The translations under genes and the position numbers were made by a program. From Escherichia coli O157:H7 (GTDB lineage: Bacteria; Pseudomonadota; Gammaproteobacteria; Enterobacterales; Enterobacteriaceae): DNA of 64,000 nt. Positions 1-64,000 of this stretch are shown here, one piece after another (positions within the stretch are counted from its first letter, which is position 1; every line of letters starts with the position of its first letter). Below the pieces are notes generated by a model, which had not been told where the DNA came from, ran no database searches, and saw only the letters and a program-made list of their open reading frames with translations. The stretch lies in the NCBI RefSeq assembly GCF_013167455.1, contig NZ_CP038328.1; one strand, written 5' to 3'.

Positions 1-146
1 GCGACGGTATTGATGCCGCCGCCGCTGCGGGCGTGACCTGCGTAATCCAGCCTGGCGGTTCCATCCGTGATGACGAAGTGATTGCCGCCGCCGACGAGCA
101 CGGTATTGCGATGCTCTTCACCGATATGCGCCACTTCCGCCATTAA
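1..146 (+). CDS. purH: 3' end of bifunctional AICAR transformylase/IMP cyclohydrolase (partial, 5' end outside window)
   Basis: Frame-3 translation ends ...[17 protein letters not shown], which I recognise as the PurH C-terminus; stop TAA at 144-146, just upstream of purD. Confidence 0.8.
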
Positions 147-157
147 TGGAGCGACAG

Positions 158-1447
158 ATGAAAGTATTAGTGATTGGTAACGGCGGGCGCGAGCACGCGC
201 TGGCCTGGAAAGCGGCCCAGTCGCCGCTGGTTGAGACTGTTTTTGTTGCTCCGGGTAACGCAGGCACAGCGCTGGAACCCACGCTGCAAAACGTCGCTAT
301 CGGCGTGACCGATATCCCGGCGCTGCTGGATTTCGCGCAAAACGAAAAGGTAGATCTAACCATCGTCGGCCCGGAAGCGCCGCTGGTGAAAGGCGTGGTC
401 GATACCTTCCGCGCCGCCGGGATGAAAATCTTCGGCCCAACCGCAGGCGCCGCACAGCTGGAAGGCTCGAAAGCGTTTACTAAAGATTTCCTGGCCCGCC
501 ATAACATTCCTACGGCGGAATATCAGAACTTCACCGAGGTAGAACCTGCGCTGGCGTATCTGCGTGAGAAAGGCGCGCCAATCGTCATTAAAGCGGACGG
601 TCTGGCTGCCGGGAAAGGCGTTATCGTGGCGATGACGCTGGAAGAAGCGGAAGCGGCTGTTCACGATATGCTGGCGGGCAACGCGTTTGGCGACGCGGGT
701 CATCGCATCGTTATCGAAGAGTTCCTCGACGGCGAAGAAGCGAGCTTTATCGTGATGGTGGACGGCGAGCATGTGCTGCCGATGGCCACCAGCCAGGATC
801 ACAAACGCGTAGGCGATAAAGATACCGGGCCGAACACGGGCGGAATGGGCGCTTACTCTCCTGCGCCGGTAGTGACAGATGACGTTCATCAGCGCACGAT
901 GGAACGTATCATCTGGCCAACCGTGAAAGGCATGGCGTCGGAAGGCAACACCTACACCGGTTTTCTCTACGCGGGCCTGATGATCGACAAACAGGGCAAT
1001 CCGAAGGTTATCGAATTTAACTGCCGCTTTGGCGATCCAGAAACCCAGCCGATTATGCTGCGCATGAAGTCCGATCTTGTTGAACTCTGCCTGGCGGCCT
1101 GTGAAGGCAAACTAGACGAGAAAACGTCAGAGTGGGATGAACGTGCTTCTCTCGGCGTGGTGATGGCTGCGGGTGGATATCCGGGCGATTACCGCACCGG
1201 TGACGTGATCCACGGCCTGCCGCTGGAAGAAGTGGAAGACGGCAAAGTGTTCCACGCGGGCACAAAACTGGCGGATGACGAGCAGGTGGTAACCAGCTGC
1301 GGGCGCGTACTGTGCGTCACCGCGCTGGGTCATACCGTAGCAGAAGCACAGAAACGCGCCTATGCCTTAATGACCGATATCCACTGGGACGACTGCTTCT
1401 GCCGGAAAGATATCGGCTGGCGCGCTATCGAACGCGAGCAGAACTAA
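158..1447 (+). CDS. purD: phosphoribosylamine-glycine ligase (GAR synthetase), 429 aa
   Basis: ORF 146..1447; conserved N-terminus MKVLVIGNGGREHALAWK begins at 158; ATP-grasp fold sequence. Confidence 0.95.
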   Translation: MKVLVIGNGGREHALAWKAAQSPLVETVFVAPGNAGTALEPTLQNVAIGVTDIPALLDFAQNEKVDLTIVGPEAPLVKGVVDTFRAAGMKIFGPTAGAAQLEGSKAFTKDFLARHNIPTAEYQNFTEVEPALAYLREKGAPIVIKADGLAAGKGVIVAMTLEEAEAAVHDMLAGNAFGDAGHRIVIEEFLDGEEASFIVMVDGEHVLPMATSQDHKRVGDKDTGPNTGGMGAYSPAPVVTDDVHQRTMERIIWPTVKGMASEGNTYTGFLYAGLMIDKQGNPKVIEFNCRFGDPETQPIMLRMKSDLVELCLAACEGKLDEKTSEWDERASLGVVMAAGGYPGDYRTGDVIHGLPLEEVEDGKVFHAGTKLADDEQVVTSCGRVLCVTALGHTVAEAQKRAYALMTDIHWDDCFCRKDIGWRAIEREQN

Positions 1448-2769
1448 CGCGACAATTTTGCCAACAGCGTTTTGCGCGTGATCCCTAACTGACGGGCGGC
1501 TTCGGTTTTGTTGCCGCCCGTTTTCTCCAGTGCCGCCAGAATCACTTCTTTTTCGACTTCCACCAGCGGCTGAATATCCAGGCTTTGTGCCAGCGGGATC
1601 GGCGTACTGGCAATCGCCAGCGGCAGCTCGCGTTCGGAAATATATTCCCCAGTCAGCAGCACCACCGCCCGTTCCACCGCATTTTCCAGTTCACGAATAT
1701 TTCCCGGCCAGTCGTAATGAATCAACAGATCCATCGCCTGGGGCGTAAAGCCTTTTACCGCCTTGCGATTACGTTCAGCAAAGCGCTGCAGAAAATGGCC
1801 AGCCAGCAGAGGAATATCTTCCCGCCGTTGCCGCAGCGATGGTACTTCAATCGCCACCACGTTCAGGCGATAGTAGAGATCCTGGCGAAAACGCCCGGCA
1901 TTCACCTCTGCGGCAAGATCGCGATGGGTCGCGGCAATCAGCCGGACATCAACCGAAATAGTCTGGTTGCTACCGACACACTGAACTTCGCGCTCCTGAA
2001 TCGCACGCAGCAGACGCACCAGCATCATCGGCGAGATATCGCCAATTTCATCGAGAAACAACGTGCCGCCGTCCGCCTCAACAAAGCGCCCTTCCCGGCG
2101 TTTATCGGCTCCAGTAAACGCCCCTTTTTCGTGACCGAACAATTCAGATTCCAGCAAGGATTCGTTGAGTGCCGCACAGTTGAGCGTTACCAGCGGTTTT
2201 TCGCTACGTGCGCTACTGGCGTGAATCGCCCTGGCGACCAGCTCTTTACCGGTGCCGGAATCGCCGTGGATCAGCACCGTGGCTTCCGATGGCGCGACGA
2301 GGGCGATTTCACTGAGCAGGTGTTGCATCGCCGGGCTTTTACCGACCATACCGAACTGGCTGGCAGTCACCGCAGGCGTTTCAGCATCAATAATGTGCGT
2401 ATGCGCGAGCGCCTTTTCCAGCGTCGCCTGCAGGTTATCGAAATCCAGCGGCTTGATGAGATAATCCAGCGCCCCGGTTTTCAACGCCTCTACCGCCGTC
2501 TCGACGCTAGAGTATGCGGTCATAATCAGTACCGGAATCGCCGGATTTAACGCTTTGATCTCTTTTAGCGTGGCAATGCCGTCCATCTCCGCCATTCGCA
2601 CATCGCAAAGCACAAGATCAAAAACCCGCTCCCGCACCTGCTCCAGCGCCTGTCGCCCGCTGTTCGCCAGCGCGACGTTATAGCCCCAGCCGCGCAGCAA
2701 AGCCTGCAAAATAGTGCAGTGGCTAATGTCATCATCCACCACCAGAATATCGATATTATCGTGCGTCAT
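1444..2769 (-). CDS. zraR: sigma54-dependent response regulator (receiver + AAA+ + HTH), 441 aa
   Basis: ORF track; receiver domain N-terminus, GDSGTGKE Walker A, GAFTGA sigma54-contact motif; convergent with purD, 3' ends overlap. Confidence 0.95.
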   Translation of the reverse strand: MTHDNIDILVVDDDISHCTILQALLRGWGYNVALANSGRQALEQVRERVFDLVLCDVRMAEMDGIATLKEIKALNPAIPVLIMTAYSSVETAVEALKTGALDYLIKPLDFDNLQATLEKALAHTHIIDAETPAVTASQFGMVGKSPAMQHLLSEIALVAPSEATVLIHGDSGTGKELVARAIHASSARSEKPLVTLNCAALNESLLESELFGHEKGAFTGADKRREGRFVEADGGTLFLDEIGDISPMMLVRLLRAIQEREVQCVGSNQTISVDVRLIAATHRDLAAEVNAGRFRQDLYYRLNVVAIEVPSLRQRREDIPLLAGHFLQRFAERNRKAVKGFTPQAMDLLIHYDWPGNIRELENAVERAVVLLTGEYISERELPLAIASTPIPLAQSLDIQPLVEVEKEVILAALEKTGGNKTEAARQLGITRKTLLAKLSR

Positions 2770-4142
2770 CCTTGTGGGTCCTTACGCGTAATATTGACCG
2801 GAAGCCAGAGGGTGAACCTTGCGCCTTTTCCCTCCAGGCTTGCGACCTGAATTGTACCACCGTGTTGTTCAACAATATTATGCACGACCGCCAGCCCCAG
2901 TCCGGTGCCTTCGGCTTTGGTGGTGAAGTACGGGGTGAAGATGGCTTCAAGCTGATCTGCCGCAATTCCCTTACCGCTGTCGGTAACGCTGATTTTCACG
3001 CCCGCGCCGCTTTCGCTGGCCGTCACGCTAATCACGCCATGCTGACCAATCGCCTGAATAGCATTGAGATAAAGATTCAACAGGACCTGAGTCAGCCTGT
3101 CCGGATCGGCCTGAATTTCCGGCAACGTGTCGTTGGCGGTAAAGCGTAACTGGATCTCCCGGCAGTTTGCATCCTGGCTTACCAGCTGTAATGAGTGGTT
3201 AATCAGCGTGTTGAGATCCACCGCCTGCAAAGCCAGATGCGTTGGCTTAACCAGTTCCAGCAGCTCGCTTACCACGCGGTTTAAACGGTCAGCTTCTTTC
3301 GCCATCACCTGCGCCAGTTGATGCGCTTCTCCCCCTGCTGGCGCGCGCTCGGCAAAGTATTTTGCCAGCCCTTTAATCGAGGAAAGCGGGTTACGAATTT
3401 CGTGGGCAACGCCTGCCGCAAGATGCCCCAGCGCCACCAGCTTCTCTTTGCGCTTCATTTCATCTTGTAGAAGCTGGCGCGAGCGCAGATAGCGGCGATA
3501 CCAGAAGAATGACAATACGCTTGCCAGCAAGACCGTCGCCAGGGCGAAGAGGATAATCAGGGTGTTTCTCTGCTCACGATCTTCGGCACTCACAATATTA
3601 CTGGCGTCGAAAGCGATGAAAATTGCTTGTGGTGTCGCGGCATACTGCTGCATATGGCGCATCCGGTGCATTCCAGCAGCAAACATCGGTTGAAACTGGC
3701 GATAAATTTCCAGAACAGGCTCGCCGTCTGCGCTATCGATCCGCCGCCACACTTCTTCATCTCCCGGATGTAACTGCTGCATTTCCTGCGGGGAATAAAG
3801 CTGTTTTCCCACCATGCCGGAGTTGCTATGCATCACGATTGTTCCTTGTTCATCCGTGACCGCAAACCAACGTACTCCAGGCTGCCCGGCCATTTCTTCC
3901 AGTAAGGCCTGCTGCTGCGCATGATGCATGCGCATCCCCATGCCGACGCGCGAGCCGGATTCGAGAGCACGAATAAGTACACTGCCTTTTTCCAGCAGCG
4001 TTTGTCTGGCGGCGGCAGTCTCGCGGCCATAATCGCGAATCACCGTCACCGCAAACAACCCTACCAGCCCAACAATGACCACGGGGAGGATCGCGCTTAA
4101 CCATTTAGCTAAGGAGTCTTTAGAACGTTGCATAAAACGCAT
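2766..4142 (-). CDS. zraS: sensor histidine kinase for Zn/Pb envelope stress, 458 aa
   Basis: ORF track; TM segments, HEIRNPL H-box, C-terminal ATPase domain; 4-nt overlap with zraR. Confidence 0.9.
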   Translation of the reverse strand: MRFMQRSKDSLAKWLSAILPVVIVGLVGLFAVTVIRDYGRETAAARQTLLEKGSVLIRALESGSRVGMGMRMHHAQQQALLEEMAGQPGVRWFAVTDEQGTIVMHSNSGMVGKQLYSPQEMQQLHPGDEEVWRRIDSADGEPVLEIYRQFQPMFAAGMHRMRHMQQYAATPQAIFIAFDASNIVSAEDREQRNTLIILFALATVLLASVLSFFWYRRYLRSRQLLQDEMKRKEKLVALGHLAAGVAHEIRNPLSSIKGLAKYFAERAPAGGEAHQLAQVMAKEADRLNRVVSELLELVKPTHLALQAVDLNTLINHSLQLVSQDANCREIQLRFTANDTLPEIQADPDRLTQVLLNLYLNAIQAIGQHGVISVTASESGAGVKISVTDSGKGIAADQLEAIFTPYFTTKAEGTGLGLAVVHNIVEQHGGTIQVASLEGKGARFTLWLPVNITRKDPQG

Positions 4143-4240
4143 CTTCTTCTTTGCCTGCTCATCCCTTTCTGACAGCAGAAATCATGCCATCTTTTATCAG
4201 CGCTTACCCTGCGCTGTAACACAAAGGCTTAAGTTTCAAT

Positions 4241-4286
4241 GAGTAAAAATGACTCGCTACCCGCAGCAGGCGAGTCATTTTTACTC
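4241..4286. promoter_or_regulatory. perfect 17-bp inverted repeat GAGTAAAAATGACTCGC / GCGAGTCATTTTTACTC with 12-bp spacer; candidate ZraR enhancer (UAS)
   Basis: Read directly from sequence; lies in the divergent zraP-zraSR control region upstream of the sigma54 element. Confidence 0.7.
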
Positions 4287-4328
4287 GTTTATCATGCCAG
4301 ATTACCCGTCATATCAGCGTTTCATCGT

Positions 4329-4344
4329 TGGCACGGAAGATGCA
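4329..4344 (+). promoter_or_regulatory. sigma54 -24/-12 promoter element (TGGCAC-N5-aTGCA) for zraP
   Basis: TGGCACggaagaTGCA at 4329-4344, about 36 nt upstream of the zraP start codon. Confidence 0.65.
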
Positions 4345-4379
4345 ATACCCGAAGTAAGACAACCACTGGAGGATTAACC

Positions 4380-4805
4380 ATGAAACGGAACACGAAAATT
4401 GCCCTGGTAATGATGGCGCTTTCAGCAATGGCGATGGGATCGACATCTGCATTTGCTCACGGCGGACACGGTATGTGGCAGCAAAATGCCGCGCCTTTGA
4501 CCAGCGAACAACAGACAGCGTGGCAGAAAATCCATAATGACTTTTACGCTCAAAGCAGCGCACTGCAACAGCAACTGGTGACGAAGCGTTATGAATACAA
4601 TGCCCTGTTAGCCGCGAACCCACCGGATAGCAGCAAAATTAACGCGGTCGCCAAAGAGATGGAGAATTTGCGTCAGTCGTTAGATGAGTTACGGGTGAAA
4701 CGGGATATTGCGATGGCTGAAGCGGGTATTCCGCGCGGAGCCGGAATGGGCATGGGCTACGGCGGCTGCGGTGGTGGCGGTCATATGGGTATGGGCCACT
4801 GGTAA
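4380..4805 (+). CDS. zraP: periplasmic zinc-binding stress chaperone, 141 aa
   Basis: MKRNTKIALVMMALSAMAMGSTSAFA signal peptide starts at 4380; Gly/Met/His-rich C-terminus; the ORF-track start at 4239 is an upstream in-frame extension over the palindrome. Confidence 0.9.
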   Translation: MKRNTKIALVMMALSAMAMGSTSAFAHGGHGMWQQNAAPLTSEQQTAWQKIHNDFYAQSSALQQQLVTKRYEYNALLAANPPDSSKINAVAKEMENLRQSLDELRVKRDIAMAEAGIPRGAGMGMGYGGCGGGGHMGMGHW

Positions 4806-4806
4806 A

Positions 4807-5508
4807 TCAGAACGTTTTCTCGTTGGGTTGCCAGCGACAGAAATCAGAGTTTGCCACTAACAGTAATTGCGAACCTTCGGGCGCTTCCAGCCATGCCACG
4901 CTGACATCAACAGAAGAGCGGCTCTGGCGGCGCTCGATATGCGCTATTGCCTGCGAATCTAAATCAGGTTTAATGGTTTGCCCTTCGCAGGTGGTCACGG
5001 TCTGTTCCATCGCATGCCAGCGCCCCTGGCGCAGCACGACTCTCCCCTGACGTAAGGCATCGCTAATCTGGCGGATCTGATCAGCCCGATAACGGTATAA
5101 ATCGATTTGGTCGTTAGAAAGCTGCTGCTTTTCCCCATCGGATTCACGTTGCATAAAGCTCAGATCACCGCGATCGTCAAAACGCGCGCGAATATTCACC
5201 GGGGGTTTGCTGTAAACATTGATATTGATGAGCGTGAGGTTATCGCCCTGCCAGCGATACTCTCGCGTCGTGGTATCGCCACTGCGCCACGGGCTAAACA
5301 CGGCAAGAAAATGCACATTATCGCCGCTGTCTTTTCGCCAGATGCGTACCGCGCCCTGGTCTTCAGCAAATCCACTGGCGGTAAAGGGAGGAAGTGAAGA
5401 GTTGTGACTACAAGCAGTGAGAAACAGAGCGCCAGCCAGCATCAATGATCGACGCCAGAAAGACAAAAGGGGTGAAACCACCCCTTCGTTAAAACTGTTC
5501 ACTGCCAC
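4807..5508 (-). CDS. yjaH: DUF1481-family protein, probable lipoprotein (start codon uncertain)
   Basis: ORF track, 233 aa; position between zraP and hupA as in K-12; hydrophobic N-terminus ending ...LTACS. Confidence 0.8.
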   Translation of the reverse strand: MAVNSFNEGVVSPLLSFWRRSLMLAGALFLTACSHNSSLPPFTASGFAEDQGAVRIWRKDSGDNVHFLAVFSPWRSGDTTTREYRWQGDNLTLININVYSKPPVNIRARFDDRGDLSFMQRESDGEKQQLSNDQIDLYRYRADQIRQISDALRQGRVVLRQGRWHAMEQTVTTCEGQTIKPDLDSQAIAHIERRQSRSSVDVSVAWLEAPEGSQLLLVANSDFCRWQPNEKTF

Positions 5509-5514
5509 GCAATC

Positions 5515-5787
5515 TTACTTAACTGCGTCTTTCAGTGCCTTGCCAGAAACAAATGCCGGTACGTTAGCTGCGGCAATTTTGATTTCTTTACCGGTCTGCG
5601 GGTTGCGGCCAGTACGCTCAGCGCGGTGGTTCACTTTGAAGGTACCGAAACCAACCAGTTGTACAGCATCGCCTTCTTTCAGAGACTCAGTAATTGCAGC
5701 CAGAGTGGACTCCAGAGCAGCTTTAGCCTGGGTTTTGGACAGTTCTGCTTTCTCTGCAATTACATCAATCAGTTGAGTCTTGTTCAT
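5515..5787 (-). CDS. hupA: nucleoid protein HU alpha subunit, 90 aa
   Basis: Full-length match to HU-alpha ([90 protein letters not shown]). Confidence 0.97.
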
Positions 5788-5973
5788 AAGTTATCCTTAC
5801 AATGTGTTTATCGCTTGCTAAGCATCGAGTGCGACGGAAATGCCAGAATAGCACTCTCCTGCATACACGCACCGATAGCCACTTTTTTTCGCCCCCCAAA
5901 TGTAGACCAGACGGGGGGCGAAAGGGAAGACTCCAGGTACGACAAATCAGGCGTTAAATCACGTTTTCTGGTC

Positions 5974-6564
5974 TTATTGCTGAAAAATTATACCAATATT
6001 GCTCTCATCCGCCTCACGCAGGTCTGCCCTAAGGCCTTTTATCAGCTCGATATCGCGTTCTTCGCACTCAGCTAAAAGTCGGAATATTTCCCACTGAATG
6101 TCCCATTCTTGCTCTACAGCTGGGTTTTCTTTGAGCTCTTCATCGCTCATTTCGCGACCAGCCTGAGTCATTTCCAGCATCGCAACGGTCGTGATGGAGG
6201 TCTTACTCACTTCCACCGCGTGTTCGAGCGTTTCACCACTCAAACGCGAATGGACCAGTTCACTTAACGCCACGCAGGCATCGATTGCCGGATAAACGCC
6301 GTACAGATCGAAATCGTCGGCTGAAGGAATCGCTTCTTCAAATTTCTCCAGTTGGCTGTCGAAATTTACTTTTGCATCTTTAACGGTCAGCGTTTCCCAG
6401 ATGAGATCGAGAATACGACGGTAAATTTGCCCATCACCAAAACCGGTTTGCTGGCAGAACATGGCGTAATTGGGGTACATGCGTTCGCATAAGCAAGCCA
6501 TGAAAGTGACATGCTGCCAGCTTTCCAGGCGTTCCAGACGCAGATGAATTGGGTTTTGTAACAT
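5974..6564 (-). CDS. yjaG: DUF416-family protein, 196 aa
   Basis: ORF track; conserved position between hupA and nfi. Confidence 0.85.
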   Translation of the reverse strand: MLQNPIHLRLERLESWQHVTFMACLCERMYPNYAMFCQQTGFGDGQIYRRILDLIWETLTVKDAKVNFDSQLEKFEEAIPSADDFDLYGVYPAIDACVALSELVHSRLSGETLEHAVEVSKTSITTVAMLEMTQAGREMSDEELKENPAVEQEWDIQWEIFRLLAECEERDIELIKGLRADLREADESNIGIIFQQ

Positions 6565-6606
6565 GTTGAGTTCTCAAATACGGAAATTATCCGCAGTTTA
6601 CCTGAA

Positions 6607-7278
6607 TTAGGGCTGATTTGCTGTATAGCGCACGAACGCCGGACGTTCCGAGGCCACCGCGTCCGCCCAGCGCGTTGGCTCCGGCAGACGATAGCCTTTC
6701 ATGCAGCGTTGTACCCACGCCAGCGCGCTGTCCACGCTGACCCGATGACCAGTAGCGATAAATAGCGGGTTACAGCGCGCTTTGCTGCGCCAGACCCAGG
6801 CCAGCTGCTCGCCTTTATCCATCAGTGGGGCCAGCGCGCCCGGTTCGCTGGAGAGCGGTTCGAATTTACCGCATAGTCGTTTTTTCGCTACGCCAATGGT
6901 CGGCACATCCACCAGCAAACCAAAATGGCTGGCGACGCCAAGACGGCGAGGATGCGAGATCCCATGACCATCGACAAACACTAAATCCGGCTTTTGTGAC
7001 AGCATCTCCCACGCTGCCAGCAGCGCAGGATATTCGCGGAAGGAAAGAAAACCTGGAATGTAAGGCATGGTGGTAGCGATGCGGGCCACTTTATACTCCA
7101 CCAGCTCAAGCGAGGGGTATTTCAGCAGCACCATCGCCGCTCGCGTCACTTCTCCGCCCTGCTCAAACCCGACATCGGCTCCGGCGATCAGATCCGGCGG
7201 ATCCTTATCGAGTCGATCCTCGCGGATCACAGAAGAAGCCAGTTCGATTTGTTGAGCGCGTAATGACGCGAGATCCAT
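6607..7278 (-). CDS. nfi: endonuclease V (deoxyinosine 3' endonuclease), 223 aa
   Basis: ORF track; recognised Nfi sequence; 9-bp gap to hemE. Confidence 0.93.
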
Positions 7279-7287
7279 AATCGCTCC

Positions 7288-8352
7288 TTAGCGGTGATAC
7301 TGTTCAGACAGTCGATGCACTGCCTCCACGAACACGCCAGCATGTTCTGGCGGCACATCCTGATGAATGCCGTGACCAAGGTTAAAGACATGACCTTCGC
7401 CGTGACCGAAACCTGCAAGTATAGTCGCTACTTCTTCTTCAATGCGGGCAGGCGGCGCGTACAGCATCGACGGATCCATATTACCCTGCAACGCGACTTT
7501 ATTGCCCACACGGCGGCGCGCATCGGCGATGTCCGTTGTCCAGTCGAGGCCCAGCGCATCGCAACCGGTTTCTGCCATGGCTTCCAGCCACTGTCCGCCG
7601 CCTTTGGTAAACAGCGTGACCGGTACGCGGCGACCGTCGTTTTCACGCAGTAAACCATCAACAATTTTATGCATGTAATAAAGCGAGAACTGTTGATAAT
7701 CGCGCCCGGTAAGCACGCCGCCCCAGGTGTCGAAAATCATCACAGCCTGAGCACCGGCTTTAATCTGCGCATTCAGATACAAAGCGACGCTTTTCGCCAG
7801 TTTATCGAGTAGAGCGTGCAGCGCCTGCGGATCGGCATACATCATTTTTTTGATCACGGTGAAGGCTTTGCTGCTGCCGCCTTCCACCATGTAGGTCGCC
7901 AGCGTCCACGGGCTGCCGGAAAAACCAATCAGCGGCACTTCGCCTTTCAGTTCGCGACGAATGGTACGCACCGCGTTCATCACGTACCCCAGTTCATCTT
8001 CCGGGTCCGGAATTGGCAGTTTATCGACGTCAGCTTTGCAGGTGACTGGCGAGGTAAAACGCGGACCTTCTCCGGCTTCAAAATAGAGCCCTAACCCCAT
8101 CGCGTCCGGGACGGTGAGGATATCGGAAAAGAGGATCGCCGCATCCAGCGGGTAGCGACGCAGCGGTTGCAAGGTCACTTCACACGCCAGCTCGGCGTTT
8201 TTGCACAGCGACATAAAATCGCCCGCCTGGGCGCGCGTGGCTTTATATTCCGGTAGATAGCGACCCGCCTGGCGCATCATCCATACAGGAGTGACATCAA
8301 CGGGCTGGCGCAGCAGCGCCCGCAGATAACGATCGTTTTTAAGTTCGGTCAT
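7288..8352 (-). CDS. hemE: uroporphyrinogen decarboxylase, 354 aa
   Basis: ORF track; URO-D family sequence. Confidence 0.95.
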
Positions 8353-8391
8353 TTTGGCTGTTCCTTAGTGCGTCAGGCGGTCAGTGTATCA

Positions 8392-9165
8392 TCACTCATA
8401 CTCTGCCCGACACATCGCCACCGTATCTTCTATCAGACGGCGCGCTACGGTGCCGGGCGGCGGGAGTAACGGCAAATCGTCATAGCGATACCAGTTCGCC
8501 TCGAGCAATTCTTTCGGGTCGATCACGATGTCGCCGCTGTCATATTCCGCCATAAACGCGGTCATTAAAGACTGAGGAAACGGCCACGGCTGGGAAGTCA
8601 CATAACGCAAGTGTTTAACTTTAATTCCGCTCTCTTCCATCACTTCCCGCGCGACCGCCTGCTCGAGGGTTTCGCCCACTTCGACGAATCCGGCAAGTAC
8701 CGTATGGACACCGTTACGATGGCGGGTATGCTGGGCGAGGAGGATCGAATCATCGCGACGGATGGCAACAATAATGCAGGGGGCGATTTGCGGGTAGTAA
8801 CGCTCACGGCAATGGCTGCACAGCATCGCCCATTCGGTTTTGCTTGGATACATTTCATGCCCGCAGTAACCACAGTATTTATGCGATCGGTAAAACTCCG
8901 CCAGTTGTACGCCACGTCCGGCCAGTTGAAACAGCCCAACATCGAGATCAATGACCTGACGTACCGACCCCATATCGTAACGCCGCTGCTGTTGTATTAA
9001 CCAAACAGGTTCCCCCTGCCATTCGCCGATTTGTAGTGCGCGCTGACCCACAAGATCGAAATTTGCCGCTTCGCCATATGGCAATTCTCCCTTCGGCAAC
9101 CATAATTTTTGTTCATGGCTGACGACCCACCAGCCGTGATCTAATTTTTCAATTATACGATCCAT
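8392..9165 (-). CDS. nudC: NADH pyrophosphatase (Nudix hydrolase, zinc ribbon), 257 aa
   Basis: ORF track; Cys cluster CGYCGH...CSHC and Nudix box. Confidence 0.93.
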
Positions 9166-9259
9166 AGCTCTTGCACTACCTTTGCATCACTGGCATGTTT
9201 AACATGGTTTTTACATTTCTCACTGAGCAGTTTTTGAATACAAACTTGCGGAGTCAATC

Positions 9260-9736
9260 ATGCTTAACCAGCTCGATAACCTGACGGAGCGCGTCAGAGG
9301 AAGTAACAAACTGGTTGATCGCTGGCTACATGTACGTAAGCATCTGCTCGTGGCTTACTACAATCTGGTTGGCATTAAGCCTGGCAAAGAATCGTACATG
9401 AGGCTAAACGAAAAAGCCCTTGATGATTTTTGTCAGAGCCTGGTCGATTACTTGTCTGCCGGACATTTCAGTATTTATGAGCGCATTCTTCATAAGCTGG
9501 AAGGCAACGGGCAACTCGCGCGCGCCGCGAAGATTTGGCCGCAACTCGAAGCCAATACCCAACAGATTATGGATTACTACGATTCCAGCCTGGAAACCGC
9601 TATCGATCATGATAATTACCTTGAGTTTCAACAGGTTTTATCTGACATCGGCGAGGCGCTGGAAGCGCGCTTTGTGCTGGAAGATAAGCTGATTCTGCTG
9701 GTGCTTGACGCCGCCCGCGTCAAACATCCTGCTTGA
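9260..9736 (+). CDS. rsd: regulator of sigma D (anti-sigma70 factor), 158 aa
   Basis: ORF track; position upstream of the thiC leader. Confidence 0.9.
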   Translation: MLNQLDNLTERVRGSNKLVDRWLHVRKHLLVAYYNLVGIKPGKESYMRLNEKALDDFCQSLVDYLSAGHFSIYERILHKLEGNGQLARAAKIWPQLEANTQQIMDYYDSSLETAIDHDNYLEFQQVLSDIGEALEARFVLEDKLILLVLDAARVKHPA

Positions 9737-9784
9737 GTTCTGCGCTGTTAACGCGTAATTTACATTCAACGCCCCGTTTGTGGG

Positions 9785-9885
9785 GCTAATTTCTTGTCGG
9801 AGTGCCTTAACTGGCTGAGACCGTTTATTCGGGATCCGCGGAACCTGATCAGGCTAATACCTGCGAAGGGAACAAGAGTTAATCT
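9785..9885 (+). promoter_or_regulatory. TPP (thi-box) riboswitch in the thiC leader
   Basis: Conserved thi-box core CTGAGA...ACCTGATCaGGcTAATACCtGCGAAGGGAAC read at about 9812-9872, upstream of thiC. Confidence 0.85.
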
Positions 9886-9965
9886 GCTATCGCATCGCCT
9901 TTGCGGCGATCGTCTCTTGCTTCATCCGTCGTCTGACAAGCCACGTCCTTAACTTTTTGGAATGA

Positions 9966-11863
<1,898 letters not shown>

Positions 11864-11864
<1 letters not shown>

Positions 11865-12499
11865 TGTATCAGCCTGATTTTCCTCCTGTACCTTTTCGTT
11901 TAGGACTGTACCCGGTGGTGGACAGCGTACAGTGGATCGAACGTCTGTTGGATGCAGGCGTACGTACTCTCCAGCTACGCATCAAAGATCGGCGCGATGA
12001 AGAGGTGGAAGCCGATGTCGTGGCGGCAATTGCGCTGGGCCGCCGCTATAACGCGCGATTGTTTATCAACGATTACTGGCGGCTCGCGATCAAGCATCAG
12101 GCGTATGGCGTCCATTTGGGGCAGGAAGATTTGCAAGCCACCGATCTCAATGCCATCCGCGCGGCAGGCCTGCGGCTGGGCGTTTCGACCCATGACGATA
12201 TGGAAATCGACGTCGCGCTGGCAGCACGCCCCTCTTATATCGCGCTGGGACATGTGTTCCCGACGCAAACCAAACAGATGCCTTCTGCACCGCAGGGGCT
12301 GGAACAGCTGGCACGGCATGTTGAGCGACTGTCGGATTATCCCACCGTGGCGATTGGCGGTATCAGTCTGGCACGCGCGCCTGCGGTGATAGCAACGGGT
12401 GTCGGCAGTATCGCCGTCGTCAGCGCCATTACTCAAGCCGCAGACTGGCGTTTGGCAACGGCACAGTTGCTGGAAATTGCAGGAGTTGGCGATGAATGA
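11864..12499 (+). CDS. thiE: thiamine-phosphate synthase, 211 aa
   Basis: ATG at 11864 overlaps the thiC stop by 1 nt (the ORF track uses GTG at 11861); [22 protein letters not shown]-terminus. Confidence 0.93.
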
Positions 12500-13247
12500 C
12501 CGTGATTTTATGCGTTATAGCCGCCAAATCCTGCTCGACGATATCGCTCTTGACGGGCAGCAAAAACTGCTCGACAGCCAGGTGCTGATTATCGGTCTTG
12601 GCGGGCTGGGTACACCTGCTGCGCTATACCTGGCGGGCGCTGGCGTCGGGACGCTGGTACTGGCAGATGACGACGATGTGCATTTAAGCAATCTGCAACG
12701 ACAAATCCTCTTTACCACTGAAGATATCGATCGCCCGAAATCGCAGGTCAGCCATCAGCGACTGACACAGTTGAATCCCGATATTCAACTGACAGCATTA
12801 CAACAACGGTTAACGGGTGAGGCGTTAAAAGATGCGGTTGCACAAGCCGATGTGGTGCTCGACTGTACCGACAATATGGCGACTCGCCAGGAGATTAATG
12901 CCGCCTGCGTGGCACTCAACACGCCGCTTATCACCGCCAGCGCGGTCGGATTTGGCGGTCAGTTGATGGTACTGACGCCGCCCTGGGGGCAGGGTTGTTA
13001 CCGCTGCCTGTGGCCAGAAAACCAGGAGCCAGAACGCAACTGCCGCACGGCGGGCGTGGTTGGCCCGGTGGTCGGGGTTATGGGCACTTTGCAGGCACTG
13101 GAAGCCATTAAGTTATTAAGCGGTATAGAGACGCCTGCGGGAGAACTCCGACTGTTCGACGGTAAGTCGAGCCAGTGGCGCAGCCTGGCGTTGCGCCGCG
13201 CCAGTGGTTGCCCGGTATGCGGAGGAAGCAATGCAGATCCTGTTTAA
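12492..13247 (+). CDS. thiF: ThiS adenylyltransferase (E1-like), 251 aa
   Basis: [15 protein letters not shown] start at 12492 overlapping the thiE end; GLGGLG nucleotide-binding motif; the ORF-track start at 12399 is an upstream extension. Confidence 0.92.
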
Positions 13248-13431
13248 CGATCAACCGATGCAGTGCGCCGCCGGGCAAACTGTTCACGAACTACTGGAGC
13301 AACTCGTTCAACGACAAGCGGGCGCGGCTCTGGCGATTAATCAGCAAATCGTCCCGCGTGAGCAGTGGACGCAACATATCGTGCAGGATGGCGACCAGAT
13401 CCTACTTTTTCAGGTTATTGCAGGGGGTTGA
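13231..13431 (+). CDS. thiS: sulfur-carrier protein ThiS, 66 aa ending in Gly-Gly
   Basis: [25 protein letters not shown]...FQVIAGG; overlaps the thiF 3' end. Confidence 0.9.
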
Positions 13432-13432
13432 G

Positions 13433-14203
13433 ATGTTACGTATTGCGGACAAAACGTTTGATTCACATCTGTTTACCGGCACCGGGAAATTCGCCTCTTC
13501 ACAACTGATGGTAGAGGCAATCCGCGCTTCCGGCAGCCAGCTGGTGACGCTGGCGATGAAACGTGTCGACTTGCGCCAGCACAACGACGCTATCCTCGAA
13601 CCGCTTATCGCGGCGGGTGTGACCCTGCTGCCAAATACATCCGGGGCGAAAACAGCGGAAGAAGCCATTTTCGCCGCCCATCTGGCTCGTGAAGCGTTAG
13701 GCACAAACTGGTTAAAATTGGAGATTCACCCTGACGCCCGCTGGCTGTTGCCCGATCCCATCGAAACCCTGAAAGCCGCCGAAACGCTGGTACAACAGGG
13801 ATTTGTCGTGCTGCCTTACTGCGGGGCCGATCCGGTATTGTGTAAACGTCTGGAAGAAGTCGGCTGTGCAGCGGTGATGCCGCTCGGCGCGCCGATTGGC
13901 TCGAATCAGGGGCTGGAAACCCGCGCCATGCTGGAGATTATTATCCAGCAGGCCACAGTTCCGGTGGTTGTCGATGCTGGCATCGGCGTTCCCAGCCATG
14001 CCGCGCAGGCGCTGGAAATGGGGGCCGACGCGGTGTTAGTGAATACGGCGATTGCCGTCGCGGACGATCCCGTCAACATGGCGAAGGCATTTCGTCTGGC
14101 AGTAGAAGCAGGCCTGCTGGCACCTCAGTCCGGACCGGGCAGCCGCAGTTATTTTGCTCATGCCACCAGCCCGCTGACCGGATTTCTGGAGGCATCGGTA
14201 TGA
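13433..14203 (+). CDS. thiG: thiazole synthase, 256 aa
   Basis: [20 protein letters not shown] start 1 nt after the thiS stop; the ORF-track start at 13175 is an out-of-context extension. Confidence 0.94.
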
Positions 14204-15333
14204 AAACCTTCAGCGATCGCTGGCGACAACTGGACTGGGACGACATCCGCCTGCGTATCAACGGCAAAACGGCTGCTGACGTAGAGCGGGCGCTAAATGC
14301 CTCGCAACTCACCCGCGACGATATGATGGCGCTGTTATCGCCAGCCGCCAGTGGCTATCTGGAACAACTGGCCCAACGGGCGCAGCGTCTGACCCGTCAG
14401 CGATTTGGCAACACAGTTAGTTTCTACGTCCCGCTTTATCTTTCCAATCTTTGCGCTAACGACTGCACGTACTGCGGATTCTCTATGAGCAACCGCATCA
14501 AGCGCAAAACGCTGGATGAAGCGGATATTGCCAGGGAAAGCGCCGCTATACGGGAGATGGGCTTTGAACATCTGCTTTTAGTCACCGGTGAACATCAGGC
14601 GAAAGTGGGGATGGATTACTTTCGTCGTCATCTCCCTGCCCTGCGTGAACAGTTCTCTTCACTACAGATGGAAGTACAGCCGCTGGCGGAGACGGAATAC
14701 GCCGAGTTAAAGCAACTTGGTCTGGATGGCGTGATGGTTTATCAGGAGACATATCACGAGGCGACTTATGCCCGCCATCATCTGAAAGGCAAAAAACAGG
14801 ACTTCTTCTGGCGGCTGGAAACGCCGGATCGGCTGGGCCGTGCGGGGATTGATAAGATAGGCCTCGGCGCGCTAATTGGCCTTTCCGACAGCTGGCGCGT
14901 TGACTGCTATATGGTTGCAGAACATTTGCTATGGCTGCAACAGCATTACTGGCAAAGCCGCTACTCTGTCTCCTTCCCACGCCTGCGTCCATGTACTGGC
15001 GGCATTGAGCCTGCGTCGATTATGGATGAACGCCAGTTAGTGCAAACCATCTGCGCCTTCCGGCTGCTTGCACCGGAGATTGAACTGTCACTCTCCACGC
15101 GGGAATCACCGTGGTTTCGCGATCGCGTTATTCCGCTGGCAATTAATAACGTCAGCGCTTTTTCGAAAACGCAGCCAGGTGGCTATGCCGACAATCACCC
15201 CGAGCTGGAACAGTTCTCACCGCACGACGAGCGCAGACCGGAAGCGGTTGCTGCCGCGTTAACCGCTCAGGGTTTGCAGCCGGTATGGAAAGACTGGGAC
15301 AGCTATCTGGGACGCGCCTCGCAAAGACTATGA
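14200..15333 (+). CDS. thiH: 2-iminoacetate synthase (tyrosine lyase, radical SAM), 377 aa
   Basis: ORF track; CNDCTYCGF radical-SAM motif; 4-nt overlap with thiG. Confidence 0.94.
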
Positions 15334-15715
15334 GACGGAATGTAAGAACGAAAATTTATTCCGAGCCGCTACGGAAGATGAAAAACGCAAGGTTGTTGAA
15401 AGCGTTGTGTTTTTTTATGGTAGTGCCGTCAGCAGGAATGTTGTCCAGGGCGAAAAGCTTCTTCCTCGTTTCGCCCTGCCTTTCTTAAAAATTCCGTAAT
15501 GCAAAGTCTGAAGCCATCGCCTGTTGAGCAATGAAAGAGATCTGATTGTAAGAGAGTAAATACTCAACTATGATAGAGACGAAAATAAGAACACATGTTC
15601 TCATCTTCCAGGATGCAGCAGACTGAAGAAATTCAGACATCCCGCAACCTGCGATTATCGCAAGGTCAAGGCAAAGTCCGGTAATGGCGTTCTGAATACC
15701 AGAGATAATTCTCTG

Positions 15716-15750
15716 GCGAAACCCACCTTAAGGTGGGTTTTGTTATTTTG
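15716..15750 (+). terminator. hairpin plus T-run between convergent thiH and htrC, possibly bidirectional
   Basis: AAACCCACC-ttaa-GGTGGGTTT followed by TGTTATTTT, read from sequence. Confidence 0.55.
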
Positions 15751-15767
15751 AGGGCTGAGGAAGCTGC

Positions 15768-16211
15768 TTATTTCTCAATAAGTTTTAGGCAATGGTGAAA
15801 AATTTCACTGAAAGCCCTGAACACAACAAAGTAAAATGCCTTATCTCCTCCGTCTAAGTCCACCTCAATCACGGCATAGCTACCATACCCGGCATGAATA
15901 ACGTTGCTTTCTGGCAGCGCCAAAATAGTTCTTTTTAAGTGTGTGCGCGCTAAGTTATAACGGTGCTGGCAGAAGGGACGAGATTCTTTAGGCGCGTGGT
16001 ACATTAACGATAGTTTTTCTTCGTTCGTCTGATGTTCATAATCTTTTGTGAAGCAGTGAAGAGAGTAGGTAACCCAAAAGCGATACTCTAAAGGCTCCTT
16101 GTCCTCATGATGCTGAACGTAGATAACCTGATGAGCATCAAGAAACGATAAATCACGAACGTCGCCATCCGGATGTTTAAAAGGTCGCCACTTCTCCACT
16201 TCCTGTTTCAT
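15768..16211 (-). CDS. htrC: HtrC/YjaZ-like protein, 147 aa as read here (see finding on frame structure)
   Basis: ORF track; AAGGA Shine-Dalgarno 6 nt upstream of the ATG; K-12 position between thiH and rpoC; protein identity from synteny, not from remembered sequence. Confidence 0.6.
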   Translation of the reverse strand: MKQEVEKWRPFKHPDGDVRDLSFLDAHQVIYVQHHEDKEPLEYRFWVTYSLHCFTKDYEHQTNEEKLSLMYHAPKESRPFCQHRYNLARTHLKRTILALPESNVIHAGYGSYAVIEVDLDGGDKAFYFVVFRAFSEIFHHCLKLIEK

Positions 16212-16373
16212 TCTCGTTCCTTAAGAAAGCTACACAGGAATAGTATCGAATCCTTGCCGAGTTTGACTCAATTAGTTCAGTCAGTTTCAGGATATTAGTC
16301 ATCTCTACATTGATTATGAGTATTCAGAAATTCCTTAAATATTCTGACAAATGCTCTTTCCCTAAACTCCCCC

Positions 16374-16400
16374 CATAAAAAAACCCGCCGAAGCGGGTTT
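16374..16400 (-). terminator. rho-independent terminator after rpoC
   Basis: Minus-strand GCCCGCTTCGGCGGG hairpin followed by a T7 run, immediately 3' of the rpoC stop. Confidence 0.8.
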
Positions 16401-16423
16401 TTACGTTATTTGCGGATTAACGA

Positions 16424-19400
16424 TTACTCGTTATCAGAACCGCCCAGACCTGCGTTCAGCAGTTCTGCCAGGCTGGCAGATGCGTCTTCTGCAGTCACCT
16501 GCGGTGCAGCCGGAGCTTCACCCGCAGCACGGCGACGCATACGATCCTGGTGGTACGCGTAACCGGTACCTGCCGGGATCAGACGACCCACGATAACGTT
16601 CTCTTTCAGGCCGCGCAGTTCGTCGCGTTTGCCCGCAACGGCTGCTTCGGTCAGCACGCGAGTGGTCTCCTGGAACGATGCCGCGGAGATGAAGGACTCG
16701 GTTGCCAGAGACGCTTTGGTGATACCCAGCAGATCGCGGGAGTAAGTTGCACCCACTTTGCCGTTCGCTTCCAGTTCGCGGTTTGCGATCTTGACGCGAG
16801 AGTATTCAACCTGTTCGCCTTCCAGGAAGTCGGAGCTGCCCGCGTTAACGATGGTAGCTTTACGCAGCATCTGACGAACGATAACTTCGATGTGTTTATC
16901 GTTAATCTTAACGCCCTGCAGACGGTATACGTCCTGTACTTCGTTAACGATGTAACGAGTCACAGCATGAACACCACGCAGACGCAGAATGTCGTGCGGC
17001 GCTTCCGGACCGTCGGAAATTACGTCACCACGTTCTACACGTTCACCTTCGAACACGTTGAGCTGACGCCATTTCGGAATCATCTCTTCGTACGGATCGC
17101 TACCGTCTACCGGGGTGATAACCAGACGACGTTTACCTTTGGTTTCTTTACCGAAGGAAACGATACCGCTGATTTCAGCCAGGATTGCCGGCTCTTTCGG
17201 ACGACGTGCTTCGAACAGGTCCGCAACGCGTGGCAGACCACCGGTGATGTCCTTGGTACCGCCGGATTCCTGCGGAATACGCGCCAGGGTGTCACCAGAG
17301 CTGATCTGTACGCCATCTTCCAGCTGAACAATCGCTTTACCCGGCAGGAAGTACTGCGCAGGCATATCGGTACCTGGGATCAGAACGTCGTTACCCTGAG
17401 CATCAACGATTTTCAGTGCCGGACGCAGATCTTTACCACCTGCGGTACGTTCTGCGGAATCCAGAACCACCAGCGAAGACAGACCGGTCAGTTCGTCGGT
17501 CTGACGAGTAATGGTCTGGCCGTCGATCATGTCAGTAAAGCGTACAAAACCGCTTACTTCGGTGATAACCGGCATGGTGTGCGGGTCCCAGTTTGCAACG
17601 GTTTCGCCGCCAGCAACCTGTTCGCCATCGCCTTTTGCCAGTACCGCACCGTAAGGTACTTTGTAGCTTTCTTTGGTACGACCGAATTCGTCGATCAGTT
17701 TCAGTTCGGTGTTACGGGAAGTGATAACCAGTTTACCGCTGGAGTTCACAACCGACTTCACGTTGCTGAGCTTGATGCTACCTTTGTTTTTCACCTGGAT
17801 GCTGGATTCAGCAGCCGCACGAGATGCCGCACCACCGATGTGGAACGTACGCATGGTCAGCTGTGTACCCGGTTCACCGATGGACTGTGCCGCGATAACA
17901 CCGATTGCTTCACCCTTGTTGATGATGTGGCCACGCGCCAGGTCACGACCGTAGCAGTGCGCACATACACCAAAGTCGGTGTCACAAGATACAACAGAAC
18001 GTACTTTAACCGCGTCGACAGAGTTCTCTTCCAGCAGGTCACACCACTGTTCGTGCAGCAGCGTGTTGCGCGGAACGAGGATATCAGCAGTACCCGGCTT
18101 CAGAACGTCTTCAGCAGTTACACGACCCAATACGCGATCGCGCAGCGGCTCTTTAACGTCACCACCCTCGATAACCGGAGTCATCATGATACCTTCATGG
18201 GTACCACAATCGTCTTCGGTAACCACCAGGTCCTGCGCCACGTCAACCAGACGACGAGTCAGGTAACCGGAGTTCGCAGTTTTCAGTGCGGTATCCGCCA
18301 GACCTTTACGAGCACCGTGGGTGGAGATGAAGTACTGGAGTACGTTCAGACCTTCACGGAAGTTCGCGGTGATTGGCGTTTCGATGATGGAGCCATCCGG
18401 CTTCGCCATCAGACCACGCATACCAGCAAGCTGACGAATCTGTGCCGCAGAACCACGCGCACCGGAGTCGGCCATCATGTAGATGCTGTTGAAGGAAACC
18501 TGCTTCTCTTCCTGACCGTCACGGTTAATAACGGTTTCAGTTTGCAGGTTATCCATCATCGCTTTGGATACACGATCGTTCGCCGCAGCCCAGATATCGA
18601 TAACTTTGTTGTAGCGTTCGCCCGCAGTTACCAGACCAGACTGGAACTGCTCCTGAATTTCAGCAACTTCTGCTTCTGCCTCGGAGATGATTTCGTGTTT
18701 CTTCTCCGGGATGACCATGTCATCGATACCAACAGATGCACCAGAACGCGCTGCATATGCAAAGCCGGTGTACATGATCTGGTCCGCAAAAATAACGGTC
18801 GGTTTCAGACCGAGAATGCGGTAGCAGGTGTTCAGCATTTTGGAGATTGCTTTTTTACCCAGCGCCTGGTTGACGATGGAGTAAGGCAGACCTTTCGGTA
18901 CAATCATCCACAGAATGGCACGGCCAACAGTCGTGTCTTTCAGGCTGGTTTTCGCTACTAATTCACCGTTAGCATCTTTTTCATACTCGGTGATACGCAC
19001 TTTAACGCGCGCATGCAGAGAAGCCAGACCAGAGCGATACAGACGTTCTGCTTCTTTCGGGCCAGTCAGCACCATGCCTTCGCCTTTGGCGTTAACACAG
19101 TCACGGGTCATGTAGTACAGACCCAGTACAACGTCCTGAGACGGAACGATGATTGGTTCGCCGTTCGCCGGGGACAGGATGTTGTTGGTAGACATCATCA
19201 GCGCACGCGCTTCCAGCTGGGCTTCCAGCGTCAGCGGTACGTGAACAGCCATCTGGTCACCATCGAAGTCGGCGTTATATGCCGCACAAACCAGCGGGTG
19301 CAGCTGGATAGCTTTACCTTCGATCAGTACCGGTTCAAATGCCTGGATACCCAGACGGTGCAGAGTCGGTGCACGGTTCAGCAGTACCGGGTGTTCGCGG

Positions 19401-20647
19401 ATAACTTCGTCCAGGATATCCCAAACGACAGCTTCTTCGCGCTCAACCATTTTCTTCGCAGCTTTAATGGTGGTAGCAAGACCACGCAGTTCCAGCTTGC
19501 CGTAGATGAACGGTTTGAACAGCTCCAGCGCCATTTTCTTCGGCAGACCGCACTGATGCAGACGCAGGTATGGACCCACGGTGATTACAGAACGACCGGA
19601 GTAGTCAACACGCTTACCGAGCAGGTTCTGACGGAAACGACCCTGTTTACCTTTGATCATGTCGGCCAAAGATTTCAGAGGACGCTTGTTAGAACCGGTG
19701 ATCGCACGACCGCGACGACCGTTATCCAGCAGGGCGTCTACCGCTTCCTGCAGCATACGTTTTTCGTTACGTACGATGATGTCCGGCGCAGCCAGATCCA
19801 GCAGACGTTTCAGACGGTTGTTACGGTTAATGACGCGACGATACAGATCGTTCAGGTCAGAAGTCGCGAAACGACCACCATCCAGCGGAACCAGCGGACG
19901 CAGATCTGGCGGCAGTACCGGCAGAACGGTCAGGATCATCCACTCTGGTTTGTTACCAGACTGAACGAACGCTTCCAGCAGTTTGATACGCTTGGTCAGC
20001 TTTTTACGCTTGGTTTCGGAGTTGGTTTCGTTCAGCTCTTCACGCAGCTGTTCGCACTCTTGCTCCAGATCCATGCTCTTCAGCAGGGCCTGGATTGCTT
20101 CCGCACCCATTTTCGCGTCGAATTCGTCACCGAACTCTTCCAGCGCGTCCAGATACTGCTCTTCAGTCAGGATCTGCTGACGCTCCAGGTTGGTCATACC
20201 GCCTTCGATAACCACATAGGATTCAAAGTACAGTACGCGTTCGATATCGCGCAGCGGCATATCGAGCAGCAGGCCGATACGGGACGGCAGCGATTTCAGG
20301 AACCAGATGTGCGCAGTCGGGGAAGCCAGTTCGATGTGGCCCATACGCTCACGGCGTACTTTAGTCTGGGTCACTTCAACGCCACACTTCTCACAGATGA
20401 CGCCACGGTGTTTCAGGCGCTTGTACTTACCGCACAGGCACTCGTAATCTTTTACCGGCCCAAAGATACGGGCGCAGAAAAGGCCGTCACGTTCTGGTTT
20501 GAACGTACGGTAGTTGATGGTTTCCGGCTTTTTAACTTCACCGAAAGACCATGAACGGATCATGTCTGGCGAAGCCAGAGCAATTTTGATCGCATCAAAC
20601 TCTTCGGTTTTAGTCTGCGCTTTCAGAAACTTTAATAAATCTTTCAC
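16424..20647 (-). CDS. rpoC: RNA polymerase beta' subunit, 1407 aa
   Basis: ORF track; [83 protein letters not shown]-terminus with zinc-finger cysteines. Confidence 0.98.
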
Positions 20648-20723
20648 GGATTTGCTCCCGTCGGAGTTAGCACAATCCGCTGCCGGGTTTTACCCCGACA
20701 GCAGTGACCTGTTTGAGCGAGAA

Positions 20724-23700
20724 TTACTCGTCTTCCAGTTCGATGTTGATACCCAGCGAACGAATCTCTTTCAACAATACGTTGAAGGATTCTGGCATGC
20801 CCGGCTCCATCTGATGGTTGCCGTCCACGATGTTTTTATACATCTTAGTACGACCGTTCACGTCATCAGACTTAACGGTGAGCATTTCCTGCAGGGTGTA
20901 TGCTGCGCCGTATGCTTCCAGCGCCCACACTTCCATCTCCCCGAAACGCTGACCACCGAACTGTGCCTTACCACCCAGCGGCTGCTGAGTAACCAGGCTG
21001 TAAGAACCGGTGGAACGCGCGTGCATCTTGTCGTCGACCAGGTGGTTCAGTTTCAGCATGTACATGTAACCAACGGTTACCGGACGTTCGAACTGTTCAC
21101 CAGTGCGGCCGTCGTACAGGCGGATCTGACCAGAAGTCGGCAGGTCGCCAAGTTTCAGCAGCTCTTTAATTTCTGCTTCTTTCGCACCGTCGAACACCGG
21201 CGTTGCGATTGGCATACCTTTGCGCAGGTTTTCAGCCAGACGCATAACTTCTTCATCGCTGAAGGTACTCAGGTCAACTTTCTGACGAACGTCAGCGCCC
21301 AGATCGTACGCACGCTGGATGAATTCACGCAGTTTCGCGACTTCCTGCTGCTGTTTCAGCATGGCGTTGATCTTGTCGCCGATACCTTTCGCAGCCATAC
21401 CCAAGTGGGTTTCGAGGATCTGACCGATGTTCATACGAGACGGTACGCCCAGCGGGTTCAGTACGATGTCTACCGGCGTACCGTTTTCATCGTAAGGCAT
21501 ATCTTCGATCGGGTTGATCTTAGAAATTACACCCTTGTTACCGTGACGACCTGCCATCTTGTCACCAGGCTGGATACGGCGTTTAACCGCCAGATATACC
21601 TTAACAATCTTCAGCACGCCCGGTGCCAGATCGTCGCCCTGGGTGATTTTGCGGCGTTTCGCTTCGAGTTTCTTCTCGAACTCGTGTTTCAGTTCGTCAT
21701 ACTGCTCAGCCAGCTGTTCCAGCTGATTTTGTTTCTCTTCGTCGGTCAGGCCCAGCTCCAGCCAGCGATCGCGCGGCAATTTGTCGAGCTTCTCAGCTTC
21801 AACGCCACCGGCTACCAGCACAGCACGGATACGGCTGAACAGACCCGCTTCGAGGATCTGCAGTTCTTCAGACAGGTCTTTCTTCGCCTGTTTGAGCTGC
21901 ATTTCTTCGATTTCCAGCGCACGTTTGTCTTTTTCTACGCCATCGCGAGTAAAGACCTGAACGTCGATAACCGTACCGGATACACCGTTTGGTACGCGCA
22001 GAGAAGAGTCTTTAACGTCAGACGCTTTCTCACCGAAGATCGCACGCAGCAGTTTTTCTTCTGGGGTCAGCTGAGTTTCACCTTTCGGCGTAACCTTACC
22101 AACCAGAATGTCGCCACCGGTCACTTCCGCACCAATATAAACGATACCGGATTCATCCAGTTTGGAGAGCGCAGCTTCACCCACGTTCGGGATGTCAGCG
22201 GTGATCTCTTCTGGCCCCAGCTTGGTGTCACGGGACACACACGCCAGTTCCTGAATGTGGATGGTGGTGAAACGGTCTTCCTGAACAACACGCTCGGATA
22301 CGAGGATGGAGTCTTCGAAGTTGTAACCATTCCACGGCATGAACGCTACGCGCATGTTCTGACCAAGCGCCAGTTCACCGAGGTCGGTGGACGGACCGTC
22401 TGCCAGCACGTCGCCACGTTCAACCGGTTCACCCAGAGACACACACGGCATCTGGTTAATACAGGTGTTCTGGTTAGAACGGGTGTATTTGGTCAGGTTG
22501 TAGATGTCGATACCTGCTTCACCCGGATACATCTCGTCTTCGTTAACTTTGATAACGATACGGGAAGCATCCACGTACTGAACGACACCACCACGTTTAG
22601 CAACCGCAGTTACACCGGAGTCAACGGCAACAGCACGTTCCATACCAGTACCAACCAGCGGCTTATCAGCACGCAGAGTCGGAACGGCCTGACGTTGCAT
22701 GTTCGCACCCATCAATGCACGGTTGGCGTCATCGTGTTCCAGGAACGGGATCAGGGACGCACCGACGGATACCACCTGCTGGGTGGATACGTCCATGTAG
22801 TCAACCTGGTCACGGCTGAACAAGCTGGATTCGCCTTTGCTACGGCAGGTTACCAGGTCTTCTACGAAGTGGCCTTCTTCATCCAGGTTGGAGTTCGCCT
22901 GGGCGATAACGTAGTTGCCTTCTTCGATAGCAGACAGGTAGTGAATTTCGTCAGTTACAACACCGTCAGTCACTTTACGATACGGAGTCTCAAGGAAGCC
23001 GTATTCGTTAGTCTGTGCGTACACGGACAGAGAGTTGATCAGACCGATGTTCGGACCTTCAGGGGTTTCGATTGGACATACGCGACCGTAGTGAGTCGGG
23101 TGTACGTCTCGAACTTCGAAGCCTGCACGTTCACGGGTCAGACCGCCTGGGCCGAGTGCGGAGATACGACGTTTGTGCGTAATCTCAGACAGCGGGTTGT
23201 TCTGGTCCATAAACTGAGACAGCTGGCTGGAACCGAAGAACTCTTTCACTGCTGCGGAAATCGGCTTGGCGTTGATCATATCCTGAGGCATCAGGGTATC
23301 CAGATCGCCCAGAGACAGACGCTCTTTCACCGCACGCTCTACACGTACCAGGCCAACGCGGAACTGGTTTTCCGCCATTTCGCCAACGGAACGGATACGA
23401 CGGTTGCCGAGGTGGTCGATATCATCGACTTCGCCTTTACCGTTACGGATATCGATGAGCTTTTTCATAACATCAATGATGTCGTCTTTGCTCAGGATAC
23501 CAGAACCTTCGATTTCTTCGCGCAGCAGAGAACGGTTGAACTTCATACGACCAACCGCAGACAGGTCATAACGGTCTTCGGAGAAGAACAGGTTCTCGAA
23601 CAGGCTTTCCGCTGCTTCACGAGTCGGCGGCTCGCCAGGGCGCATCATGCGGTAGATTTCTACCAGTGCGCTCAGACGGTCGTTAGTTGGGTCGACACGT

Positions 23701-24752
23701 AAGGTTTCAGAGATATACGGGCCGTGATCCAGATCATTGGTGAACAGCGTTTCGATACGCTTGTGACCAGACTGGCTCAGCTTAGCCAGCAGATCCAGGC
23801 TCAGCTCCATGTTCGCTGCGCAGATCAGCTCGCCGGTAGACTCATCAATATAGTCTTTAGCAACCACTTTACCTGCGATGTACTCAACCGGGACTTCGAT
23901 CAGTTTGACGTCGTCTTTTTCCAGCTGGCGAATGTGGCGCGCAGTGATACGGCGGCCTTTTTCTACGTACACTTTACCGTTAGCTTCGATGTCAAAGGAT
24001 GCGGTTTCACCACGCAGGCGTTCCGGCACCAGTTCCATCTGCAGCTTGTTATCACGGATTTCAAAGATAACTTTTTCAAAGAACAGGTCGAGGATCTGCT
24101 CTGTGGTGTAGTTCAGGGCACGCAGAATGATGGTCGCAGGCAGTTTACGGCGACGGTCGATACGTACGAACAGGTTGTCCTTCGGATCGAATTCGAAGTC
24201 CAGCCAGGAACCACGGTAAGGGATGATGCGCGCGTTATACAGCACTTTACCCGAAGAGTGGGTTTTACCTTTGTCGGAGTCAAAGAAGACGCCCGGACTA
24301 CGGTGCAGCTGGGAAACGATAACACGCTCAGTACCGTTGATAACAAAGGTACCGTTGTCTGTCATGAGCGGAATTTCGCCCATGTAGACTTCTTGTTCTT
24401 TAATGTCTTTTACGGTGCCTTCCGGCGCTTCGCGCTCATAGATCACCAGACGCAGTTTAACGCGCAGCGGTGCGGAATAGGTCACGCCACGGATTTGACA
24501 TTCCTGGACGTCAAACACCGGTTCGCCAAGGCGGTAGCTGACGTATTGCAGCTCGGAATTACCGCTGTAGCTCTGAATCGGGAATACGGAACGGAAAGCA
24601 GCTTCCAGACCATACTGCCCTTCAGGATCTTGCTCGATAAATTTCTGAAACGAGTCAAGCTGGATAGAAAGGAGATAAGGTACATCCAGAACTTGTGGAC
24701 GTTTACCAAAATCCTTACGAATACGTTTTTTCTCGGTATAGGAGTAAACCAT
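20724..24752 (-). CDS. rpoB: RNA polymerase beta subunit, 1342 aa
   Basis: ORF 20724..24785; canonical start [17 protein letters not shown] at 24752; 76-bp gap to rpoC. Confidence 0.98.
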
Positions 24753-25000
24753 AGGGTTCCTCAGCTCGCTGACAAGTCGACCCATCTGTCCATTGAGCGG
24801 ACAGTTTGTGCAACACTATTTTGTTGACCGGAAAATGGAACACTTTCCGCAATGCCTGTTGCTATCACGCTTAAACCATTTCATTGCGATTTACACAGAA
24901 CGGACGTCCTGTCGCAGTATATTAAGTCGTCGATAGAAACAAGCATTGAAAGGCACAGCAGTAGTCAAACAGTGTGAAACGCTACTGGTGCCTTACAGCG

Positions 25001-25032
25001 CAAAAAGGCTGGTGACTAAAAAGTCACCAGCC
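25001..25032 (-). terminator. rplL-rpoB intercistronic attenuator hairpin (partial terminator)
   Basis: Minus-strand GGCTGGTGACT-ttttag-TCACCAGCC followed by TTTTTGC, about 40 nt 3' of the rplL stop. Confidence 0.6.
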
Positions 25033-25071
25033 ATCAGCCTGATTTCTCAGGCTGCAACCGGAAGGGTTGGC

Positions 25072-25437
<366 letters not shown>

Positions 25438-25503
25438 TTAAATTGTTCCTGAATATCAGAATAAGTTTATACGTAAGCGAATGCGTTAAAAAGATAACTG
25501 CGA

Positions 25504-26001
25504 TTAAGCAGCTTCTTTCGCATCGCGTACAGCAGCCAGAGTACGAACCAGTTTGCCAGCCGAAGCTTCTTTCATGGTTGCCATCAGGCGTGCAATTGCT
25601 TCTTCGTAGGTCGGCAGAGTTGCCAGGCGGTCGATCTGAGACGCCGGGATCAGCTCACCTTCAAAGGCAGCGGCTTTGACCTCAAATTTTGCATTCGCTT
25701 TCGCGAACTCTTTGAACAGACGAGCAGCAGCGCCCGGGTGTTCCATAGAGTATGCAATCAGGGTCGGACCAACAAACGCGTCTTTCAGGCACTCGAACGG
25801 AGTACCTTCAACAGCACGGCGCAGCAGGGTGTTACGAACAACACGCATGTATACGCCAGCTTCGCGACCTGCTTTACGCAGTTCAGTCATTTTATCTACA
25901 GTTACGCCACGGGAATCCGCAACTACTGCAGACAGCGCGCCTTTGGCTACTTCGCTGACTTCAGCAACAATCGCTTGTTTGTCTTGAAGATTTAAAGCCA
26001 T
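25504..26001 (-). CDS. rplJ: 50S ribosomal protein L10, 165 aa
   Basis: Full-length match [80 protein letters not shown]... Confidence 0.97.
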
Positions 26002-26253
26002 TAGCTTTGCTCCTGGATGTTTGCCAGAGAAAATCTCTGGAACTCACTTCACTCCTCCAAACGGAGAGAGCGTCTTAATTACGGTGAGCAGAAACAAGCC
26101 AGAATATAAAAGAATAATCTTAGCGTTCTGTCACCGTCTACGCAGGGGATTAAGTTTCTTGCGAAACTCCTGCGGTCTTCGACGGAGGCCTGGATAGGCC
26201 AGGCTCCAACGAACAAATCTTTTTAGCTGCTAACTTTCGTTAGCATACGTGGG
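26002..26253 (-). promoter_or_regulatory. rplJ (L10) mRNA leader, the autoregulatory target of the L10-(L7/L12)4 complex
   Basis: Position between the predicted PL10 promoter and the rplJ start; function from established rplJL autoregulation, not verified by folding. Confidence 0.6.
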
Positions 26254-26259
26254 GGTAAG

Positions 26260-26288
26260 ATTGTAGACAAAATCACCGCCCACGTAAA
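26260..26288 (-). promoter_or_regulatory. candidate PL10 promoter (-35 TTTACG, 17-bp spacer, -10 TACAAT)
   Basis: Hexamers read on the minus strand about 30 bp downstream of the rplA stop. Confidence 0.5.
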
Positions 26289-26292
26289 GGCA

Positions 26293-27492
<1,200 letters not shown>

Positions 27493-27587
27493 TTACGGGC
27501 AAGACCCATAAAAACAAAAGGCGCGAAATTGTATTCCAATCTCGCGCCTTGTGCAACGATTAAATCGCCGCTTTTTTGATCGCTGGG

Positions 27588-28133
27588 TTAGGCTTTTTCA
27601 ACCTGGCTGAAGTCCAGCTCTACCGGGGTCGCACGACCGAAGATAGAAACAGACACTTTCAGACGAGATTTCTCGTAATCCACTTCTTCAACAACACCGT
27701 TGAAGTCAGCGAACGGACCATCATTAACACGGACCATTTCACCCGGTTCAAACAGCGTTTTCGGACGCGGCTTATCACCAACCTGCTGCAGGCGGTTCAT
27801 AATCGCATCGACTTCTTTATCGCTGATTGGCGCAGGACGATCGGAAGTACCGCCGATGAAGCCCATCACACGCGGTACGCTGCGCACCAGGTGCCAGCTC
27901 GCGTCGTTCATCACCATCTGAACGAGGACGTAGCCAGGGAAGAATTTACGTTCGCTTTTGCGACGCTGACCGCCACGGATTTCAACCACTTCTTCGGTTG
28001 GTACCATGACTTCACCAAACAAATCTTCCATGTTGTGTAATTTGATATGCTCACGCAGCGACGTTGCTACGCGGCCTTCAAAACCGGAAAACGCCTGAAC
28101 GACGTACCAGCGCTTTTTAGGAGCTTCAGACAT
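27588..28133 (-). CDS. nusG: transcription termination/antitermination factor NusG, 181 aa
   Basis: ORF track; [73 protein letters not shown]... with NGN and KOW domains. Confidence 0.97.
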
Positions 28134-28134
28134 C

Positions 28135-28518
28135 TCAGAACCTCAGGCCAGTGATAAAGGATACCAGGCGAACCAGAATACCATCCAGTCCCCACAGGAT
28201 CAGTGACATTACTGCGGTAACCGCAGCCACAATCAGCGTGGTGTGCAATGTTTCCTGGCGAGTCGGCCAAATGACCTTACGGACTTCGGTACGCGCTTCA
28301 CGGGCAAAAGCAACGGTAGCTTTACCTTTTGTCGTTAACAGCGCGACACCACCCGCTGCAGCAATCAGAATTACTACGGCCAGCGCACGCAGCGGCAGCA
28401 TAATGTCGCGATAAAGATAGTTGCCGACAATCGCCACCAAGAGCAATGCCACCACAACGACCCACTTCATCGCTTCCAGGCCGCGCCCGCTTCCTTGAGC
28501 TTCGGTATTCGCACTCAT
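28135..28518 (-). CDS. secE: preprotein translocase subunit SecE, 127 aa
   Basis: ORF track; three TM segments; 1-nt gap to nusG. Confidence 0.95.
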
Positions 28519-28689
28519 AAACCAACCTGTCAGAAGTTTTCTACAAACATTTTCACCCCGCGATCGCGAGGCAAACCAAATCGAAACGCGTATTAGCTTT
28601 TCGGATTATACGCCCTCAACAGAGCCTGTCTCAGCAATGATTATGACAAAGAAAATCACTGATGAGCCAGGTTCTGGTACGAAAGCGTG

Positions 28690-28718
28690 CAAAAAGGGCA
28701 TCAAATGATGCCCTTTTA
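28690..28718 (-). terminator. rho-independent terminator after tufB
   Basis: AGGGCATC-aaat-GATGCCCT hairpin with flanking A-run/T-run, 3' of the tufB stop. Confidence 0.65.
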
Positions 28719-28747
28719 GTGCGCATTGCGTCAAATGTTATCGGCAA

Positions 28748-29968
<1,221 letters not shown>

Positions 29969-30046
29969 TCACCACATCAACCAGGCAACATGCCCGACTT
30001 GTTGAATGCAATAAACAGAAGGAAAAAACAGGGAGGAGAAAAGAAG

Positions 30047-30122
30047 TGGTGCTGATAGGCAGATTCGAACTGCCGACCTCACCCTTACCAAGGGTGCGCT
30101 CTACCAACTGAGCTATATCAGC
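30047..30122 (-). tRNA. thrT: tRNA-Thr (anticodon GGU)
   Basis: Reverse complement reads GCTGATATAGCTCAGTTGGTAGAGCGCACCCTTGGTAAGGGTGAGGTCGGCAGTTCGAATCTGCCTATCAGCACCA. Confidence 0.95.
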
Positions 30123-30128
30123 ACATCT

Positions 30129-30203
<75 letters not shown>

Positions 30204-30319
30204 ATCCTGGAACTCGGCTACCTGATTTTCATTCTGCACTGAATATCGAGAGAAGCTCTCTTTATTCGAGCCGGTAAGCGAACTTATCGTCTCGGGCTAC
30301 GCCATCGCGTGGCCGAAAT

Positions 30320-30404
<85 letters not shown>

Positions 30405-30412
30405 GGACTTGA

Positions 30413-30488
<76 letters not shown>

Positions 30489-30849
30489 ATCAAGTAGCGC
30501 GCATTCTATGGAGACATGCGAGTTCATGCAACTAAAAAATTGCATAATTTGTTTTATTGGTCACATTTTATGCGACACGATGAAGAAACAGCCGAATGGA
30601 GGGCAGATTAGCACACTTTTTCAACATCATTGTGCTCAACAATGCGCTCCTGCTAAACCATAATTCTTTTTATCAGATGGAATATCTGTCACATTGCTTT
30701 TCAACGATAGCTTCCTGGGAGAGATTTTTTCTTATTATTCCTCCCCATCTGGTGTTACCCTCCTGCCCATTAACCCATTCAACAGAACTGTGACGCGCCA
30801 TGGCAAATATCGCTTTGCCGATAGAGCTATGACCGCCAGAAACATGCTT

Positions 30850-31800
30850 ATGAGTATAAAAGAGCAAACGTTAATGACGCCTTACCTACAGTTTGACCGC
30901 AACCAGTGGGCAGCTCTGCGTGATTCCGTACCTATGACGTTATCGGAAGATGAGATCGCCCGTCTCAAAGGTATTAATGAAGATCTCTCGTTAGAAGAAG
31001 TTGCCGAGATCTATTTACCTCTGTCACGTTTGCTGAACTTCTATATAAGCTCGAATCTGCGCCGTCAGGCAGTTCTGGAACAGTTTCTTGGTACCAACGG
31101 GCAACGCATTCCTTACATTATCAGTATTGCTGGTAGTGTCGCGGTGGGGAAAAGTACAACCGCCCGTGTATTGCAGGCACTATTAAGCCGTTGGCCGGAA
31201 CATCGTCGTGTTGAACTGATCACTACAGATGGCTTCCTTCACCCTAATCAGGTTCTGAAAGAACGTGGTCTGATGAAGAAGAAAGGCTTCCCGGAATCGT
31301 ATGATATGCATCGCCTGGTGAAGTTTGTTTCCGATCTCAAGTCCGGCGTGCCAAACGTTACAGCCCCTGTTTACTCGCATCTTATTTATGATGTGATCCC
31401 GGATGGAGATAAAACTGTTGTTCAGCCTGATATTTTAATTCTTGAAGGGTTAAATGTCTTACAGAGCGGGATGGATTATCCACACGATCCACATCATGTA
31501 TTTGTTTCTGATTTTGTCGATTTTTCGATATATGTTGATGCACCGGAAGACTTACTTCAGACATGGTATATCAACCGTTTTCTGAAATTCCGCGAAGGGG
31601 CTTTTACAGACCCGGATTCCTATTTTCATAACTACGCGAAATTAACTAAAGAAGAAGCTATTAAGACTGCCATGACGTTGTGGAAAGAGATCAACTGGCT
31701 GAACTTAAAGCAAAATATTCTACCTACTCGCGAGCGCGCCAGTTTAATCCTGACGAAAAGTGCTAATCATGCGGTAGAAGAGGTCAGACTACGCAAATAA
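30850..31800 (+). CDS. coaA: pantothenate kinase (type I), 316 aa
   Basis: Canonical start [20 protein letters not shown] at 30850 (the ORF-track start at 30694 is an upstream extension); P-loop GSVAVGKST. Confidence 0.95.
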
Positions 31801-31828
31801 TTTGCAGGGGAGCTAATGCTCCCCTTTC

Positions 31829-32794
31829 TTATTTTTCTGCACTACGCAGGGATATTTCACCGCCCATCCAGGGTTTTATTATTCCATCCTGCTCAAGCAA
31901 TAAAGCGCCTTGTTTGTCTATTCCGCGTGAAATGCCAAATATTTCTTTATCACCAATGATAAGTTTCACTGGGCGATTAATAAAATTATCCAGCTTTTCC
32001 CAGCGCGAAAGATAAGGTGCCAATCCTTCTTGTTCGAAGAGTTCCAGCGCCGCGCGTAATTCACGTATTAGCATGGCCGCCAACGTATTACGATCGAGAT
32101 TGATCCCCGCTTCCTGCAGCGTGATCCACCCCTGATTAACGACACTCTCTTCAACACGACGCATTGCCATGTTGATCCCGGCTCCAATGACTATTTGCGC
32201 CGCATCGCCGGTTTTGCCAGTCAGCTCCACAAGAATGCCTGCCAGCTTGCGATCCTGCAGATAGAGGTCATTAGGCCATTTGACACGAACTTTATCTGCT
32301 CCCAGCTTGCGTAATACTTCCGCCATCACGATACCGATAACCAGACTTAAACCAATCGCCGCCGCCGGGCCTTGTTCCAGACGCCAGAACATCGACAAAT
32401 ATAAGTTTGCGCCAAAAGGCGAAAACCATTTCCGACCCCGGCGACCACGGCCAGCCTGCTGGTATTCTGCAACGCAGGCATCGCCCGATTTAAGCTCTCC
32501 GATACGATCAAGAAGGTACTGATTCGTGGAGTCAATCACTGGCAGCACAGTTACACTACCGCCATCCAGCTGACCCAATATCTGTTCAGCATTAAGTAAC
32601 TGGATAGGCTCAGGCAGGCTGTATCCTTTACCCGGAACGGTAAAGACATCAACGCCCCAGTCACGCAGTGTCTGAATGTGTTTATTAATAGCCGCCCGGC
32701 TCATTCCTAACGTTTCACCCAACTGCTCACCTGAGTGAAATTCGCCATTCGCTAACAGCGCGATTAATTTCAGTGGCACGGTGTTATCCTTCAT
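31829..32794 (-). CDS. birA: biotin-protein ligase / bio operon repressor, 321 aa
   Basis: ORF track; N-terminal HTH, GRGRRGR biotin-binding loop. Confidence 0.95.
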
Positions 32795-33819
32795 GAAATT
32801 GTCTCCACTGCGCTCACTTCACCTGATGCACCAATAAAGCGGACTTCAGGCTCAAGCCAGACATTAAATTTTTCACCCACTTTTTGTCTTACATGGTGTG
32901 CCAGTTGCACCACATCTTCGCTTTTTGCATTGTCTTCATTAATGAGAACTAACGCCTGTTGACGGTGCACCGCAACCCCACCCATTTGCATCCCTTTTAG
33001 CTGGCACTGATCGATAAGCCAACCTGCTGCCAGTTTTACTGAACCATCCGCCTGGGGGTAATTTGGTGCTGTTGGAAATTGTGACAGTAATGCTTTAGCC
33101 GTTTCGGCAGATACAACAGGGTTTTTGAAGAAACTACCGGCATTGCCATTCACTTTTGGATCAGGGAGTTTGGTGGTGCGCATATGACACACCGCATCAA
33201 ATACTTGCTGTGGCGTTACTGTTGTAGGATCCAGACGAGTTAAGTCACCATACGTTAGTACAGGTTGCCACTCTTTTGGCAGACGCAGACCTACGGCTAC
33301 AATGGCGAAGCGGTCCTGGTATTCATGTTTAAAAATACTGTCGCGATAGCCAAAACGGCACTCTTTGGCAGTTAAGCGCACTTGCTTGCCTGTCGCCAGT
33401 TCAACACAATCAACATAAGCGCAAACTCGCTGTAATTCTACGCCATAAGCACCAATATTCTGGATAGGTGATGAGCCGACACAACCAGGAATTAATGCCA
33501 GATTTTCCAGACCAGGCATACCTTCCTGCAAAGTGTATTTTACCAGGCGATGCCAGTTTTCTCCGGCTCCTACATGTAAATACCACGCATCAGGTTCATC
33601 ATGAATTTCGATACCTTTGATCCGGTTGATGATCACCGTGCCGCGATAGTCTTCCAGAAAAAGTACATTACTTCCTTCACCCAGAATAAGAACGGGTTGC
33701 CCTTCTGCGGTTGCATGCTGCCAGGCATTGAGTAGTTGTTGTTCGTCTTCGGCACATACAATGTGCTGAGCATTATGATCAATGCCAAATGTGTTCCAGG
33801 GTTTTAAGGAGTGGTTCAT
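32791..33819 (-). CDS. murB: UDP-N-acetylenolpyruvoylglucosamine reductase, 342 aa
   Basis: ORF track; FAD-binding MurB; 4-nt overlap with birA. Confidence 0.95.
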
Positions 33820-33910
33820 AGCTGCTTTCCTGATGCAAAAACGAGGCTAGTTTACCGTATCTGTGGGGGGATGGCTTGTAGTTATGACGACAGGGAGAGT
33901 TTGTAGAAAC

Positions 33911-33942
33911 GCAAAAAGGCCCAGTCTTCCGACCGGGCCTTC
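33911..33942 (-). terminator. rrn operon terminator (single hairpin) downstream of the 5S rRNA
   Basis: Minus-strand AGGCCCGGTCGGAAGACTGGGCCT hairpin followed by TTTTTGCGTTTC. Confidence 0.6.
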
Positions 33943-33953
33943 TGCTTAATTTG

Positions 33954-34073
33954 ATGCCTGGCAGTTCCCTACTCTCGCATGGGGAGACCCCACACTACCA
34001 TCGGCGCTACGGCGTTTCACTTCTGAGTTCGGCATGGGGTCAGGTGGGACCACCGCGCTAAGGCCGCCAGGCA
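33954..34073 (-). rRNA. rrfB: 5S ribosomal RNA, 120 nt
   Basis: Reverse complement matches E. coli 5S (TGCCTGGCGGCC...GGGAACTGCCAGGCAT) with one variant base near the 5' end. Confidence 0.95.
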
Positions 34074-34166
34074 AATTCTGTTTTATCAGACCGCTTCTGC
34101 GTTCTGATTTAATCTGTATCAGGCCGAAAATCTTCTCTCATCCGCCAAAACACCTTCGGCGTTGTA

Positions 34167-37070
<2,904 letters not shown>

Positions 37071-37263
37071 TCACAACCCGAAGATGTTTCTTTCGATTCA
37101 TCATCGTGTTGCGAAAATTTGAGAGACTCACGAACAACTCTCGTTGTTCAGTGTTTCAATTTTCAGCTTGATCCAGATTTTTAAAGAGCAAATATCTCAA
37201 ACATCACCCGAAGATGAGTTTTGAGATATTAAGGTCGGCGACTTTCACTCACAAACCAGCAAG

Positions 37264-37339
37264 TGGCGTCCCCTAGGGGATTCGAACCCCTGTTACCGCC
37301 GTGAAAGGGCGGTGTCCTGGGCCTCTAGACGAAGGGGAC
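37264..37339 (-). tRNA. gltT: spacer tRNA-Glu (anticodon UUC)
   Basis: Reverse complement reads GTCCCCTTCGTCTAGAGGCCCAGGACACCGCCCTTTCACGGCGGTAACAGGGGTTCGAATCCCCTAGGGGACGCCA. Confidence 0.95.
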
Positions 37340-37424
37340 GTATCAGTCTGCTTCGCAAGACGCCTTGCTTTTCACTTTCTATCAGACAATCTGTGTGAGC
37401 ACTGCAAAGTACGCTTCTTTAAGG

Positions 37425-38966
<1,542 letters not shown>

Positions 38967-39097
38967 AAAAGTTTGATGCTCAAAGAATTAAACTTCGTAA
39001 TGAATTACGTGTTCACTCTTGAGACTTGGTATTCATTTTTCGTCTTGCGACGTTAAGAATCCGTATCTTCGAGTGCCCACACAGATTGTCTGATAAA

Positions 39098-39110
39098 TTG
39101 TTAAAGAGCA
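39098..39110 (-). promoter_or_regulatory. rrn leader boxA antitermination element (TGCTCTTTAACAA)
   Basis: Exact boxA consensus on the minus strand in the 16S leader. Confidence 0.7.
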
Positions 39111-39139
39111 GTTGCGACGCGGCTTTCAGCTCACTGTCG

Positions 39140-39180
39140 CGAGGTGGCGTATATTACGCTTTCCCGCTACAGAGTCAAGC
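39140..39180 (-). promoter_or_regulatory. rrn P2 promoter (-35 TTGACT)
   Basis: Minus-strand GCTTGACTCTGTAGCGGGAAAGCGTAATATAC. Confidence 0.6.
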
Positions 39181-39254
39181 ATTTATTTTTGCTTTCTCTG
39201 TCGGAATTCTCAGGAGAACCCCGCTGACCCGGCGGCGTGTTTGCCGTTGTTCCG

Positions 39255-39320
39255 TGTCAGTGGTGGCGCATTATAGGGAGTTATTCCGGCCTGACAAGAG
39301 GAAATTTAAAATAATTTTCC
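39255..39320 (-). promoter_or_regulatory. rrn P1 promoter with UP element (-35 TTGTCA, -10 TATAAT, A/T-rich UP element upstream)
   Basis: Minus-strand GGAAAATTATTTTAAATTTCCTCTTGTCAGGCCGGAATAACTCCCTATAATGCGCCACCACTG matches the rrnB P1 sequence as I remember it. Confidence 0.8.
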
Positions 39321-39342
39321 GACCGCGCAACATTCAACCAAA

Positions 39343-40200
39343 TCAGCCTAAAACTGCCAGTTTTTCGAGCGTTTCGAAGCCGTAACGCTGTAAAACGGGC
39401 AATAATTGTTCAGCTTCTGGCGTCATTGCCATACAAAAGGCAATATTCGCATCGGCAGATTTTGCATCCGGGGCTTCATGTTCTAACAACCAGGCCGTTC
39501 GGCGAGCAATCGCTGCGCCAGAATCCACCAGCCGGGTTCCCTCTGGCAGCACTTGTAACAGTTCTTCTTGTAGTAGAGGGAAATGGGTGCAACCCAATAC
39601 AACGGTATCTGGCGGCTCTTTCATTCTTAACCACGGGCGTAGGATACGTTTTAGTGCATCCAGAGAAACATCTTCGCCATGCAGCTTCGCTTCAGCCAAC
39701 TCAACCATCTCTGCCGAGCCCAGCATTTCTATCTGGCATTCATTAGCGAAACGCGCGATCAGCTCATGAGTATAAGAACGTTTAACTGTTCCGCGGGTTG
39801 CCAGTAATCCGACAATGCCATTTGCCGTCAGACGTGCAGCAGGTTTAATCGCCGGCACGACACCAACAACCGGGAAGTCGAACTTTTCGCGTAATGCAGG
39901 AAGTGAAACGGTACTGGCAGTGTTGCAAGCGACCACAGCCAGCGCAAGGGGATAACGTTCTTGCACCGCGGTGACAATTGCCACCACTCGCTCAACAATA
40001 AACGCTTCGCTTTTTTCGCCATACGGGAAAGCGACGTTATCGAAAGCATAAATGTAATGGAGATCCGGTAAGAGATGCCGGATCTCGTCATAGACCGACA
40101 ACCCACCGACGCCGGAGTCAAACACCAGCACGGTGGGACGTGGTTCAGAAGGTGTAGCTGCCAGACAAGGTGTATTCCCGTCCTGCAGTTTGGTAGCCAT
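39343..40200 (-). CDS. murI: glutamate racemase, 285 aa
   Basis: ORF 39343..40212; likely start MATKLQDG at 40200; [11 protein letters not shown] motif; 5' end overlaps the btuB 3' end by 56 bp. Confidence 0.93.
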
Positions 40201-41989
40201 AGACTGTCTCATAATCTTTGTCGAACAGGTTGGCTATTTTACCACGAACTGTCAGGTGAGAGGTGACCGGATACGCAACCGCAAGATCCCACAAGCTCAC
40301 ACCGCCCATTTTAACGGTTTGATAAGGATAAGATGAGTAATCCTTATCATAGCGAGTGCCTAAATACTGATAAGTAATACCCCAGTCGAAGTCATACAAC
40401 TGCCAGTCGAGCTGGTATTTCACCTGCTGTTTAGCACGGCGTAACAACGGCGTGTCGGTAATTGCATTGCGCGCATCGACATAATCATAACTCACAGTAT
40501 GCGTCAGTGGTCCGGTATCAAAATTGGCGGTCGCCTCGACGCCCTTAATCCGCGCTTTCCCTTCGTTGTAATATTTCAGGGTGTGATCATCATAATCGAT
40601 CAAGTCACTGACATCGTTACGATATCCGGAAATACGCCAGTTCACCCCAGCGGTTAAGCCTTCAAACGCGCCTTCCCACTGTTTGCTTTTCTCCGGGTCC
40701 AGATTCGGATTTCCGTAGAAGCCATACAGTTGCCCCAGATTTGGTGCCTTATAAGATGTCCCGTAGGAAGCAATGAAGCGATAACCTTCGATGAATTCCC
40801 AACCGGCGCTGGTTTGCCAGGTTCCATGACGACCAAACTGTGAGTTATCGTCGCTGCGTGCTGCGCCTTCAAAGGTAAAATCGCCGACTTGTTGCAGCCC
40901 GGTCAGATAGATGCCGGTATTACGTTGATCATATCCATCCTTAACATAAGCTGTGCCCGGTGCCGTGCTCTGCTTCTGCCAGTCAACACCCGCACCAACA
41001 TTACCGTGGCCAATGATGATGTTGTTTGCCCACTGGACGGTGTATTGCTTCATCTCATCGAGCGTCGCCGACGAATCATAACGACCATAATGGGGATCGT
41101 AGTTGTAATCTTTGCTATGGCTATAGCTGGTAATGAGTTGTGATTTAATCAGTTCGCCGTTATATCGCAGCCCGGCGTCCCAACTTTGACTATAGAGTTT
41201 ACGGGTATCGACCAATGGTGAACCCGGAGAATAATACGCGTCATAATTGGTACGGTTATCATAGCCATAGCCGCGCACAAAGCCGCTCCAGGCATCAGTA
41301 AAGTTATGCTCCAGCGCGCCATAAAGCGTTTTACTTAAAAAACCATCGTTATCTGGCTGCGCTTGCGTTCCGGTATTACCATAGGCAACAACATCATAAC
41401 CATGAGTATGGGCATAATCGCCCAACAACGTTACTCGTGTCTTATCCCCCAGTTGTTGCTGTGTAGAGACATCATAGTTTTGATAACTATTGCTTCCCCA
41501 CCCTGCTGAAATTTCCGTTCCGGGTTCATCGCGCGTCGTGATGATATTCACCACCCCACCTATTGCATCGGAACCATAAACGGCGGAGCGTGGCCCACGG
41601 ATATATTCAACACGCTGGACAAGCGCAATAGGGAACTGGCTAAGGTCGGCAGAACCACTCCCCCCCGCCAGATTCAGGCGTACGCCATCAATTAACACCA
41701 ACACATGACTGGCATTTGTACCGCGAATAAAAATAGATGAGAGCTGACCTGAACCGCCGTTTTGGGTGATATCGACGCCCGGAAGACGGCGCAGCACATC
41801 ATTAACCGAGGTCGACTGCCAGCGGTCGATATCCTGACGCGTCACAACGGTGGTTGGTGCAAGCACAGTGCTGCGCGGCTGTTCAAAACGGTTAGCAGTA
41901 ACGACGAGAGTATCCGGGCTGGTATCCTGTGCCCAAGCGGAAAAGGCTGTGACAGAACACGCCGTCAGCAGCGAAGCTTTTTTAATCAT
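40145..41989 (-). CDS. btuB: TonB-dependent outer-membrane vitamin B12 receptor, 614 aa
   Basis: Start [20 protein letters not shown] (signal peptide) at 41989; TonB box DTLVVTANR; C-terminal ...YTLSGSYTF; the ORF-track start at 42034 is an upstream extension. Confidence 0.95.
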
Positions 41990-42235
41990 TGTAAAGCATC
42001 CACAATAGAAGAAGGATGCCGCAGGTTTCATCAATATTACGCGATGATGAGAACCAGATGCGACGTTGGCCGGCAGGTCTTCGGGCTTGGAGGGGTATCT
42101 AAGATACTAAGAGATGATGACTTCCCACCGAATGGCAGTGTCCGCATAACGCAATCATCGCACCTTTCCTTACCGCTGCGCGTCAGCTCCAGATTCGCAC
42201 TGGATTCCCTATTAACTCACAGGACCGGCAAGTGG
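41990..42235 (-). promoter_or_regulatory. cobalamin (AdoCbl) riboswitch in the btuB leader
   Basis: B12-box AAGCCCGAAGACCTGCCGGCC on the minus strand (plus-strand 42066-42088) within about 240 nt upstream of btuB. Confidence 0.8.
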
Positions 42236-42357
42236 ATGCTACAGGTTGTAACAAGTTACTGTCCAGACGTAGCTCACAAATAGGAATTCATCAAGATCTG
42301 GACATCTGATGAGCAATCCCTACAATCGCCGCGTACTTTAATTTTTCAGGATACATC

Positions 42358-43458
42358 ATGACCCCCGAACACCTTCCAACAGAACAGTATGAAGCGCAGT
42401 TAGCCGAAAAAGTGGTACGTTTGCAAAGTATGATGGCACCGTTTTCTGACCTGGTTCCGGAAGTGTTTCGCTCGCCGGTCAGTCATTACCGGATGCGTGC
42501 GGAGTTCCGCATCTGGCACGATGGCGATGACCTGTACCACATCATTTTCGATCAACAAACCAAAAGCCGTATCCGGGTGGATAGCTTCCCCGCCGCCAGT
42601 GAACTCATCAACCAGTTGATGACGGCGATGATTGCGGGTGTGCGTAATAATCCCGTTCTGCGCCACAAGTTGTTCCAGATTGATTACCTCACCACGCTGA
42701 GTAATCAGGCGGTGGTTTCCCTGCTGTACCATAAAAAGCTGGATGATGAGTGGCGTCAGGAAGCGGAAGCCCTGCGCGATGCACTGCGCGCGCAGAATCT
42801 GAATGTGCATCTGATTGGTCGGGCAACGAAAACCAAAATCGCGCTGGATCAAGATTACATCGACGAGCGTCTGCCGGTCGCAGGGAAAGAGATGATCTAT
42901 CGTCAGGTAGAAAACAGCTTTACCCAGCCGAACGCGGCGATGAATATTCAGATGCTGGAATGGGCGCTGGACGTAACCAAAGGCTCAAAAGGCGATTTAC
43001 TGGAGCTGTACTGCGGCAACGGTAACTTCTCATTAGCGCTGGCGCGCAATTTTGATCGGGTATTAGCCACCGAAATCGCCAAGCCATCAGTCGCTGCCGC
43101 GCAATACAACATTGCCGCTAACCATATTGATAACGTACAAATTATTCGTATGGCGGCAGAAGAATTTACTCAGGCGATGAATGGCGTGCGCGAGTTTAAC
43201 CGCCTGCAAGGGATCGACTTAAAGAGTTATCAGTGCGAAACCATTTTTGTCGACCCACCTCGCAGCGGTCTGGACAGTGAAACCGAGAAAATGGTGCAGG
43301 CGTATCCACGTATTCTGTATATCTCCTGCAATCCGGAAACGTTATGCAAAAATCTGGAAACATTAAGCCAGACGCACAAGGTCGAACGTCTGGCTCTGTT
43401 TGATCAGTTCCCCTACACGCACCATATGGAGTGCGGCGTATTACTGACCGCGAAGTAA
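42358..43458 (+). CDS. trmA: tRNA (uracil54-C5)-methyltransferase, 366 aa
   Basis: ORF track; SAM-dependent methyltransferase with YCGNGNFS motif. Confidence 0.95.
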
Positions 43459-43497
43459 AACCCATGCCGGATGCGCCAGCATCCGGCATGATACCGA

Positions 43498-43857
43498 TTA
43501 CTCAGCAACTTCCTGCTTACGGTTACGCATCTTCGCGCCAATCCAGAACACCATAATGACGGAGAGTACTGCCGGGAAGAAGTTAGAGCCGATATCCGGA
43601 TATTCCGCACGAACTACCGTGCTGTACAGCAGTACGCCGAGAATAAAACAGGCAGCTGCCAGACCCGGCAAGCCTACCGGCATGGTGCGATTAAGATAAC
43701 GTTGATGCAGGCAGTAAACCGTCAGCACCAGGGAAATAATCGGGAATACAGAAAATGGCACAATGGAGCTAAACAGCGCTGCGAAAGTACCATTAATCGA
43801 TAAGCCAGCAACCAACGCCAGCAGCAGCGTACCTCTATCTTGATTTGCTTGTTTCAT
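43498..43857 (-). CDS. yijD: small inner-membrane protein, 119 aa
   Basis: ORF track; hydrophobic helices; start abuts the fabR stop. Confidence 0.9.
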
Positions 43858-44561
43858 TACTCGTCCTTCACATTTCCCGGAATAATTGCGGTTTTCTCTT
43901 GTTCACGGCGATACCAGTAATAAGCCCCTTTCGAAATCATTCGCAGTTGCAGTACCAGTCGCTCTTCTAATTGCCGACGTTGTTCAACGCCGACGTCCAA
44001 CGCCTCGGCACCCGCACTGAAGACAATTGTCACCATTGCTTCGGCTTGCGCTTCAGTAAACGCACGCGGCATATGGTTTTCGAGTTCCAGATAGTCCGCA
44101 AGTTCCGCAATGAAGTGCTGAATTTCACGCGCAACGGCGGCACGAAACGCAGCGGAGGTGCCGGAGCGTTCCCGCAATAATAACCGGAAGGCGTTAGGAT
44201 TATTACCGATGAACTCCATAAATGTGGAGACCGAGGTGCGGATCACACTCCCGCCTTTGGCGATACGCTGACGCGCCTGGCGCATGAGTTGGCGTAGCAT
44301 TAAACCGCTCTCATCAACCATGGTCAGACCCAGTTCGTCTACGTCTCGGAAATGCCGATAAAAAGAGGTGGGAGCAATGCCCGCTTCACGCGCCACTTCA
44401 CGCAAACTCAGGCTGGCGAAGCTGCGTTCAGCACTTAATTGGCTAAATGCGGCTTCCACCAGCGAACGGCGGGTTTTTTCTTTTTGTTGCGCTCTTACGC
44501 CCATCACGATGTCTGAATCCTTGCCAAAAGTACTGCTGGCACTATACCAGAGAATGAACAT
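43857..44561 (-). CDS. fabR: TetR-family repressor of unsaturated fatty-acid synthesis (start ambiguous: 44504, 44561 or 44600)
   Basis: ORF 43857..44600; Tet[23 protein letters not shown]; in-frame candidate starts MGVRAQ (44504) and MFILWY (44561). Confidence 0.88.
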
Positions 44562-44610
44562 ACTGGATTGCTCCAGTATTGTGAATGAACGGTAACGCAA
44601 TAAAACATAT

Positions 44611-45927
44611 TTACTGCAATTCTTTGGCCGGTTCTTTTACGTACAACAACGCCAACATCGACAGCAACGTGCCTCCACCCAGATACCACGCCGGAGCCGT
44701 CAAACTATCCAGCAACACGATGGATTGCGTAGCGAAATATTGAGCAAAACCGCCAAAGATTGCCACACCAATGCTATAAACCAGCGCAAAACCCAATGCC
44801 CGAATCCGTTTCGGCAACAGTTCAGAGATCAACAACATCACTGGCACACCGCCAAGCGTGGTAAAGCTGACCATCACGAAAACCACCGTCAGCAACATGC
44901 CTGGGCTTGGGTAATTCACCAACAGCCAGAATGACGGCCAGCTACAGATCAGCACCATCACACGGGAGATTAAAATCAGCTTTTTACGCCCGACCGAATC
45001 GCACAACATCCCCACCAGCAGCGCACCCACAAACGTAATAACGCCCGCCAGTAACATCGCTGCATGAGAATAGTTTTGGTTCATTCCTAAATACTTCGCC
45101 GCCCATGTACCGTAATAAAAGAGGGAGATATAGGTTGCGACTGTACTACCAATAGCGAGCAAGATACCGTTAGCGATAGTCGCTTTATGTTGCATAAGTA
45201 AGGAGAAGGCGCTTTCGCTGGCTGCGGCCTTCTTATTATGTGCTGGCTCAGGAACATCATTTTCCAGACTCAAACGCAACCAACAGCCGACAGGCGCTAA
45301 TAACACGCCAATAAAAAACGGCACACGCCAGCCCCATTCAGCCATGACGGTTTCTGAACCGGTCGCAAAGGGCAGCCATGCACTTAAACCTAAAGCGACA
45401 ACACCTCCAAAAGTTGTTGCCAGGCCTTGAGTCGCCAGTGACCAACTGCTGTAAAAACCGCGACGATTTGCCGGAGCTGATTCAACCAACAAAGACATTG
45501 AGGCACCGACTTCGCCTCCTGCCGCAACGCCCTGAATTAGACGCGCTAGCACCAGCGTCGCGGTTCCCCAATAGCCCGCCGTTTCATACGTCGGTGCGAT
45601 GCCGATCATCAGTGTACCAAGACTCATCAGCGCAATGGTGAACACCATCGCGGGTTTGCGTCCGAAACGATCGGCCCAGGCCCCCACAATAATGCCGCCG
45701 AGCGGGCGCATAAAAAAGCTCACGCCGAAAGTGGCAAACGCCAGCAGTAGCGCGACGTTTTTATCTGCACTGGGCGGAAAAAATAGCGTGCTGATATAGA
45801 CCACAAAAAAGTTGTAAACGCCAAAATCAAAAAATTCGAGCGCATTGCCAAACGCCGAGGCAAAAATCACCCGCCTGCCGCTGGGCTTTTTCTTCACACT
45901 CACGGTTTCATTTACGATCGCCGTCAT
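44611..45927 (-). CDS. MFS transporter, metabolite:H+ symporter (MHS) type, 438 aa; accessory
   Basis: ORF track; multiple TM helices; MFS signature [10 protein letters not shown] between TM2 and TM3; AAGGAA SD upstream; 42-bp gap from the upstream hydrolase gene. Confidence 0.85.
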
Positions 45928-45969
45928 TCCATGTTCCTTGCCAAAAAGTGTTGTTGTGTGTTGTTTTAT

Positions 45970-47136
45970 TTATTGCAGCCAGGCTTCTACCAGTGCGCCC
46001 CAGTAGCTGCTTGCCGGGACCAGACTTGCATCGTTGAAGTCGTAACCCGGGTTATGCACCATGCAGGAACCTTCCCCGACATCGCCATTACCGAATAACA
46101 GGAAACCGCCTTTGGGTTGGGCTTCCAGCATGAAAGAGAAATCTTCACTGCCCATCAGGGGCTTGATGCCAAACTCGGCCCGATCTTCACCAAACGTTTT
46201 ACACGCCACCTGCCAGGCGAAGCGCGCCATCTCCTCGTCATTTACTAATACTGGTGTACCGTTAACATGCGTAACCTCAGCCGTAGCGCCAAAGCTGGCA
46301 GCCTGGGCTTGTGCCAGAGCAGGAATACGGGTCAGAAGAAGTTGTCGGGTATCGCGGCTAAGAGAGCGGACGCTGATTTTCATCTCAGCACTGTCAGGAA
46401 TGACGTTAGCCGCCTCACCCGCAACAATGCTGCCGACGGTAATTACCGCCGCTTCCAGCGGATCGACATTGCGTGACACAATGCTTTGTAATGCGGTGGT
46501 GATATGTGCGGCAACTAGCACCGGATCGATGGCTTTGTGCGGGATCGCACCGTGTCCGCCACAACCACGAACTGTAATATGGAACTGATCCATTGACGCC
46601 ATCAGTGCCCCTGGCTGGAAATAAAACTTACCCACCGGCAGACCGGGCATGTTATGCATGCCGAAAATGACATCGCAGGGGAAATGATCAAAAAGCCCCT
46701 CTTTAACCATGATCTCACCGCCATTAATCATCTCTTCCGCAGGCTGGAAGATAAGACGTAACGTGCCGTTAAAACGGCGGGTTTCGGCAAAATAACGCGC
46801 GGCCCCCAGCAGTATGGTGGTATGCCCGTCATGCCCGCAGGCGTGCATTAAACCAGGATGTTTACTGGCCCAGGGCTTGCCACTATTTTCATAAATCGGC
46901 AGCGCATCCATATCCGCCCGCAGGCCAATACTTTTCTCTCCGTCGCCCACTTTTAACGTGGCCACTATCCCCGTCGTCGCCAGTCCTTGCTCTACTTCAT
47001 AGCCCCACTGACGCAGCTTTTCCGCAACCAAAGCACTGGTTTTAAATTCTTGTAATCCCAGCTCCGGGTTTTCGTGGATCTGATGGCGGATCTCACGCAG
47101 TTCTTCCTCAAACCCTCGAATATAGTGTTCGATCAT
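45970..47136 (-). CDS. M20D-family amidohydrolase (hippurate-hydrolase / N-acyl-amino-acid amidohydrolase-like), 388 aa; accessory
   Basis: ORF track; metal-binding motif ACGHDGH, QPAEE, GMHNMP; AAGGAA SD 6 nt upstream of the ATG. Confidence 0.85.
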   Translation of the reverse strand: MIEHYIRGFEEELREIRHQIHENPELGLQEFKTSALVAEKLRQWGYEVEQGLATTGIVATLKVGDGEKSIGLRADMDALPIYENSGKPWASKHPGLMHACGHDGHTTILLGAARYFAETRRFNGTLRLIFQPAEEMINGGEIMVKEGLFDHFPCDVIFGMHNMPGLPVGKFYFQPGALMASMDQFHITVRGCGGHGAIPHKAIDPVLVAAHITTALQSIVSRNVDPLEAAVITVGSIVAGEAANVIPDSAEMKISVRSLSRDTRQLLLTRIPALAQAQAASFGATAEVTHVNGTPVLVNDEEMARFAWQVACKTFGEDRAEFGIKPLMGSEDFSFMLEAQPKGGFLLFGNGDVGEGSCMVHNPGYDFNDASLVPASSYWGALVEAWLQ

Positions 47137-47465
47137 CGGCTATTCCTTTATTCACTTATAAACAGGCTAATTAACGGATTTTATTGATGGTGTAAATACA
47201 AATAACTCATCAATATAAAATATTTATATGTTTGTTTTATAAGAAGATTTCACAAAGACAATAACAAAAAAGCACGCTTCGGCAAGATAAAACTATCAGC
47301 CATAATAAAAAGCGATTAATAGTGAATAAATGGGTTAAGAAGGAGGCAGACAAAGCAAAGGCCGCTCACGCTATAGCCAGATTAATGACGGGGATCAATT
47401 GGCTTACCCGCGATAAAATGTTACCATTCTGTTGCTTTTATGTATAAGAACAGGTAAGCCCTACC

Positions 47466-48866
47466 ATGCCACATTCCTACGATTACGATGCCATAGTAAT
47501 AGGTTCCGGCCCCGGCGGCGAAGGCGCTGCAATGGGCCTGGTTAAGCAAGGTGCGCGCGTCGCAGTTATCGAGCGTTATCAAAATGTTGGCGGCGGTTGC
47601 ACCCACTGGGGCACCATCCCGTCGAAAGCTCTCCGTCACGCCGTCAGCCGCATTATAGAATTCAATCAAAACCCACTATACAGCGACCATTCCCGACTGC
47701 TCCGCTCTTCTTTTGCCGATATCCTTAACCATGCCGATAACGTGATTAATCAACAAACGCGCATGCGTCAGGGATTTTACGAACGTAATCACTGTGAAAT
47801 ATTGCAGGGGAACGCTCGCTTTGTTGACGAGCATACGTTGGCGCTGGATTGCCCGGACGGCAGCGTTGAAACACTAACCGCTGAAAAATTTGTTATTGCC
47901 TGCGGCTCTCGTCCATATCATCCAACAGATGTTGATTTCACCCATCCACGCATTTACGACAGCGACTCAATTCTCAGCATGCACCACGAACCGCGCCATG
48001 TACTTATCTATGGTGCTGGAGTGATCGGCTGTGAATATGCGTCGATCTTCCGCGGTATGGATGTAAAAGTGGATCTGATCAACACCCGCGATCGCCTGCT
48101 GGCATTTCTCGATCAAGAGATGTCAGATTCTCTCTCCTATCACTTCTGGAACAGTGGCGTAGTGATTCGTCACAACGAAGAGTACGAGAAGATCGAAGGC
48201 TGTGACGACGGTGTGATCATGCATCTGAAGTCGGGTAAAAAACTGAAAGCTGACTGCCTGCTCTATGCCAACGGTCGTACCGGTAATACCGATTCGCTGG
48301 CGTTACAGAACATTGGGCTGGAAACTGACAGTCGCGGACAGCTGAAGGTCAACAGCATGTATCAGACCGCACAGCCGCACGTTTACGCGGTGGGCGACGT
48401 GATTGGTTATCCGAGCCTGGCATCAGCGGCCTATGACCAGGGGCGCATTGCCGCGCAGGCGCTGGTAAAAGGCGAAGCCACCGCGCATCTGATTGAAGAT
48501 ATCCCTACCGGCATTTACACCATCCCGGAAATCAGCTCTGTGGGCAAAACCGAACAGCAGCTGACCGCGATGAAAGTGCCATATGAAGTGGGCCGCGCCC
48601 AGTTCAAACATCTGGCACGTGCACAAATCGTCGGCATGAACGTGGGCACGCTGAAAATTTTGTTCCATCGGGAAACAAAAGAGATTCTGGGCATTCACTG
48701 CTTTGGCGAGCGCGCTGCCGAAATTATTCATATCGGTCAGGCGATTATGGAACAGAAAGGTGGCGGCAACACTATTGAGTACTTCGTCAACACCACCTTT
48801 AACTACCCGACGATGGCGGAAGCCTATCGGGTAGCTGCGTTAAACGGTTTAAACCGCCTGTTTTAA
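47466..48866 (+). CDS. sthA: soluble pyridine nucleotide transhydrogenase, 466 aa
   Basis: ORF track; [27 protein letters not shown]-binding N-terminus. Confidence 0.96.
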
Positions 48867-49766
48867 CACTTTATCGAAATGGCCATCCATTCTTGCGCGG
48901 ATGGCCTCTGCCAGCTGCTCATAGCGGCTGCGCAGCGGTGAGCCAGGACGATAAACCAGGCCAATAGTGCGGCGTGGTTCCGGCTTAATGCACGGCAGAT
49001 AAACAACCCCATCGCGTTTGCGCTCCGGCGGCACAGCCAGCGCTGGCAGTAAAGTGATCCCGCTACCTGCCGCCACCATGTTGCGCAGCGTCTCCAGGCT
49101 GGTCGCGCGGAAGTGTGTATCTTCATCCGCCCCGGCTTCAAAGCAAAAACCCATTGCCTGATCGCGCAAACAGTGACCATCTTCCAGCATCAGCAGTTTT
49201 TCCCCTGCCAGATCGGCCATCGGTACGCATTCGCGGTTCGCCCACGGGTGGTCTTCATAGATAGCCAGCAACATTGGCTCATCAAACAACGGCACTTCAA
49301 TGAATGCTTCGCTCTCTTTCACCAGCGCGAGGATCACGCAATCGAGTTTGCCGCTGTCCAGTTGCGCCAGTAACTGGTGGGTCTGTGCTTCATGCAGATA
49401 CATTTCCAGCTTTGGAAAGGTCTGGTGCAGCATCGGGATAATATGCGGTAGCAGGTACGGTCCAACCGTGGGAATCAAACCAATATGCAGCGGTCCGGAC
49501 ATCGTCTCGCCCTGCTGGCTTGCCATCTCTTTAAGGACTTTCACCTCACGCAGCACGGTACGCGCCTGATCCACCAGCAGCATTCCCGCCTGGGTGAACA
49601 ACACTTTACGGCTGGTCCGCTCCAGCAACATCACGCCCAGCTCATCTTCCAGCTTACGAATTTGCCCGCTAAGCGTCGGCTGGCTAACGTGGCAGGAATC
49701 TGCCGCACGCCGAAAATGGCGGTGTTCAGCCAATGCCACCAGGTACTCAAGATCACGAATATTCAT
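48849..49766 (-). CDS. oxyR: LysR-family peroxide-sensing transcriptional regulator, 305 aa
   Basis: Canonical start [22 protein letters not shown] at 49766 (the ORF-track start at 49796 is an upstream extension); 3' end overlaps sthA by 18 bp. Confidence 0.96.
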
Positions 49767-49860
49767 TATCCATCCTCCATCGCCACGATAGTTCATGGCG
49801 ATAGGTAGAATAGCAATGAACGATTATCCCTATCAAGCATTCTGACTGATAATTGCTCAC
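49767..49860. promoter_or_regulatory. divergent oxyR/oxyS promoter region with OxyR-binding ATAG-type repeats
   Basis: GATAGgtagaATAGcaatgaacGATtATcccTATC read from sequence between the oxyR start and the oxyS 5' end. Confidence 0.65.
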
Positions 49861-49975
49861 AGAAACGGAGCGGCACCTCTTTTAACCCTTGAAGTCACTG
49901 CCCGTTTCGAGAGTTTCTCAACTCGAATAACTAAAGCCAACGTGAACTTTTGCGGATCTCCAGGATCCGCTTTTT
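49861..49975 (+). ncRNA. oxyS: OxyS small regulatory RNA
   Basis: GAAACGGAGCGGCACCTCTTTTAACCCTTGAAGTCACTGCCCGTTTCGAGAGTTTCTCAACTCGAATAACTAAAGCCAACGTGAACTTTTGCGGATCTCCAGGATCCGC plus T8 terminator matches OxyS as I remember it. Confidence 0.9.
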
Positions 49976-50032
49976 TTTGCCATAAAAAAGCCCGGCGATA
50001 AGCCAGGCTCAAATTTGTACATATAAATGTTC

Positions 50033-51406
50033 TTACCCCAACCGCGCCCTTGCAAAAGCAATCGCCTGCGCCACCTGCTGTGGTGAGACGCCGCCTTTTG
50101 CCGCACGCTTGTCGAGGCACGATTGCAGCGACAGAATCGGATAGACATCTTCACCAATCACCGGACTAAATTTCTGCAACTCGGTGAGCGGCAGCTCCTC
50201 CAGCGGTTTGCCCTGACGAATGGCTTCCACCACAGCTTCACCCACAATATGGTGTGCCTCGCGGAACGGCACACCTTTCGCCACCAGATAATCCGCCAGT
50301 TCAGTGGCGTTCGCGTAACCCTGTTGCGCCGCTTCCTGGCAACGCGGGCGTTTCACCTGAATGCCGTCCAGCACCAGCGCCGCCATATGCAGGCAGTCCA
50401 ACCAGGTATCGAGCGCGTCGAACAGACCTTCTTTGTCTTCCTGCATATCTTTGTTGTAAGCCAGCGGCAAACCTTTCAGCGTCATCATCATGCCGGTTAA
50501 CGCGCCCTGCACCCGACCGCATTTACCGCGAATCAGCTCCAGCGCATCCGGGTTTTTCTTCTGCGGCATTAATGATGAACCGGAAGTCACGCGGTCAGAA
50601 AGCTCCACAAACCCCGCTTCGCCGGTGTTAAAGAAAATCAGATCTTCAGCAAAACGCGACAGATGCACCATGCCGATAGCGGCAGCAGAAAGCAGTTCCA
50701 GCACGTGGTCACGGTCAGAAACGCTGTCGAGACTGTTACGGGTTGCTGAAGCAAATCCCAGCCAGCCCGCTAACTGTTCACGGTCGATTTCATAAGCCGT
50801 TCCCGCCAGCGCGCCACAACCTAACGGGCTGACATCCAGACGCTTAAGCGCATCCTGCAAACGGCTTTCATCACGCGCCAGCATCTCAACATAGGCCAGG
50901 CACCAGTGCGCGAACGTCACCGGCTGGGCGCGTTGCAGGTGAGTGTAACCTGGCATGACCGCGTCCTGATTGTTTTGTGCGGTTTCCACCAGCGCCGATT
51001 GCAGCTGCCGGTTAGCCGTCAGTAACTCACTAACGGTATCTTTGCACCACAGTTTCAGGTCAGTCGCTACCTGATCATTACGACTACGCCCGGTATGCAG
51101 CTTTTTGCCTAACTGGCCCACTTTGTCGATCAGTTTGCCTTCCACCCAGCTATGGATATCTTCGGCGTCGCTTTCAAGGATTTGTTGTGGCCTGGCGCGA
51201 ACATCTTCCAGCAGCACGTTCAGCGCCTCTTCCAGTTGCGCCTGCTCTTCTGCGGTTAACACGCCGACCGTGACCAAGGCTTTGGACCAGGCCACAGAGC
51301 CAACAATATCCTGCTCCGCCAGACGGTAATCAAAGCGCAGTGAGTCGTTGAATTGTTTGAACCGTTGATCTGCTGCCTGGGTAAAACGCCCGCCCCAAAG
51401 TGCCAT
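50033..51406 (-). CDS. argH: argininosuccinate lyase, 457 aa
   Basis: ORF track; [38 protein letters not shown]-terminus. Confidence 0.96.
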
Positions 51407-51466
51407 AACTCTGTTTCCTTATTTTGAAATTCAATGCCGGAAAGCTGCGCCTCCGGCCAACAAAAC

Positions 51467-52243
51467 TTAAGCTAAAATCCGCGTACCCATCGGCATACCG
51501 TTAAACAGTGCCGGAAGCTGCTCCGCATGACGCCAGGAGGCGATATCTACCGGACGGCCCAACGTGCGCGCAGCATCCAGCGCCGCGTTCACTTTCACTA
51601 TCATGCCGTCAGTAATAATGCCCTGCTCAATCAGTTGTTCTGCTTTCGCGGCGGTCATTTCGGCAATGCGTTGCCCTTTGCCGTCGAGAATGCCACTGAC
51701 GTCGGAGAGCAAAATCAGATCCGCGCCCAGCGTTGCCGCCAGCGCCGTTGCCGCCTGGTCGGCATTGACGTTCATCAGTTGCCCTTCGTCTGTTACGCCA
51801 ATGGAGCTGACCACCGGCAGATAACCGTTCTCCAGCAAGGAGTTGATAAGCTTAGGCGAACCTGGCTGCGCCAGTCCAACATGACCTAACTCTTCATCAA
51901 GCTGGGTCACTTTGACGCTGTCGCCGTCACCGAGAAACAAACCTACGGCCGCAATCTGATGTTTCTTCGCCCATGCCAACAGGGTTTTATTTGCCGTTCC
52001 CGCCAGTGCTCCGGTGATAATGTCAATCTGATCAGCAGGCGTCACCCGCAGGCCATTTTTCTTTTTCACCGGCAGATTCAGCCCTTTCATCAGCTCATCC
52101 ACCACGCAACCGCCGCCGTGCACAATCACCAGCGGACGCTGATGTGACTCACGATAATTCACCAGTGCGCTAAACAGACGTTCCAGCGCCTCTTCACTAT
52201 CCAGCAGTACGCCACCCAGTTTGATAATTAATGGATTCATCAT
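51467..52243 (-). CDS. argB: acetylglutamate kinase, 258 aa
   Basis: Start [14 protein letters not shown] at 52243 (the ORF-track start at 52276 is an upstream extension). Confidence 0.95.
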
Positions 52244-52250
52244 TGCACCC

Positions 52251-53255
52251 TTAAATAAGAGACTGCGTTTCCGCATAGCCGAAACGAATATTGGCGCACT
52301 GTACCGCTTGTGCCGCCGCGCCTTTCAGTAAGTTGTCTTCGGTCGCCACAATAATCAGATGTTCGCCCTGAACGGCAAACCCGATATCGCAAAATGGTAG
52401 CCCAACGACATTTTTCAGCGCCGGAACGCCTTTGTCATACAGCCGCACCAGCGGTTTATGGGCATACGCCTGCTGTAACGCTTGCGCCACTTGCGCCTGG
52501 GTCACACCCGGTTTCAGGCGGCAGGTAATGGTTTCGAGAATGCCGCGCGGGAAATTGCCCAGATGCGGGGTGAAGATAACGTCAGCACCGAGGTGTGTGG
52601 CGATCTCTGGTTGATGGCGATGGGTAAAGACGCCATACGGTTGCAGGCTAACTTCACAAAAACTATTTGAAATCGCTGCCTTACGTCCTGCACCGCTCAC
52701 GCCGCTGGTGGCGTTGATCACCGGCCACTGATTGAGGTCAAGAAGATCGGCATCAATCAACGGTTTCAGCGCCAACTGTGCTGCCGTCGGATAACAGCCT
52801 GGCACCGCAATCAAATTCGCTTCTTTTAATTTATTACCGCACCACTCCGCCAGACCGTAGGCTGCCTGTTCCAGCAGTTCCGGGTATTGATGGGTAAAGC
52901 CGTAATATTTTTCATAGAAGGTGGCGTCGTTAACACGAAACGCGCCGGAAAGGTCGAACACCACGCAGCCCGCGTCAAGAAACTGCGGCGCTAAATCGTG
53001 GCTAACTTCATGGGCGGTGGCGAGAAACACCACGTCCACCCCAGGGCTAAACTCGCTGATATCCGACATCGGCTGCAACGGCAGATCAACGATGCCTTTT
53101 AGCTGCGGATGCAAATCGGAGATTAACTTTCCCGCATCATTGCTTTGCGCTGAAACAGTCAAAGCGGTTATGTTCATATGCGGATGGCGATTTACACAGG
53201 TCACTAGCTCTGCGCCAGCGTAGCCGCTGGCACCCACAATCAGCGTATTCAACAT
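52251..53255 (-). CDS. argC: N-acetyl-gamma-glutamyl-phosphate reductase, 334 aa
   Basis: ORF track; [18 protein letters not shown]-terminus; 7-bp gap to argB. Confidence 0.95.
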
Positions 53256-53342
53256 CGGGGCTATTCACCTTCTTATGTCTGGTTGCCAGGTTAAACGTAA
53301 AACATTCACCTTACGGCTGGTGGGTTTTATTACGCTCAACGT

Positions 53343-53382
53343 TAGTGTATTTTTATTCATAAATACTGCATGAATATTGATA
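53343..53382. promoter_or_regulatory. tandem ARG boxes (ArgR operator) in the divergent argCBH/argE control region
   Basis: GTGTATTTTTATTCATAA and ACTGCATGAATATTGATA approximate the TnTGAATwwwwATTCAnw consensus. Confidence 0.6.
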
Positions 53383-53408
53383 CTATCATGACCAGAGGTG
53401 TGTCAACA

Positions 53409-54560
53409 ATGAAAAACAAATTACCGCCATTTATCGAGATTTACCGTGCTCTGATTGCCACACCTTCAATAAGCGCCACGGAAGAGGCACTCGATCAAAG
53501 CAATGCAGATTTAATCACTCTGCTGGCGGACTGGTTTAAAGATTTAGGCTTCAATGTGGAAGTGCAGCCTGTACCAGGAACTCGCAACAAATTTAATATG
53601 CTGGCAAGTACCGGACAGGGGGCTGGCGGCTTGTTGCTGGCGGGGCATACCGATACGGTGCCATTTGATGACGGTCGCTGGACGCGCGATCCGTTTACAC
53701 TGACGGAGCATGACGGCAAGCTTTACGGCTTAGGCACCGCCGACATGAAAGGCTTTTTTGCGTTTATCCTTGATGCGCTACGCGATGTCGACGTCACGAA
53801 ACTGAAAAAACCGCTCTACATTCTGGCGACTGCTGATGAAGAAACCAGTATGGCCGGAGCGCGTTATTTTGCCGAAACTACCGCCCTGCGCCCGGATTGC
53901 GCCATCATTGGCGAACCGACGTCACTACAACCGGTACGCGCACATAAAGGTCATATCTCTAACGCCATCCGTATTCAGGGCCAGTCGGGGCACTCCAGCG
54001 ATCCAGCACGCGGAGTTAACGCTATAGAACTAATGCACGACGCCATCGGGCATATTTTGCAATTGCGCGATAACCTGAAAGAACGTTATCACTACGAAGC
54101 GTTTACCGTGCCATACCCTACGCTCAACCTCGGGCATATTCACGGTGGCGACGCTTCTAACCGTATTTGCGCTTGGTGTGAGTTGCATATGGATATTCGT
54201 CCGCTGCCTGGCATGACACTCAATGAACTTAATGGTTTGCTCAACGATGCATTGGCTCCGGTGAGCGAACGCTGGCCGGGTCGTCTGACGGTCGACGAGC
54301 TGCATCCGCCGATCCCTGGCTATGAATGCCCACCGAATCATCAACTGGTTGAAGTGGTTGAGAAATTGCTCGGAGCAAAAACCGAAGTGGTGAATTACTG
54401 TACCGAAGCGCCGTTTATTCAAACGTTATGCCCGACGCTGGTTCTGGGGCCTGGCTCAATTAATCAGGCTCATCAGCCTGATGAATATCTGGAAACACGG
54501 TTTATCAAGCCCACCCGCGAACTGATAACCCAGGTCATTCACCATTTTTGCTGGCATTAA
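53409..54560 (+). CDS. argE: acetylornithine deacetylase (M20 family), 383 aa
   Basis: Start [22 protein letters not shown] at 53409 (the ORF-track start at 53370 is an upstream extension). Confidence 0.95.
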
Positions 54561-54566
54561 AACGTA

Positions 54567-54665
54567 GGCCGAATAAGGCGCTTGCGCCGCATCCGGCACT
54601 GTTGCCAAACTCCAGTGCCGCAATAATGTCGGATGCGATGCTTGCACATCTTATCCGACCTACAC
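54567..54665. repeat. REP/BIME palindromic repeats
   Basis: AGGCCGAATAAGGCGCTTGCGCCGCATCCGGCA and GTCGGATGCGATGCTTGCACATCTTATCCGACCTACA resemble the REP consensus. Confidence 0.7.
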
Positions 54666-54911
54666 CTTTGGTGTTACTTGAGGCGATTTTTTAACATTCC
54701 CATAAGTTACGCTTATTTAAAGCGTCGTGAATTTAATGACGTAAATTCCTGCTATTTATTCGTTTGCTGAAGCGATTTCGCAGCATTTGACGTCACCGCT
54801 TTTACGTGGCTTTATAAAAGACGACGAAAAGCAAAGCCCGAGCATATTCGCGCCAATGCGACGTGAAGGATACAGGGCTATCAAACGATAAGATGGGGTG
54901 TCTGGGGTAAT

Positions 54912-57563
54912 ATGAACGAACAATATTCCGCATTGCGTAGTAATGTCAGTATGCTCGGCAAAGTGCTGGGAGAAACCATCAAGGATGCGTTGGGAGAACA
55001 CATTCTTGAACGCGTAGAAACTATCCGTAAGTTGTCCAAATCTTCACGCGCTGGCAATGATGCTAACCGCCAGGAGTTACTCACCACCTTACAAAATTTG
55101 TCGAACGACGAGCTGCTGCCCGTTGCGCGTGCGTTTAGTCAGTTCCTGAACCTGGCCAACACCGCCGAGCAATACCACAGCATTTCGCCGAAAGGCGAAG
55201 CTGCCAGCAACCCGGAAGTGATCGCCCGCACCCTGCGTAAACTGAAAAACCAGCCGGAACTGAGCGAAGACACCATCAAAAAAGCAGTGGAATCGCTGTC
55301 GCTGGAACTGGTCCTCACGGCTCACCCAACCGAAATTACCCGTCGTACACTGATCCACAAAATGGTGGAAGTGAACGCCTGCTTAAAACAGCTCGATAAC
55401 AAAGATATCGCTGACTACGAACACAACCAGCTGATGCGTCGCCTGCGCCAGTTGATCGCCCAGTCATGGCATACCGATGAAATCCGTAAGCTGCGTCCAA
55501 GCCCGGTAGATGAAGCCAAATGGGGCTTTGCCGTAGTAGAAAACAGCCTGTGGCAAGGCGTACCGAATTACCTGCGCGAACTGAACGAACAACTGGAAGA
55601 GAACCTCGGCTACAAACTGCCCGTCGAATTTGTTCCGGTACGTTTTACCTCGTGGATGGGCGGTGACCGCGACGGCAACCCGAACGTCACTGCCGATATC
55701 ACCCGCCACGTCCTGCTGCTCAGCCGCTGGAAAGCCACCGATCTGTTCCTGAAAGATATTCAGGTTCTGGTTTCTGAACTGTCGATGGTTGAAGCGACCC
55801 CTGAACTGCTGGCGCTGGTTGGCGAAGAAGGTGCCGCAGAACCGTATCGCTATCTGATGAAAAACCTGCGTTCTCGCCTGATGGCGACACAGGCATGGCT
55901 GGAAGCGCGCCTGAAAGGCGAAGAACTGCCAAAACCAGAAGGCCTGCTGACACAAAACGAAGAACTGTGGGAACCGCTCTACGCTTGCTACCAGTCACTT
56001 CAGGCGTGTGGCATGGGTATTATCGCCAACGGCGATCTGCTCGACACCCTGCGCCGCGTGAAATGTTTCGGCGTACCGCTGGTCCGTATTGATATCCGTC
56101 AGGAGAGCACGCGTCATACCGAAGCGCTGGGCGAGCTGACCCGCTACCTCGGTATCGGCGACTACGAAAGCTGGTCAGAGGCCGACAAACAGGCGTTCCT
56201 GATCCGCGAACTGAACTCCAAACGTCCGCTTCTGCCGCGCAACTGGCAACCAAGCGCCGAAACGCGCGAAGTGCTCGATACCTGCCAGGTGATTGCCGAA
56301 GCACCGCAAGGCTCCATTGCCGCCTACGTGATCTCGATGGCGAAAACGCCGTCCGACGTGCTGGCTGTCCACCTGCTGCTGAAAGAAGCGGGTATCGGGT
56401 TTGCGATGCCGGTTGCTCCGCTGTTTGAAACTCTCGATGACCTGAACAACGCCAACGATGTCATGACTCAGTTGCTGAATATCGACTGGTATCGCGGCCT
56501 GATTCAGGGCAAACAGATGGTGATGATTGGCTATTCCGACTCAGCAAAAGATGCGGGCGTGATGGCAGCGTCCTGGGCGCAATATCAGGCACAGGATGCA
56601 TTAATCAAAACCTGCGAAAAAGCGGGTATTGAGCTGACGTTGTTCCACGGTCGCGGCGGTTCCATTGGTCGCGGCGGCGCACCTGCTCATGCGGCGCTGC
56701 TGTCACAACCGCCAGGAAGCCTGAAAGGTGGCCTGCGCGTGACTGAACAGGGCGAGATGATCCGCTTTAAATATGGTCTGCCAGAAATCACCGTCAGCAG
56801 CCTGTCGCTTTACACCGGGGCGATACTGGAAGCCAACCTGCTGCCACCACCTGAGCCGAAAGAGAGCTGGCGTCGCATTATGGATGAACTATCAGTCATC
56901 TCCTGCGATCTCTACCGTGGCTACGTACGTGAAAACAAAGATTTTGTGCCTTACTTCCGCTCCGCTACGCCGGAACAGGAACTGGGCAAACTGCCGTTGG
57001 GTTCACGTCCGGCGAAACGTCGCCCAACCGGCGGCGTCGAGTCACTACGCGCCATTCCGTGGATCTTCGCCTGGACGCAAAACCGTCTGATGCTCCCCGC
57101 CTGGCTGGGTGCAGGTACGGCGCTGCAAAAAGTGGTCGAAGATGGCAAACAGAGCGAGCTGGAGGCTATGTGCCGCGATTGGCCATTCTTCTCGACGCGT
57201 CTCGGCATGCTGGAGATGGTCTTCGCCAAAGCAGACCTGTGGCTGGCGGAATACTATGACCAACGCCTGGTAGACAAAACACTGTGGCCGTTAGGTAAAG
57301 AGTTACGCAATCTGCAAGAAGAAGACATCAAAGTGGTGCTGGCGATTGCCAACGATTCCCATCTGATGGCCGATCTGCCGTGGATTGCAGAGTCTATTCA
57401 GCTACGGAATATTTACACCGACCCGCTGAACGTATTGCAAGCCGAGTTGCTGCACCGCTCCCGCCAGGCAGAAAAAGAAGGCCAGGAACCGGATCCTCGC
57501 GTCGAGCAGGCGTTAATGGTCACTATTGCCGGGATTGCGGCAGGTATGCGTAATACCGGCTAA
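54912..57563 (+). CDS. ppc: phosphoenolpyruvate carboxylase, 883 aa
   Basis: ORF track; [58 protein letters not shown]-terminus; C-terminal ...MRNTG. Confidence 0.97.
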
Positions 57564-57578
57564 TCTTCCTCTCCTGCA

Positions 57579-57607
57579 AACCCTCGTGCTTTTGCGCGAG
57601 GGTTTTC
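57579..57607 (+). terminator. rho-independent terminator after ppc
   Basis: CCCTCG...CGAGGG hairpin followed by TTTTCTG, 15 nt after the ppc stop. Confidence 0.65.
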
Positions 57608-57745
57608 TGAAATACTTCTGTTCTAACACCCTCGTTTTCAATATATTTCTGTCTGCATTTTATTCAAATTCTGGATATCCCTTCAGATATCCTTAAGGAA
57701 TTGTCGGTAAATTCGGCGATATTTTTTTCAAGACAGGTTCTTACT

Positions 57746-59479
57746 ATGCATTCCACAGAAGTCCAGGCTAAACCTCTTTTTAGCTGGAAAGCCCTGGGTT
57801 GGGCATTGCTCTACTTTTGGTTTTTCTCTACTCTGCTACAGGCCATTATTTACATCAGTGGTTATAGTGGCACCAACGGCATTCGCGACTCGCTGTTATT
57901 CAGCTCGCTGTGGTTAATTCCGGTATTCCTCTTTCCGAAGCGGATCAAAATTATTGCCGCAGTGATCGGCGTGGTGCTATGGGCGGCCTCTCTGGCGGCG
58001 CTGTGCTACTACGTCATCTACGGTCAGGAGTTCTCGCAGAGCGTTCTGTTTGTGATGTTCGAAACCAACACCAACGAAGCCAGCGAGTATTTAAGCCAGT
58101 ATTTCAGCCTGAAAATTGTGCTTATCGCGCTGGCCTATACGGCGGTGGCAGTTCTGCTGTGGACACGCCTGCGCCCGGTCTATATTCCAAAGCCGTGGCG
58201 TTATGTTGTCTCTTTTGCCCTGCTTTATGGCTTGATTCTGCATCCGATCGCCATGAATATGTTTATCAAAAACAAGCCGTTTGAGAAAACGTTGGATAAC
58301 CTGGCCTCGCGTATGGAGCCTGCCGCACCGTGGCAATTCCTGACCGGCTATTATCAGTATCGTCAGCAACTAAACTCGCTAACAAAGCTACTGAATGAAA
58401 ATAATGCCTTGCCGCCGCTGGCTAATTTCAAAGATGAATCGGGTAACGAACCGCGCACCTTAGTGCTGGTGATTGGCGAGTCAACCCAGCGTGGACGCAT
58501 GAGTCTGTACGGTTATCCGCGTGAAACCACGCCGGAGCTGAATGCGCTGCATAAAACCGATCCGAATCTGACCGTGTTTAATAACGTAGTTACGTCTCGT
58601 CCGTACACCATTGAAATCCTGCAACAGGCGCTGACCTTTGCCAATGAAAAGAACCCGGATCTGTATCTGACGCAGCCGTCGCTGATGAACATGATGAAAC
58701 AGGCGGGTTATAAAACCTTCTGGATCACCAACCAGCAGACGATGACCGCCCGCAATACCATGCTGACGGTATTTTCGCGCCAGACCGACAAGCAGTACTA
58801 CATGAACCAGCAACGTACGCAGAGTGCGCGTGAATACGACACTAACGTGCTGAAGCCGTTCCAGGAAGTGCTGAAGGACCCTGCGCCGAAGAAACTGATC
58901 ATCGTTCATCTGCTGGGTACGCATATCAAATACAAATACCGCTACCCGGAAAATCAGGGCAAGTTTGATGGCAATACCGATCATGTTCCGCCGGGATTAA
59001 ACGCGGAAGAGCTGGAGTCATATAACGATTATGACAACGCTAACCTGTATAACGATCATGTGGTTGCCAGCCTGATTAAAGACTTTAAAGCAGCAGACCC
59101 GAACGGTTTCCTGGTTTACTTCTCTGACCACGGTGAAGAGGTTTACGACACGCCGCCTCATAAAACCCAGGGGCGTAATGAGGACAACCCGACGCGTCAT
59201 ATGTACACCATTCCGTTCCTGCTGTGGACGTCGGAAAAATGGCAAGCGACTCATCCGCGTGATTTCTCGCAGGATGTTGATCGTAAATACAGCCTTGCGG
59301 AACTGATCCACACCTGGTCAGATTTAGCGGGCTTATCTTACGACGGTTACGATCCAACCCGTTCAGTGGTGAATCCGCAGTTCAAAGAAAATACCCGCTG
59401 GATTGGTAACCCGTACAAGAAAAACGCGCTGATCGATTACGACACGCTGCCGTATGGCGACCAGGTAGGTAATCAGTAA
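57746..59479 (+). CDS. eptC: phosphoethanolamine transferase (LPS core heptose modification), 577 aa
   Basis: Start MHSTEVQAKPLFSWKALGWALLYFWFF at 57746 (the ORF-track start at 57701 is an upstream extension); N-terminal TM domain plus sulfatase-like domain. Confidence 0.93.
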   Translation: MHSTEVQAKPLFSWKALGWALLYFWFFSTLLQAIIYISGYSGTNGIRDSLLFSSLWLIPVFLFPKRIKIIAAVIGVVLWAASLAALCYYVIYGQEFSQSVLFVMFETNTNEASEYLSQYFSLKIVLIALAYTAVAVLLWTRLRPVYIPKPWRYVVSFALLYGLILHPIAMNMFIKNKPFEKTLDNLASRMEPAAPWQFLTGYYQYRQQLNSLTKLLNENNALPPLANFKDESGNEPRTLVLVIGESTQRGRMSLYGYPRETTPELNALHKTDPNLTVFNNVVTSRPYTIEILQQALTFANEKNPDLYLTQPSLMNMMKQAGYKTFWITNQQTMTARNTMLTVFSRQTDKQYYMNQQRTQSAREYDTNVLKPFQEVLKDPAPKKLIIVHLLGTHIKYKYRYPENQGKFDGNTDHVPPGLNAEELESYNDYDNANLYNDHVVASLIKDFKAADPNGFLVYFSDHGEEVYDTPPHKTQGRNEDNPTRHMYTIPFLLWTSEKWQATHPRDFSQDVDRKYSLAELIHTWSDLAGLSYDGYDPTRSVVNPQFKENTRWIGNPYKKNALIDYDTLPYGDQVGNQ

Positions 59480-59498
59480 TTATCAGCCAGGCGCTATT

Positions 59499-59583
59499 TG
59501 CCGGATGCGACGCTTGACGCGTCTTATCCGGCCTACAGATCGCGGCGGTAGACTGGATAAGGCGTTTACGCCACATCCGGCAA
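59499..59583. repeat. REP/BIME palindromic repeats (two units)
   Basis: TGCCGGATGCGACGCTTGACGCGTCTTATCCGGCCTACA and GTAGACTGGATAAGGCGTTTACGCCACATCCGGCA. Confidence 0.7.
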
Positions 59584-59616
59584 TACAACTGCCGCAATGT
59601 TTACATCGAACTCCCC

Positions 59617-59650
59617 TCAGGCCACACTTTTCAGGTGGCCTTTTTTAATA
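59617..59650 (+). terminator. rho-independent terminator between eptC and yijO
   Basis: AGGCCAC-acttttcag-GTGGCCT followed by a T6 run. Confidence 0.65.
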
Positions 59651-59693
59651 ATGCCAGTTACTGTTTTCCCGTCTCCATACCTAAGGGAATAAC

Positions 59694-60545
59694 ATGTATC
59701 ACGACGTCAGCTATCTGCTCTCCCGCCTGATCAACGGCCCGCTGTCCCTGCGCCAGATTTACTTTGCCAGCAGTAACGGCCCGGTGCCCGATCTTGCGTA
59801 TCAGGTCGATTTTCCACGGCTGGAAATTGTGCTGGAAGGTGAGTTTGTTGATACCGGCGCTGGAGCAACGTTAGTTCCCGGCGATGTGCTGTACGTTGCC
59901 GCTGGTGGCTGGAATTTTCCACAATGGCAAGCCCCTGCTACTACCTTTAGCGTGCTGTTTGGCAAACAGCAACTCGGCTTCAGCGTCGTGCAATGGGATG
60001 GCAAACAATATCAAAATCTGGCGAAGCAACACGTCGCCCGACGCGGCCCACGCATAGGTTCTTTTCTGCTACAAACGCTCAATGAAATGCAAATGCAGCC
60101 GCAGGAGCAGCAAACGGCAAGGCTTATCGTCGCCAGCCTGCTTAGCCACTGCCGCGATTTGCTTGGCAGCCAAATCCAGACCGCCTCACGCAGCCAGGCA
60201 CTATTCGAAGCTATTCGCGATTATATCGACGAACGCTATGCCTCCGCGCTTACCCGCGAATCTGTCGCACAGGCATTCTATATTTCACCAAACTATCTCT
60301 CGCACCTGTTTCAAAAAACGGGGGCCATTGGTTTTAACGAATACCTGAATCACACGCGACTGGAGCACGCTAAGACGTTATTGAAAGGCTATGACCTGAA
60401 GGTAAAAGAAGTGGCGCACGCCTGCGGCTTTGTCGACAGCAACTACTTCTGCCGTCTGTTTCGTAAAAACACCGAACGCTCGCCGTCGGAATATCGCCGG
60501 CAGTACCACAGCCAACTGACAGAAAAACCGACTACTCCAGAATAA
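59694..60545 (+). CDS. yijO: AraC-family transcriptional regulator, 283 aa
   Basis: ORF track; C-terminal AraC-type HTH; K-12 synteny. Confidence 0.9.
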   Translation: MYHDVSYLLSRLINGPLSLRQIYFASSNGPVPDLAYQVDFPRLEIVLEGEFVDTGAGATLVPGDVLYVAAGGWNFPQWQAPATTFSVLFGKQQLGFSVVQWDGKQYQNLAKQHVARRGPRIGSFLLQTLNEMQMQPQEQQTARLIVASLLSHCRDLLGSQIQTASRSQALFEAIRDYIDERYASALTRESVAQAFYISPNYLSHLFQKTGAIGFNEYLNHTRLEHAKTLLKGYDLKVKEVAHACGFVDSNYFCRLFRKNTERSPSEYRRQYHSQLTEKPTTPE

Positions 60546-60873
60546 GATGGGTTTGCTGCGGCGCAGAAAGCACTTTGCGCACCGCGCTCATTACCTGCTG
60601 CGGCTCACGCAGGAATGCGTAGATGCTGCATTGCACATAGCGGCAATGTTCAAATCGCTCGGCACCGGCAAGCTCGATATCCGTAATCAACAGAGCAACA
60701 TCCGCCCGACGGATATCCTCGTCCGCTAAACGATTCTCCGTTCCCAGCGCGCCCTGAGTTTCAATGCTGACTCCCCACTTCTCTAACAGGCACAACTTTT
60801 CCAGCCGTTCCGCCGCCATATATGTATGCGCCACGCCGCTTACGCAGGCGGTTACTGCCACCAGGTATGCCAT
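60532..60873 (-). CDS. frwD: PTS fructose-like IIB component, 113 aa
   Basis: ORF track; N-terminal active-site Cys motif MAYLVAVTACVSGVAHTYMAAE. Confidence 0.9.
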   Translation of the reverse strand: MAYLVAVTACVSGVAHTYMAAERLEKLCLLEKWGVSIETQGALGTENRLADEDIRRADVALLITDIELAGAERFEHCRYVQCSIYAFLREPQQVMSAVRKVLSAPQQTHLILE

Positions 60874-60874
60874 T

Positions 60875-61753
60875 TTAACCTCCCACGGTAACCTGAAATC
60901 CGGCCCGTTCTGCCATTTCGCGCATCGTTGTCACATCGGCTGACGACGGCGCAGGCACCTCTTTCATCGACCATGTTTTCCCCAGCAGGCGGTATTTCGG
61001 TTCGCCGTACTGATGAAACGGTAACAGATGGATCTGCCTGATTTTCAGCGGGATCAGTACATCCAGCGCCTGCTGCATATTCTCCCGGCTGAGCGTGAAA
61101 CCAGGGATCAGCGGTAAACGCGGGATCACGTTGACGCCCTCACTCACCAGCAAACGCAGATTCTCCAGCACGCGTGGCAGGTTCATCTTCACCACATCCC
61201 GCGCCTGAGTCGCGTCCATAATTTTTAAATCGAACAACACTTCATCGCACAATTTCGCCAGCGGTAACAGCTTGCTGGCTGGCGCGTCTCCGGCAGTTTC
61301 AATGGCGCATGACACGCCCCACAACCGCAGCCGCTGTAAAAAACGGGTAGCAAACTCCGCCTGCATTAACACTTCGCCGCCAGAAAGCGTGACGCCGCCG
61401 CCGGACGTGCGAAAGAAAATGTCATCTTTCATCACTTCCCGTTCCAGCGCGTCAAGGCTGATATCGCGACCAATCCGTTCAAACGCCCCGGAGGGGCATT
61501 CATCCGCATCACGCAAACATTTCGCACAGTGCAGACATTTCGCCTCTCTGCGTACCGTCTGGATTTTGCCGGAGATCGACTCCGGATTAGCACACCACGG
61601 GCAAAGATGCGGACAGCCTTTAAAAAAGACCACCGTACGAATGCCCTCGCCGTCATTCAGTGAATAACGCTGAATGTTGAAAATGCGCGCCACATCATTG
61701 CGGCGCGTTTCCACAACGTTACAGCTGATGCGCTGTCCGGCGGATGATGTCAT
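60875..61753 (-). CDS. pflC: pyruvate formate-lyase 2 activating enzyme (radical SAM), 292 aa
   Basis: Start MTSSAGQRIS at 61753 (the ORF-track start at 61822 is an upstream extension); CPHLCPWCANPE radical-SAM cluster motif. Confidence 0.93.
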   Translation of the reverse strand: MTSSAGQRISCNVVETRRNDVARIFNIQRYSLNDGEGIRTVVFFKGCPHLCPWCANPESISGKIQTVRREAKCLHCAKCLRDADECPSGAFERIGRDISLDALEREVMKDDIFFRTSGGGVTLSGGEVLMQAEFATRFLQRLRLWGVSCAIETAGDAPASKLLPLAKLCDEVLFDLKIMDATQARDVVKMNLPRVLENLRLLVSEGVNVIPRLPLIPGFTLSRENMQQALDVLIPLKIRQIHLLPFHQYGEPKYRLLGKTWSMKEVPAPSSADVTTMREMAERAGFQVTVGG

Positions 61754-64000
61754 CCTGGATCTCCTTCGACAGTTCGACAAAGAAGGCGCTGTATCCGGCA
61801 ACGCGCACCACCAGCCCGGCATAATCTTGTGGGCGCTGTTGCGCTTCCCGCAACGTGTCGGCGTTCACCACGTTAAACTGAATATGCTGCAACTTAAGCT
61901 GGGTAAACGCCCGTAAGAAGTCGGCCAGTTTGCGTAATCCCGCTTCACCTTCCAGGGTCGCCGGAGTGAATTTCACGTTCAGCAACGTACCGTTAGACAG
62001 CAGCGTGTTATCGAGCTTACTGACTGACTTCAGTACCGCTGTTGGCCCTTGTGCGTCCTGGCCCAGCATGGGTGACAAGCCGCCGTCTGCCAACTGTTCT
62101 CCGGCAAAACGACCGTCTGGCGTCGCGCCAACCACCGATCCCAACGGGACGTGAGCAGAAACGGTATACGATCCCGGCGTGAAGTAACCGCCGCGCGGGT
62201 TCTGGTATTTTTCCACTTCTTTGCAGTAGTGGCGCAACAGTTCGGCGCTAATGTTACCCACCTCGTCGATATCGTTACCGTATTTCTCAAAGCGGTTAAT
62301 TAAGCGAGCGCGGACTTTTTCGCCTTCTGGCGTTGCAAAGTTGGCTTTTAATACCGACAGCAATTCGTCAAAACTTAAACGCTGTTGATCAAAAACCATC
62401 CCTTTCAACGCATGGAGAGAATCGCTCAGGTTGGCGATACCAATTCCCTGTACGCCGGAGAAGTTATAACGCGCGCCGCCATCGGTAATATCGCGACCTT
62501 TTTCCAGACAATCGCTGATAAAAGACGAGAGCAGCGGTACAGGTGCCCAGTCGCGATGGCCGATATCACAAATATTGCTGCCCTCAACCATCAGGGTGAT
62601 GTAGTGGCTGATCTTGGCGCGGATCTGCTCCAGTAAACCTTCATAAGTCAGCGCAGCATTGCCTTCATTTTCATGCAGGCAGATTTCCATCACTTTCAGC
62701 AGATTAAACATCGCGATGTCATGCAAGCCGTAGGTTCTGCCGGGAATAGATAATTCCACACAGCCCACTACGGAATAGTCGCGCGCATCTTCCAGCGAAA
62801 CGCCACGGTTGAGGAACGCTGGCACCACCACTTCATCGTTAAAGATTTGCGGAATACCGGTGCCGAGGCGAATGGTTTCTGCGGTTTTCATCAGGAACGG
62901 CGTGTCGATCAAGGCGTTAGTGCGCACCCCTAGGTTCGGTTGCGGTAATTGTACGCTTTGATAGGCATCGAGGCAGAGGAACGAAAGCACGTTCACCGCG
63001 CTACGTCCGTTCTCGGTTAACCCGCCGAGCAGTGCGGTATAGCCAGTCGGGAAACCTGCGAAATAACGCGCGCTGCTGGTGGAGCGCAACAGCACAATGT
63101 CGTTGCATTTCACCCATAAAGATTCGAGCAGTTCTTTCAGGAACGCCGGATCTTCGCCCTGGGTTAAAGATGCCTGATAGAACGGCAACATATACTGGTC
63201 GAAGCGCCCTAAAGACAGCGAACTGGCGTTGGATTCGTATTGCAGAATGATGTTCATGTACCAGAATAACTGGCACGCCTGCCAGAACGTCTGCGGTTTA
63301 TGTTCGGCGTTATGGCGGGAGATCTCCGCAATAGTCAACAGTTCTTCGCGACGCTGGGCATCAGTGCAGCTTGCCGCCATCGTTTCCGCCAGTTCGGCGT
63401 AACGCAAAATGTGTTTCTGCGAGGCTTCGAGCAGTAACAGCGCTGCCTGATAAAAGTGATTCTCCGGCTGTTGCTGACAATGTTGCTGCATCTGTGCCAC
63501 CAGCTCCCCCAGCCCGTGATTCAGCAGGCGCGGGTAATCAATAATAATGTGCCCCTGGCCTTTATCCGTCTGGTTGATGCTGAAAATCTGCGTGCTAGTC
63601 GCGGCTTTTACTTCATCCGTCATCTGCCCGTTGATGAAATCTTTCATCGAACGTTTTTCCCAGTACGGGAACAACTCTTCGCGGTAGATACGTTTATCTT
63701 CTTCGCTGATAGCAAAACGGTCCTGCGGACGCGTCGGGAATTGACCCAGCTCTTTCAGCAGCCAGTAAGGGTCCATTTCCGGCGACATAATCCCGGCGCG
63801 CGGTTTTACGGTGCGGTTACCGGCAATCAGTTCTTCATCACGAATCGAAATTTCAACATGTTCAAGGATATACGCTGTTGCTTTCGCCCGGCGCAATATC
63901 ACCGGTTCGCCTTCGGTTTGCCGATGGCTGGCGGTATAAAGCAGCGCACGCTCCAGCGAGATTTCACGGGTATTGGCAAACAGTGCAGTTTTGAGGCGAG
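61719..64000 (-). CDS. pflD: glycyl-radical enzyme, pyruvate formate-lyase 2 homologue (partial; 5' end beyond window)
   Basis: ORF 61719..63902 stays open to the window edge; C-terminal glycyl-radical motif ...RVAGYSAFF; overlaps the pflC start. Confidence 0.93.
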   Translation of the reverse strand, partial: RLKTALFANTREISLERALLYTASHRQTEGEPVILRRAKATAYILEHVEISIRDEELIAGNRTVKPRAGIMSPEMDPYWLLKELGQFPTRPQDRFAISEEDKRIYREELFPYWEKRSMKDFINGQMTDEVKAATSTQIFSINQTDKGQGHIIIDYPRLLNHGLGELVAQMQQHCQQQPENHFYQAALLLLEASQKHILRYAELAETMAASCTDAQRREELLTIAEISRHNAEHKPQTFWQACQLFWYMNIILQYESNASSLSLGRFDQYMLPFYQASLTQGEDPAFLKELLESLWVKCNDIVLLRSTSSARYFAGFPTGYTALLGGLTENGRSAVNVLSFLCLDAYQSVQLPQPNLGVRTNALIDTPFLMKTAETIRLGTGIPQIFNDEVVVPAFLNRGVSLEDARDYSVVGCVELSIPGRTYGLHDIAMFNLLKVMEICLHENEGNAALTYEGLLEQIRAKISHYITLMVEGSNICDIGHRDWAPVPLLSSFISDCLEKGRDITDGGARYNFSGVQGIGIANLSDSLHALKGMVFDQQRLSFDELLSVLKANFATPEGEKVRARLINRFEKYGNDIDEVGNISAELLRHYCKEVEKYQNPRGGYFTPGSYTVSAHVPLGSVVGATPDGRFAGEQLADGGLSPMLGQDAQGPTAVLKSVSKLDNTLLSNGTLLNVKFTPATLEGEAGLRKLADFLRAFTQLKLQHIQFNVVNADTLREAQQRPQDYAGLVVRVAGYSAFFVELSKEIQDDIIRRTAHQL

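Follow-up and report, generated by a model that had tools for sequence, protein, structure and literature searches.

The abgR-abgABT system of E. coli K-12, which takes up and hydrolyses p-aminobenzoyl-glutamate, places a TIGR01891 amidohydrolase beside a proton symporter, as does the cassette described here. A divergent LysR regulator, with AbgR as its best model (34% identity), also accompanies the Burkholderiales version of our gene module. Unlike abgR-abgABT, the cassette has an MFS/MHS-like transporter instead of AbgT, no AbgB and, as seen from the ORF listing, no regulator gene in Escherichia. For the hydrolase alone, solved relatives are B. subtilis YxeP (1ysj), the Arabidopsis IAA-amino-acid hydrolase ILL2 (1xmb), the Corynebacterium enzyme 6slf and the S. 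aureus SACOL0085-type peptidase (4ewt). Our hydrolase aligns with these over its full length (E 1e-64 to 1e-71) and shares with them the two-domain architecture, catalytic plus dimerisation, and the metal-ligand motifs. Each of the four has its own different substrate and is clearly diverged from the hydrolase in the alignments, and because of this they do not predict what the hydrolase cuts. HipO of Campylobacter jejuni is also an M20D enzyme, to which the gene owes its 'hippuricase' and K01451 labels, the likeness being one of name transfer and family alone. The transporter finds its counterparts among the metabolite/H+ symporters (MHS, TC 2.A.1.6), where TcuC/CitH, KgtP, ProP and ShiA account for the top five NCBIfam matches, aligned end to end (TIGR00883 positions 1-392 of 400). 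A further comparison is with the GcvB regulon, whose amino-acid and peptide transporter mRNAs have a C/A-rich element upstream of the ribosome-binding site, as the permease does; unlike in those targets, the permease site is purely predicted from sequence.

The window, i.e. the whole stretch of 64,000 nucleotides of E. coli O157:H7 DNA that was analysed, holds the cassette with fabR/yijD (minus strand) on one side and sthA (plus strand) on the other (Table 1). An earlier note on this DNA had described two co-oriented genes separated by 42 nt, both with an AAGGAA Shine-Dalgarno sequence; the ORF coordinates match this exactly, and AAGGAA lies 6 nt 5′ of the ATG in both. These are real genes rather than chance ORFs, since RefSeq annotates both in 1505 complete genomes. 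Alignment to strain E118 and MG1655, of the kind the note had proposed together with a pan-genome comparison, fixed the junctions of the strain-specific DNA at 44647/44648 on the left and 47346/47347 on the right and showed both genes to be absent from K-12. In MG1655 and E118, fabR and sthA are divergent and 331 bp apart by the PGAP fabR start (276 bp by the MG1655 annotation), close to the 330 bp that the note had given for K-12. The net size difference from the empty site is 2627 bp (2699 bp against a 72-bp filler). Going downstream from the permease stop, fabR follows in the same direction after 103 nt (PGAP start) or 49 nt (K-12 start), and no canonical intrinsic terminator was found between the two. 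The note's remark on lack of mobility genes and repeats and on host-like composition also held: the junctions show neither integrase or IS ORFs nor flanking direct or inverted repeats, and the GC and GC3 values of the two cassette genes (0.535/0.555 and 0.515/0.567) match those of the neighbouring core genes. Thus the marks of a recently acquired islet or mobile insertion, namely mobility ORFs, junction repeats, odd composition and a clean empty site, were not seen.

Table 1. Features of the fabR-sthA region in the window (strand in brackets; "." where no strand applies)
Feature	Position	Strand	Remarks
M20D-family metallo-amidohydrolase gene	45970..47136	(-)	388-aa ORF; Sakai ECs_4892, EPEC E2348C_4277
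MHS-like MFS proton symporter (permease) gene	44611..45927	(-)	438-aa ORF; Sakai ECs_4893, EPEC E2348C_4278
Spacer between hydrolase and permease genes, 42 nt	45928..45969	(-)	holds the permease AAGGAA and a C/A-rich element
Predicted GcvB pairing site ACACAACAACAC	45948..45959	(-)	permease ATG -32..-21
AT-rich cassette-specific region 5′ of the hydrolase gene	47137..47346	(-)	28.6% GC; presumed operon promoter/operator
End of the permease gene, 37 nt (codons 428-438, stop and one extra base)	44611..44647	(-)	putative deletion relic; kept in all cassette-less E. coli
2699 bp for which K-12-type genomes have a 71-72-bp filler	44648..47346	(.)	from alignment with the empty site
fabR, PGAP start	43857..44507	(-)	K-12 annotation start = 44561
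sthA, divergent neighbour	47466..48866	(+)	ORF; the 119 bp upstream (47347-47465) are common to K-12

The Pfam and HMM scans that the note had put forward as a check place the proteins in the M20D (over cutoff) and MFS families. In the hydrolase the catalytic domain Peptidase_M20 (PF01546, residues 72-384, 1.2e-43) is interrupted by M20_dimer (PF07687, residues 184-279, 1.8e-12), and TIGR01891 scores 358.9 bits against a cutoff of 153.75 over profile positions 1-363 of 366, so the M20D assignment stands well above threshold. The motifs ACGHDGH (residue 99), QPAEE (131), GMHNMP (159) and HNPGY (361) are present, and the ligand motifs HACGHDGH, QPAEE, GMHN and HNP align with 1ysj, 1xmb, 6slf and 4ewt. 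The best PDB matches are YxeP 1ysj (1.9e-71), ILL2 1xmb and the N-acyl-glutamine aminoacylase 6slf. A homologue search with the hydrolase brought up mostly near-identical E. coli entries and was uninformative about other genera. The permease has the MFS fold by Pfam (MFS_1 1.5e-28, and Sugar_tr across both halves) with the MFS motif at residue 82. All its best NCBIfam matches are MHS models, led by TIGR00883 (metabolite/H+ symporter, 325.5 bits, cutoff 443.45) and TcuC (PRK15075, 285.3 bits, cutoff 445), and followed by KgtP-like PRK10406 (214.9, cutoff 550), ProP (206.8, cutoff 544) and ShiA (186.2, cutoff 538). It stays under the curated cutoffs of TIGR00883 and of every NCBIfam MHS member model, which points to a divergent subfamily; the permease is, as judged from these profiles, a divergent branch that would work like an MHS carrier. 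The note's organic-acid:H+ permease is thus retained as MHS-type, with sub-cutoff scores, but not its use of GxxxDRxGRK as the marker, for this is the general MFS motif A and alone does not point to organic-acid symporters.

None of the three database names, 'hippuricase', 'abgA' and 'citrate symporter', is supported. Labels such as 'Hippuricase' and 'hippurate hydrolase' do exist, as the note had said, and along with KEGG K01451 hipO and the occurrence of the cassette in the extraintestinal B2 lineages listed they would suit hippurate utilisation, with the hydrolase acting as HipO and the permease taking up hippurate from urine or gut. We consider this unlikely, as the names are homology transfers, the hydrolase passed no equivalog-level model (no HipO equivalog is in its NCBIfam output) and its best solved relatives act on other substrates (YxeP, IAA-amino-acid hydrolase, N-acyl-glutamine aminoacylase). 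Also against it, the nearest models of the permease are tri-/dicarboxylate carriers and not aromatic-acid carriers (TIGR00895 gave only 52 bits), and E. coli is, to our knowledge, classically negative for hippurate hydrolysis. It may be added that hipO appears in a clade-marker table in the literature.

The note had taken the cassette to be inserted between fabR and sthA. Across 5426 complete E. coli genomes there are essentially two alleles of the locus: 1505 have the intact gene pair and 3918, K-12 included, carry one single scar allele, made of the final 37 nt of the permease with its stop codon and then the 72-bp filler. The note's other suggestion, an old strain-variable locus, is supported. 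Both genes are annotated in all of the approximately 85 cassette-bearing records listed (of 1505), and no genome among the 5426 has only one of the two, save one record split at the origin. A third allele, in strain RM13322, has a poly-G tract and was set aside as probably an assembly artefact. The relic encodes a C-terminal tail that lines up, in register, with the C-terminal ends of the Burkholderia and Pseudomonas homologues, and the order sthA-M20-MFS-fabR recurs in E. albertii, an E. fergusonii-labelled genome and one cryptic-clade Escherichia. Because K-12-type genomes (E118 and MG1655) hold this 37-nt relic with its family-type tail and three other Escherichia lineages carry the pair at this very site, the K-12 fabR-sthA interval appears to be a deletion scar and not an ancestral empty site, contrary to what 'inserted' had implied. 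The opposite polarity, i.e. an accessory cassette gained in the O157 lineage with K-12 as the ancestral empty site, draws on the absence of both genes from K-12 and 72% of complete genomes and on the closest non-Escherichia homologues being at most 63% identical and in Betaproteobacteria (among the 600 species-representative candidates listed). Yet the 'empty' site has the permease stop and last 11 codons aligning with native homologue tails, the site is occupied with species-level divergence in E. albertii, the E. fergusonii-labelled genome, the cryptic clade, B2 and O157, and the cassette comes with host-like GC and without integrase, IS or target-site repeats. For E. coli the insertion reading is already contradicted and we give it very little credence; an ancient horizontal origin before the genus Escherichia diversified is plausible.

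Cassette divergence between Escherichia lineages is of the same order as flank divergence. The locus is a recombination mosaic: the B2 and E. albertii cassette alleles are nearly identical across about 800 nt, and the permease shows an O157-B2 dS six times as high as that of the flanks. Some of the between-species sharing could be homologous exchange instead of strict vertical descent. To trace its source, the 72-bp filler was aligned locally with either strand of three cassette alleles, where the best score of 16 against a shuffled maximum of 17 was not significant; with such a filler in place, the event behind the scar was not a simple clean deletion. Both cassette genes are under strong purifying selection (dN/dS of 0.02-0.04 for the hydrolase and 0.03-0.04 for the permease). 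Values of 0.02-0.04 in all pairwise comparisons, together with retention of both genes in the records listed, argue for a long-term function of the pair. The direction of a well-known difference between K-12 and O157 is corrected, in that the 330-bp fabR-sthA interval of the reference strain would be a deletion scar with the tail of a transporter gene. An intact and selectively maintained operon persists in about 28% of sequenced E. coli, the listed O157:H7, ST131 and EPEC E2348/69 genomes among them.

Whether the two genes belong together was judged from loci in other genera. A hydrolase gene followed by a permease gene at 20-250 nt is found in nine loci, in Burkholderia, Paraburkholderia, Pseudomonas, Pseudochelatococcus and a proteobacterial MAG (metagenome-assembled genome), which strengthens the note's reasoning from hydrolase plus permease, the same ordered pair being seen in Burkholderia, Paraburkholderia and Pseudomonas. 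In several of these loci an AbgR-like LysR regulator is the sole other conserved neighbour, and no catabolic genes that hint at a substrate lie beside the nine. The Silvimonas homologue, which at 63% identity is the closest outside Escherichia among the matches listed, has no adjoining permease and uninformative neighbours. The pair might instead be unrelated neighbours, a citrate/tricarballylate proton symporter beside a housekeeping-type deacylase, as the PGAP product name of the permease ('citrate-proton symporter') and the second rank of TcuC among its NCBIfam matches would have it. This is hard to credit, given the TcuC score of 285 against a cutoff of 445, the recurrence of pairing, order and spacing in distant genera where all else differs, and the joint gain or loss of both genes in Escherichia (5426 genomes, the one exception being the record split at the origin). 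Least probable of all, and barely credible, is a second system for the folate catabolite p-aminobenzoyl-glutamate with the hydrolase as AbgA: the Sakai RefSeq record does label ECs_4892 abgA, the hydrolase and AbgA are both TIGR01891 members and Burkholderiales versions of the module have an AbgR-like LysR regulator, but identity to K-12 AbgA is 28% with a large share of gaps (15%), the hydrolase matches the Abg-type protein in the PDB at 126 bits and YxeP at 244, and neither an AbgB partner subunit nor an AbgT-family transporter adjoins, so that close similarity and both Abg partners are missing.

The reading that we favour, and think likely, is an operon of two chromosomal genes for catabolism or scavenging, native to Escherichia and devoted to uptake and hydrolysis of an amide, of which 2.7 kb were lost once toward the K-12-type strains. 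A promoter in the AT-rich 210 bp 5′ of the hydrolase gene would drive transcription of the hydrolase and then the permease. The MHS-like permease would, by its family, import an anionic amide with a proton, most likely an N-acyl-L-amino acid or a close conjugate or dipeptide-like compound with at least one free carboxylate. In the cytoplasm the M20D metallo-amidohydrolase, presumably a dimer with the conserved Cys/His/Glu/His/His metal site, would cut the amide to a free amino acid and a carboxylic acid, and both products may then enter general metabolism. The gene pair would have been at the fabR-sthA site before E. coli diversified, and one deletion or replacement in the lineage toward K-12-type strains probably took the 2.7 kb, leaving the 37 nt and the filler. 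The upstream region showed no strong match to sigma-70, CRP-like, sigma-54 or LysR-dyad consensus patterns, and scans for terminators and Rfam families gave nothing. Searching the literature by locus tag and name turned up no biochemical or genetic functional study of either protein. In a published microarray of cells in glucose minimal medium (PMC2241611), ECs4893, a tag that we mapped to the permease gene, changed by log2 +2.09 at the transition to stationary phase. The permease mRNA is thus induced at least 4-fold on entry into stationary phase, when carbon is exhausted. The cassette is well-catalogued and fairly ordinary accessory metabolism, not a new kind of system, and the locus makes a simple candidate for lineage-specific nutrient use.

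A bolder form of this proposal, which as a whole we hold to be speculative and rather improbable, is that the operon serves GcvB-controlled, starvation-induced scavenging of an anionic N-acyl amino acid from host or diet, as part of an ancestral Escherichia niche toolkit lost once in the K-12-type (A/B1-like) lineage, with read-through into fabR. Under it, induction of the permease operon would raise fabR transcription because no terminator separates the two, and if this is true the read-through would be a regulatory link in a quarter of E. coli that is invisible to K-12 studies.

As for GcvB, its R1 seed and target motif CACAaCAY were taken as quoted in PMC5286369. The element ACACAACAACAC is a perfect 12-nt complement of GcvB nt 75-86 (the R1 seed), 20 nt 5′ of the permease ATG, and this C/A-rich 12-mer contains CACAACAA, to be compared with the consensus CACAaCAY. 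An R1 complement at or just upstream of the ribosome-binding site, as expected of a GcvB target, is thus present, and we propose the permease as a new predicted GcvB target whose translation GcvB would probably repress through this site. Since RNA duplex energies with GcvB did not discriminate, exact-complement counts were used in their place: ACACAACAACAC is the sole 12-mer complement to R1 within the 64-kb window, and a 12-nt complement was reached by 22 of 20000 composition-matched shuffles of the spacer. No GcvB chimeras with ECs4892/ECs4893 (EHEC CLASH) or E2348C_4277/4278 (EPEC RIL-seq) are among the entries listed, where the operon may have been silent in the conditions used. An ECs4892-RyeB hybrid in the EHEC CLASH data comes from a single read and was rejected as too weak. 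The 42-nt spacer is identical in the O157, B2, E. albertii and cryptic-clade alleles, but we did not take this conservation as a sign of function, local divergence being low anyway in a recombination tract. In the E. fergusonii-labelled allele the spacer is diverged yet still C/A-rich, and it offers a different 12-mer that pairs with GcvB nt 71-82, a match seen in about 0.1% of shuffles per allele.

We aligned the K-12-type site, read from strain E118 and MG1655 and lacking the hydrolase-permease cassette, to the window. Homology coming from fabR extends to 44647, taking in the final 37 nt of the permease gene with the stop codon, and picks up again at 47347, with a 71-72-bp filler in the K-12-type genomes where the window has 2699 bp. 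For this filler, present in all cassette-less E. coli (1849-1920 of comparison record L001, and its equivalent in the MG1655 record L084), we found no detectable source, no similarity to the cassette and no second genomic copy. Eleven permease codons are retained in K-12, and the 37-nt relic is genuine permease sequence and not earlier intergenic DNA, because the tail it encodes is in register, and of equal length, with the C-termini of Burkholderia and Pseudomonas permeases (homologue tails such as MKETAGRAID and LKEYAGRALD). Also, the gene order oxyR-sthA-hydrolase-permease-fabR-yijD-trmA-btuB is found in E. albertii, in a genome labelled E. fergusonii and in one cryptic-clade Escherichia, and in comparisons between species the cassette genes and their flanking genes show synonymous divergence of similar magnitude. 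The cassette is present in 1505 of the 5426 complete E. coli genomes and a single shared scar allele, the K-12-type site, in 3918. No mobility genes were seen among the ORFs of the window and no repeats at the junctions, and the GC and GC3 values of the cassette are host-like. Taken together, these features make the K-12 state the derived one, having arisen by one deletion or replacement of an ancestral Escherichia operon. The earlier note had called the pair an old strain-variable islet inserted between fabR and sthA; the islet stands, the insertion does not, as the K-12-type site keeps the permease tail and the same site is filled in three other Escherichia lineages. This evolutionary polarity is the chief correction to the first reading. 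It may be noted that strain RM13322 (L086 3224-3433) apparently lacks fabR and the 5′ portion of yijD, but a long poly-G tract is found there, so that faulty assembly is more probable than a third allele. Two of the locus matches fall on records classed as plasmids.

The dN/dS values of both genes are 0.02-0.04 in all comparisons, and both are therefore maintained as functional under purifying selection. On comparing the O157 allele with that of FDA strain Seattle 1946 (ATCC 25922, phylogroup B2), the permease dS is 0.46 against 0.07-0.08 for fabR/sthA, about six-fold. Between hydrolase nt 496 or so and permease nt 100 or so, the B2 allele is near-identical to that of E. albertii. The locus is thus a recombination mosaic, which makes purely vertical descent less secure for any one species but does not do away with the evidence of the K-12 relic. 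In E. albertii NBRC 107761 (L004 7156-7158 region) a tryptophan codon of the hydrolase gene, codon 386, is replaced by a stop, making the protein 3 residues shorter.

The window is DNA of the E. coli O157:H7 type, and the 3.3 kb around the cassette are 100% identical to O157:H7 strain Z1811. The cassette is a genuine operon of two genes, intact and widely annotated, both genes belonging to known families, and the ORF pair described in the earlier note was recovered in the ORF listing at the coordinates given there, with AAGGAA 6 nt ahead of the ATG in both ORFs and every motif quoted there.

Features of the cassette locus, with positions in the window
Feature	Position	Strand	Remark
Hydrolase ORF, 388 aa	47136-45970	minus	first in transcription direction
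Spacer, 42 nt	between hydrolase and permease ORFs	minus	
Predicted GcvB site, ACACAACAACAC	45948-45959	minus	-32 to -21 of permease ATG, 20 nt upstream, within the 42-nt spacer
Permease ORF, 438 aa	45927-44611	minus	
fabR	103 nt past permease ORF	minus	followed by yijD
sthA	329 bp from hydrolase ORF	plus	divergent

The hydrolase carries Pfam Peptidase_M20 with the M20_dimer domain inserted, and scores 359 bits against TIGR01891 (amidohydrolases), passing the curated cutoff of 154. Full-length alignments to the solved M20D enzymes YxeP, ILL2, N-acyl-glutamine aminoacylase and a staphylococcal M20D peptidase have E-values of 1e-64 to 1e-71, and in them the Cys/His/Glu/His/His ligand motifs coincide. 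Its scores against NCBIfam equivalog models of particular activities (CpsA, DoeB2) lie far under the cutoffs. The name abgA, aminobenzoyl-glutamate utilization protein A, given in RefSeq to the Sakai gene ECs_4892 (L085 2885-4051), is an over-annotation since identity to K-12 AbgA is only 28%; no AbgB or AbgT partner is present at the locus. Hippuricase, hippurate hydrolase and hipO are likewise rejected as names transferred within M20D. The permease is an MFS transporter by Pfam, and its top five NCBIfam matches (TIGR00883, TcuC, a KgtP-like model, ProP and ShiA) are all metabolite:H+ symporters. All five MHS models align end to end, each scoring under its own cutoff; the protein behaves like a divergent MHS carrier. 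Relatives among solved structures are remote. The RefSeq name citrate-proton symporter is not accepted, the TcuC/PRK15075 score being 285 against a cutoff of 445.

Homologues were scanned with one genome per species, over a list of 600 candidates. The best match listed is E. albertii at 97% protein identity; the others among the matches listed are at most 63% identical, most of them belonging to Burkholderiales, Pseudomonas and Alphaproteobacteria. At nine of those loci the hydrolase gene is likewise followed by a co-oriented gene for an MHS-like permease (36-45% identical), and an all-against-all flank comparison gave a divergent LysR regulator, best modelled by AbgR, as the only other recurring neighbour. 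The pair is thus a conserved module. Its architecture parallels that of abgR-abgABT, except that in the Escherichia cassette the regulator was lost or never there. Within the 5426 E. coli genomes the two genes are co-present or co-absent.

Ahead of the hydrolase gene lie 210 cassette-specific bp with 28.6% GC, in which neither a strong consensus promoter nor a CRP-like site, a sigma-54 motif or a LysR dyad was found; no Rfam family matched in the cassette region. In glucose minimal medium the Sakai permease gene ECs4893 was up by log2 2.09 at the stationary-phase transition, and its co-expression cluster includes acs, aceB, argT and dps (PMC2241611), which fits a starvation-induced scavenging role. 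The main new lead is a predicted site for the sRNA GcvB at the permease. The 12-mer ACACAACAACAC is a perfect complement of GcvB nt 75-86, inside the R1 seed (seed region and target consensus CACAaCAY as in PMC5286369), and is the sole 12-mer complement to R1 within the 64-kb window; 12 nt were reached in 22 of 20000 composition-matched spacer shuffles. The fergusonii-labelled allele, whose spacer has diverged (L088 5168-5210), has a different 12-mer in a shifted register that pairs with GcvB nt 71-82. No GcvB chimeras with either gene occur among the entries listed in the EHEC CLASH and EPEC RIL-seq tables.

We propose that the permease would bring in an anionic amide of the N-acyl-L-amino-acid type together with a proton, and that the cytoplasmic dimeric metallo-amidohydrolase would cleave it to an amino acid and a carboxylic acid. 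Both products would enter central metabolism, as no further pathway genes are linked, and GcvB is predicted to lower permease translation while amino acids are plentiful. Because the permease resembles tri- and dicarboxylate carriers, a substrate bearing two or more carboxylates, such as N-acyl-Asp/Glu or an N-dicarboxy-acyl amino acid, may be mildly favoured.

As no canonical terminator lies between the permease stop and fabR, transcriptional read-through into fabR-yijD is possible. It may be noted that fabR is annotated as 216 aa by PGAP (start at 44507) and 234 aa in MG1655 (44561), giving a gap of 103 or 49 nt to the permease stop, and that an 8-bp hairpin (44579-44560) overlaps the longer start. 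A minus-strand 12-mer with the RBS included, TTTTGGCAAGGA, occurs at 44518-44529 and 45935-45946, preceding the PGAP fabR start and the permease ATG, respectively; this repeat could be due to chance, with about 0.3 such repeats expected in 3 kb. In EPEC E2348/69 (L093 5311-5401; 4492310-4492400) the published RIL-seq tables show abundant chimeras of Spot 42 (spf) with the region of the fabR 3′ end and yijD start, which suggests an action of Spot 42 on yijD translation, unrelated to the cassette.

Follow-up and report, generated by a model that had tools for sequence, protein, structure and literature searches.

The AT-Rich Gap between an Aminoacylase Gene and sthA in Escherichia coli O157:H7: A Probable Composite Divergent Control Region

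The DNA considered in this study, called the window throughout, is a stretch of 64,000 nucleotides from Escherichia coli O157:H7. The part of it that matters here carries, in order, trmA (plus strand), yijD (minus), fabR (minus), an MFS gene (minus), a gene for an M20 aminoacylase (minus), a gap of 329 bp, sthA (plus) and oxyR (minus). The gap, positions 47137–47465, lies exactly between the start of the aminoacylase gene on the minus strand and the start of sthA on the plus strand, and PGAP places the flanking starts at the same positions in identical O157 genomes. When 4.6 kb around the gap were used as a query, O157 genomes matched at 100% identity; the window, Sakai and EDL933 do not differ in the intergenic sequence. 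The genes that bound the gap, together with the partner of the aminoacylase gene, are:

44611–45927, minus strand: MFS metabolite:H+ symporter (ECs4893 / EDL933_RS26200)
45970–47136, minus strand: M20 aminoacylase of 388 aa (ECs4892 / EDL933_RS26195), an N-acyl-amino-acid amidohydrolase of the "hippuricase" type
47466–48866, plus strand: sthA, soluble pyridine nucleotide transhydrogenase (NF003585 match, 1e-242)

The aminoacylase, or hydrolase, matches TIGR01891 (3e-107) and has YxeP, ILR1-like 2 and N-acyl-glutamine aminoacylase as its relatives in the PDB. The hydrolase and MFS genes together are called the cassette. On its other side the cassette is separated from fabR by 103 bp, in which positions 44536–44585 (minus strand) contain a fabR promoter-like sequence, TTCACA-17-TATGTT, and two terminator-like hairpins. 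In carriers of the cassette, fabR and yijD lie directly 3' of the MFS gene and in the same orientation, so that coupling by read-through is possible.

The base composition of the gap is unusual for its surroundings (34.3% GC, as compared to 52.4% for the window). The stretch from 47141 to 47340, at 26% GC, is the minimum among all 200-bp stretches of the 64 kb, the next minimum being 36.5%, and windows as AT-rich as the core of the gap amount to 0.04–0.09%. An earlier note on this DNA had described an AT-rich region of 329 bp running between the hydrolase and sthA starts, and both the coordinates and the composition are as described; the AT-rich run that it quoted, ATAAAATATTTATATGTTTGTTTTATAAGAAG, occurs a single time, at 47215–47246. 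The AT-richness is, however, uneven, with 28.6% GC in 47137–47346 and 44.5% GC in 47347–47465. That the DNA is curved, as was also proposed, is not borne out: AA/TT periodicity of 9.5–11.5 bp within the gap does not exceed that of shuffled sequences (P = 0.28 and 0.12), and no regular spacing is seen among the A/T tracts. The 210-bp AT-rich tract is present in single copy, and its reading as a repeated element is ruled out.

The earlier note had suggested comparison with K-12 as a means of finding which part of the gap is ancestral. In K-12 (locus L001) the gap between fabR and sthA measures 330 bp. The K-12 sequence follows that of the window as far as 44645 and resumes its match at 47347, the alignment breaking at 47346/47347, and in place of the 2701 bp of the window that lie between these points K-12 has an unrelated 73 bp. 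The comparison divides the 329 bp into 119 bp next to sthA that are common to K-12 (116 of the 119 positions identical) and 210 bp found only with the cassette; the outcome that the note had set against its own proposal, identity of all 329 bp with K-12, is not what is observed. In the outgroups Salmonella enterica, AP022256 (Enterobacteriaceae) and Atlantibacter hermannii, the cassette is absent from the locus and fabR and sthA are adjacent, with gaps of 193–198 bp that align with the K-12 gap only over about 95 bp by fabR and about 70 bp by sthA. The match on the sthA side begins at CAATTGG, which is position 47396 of the window. The gap therefore falls into three layers:

47137–47346, no strand: cassette-only AT-rich part, 210 bp, 28.6% GC, found neither in K-12 nor in the outgroups
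47347–47395, no strand: Escherichia-specific segment, 49 bp, kept in K-12, with no counterpart in the three outgroup gaps
47396–47465, plus strand: Enterobacteriaceae-wide sthA core promoter and leader, 70 bp, invariant in 8 of 8 Escherichia sequences

Within E. coli the first layer is confined to the 1507 genomes that are cassette-positive. The second is, to judge from the alignments, the distal edge of the DNA originally inserted. As to the origin of the 73 bp specific to K-12 (L001 1747–1819), no significant similarity was found to the interior of the cassette, to the O157 or B2 allele of the cassette-only gap, to the outgroup gaps or to a LysR protein.

The difference between K-12 and O157 might in principle have arisen by gain or by loss, and the K-12 gap itself retains a piece of the cassette:

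44611–44645, minus strand: last 11 codons and stop of the MFS gene, present as a 35-bp relic in the K-12 fabR-sthA gap

The relic is a genuine gene end rather than the product of accidental read-through, because the C-terminus of the MFS protein aligns with the MFS C-termini (e.g., PFMKETA, CLKEAPR) encoded at about nine loci in Burkholderiales and Pseudomonas, where the MFS genes lie directly downstream of hydrolase homologues. Since K-12 retains the end of the MFS gene, the K-12 allele is a deletion derivative. The alignments thus indicate that K-12 lost the cassette by deletion, and not that O157 gained it.

The distribution of the cassette is broad. E. albertii has the full syntenic 10-kb locus, cassette included, with 87.5–100% identity per segment, and the identity of the cassette segments is within the same range as that of the flanking core genes. 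One E. fergusonii genome and one cryptic-clade Escherichia also have the arrangement oxyR-sthA-[329 bp]-hydrolase-MFS-fabR. The acquisition must be old, because the cassette is common to these three, although the copies in E. fergusonii and the cryptic clade could reflect recombination rather than vertical descent. The description of the cassette as acquired therefore survives at the depth of the genus and fails as an event peculiar to O157. A recent O157-specific insertion was considered and is ruled out by the synteny in E. albertii, E. fergusonii and the cryptic clade, together with the MFS relic in K-12. Among complete E. coli genomes, 1507 of 5426 (about 28%) have the cassette at this locus; carriers of serotypes O157:H7 and O55:H7 share at least 99.7% identity with the window, and ST131, ATCC 25922 and O18 about 96%. 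With one genome considered per species, the best homologue of the hydrolase outside Escherichia is from the betaproteobacterium Silvimonas (63%), followed by those of Bordetella and Paraburkholderia (57–58%). Two E. coli records labelled as plasmids contain the AT-rich gap along with the hydrolase gene, which may stem from mis-assembly or from actual mobilization. A further record, NZ_CP050498.1 (E. coli RM13322), was matched by the 4.6-kb query over 24%, in three pieces and with no fabR annotated, and its locus may be rearranged or disrupted.

The earlier note had also remarked that no regulator gene accompanies the cassette. This is confirmed, whereas the homologous pair in Paraburkholderia (locus L006) has a divergent LysR gene. 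The LysR/M20 aminoacylase/MFS unit of Paraburkholderia resembles the Escherichia cassette in the order and orientation of hydrolase and MFS genes (the products being 57% and 41% identical, respectively) and in having a dyad-symmetric block of the T-N11-A type upstream of the hydrolase gene. If the regulator is disregarded, the hydrolase-MFS pair recurs in about nine loci of Burkholderiales and Pseudomonas. The Escherichia locus differs in that the divergent partner of the cassette is sthA and not a gene of the LysR family, in the 29% GC of its upstream DNA, and in the lack of any LysR remnant, none being detectable in the gap by tblastn (best E = 0.55).

On the sthA side of the gap, Park et al. 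described an ArcA site of three repeats, ATGTTACCATTCTGTTGCTTTTATGTATAAGA, which spans −36 to −5 relative to the sthA start site and through which ArcA represses sthA 18-fold (PMC3798270). By Cappable-seq, start sites of sthA were mapped in EDL933 at 10, 32, 40 and 152 nt from the start codon, and the same source gives 12 nt for MG1655 (PMC10469882, Table S5 sheet 3). In window coordinates the EDL933 sites are 47456, 47434, 47426 and 47314, and the main site of EDL933 is within 2 nt of that of MG1655. That the gap must hold at least one sthA promoter, as had been proposed, is established by these four start sites and the ArcA operator. The features concerned are:

47279–47306, plus strand: upstream sthA promoter TCGGCA-16-CATAAT, EDL933 start 47314, 152-nt leader, in cassette-only DNA
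47399–47434, plus strand: sthA promoter TTGGCT-17-TGnTACCAT, start 47434, 32-nt leader, from PWM scan and Cappable-seq
47414–47419, plus strand: sthA −10 hexamer TAAAAT, start 47426, 40-nt leader
47418–47449, plus strand: ArcA operator ATGTTACCATTCTGTTGCTTTTATGTATAAGA, three direct repeats, an exact copy of the K-12 site
47443–47456, plus strand: sthA P1, with −10 TATAAG at 47443–47448 and starts at 47454 (MG1655) and 47456 (EDL933)

Each of the EDL933 start sites is preceded, at an appropriate spacing, by a −10-like hexamer found independently of the mapping, and TCGGCA-16-CATAAT is the sole promoter reported by a strict promoter scan. The start site at −152 falls inside cassette-only DNA, and carriers therefore have an extra sthA promoter that is impossible in K-12. 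The two regions agree in the 32-bp ArcA operator, in the −10 sequence TATAAG (identical in both) and in the main start site (12 nt from the start codon in K-12, 10 nt here). They differ in the divergent neighbour, which in K-12 is fabR rather than the aminoacylase gene, and in that K-12 lacks the 210-bp AT-rich tract and the −152 promoter and carries instead the unrelated 73 bp and the 35-bp MFS relic, both products of the deletion.

The −10 hexamer of the −152 promoter is polymorphic, occurring as CATAAT, CATAAG or TATAAG. The first form is found in 371 genomes (O157:H7, O55:H7 and others), about 25% of carriers, and in a cryptic-clade genome as well; the second is found in 1118 genomes, among them O83:H1 and the three aligned loci of B2 type; and TATAAG is the form in E. 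albertii and E. fergusonii. A second polymorphism lies nearby at 47332–47335, with TGGG in O157, TUM13936 and cryptic-clade Escherichia and AAAA in B2-type E. coli, E. albertii and E. fergusonii. This block and the allele at 47306, taken together, suggest that the O157 allele of the gap is shared with the cryptic clade by recombination.

In none of the eight Escherichia lineages compared does the gap depart from 329 bp or show an insertion or deletion, and its cassette-only part is 94–99% identical. The 55 bp next to the hydrolase ATG (47137–47191) show one to three changes relative to O157 in any of the seven other lineages. In comparison with E. albertii, the 210-bp tract differs at 12 of 210 sites, while the numbers of synonymous codon differences are 64 in the hydrolase gene, 86 in sthA (a partial comparison) and 131 in the MFS gene (nonsynonymous, 12–19). 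Synonymous sites have diverged several-fold faster than the AT-rich part, though the low divergence of the tract may be due in part to mutation bias rather than to selection. Ratios of synonymous to nonsynonymous differences in the cassette genes range from 39:4 to 131:19 in the two comparisons of greater divergence (strain 1162C and E. albertii). Both genes are, by this measure, under strong purifying selection, and they must therefore be expressed in nature. Among E. coli lineages the MFS gene contains a hot-spot of divergence at 45000–45800, where 100-bp bins are 78–90% identical, as compared to 97–100% in the flanks; the differences are mostly synonymous (73–131 codons, against 11–19 nonsynonymous), and the pattern resembles a mosaic in which old alleles have been kept by purifying selection.

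Expression of the cassette has been recorded under laboratory conditions. In Sakai, ECs4893 rises by a log2 value of 2.09 (about 4.3-fold) at the transition to stationary phase in MOPS-glucose minimal medium, when glucose is exhausted. The gene was placed in QT cluster 2, which its authors linked with RpoS-regulated genes and which also contains acs and aceBA (their Table 2). In the literature searched, no mention of the sthA-fabR junction was found, and a search on Z5522, Z5523 and ECs4892 gave a relevant report for ECs4893 only. Cappable-seq of EDL933 located a start site within the MFS gene, 138 nt into the coding sequence, at genome position 5056730, which corresponds to 45789 of the window on the minus strand. 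Among the entries listed in that source it was seen in exponential LB, M9, acid and stationary M9 cultures, and it is the only cassette start site among them (PMC10469882). The site lies inside the MFS gene, and therefore the array signal of ECs4893 could originate there and not in the gap.

On the hydrolase side of the gap, the candidate promoter and operator elements are:

47155–47160, minus strand: predicted proximal hydrolase −10 TATAAG, with a poor −35 (TAAAAT) and a leader of about 12 nt, read from the sequence
47258–47285, minus strand: predicted distal hydrolase promoter TTGCCG-16-TGnTATTGT, from PWM scan, with a predicted start at about 47251
47182–47240, no strand: dyad-symmetric block, comprising an inverted repeat, a palindrome and four ATA-N9-TAT motifs
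47182–47189 / 47208–47215, no strand: inverted repeat of 8 bp, TATTGATG / CATCAATA
47213–47229, no strand: palindrome of 17 bp, ATATAAA-ATA-TTTATAT

Neither promoter candidate scores above shuffled sequence (the distal one reaches 9.87, less than the mean best score of 10.7 in shuffles), and the strict scan reported none on the minus strand. The poor −35 of the proximal candidate is what would be expected of a promoter that depends on an activator. The promoter of the cassette is predicted probably to lie within the AT-rich part. The distal candidate deserves notice only in that it stands back-to-back with the mapped −152 promoter of sthA, on an invariant GC-rich core (47272–47286).

ATA-N9-TAT is the minimal pattern of Nac and other LysR-type proteins. 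Four of the nine instances in the window lie in 47202–47240, within 39 bp (P ≤ 0.0005 from shuffles), a clustering that results from the palindromic nature of the block and points to no single protein. The block can be regarded as a candidate operator for a LysR-type, Nac-like or nucleoid protein. Motifs for CRP, sigma-54, ArgR, Fur, TyrR, NtrC and ArcA (outside its known site) found no matches in the gap, and those for FNR, Lrp, IHF, Cra and ATC-N9-GAT found matches at or near the level of chance. A TCACA half-site at 47250–47254 was considered as a conserved CRP site and rejected, as it is specific to O157.

The gap is probably an ordinary two-way control region, in which an old sthA promoter is joined to the DNA of a gene pair that is itself ancient in Escherichia. 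The account that I consider probable is that the divergent regulatory region is composite and was put together in three steps of evolution. The first is the 70 bp next to sthA, a core promoter common to the Enterobacteriaceae and repressed by ArcA through three repeats that cover −35 to −10. In the second, the other 259 bp would have arrived with the M20 amidohydrolase and MFS pair, inserted between fabR and sthA; the pair would have been acquired once, by the ancestor of the genus Escherichia and without the LysR-type regulator, and a later deletion of 2.7 kb produced the K-12-type allele, leaving behind the 35-bp MFS relic and 49 bp of the DNA upstream of the cassette. In the third, 47137–47346 would have been kept by purifying selection as functional regulatory DNA, holding the mapped extra promoter of sthA and presumably also the promoter and operator of the aminoacylase-MFS operon. 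The promoter of the operon is most likely a weak one that depends on an activator. It may be the proximal TATAAG (47160–47155), served by the ATA-N9-TAT dyad block, or else the distal TTGCCG-16-TGnTATTGT, back-to-back with the −152 promoter of sthA. The operon is switched on as glucose runs out or stationary phase is entered.

A different reading, which develops that of the earlier note, takes the AT-rich tract to be mainly a nucleation site for H-NS, which would keep an acquired cassette silent in the laboratory until relieved by a substrate or by an anti-silencer. H-NS prefers AT-rich DNA. The tract fits this general preference, since its GC content (26–29%) is the lowest in the 64 kb, and the cassette is foreign at the depth of the genus and lacks a regulator of its own; there are also two weak matches to TCGATAAATT, at 47178–47187 and 47410–47419, each with two mismatches. 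These two are, however, the best to be found, so that a close match to the motif is lacking, nor is the motif enriched, and AA/TT helical phasing is absent. The features of H-NS-silenced promoters are thus present as regards AT content and horizontal acquisition and absent as regards a high-affinity motif and curvature.

A comparison can be drawn with known H-NS-silenced loci (e.g., bgl, LEE and proU; PMC2646131, PMC4764244). Local AT-richness, foreign genes and the lack of a dedicated regulator are shared with them. Here, however, the AT-rich stretch is short, only about 210 bp, and is flanked by 200-bp windows mostly of 46–61% GC, unlike typical silenced islands; the GC content of the cassette (50.5%) is host-like, near that of the window; and the operon is conserved, with both genes under strong purifying selection. 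Moreover, ECs4893 is induced about 4.3-fold in a laboratory minimal medium as glucose is exhausted, and the start site at 47314, within the tract, was detected in EDL933 grown in vitro. For ECs4892/4893, neither H-NS binding nor results from hns mutants turned up in the literature searched. On these grounds silencing of the cassette by H-NS is not favoured and I consider it rather unlikely as the main role of the tract, though H-NS may modulate the region.

The AT-rich tract could also rewire sthA by serving as a promoter hub for both directions, perhaps sharing a core, and possibly regulators, with the aminoacylase-MFS operon. As in known back-to-back bidirectional promoters, a mapped promoter on the plus strand and a predicted one on the minus strand share the GC-rich core 47272–47286. 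The likeness is incomplete, in that a start has been mapped in one direction only, it is the −35 elements that overlap, and the prediction for the minus strand lacks statistical significance. I regard the hub as unlikely. Were it nonetheless true, the presence or absence of the cassette and the single-base polymorphism at 47306 would make for lineage-specific control of the NADPH/NADH transhydrogenase, and the control of sthA would be linked to the use of scavenged N-acyl amino acids once glucose is exhausted.

The tract might, at the other extreme, be a spacer left over from the insertion, with the extra sthA promoter as its sole activity and the cassette weakly transcribed or transcribed from within (45789). 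This would account for the failure of sigma-70 predictions to reach significance on the minus strand and for the location inside the MFS gene of the sole cassette start site among the entries listed (PMC10469882). It would not account for the 55 bp upstream of the hydrolase ATG, changed at only one to three positions per lineage in a gap that has never suffered an insertion or deletion. Furthermore, the hydrolase is under purifying selection and so must be expressed, and the gap is the only non-coding DNA upstream of it. The spacer reading is on these grounds quite improbable.

Still less credible, indeed very hard to maintain, is a substrate-sensing cis-regulatory RNA leader (riboswitch or attenuator), small RNA or peptide encoded in the region: a leader of 115 nt is possible from the predicted distal promoter, the 8-bp inverted repeat (47182–47189 / 47208–47215) could form a hairpin and the −152 start site is followed after 8 nt by an ORF of 41 aa, but no Rfam match was found at E ≤ 1 in 44300–47800, the folding of the two candidate leaders does not surpass that of shuffled sequence (z = +0.37 and +0.87) and the ORF has no ribosome-binding site. 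The ORF itself (47322–47447, plus strand) is GTG-initiated, ends just before sthA and is probably spurious.

The composite region, as the favoured account would have it, bears on how the control of sthA is viewed. The direction of the difference from K-12 is corrected, the cassette being something that K-12 has lost, and the ancestral bases of the region upstream of sthA are identified. sthA is a key gene in redox balancing, and its regulation has been studied almost exclusively in K-12, yet about 28% of complete E. coli genomes (O157 and B2 strains such as ST131 and ATCC 25922) have 210 additional bases upstream of it, with an active promoter. The operon on the other side of the gap, conserved, without a regulator and induced at glucose exhaustion, may offer a tractable case of a host taking control of an operon that it acquired.
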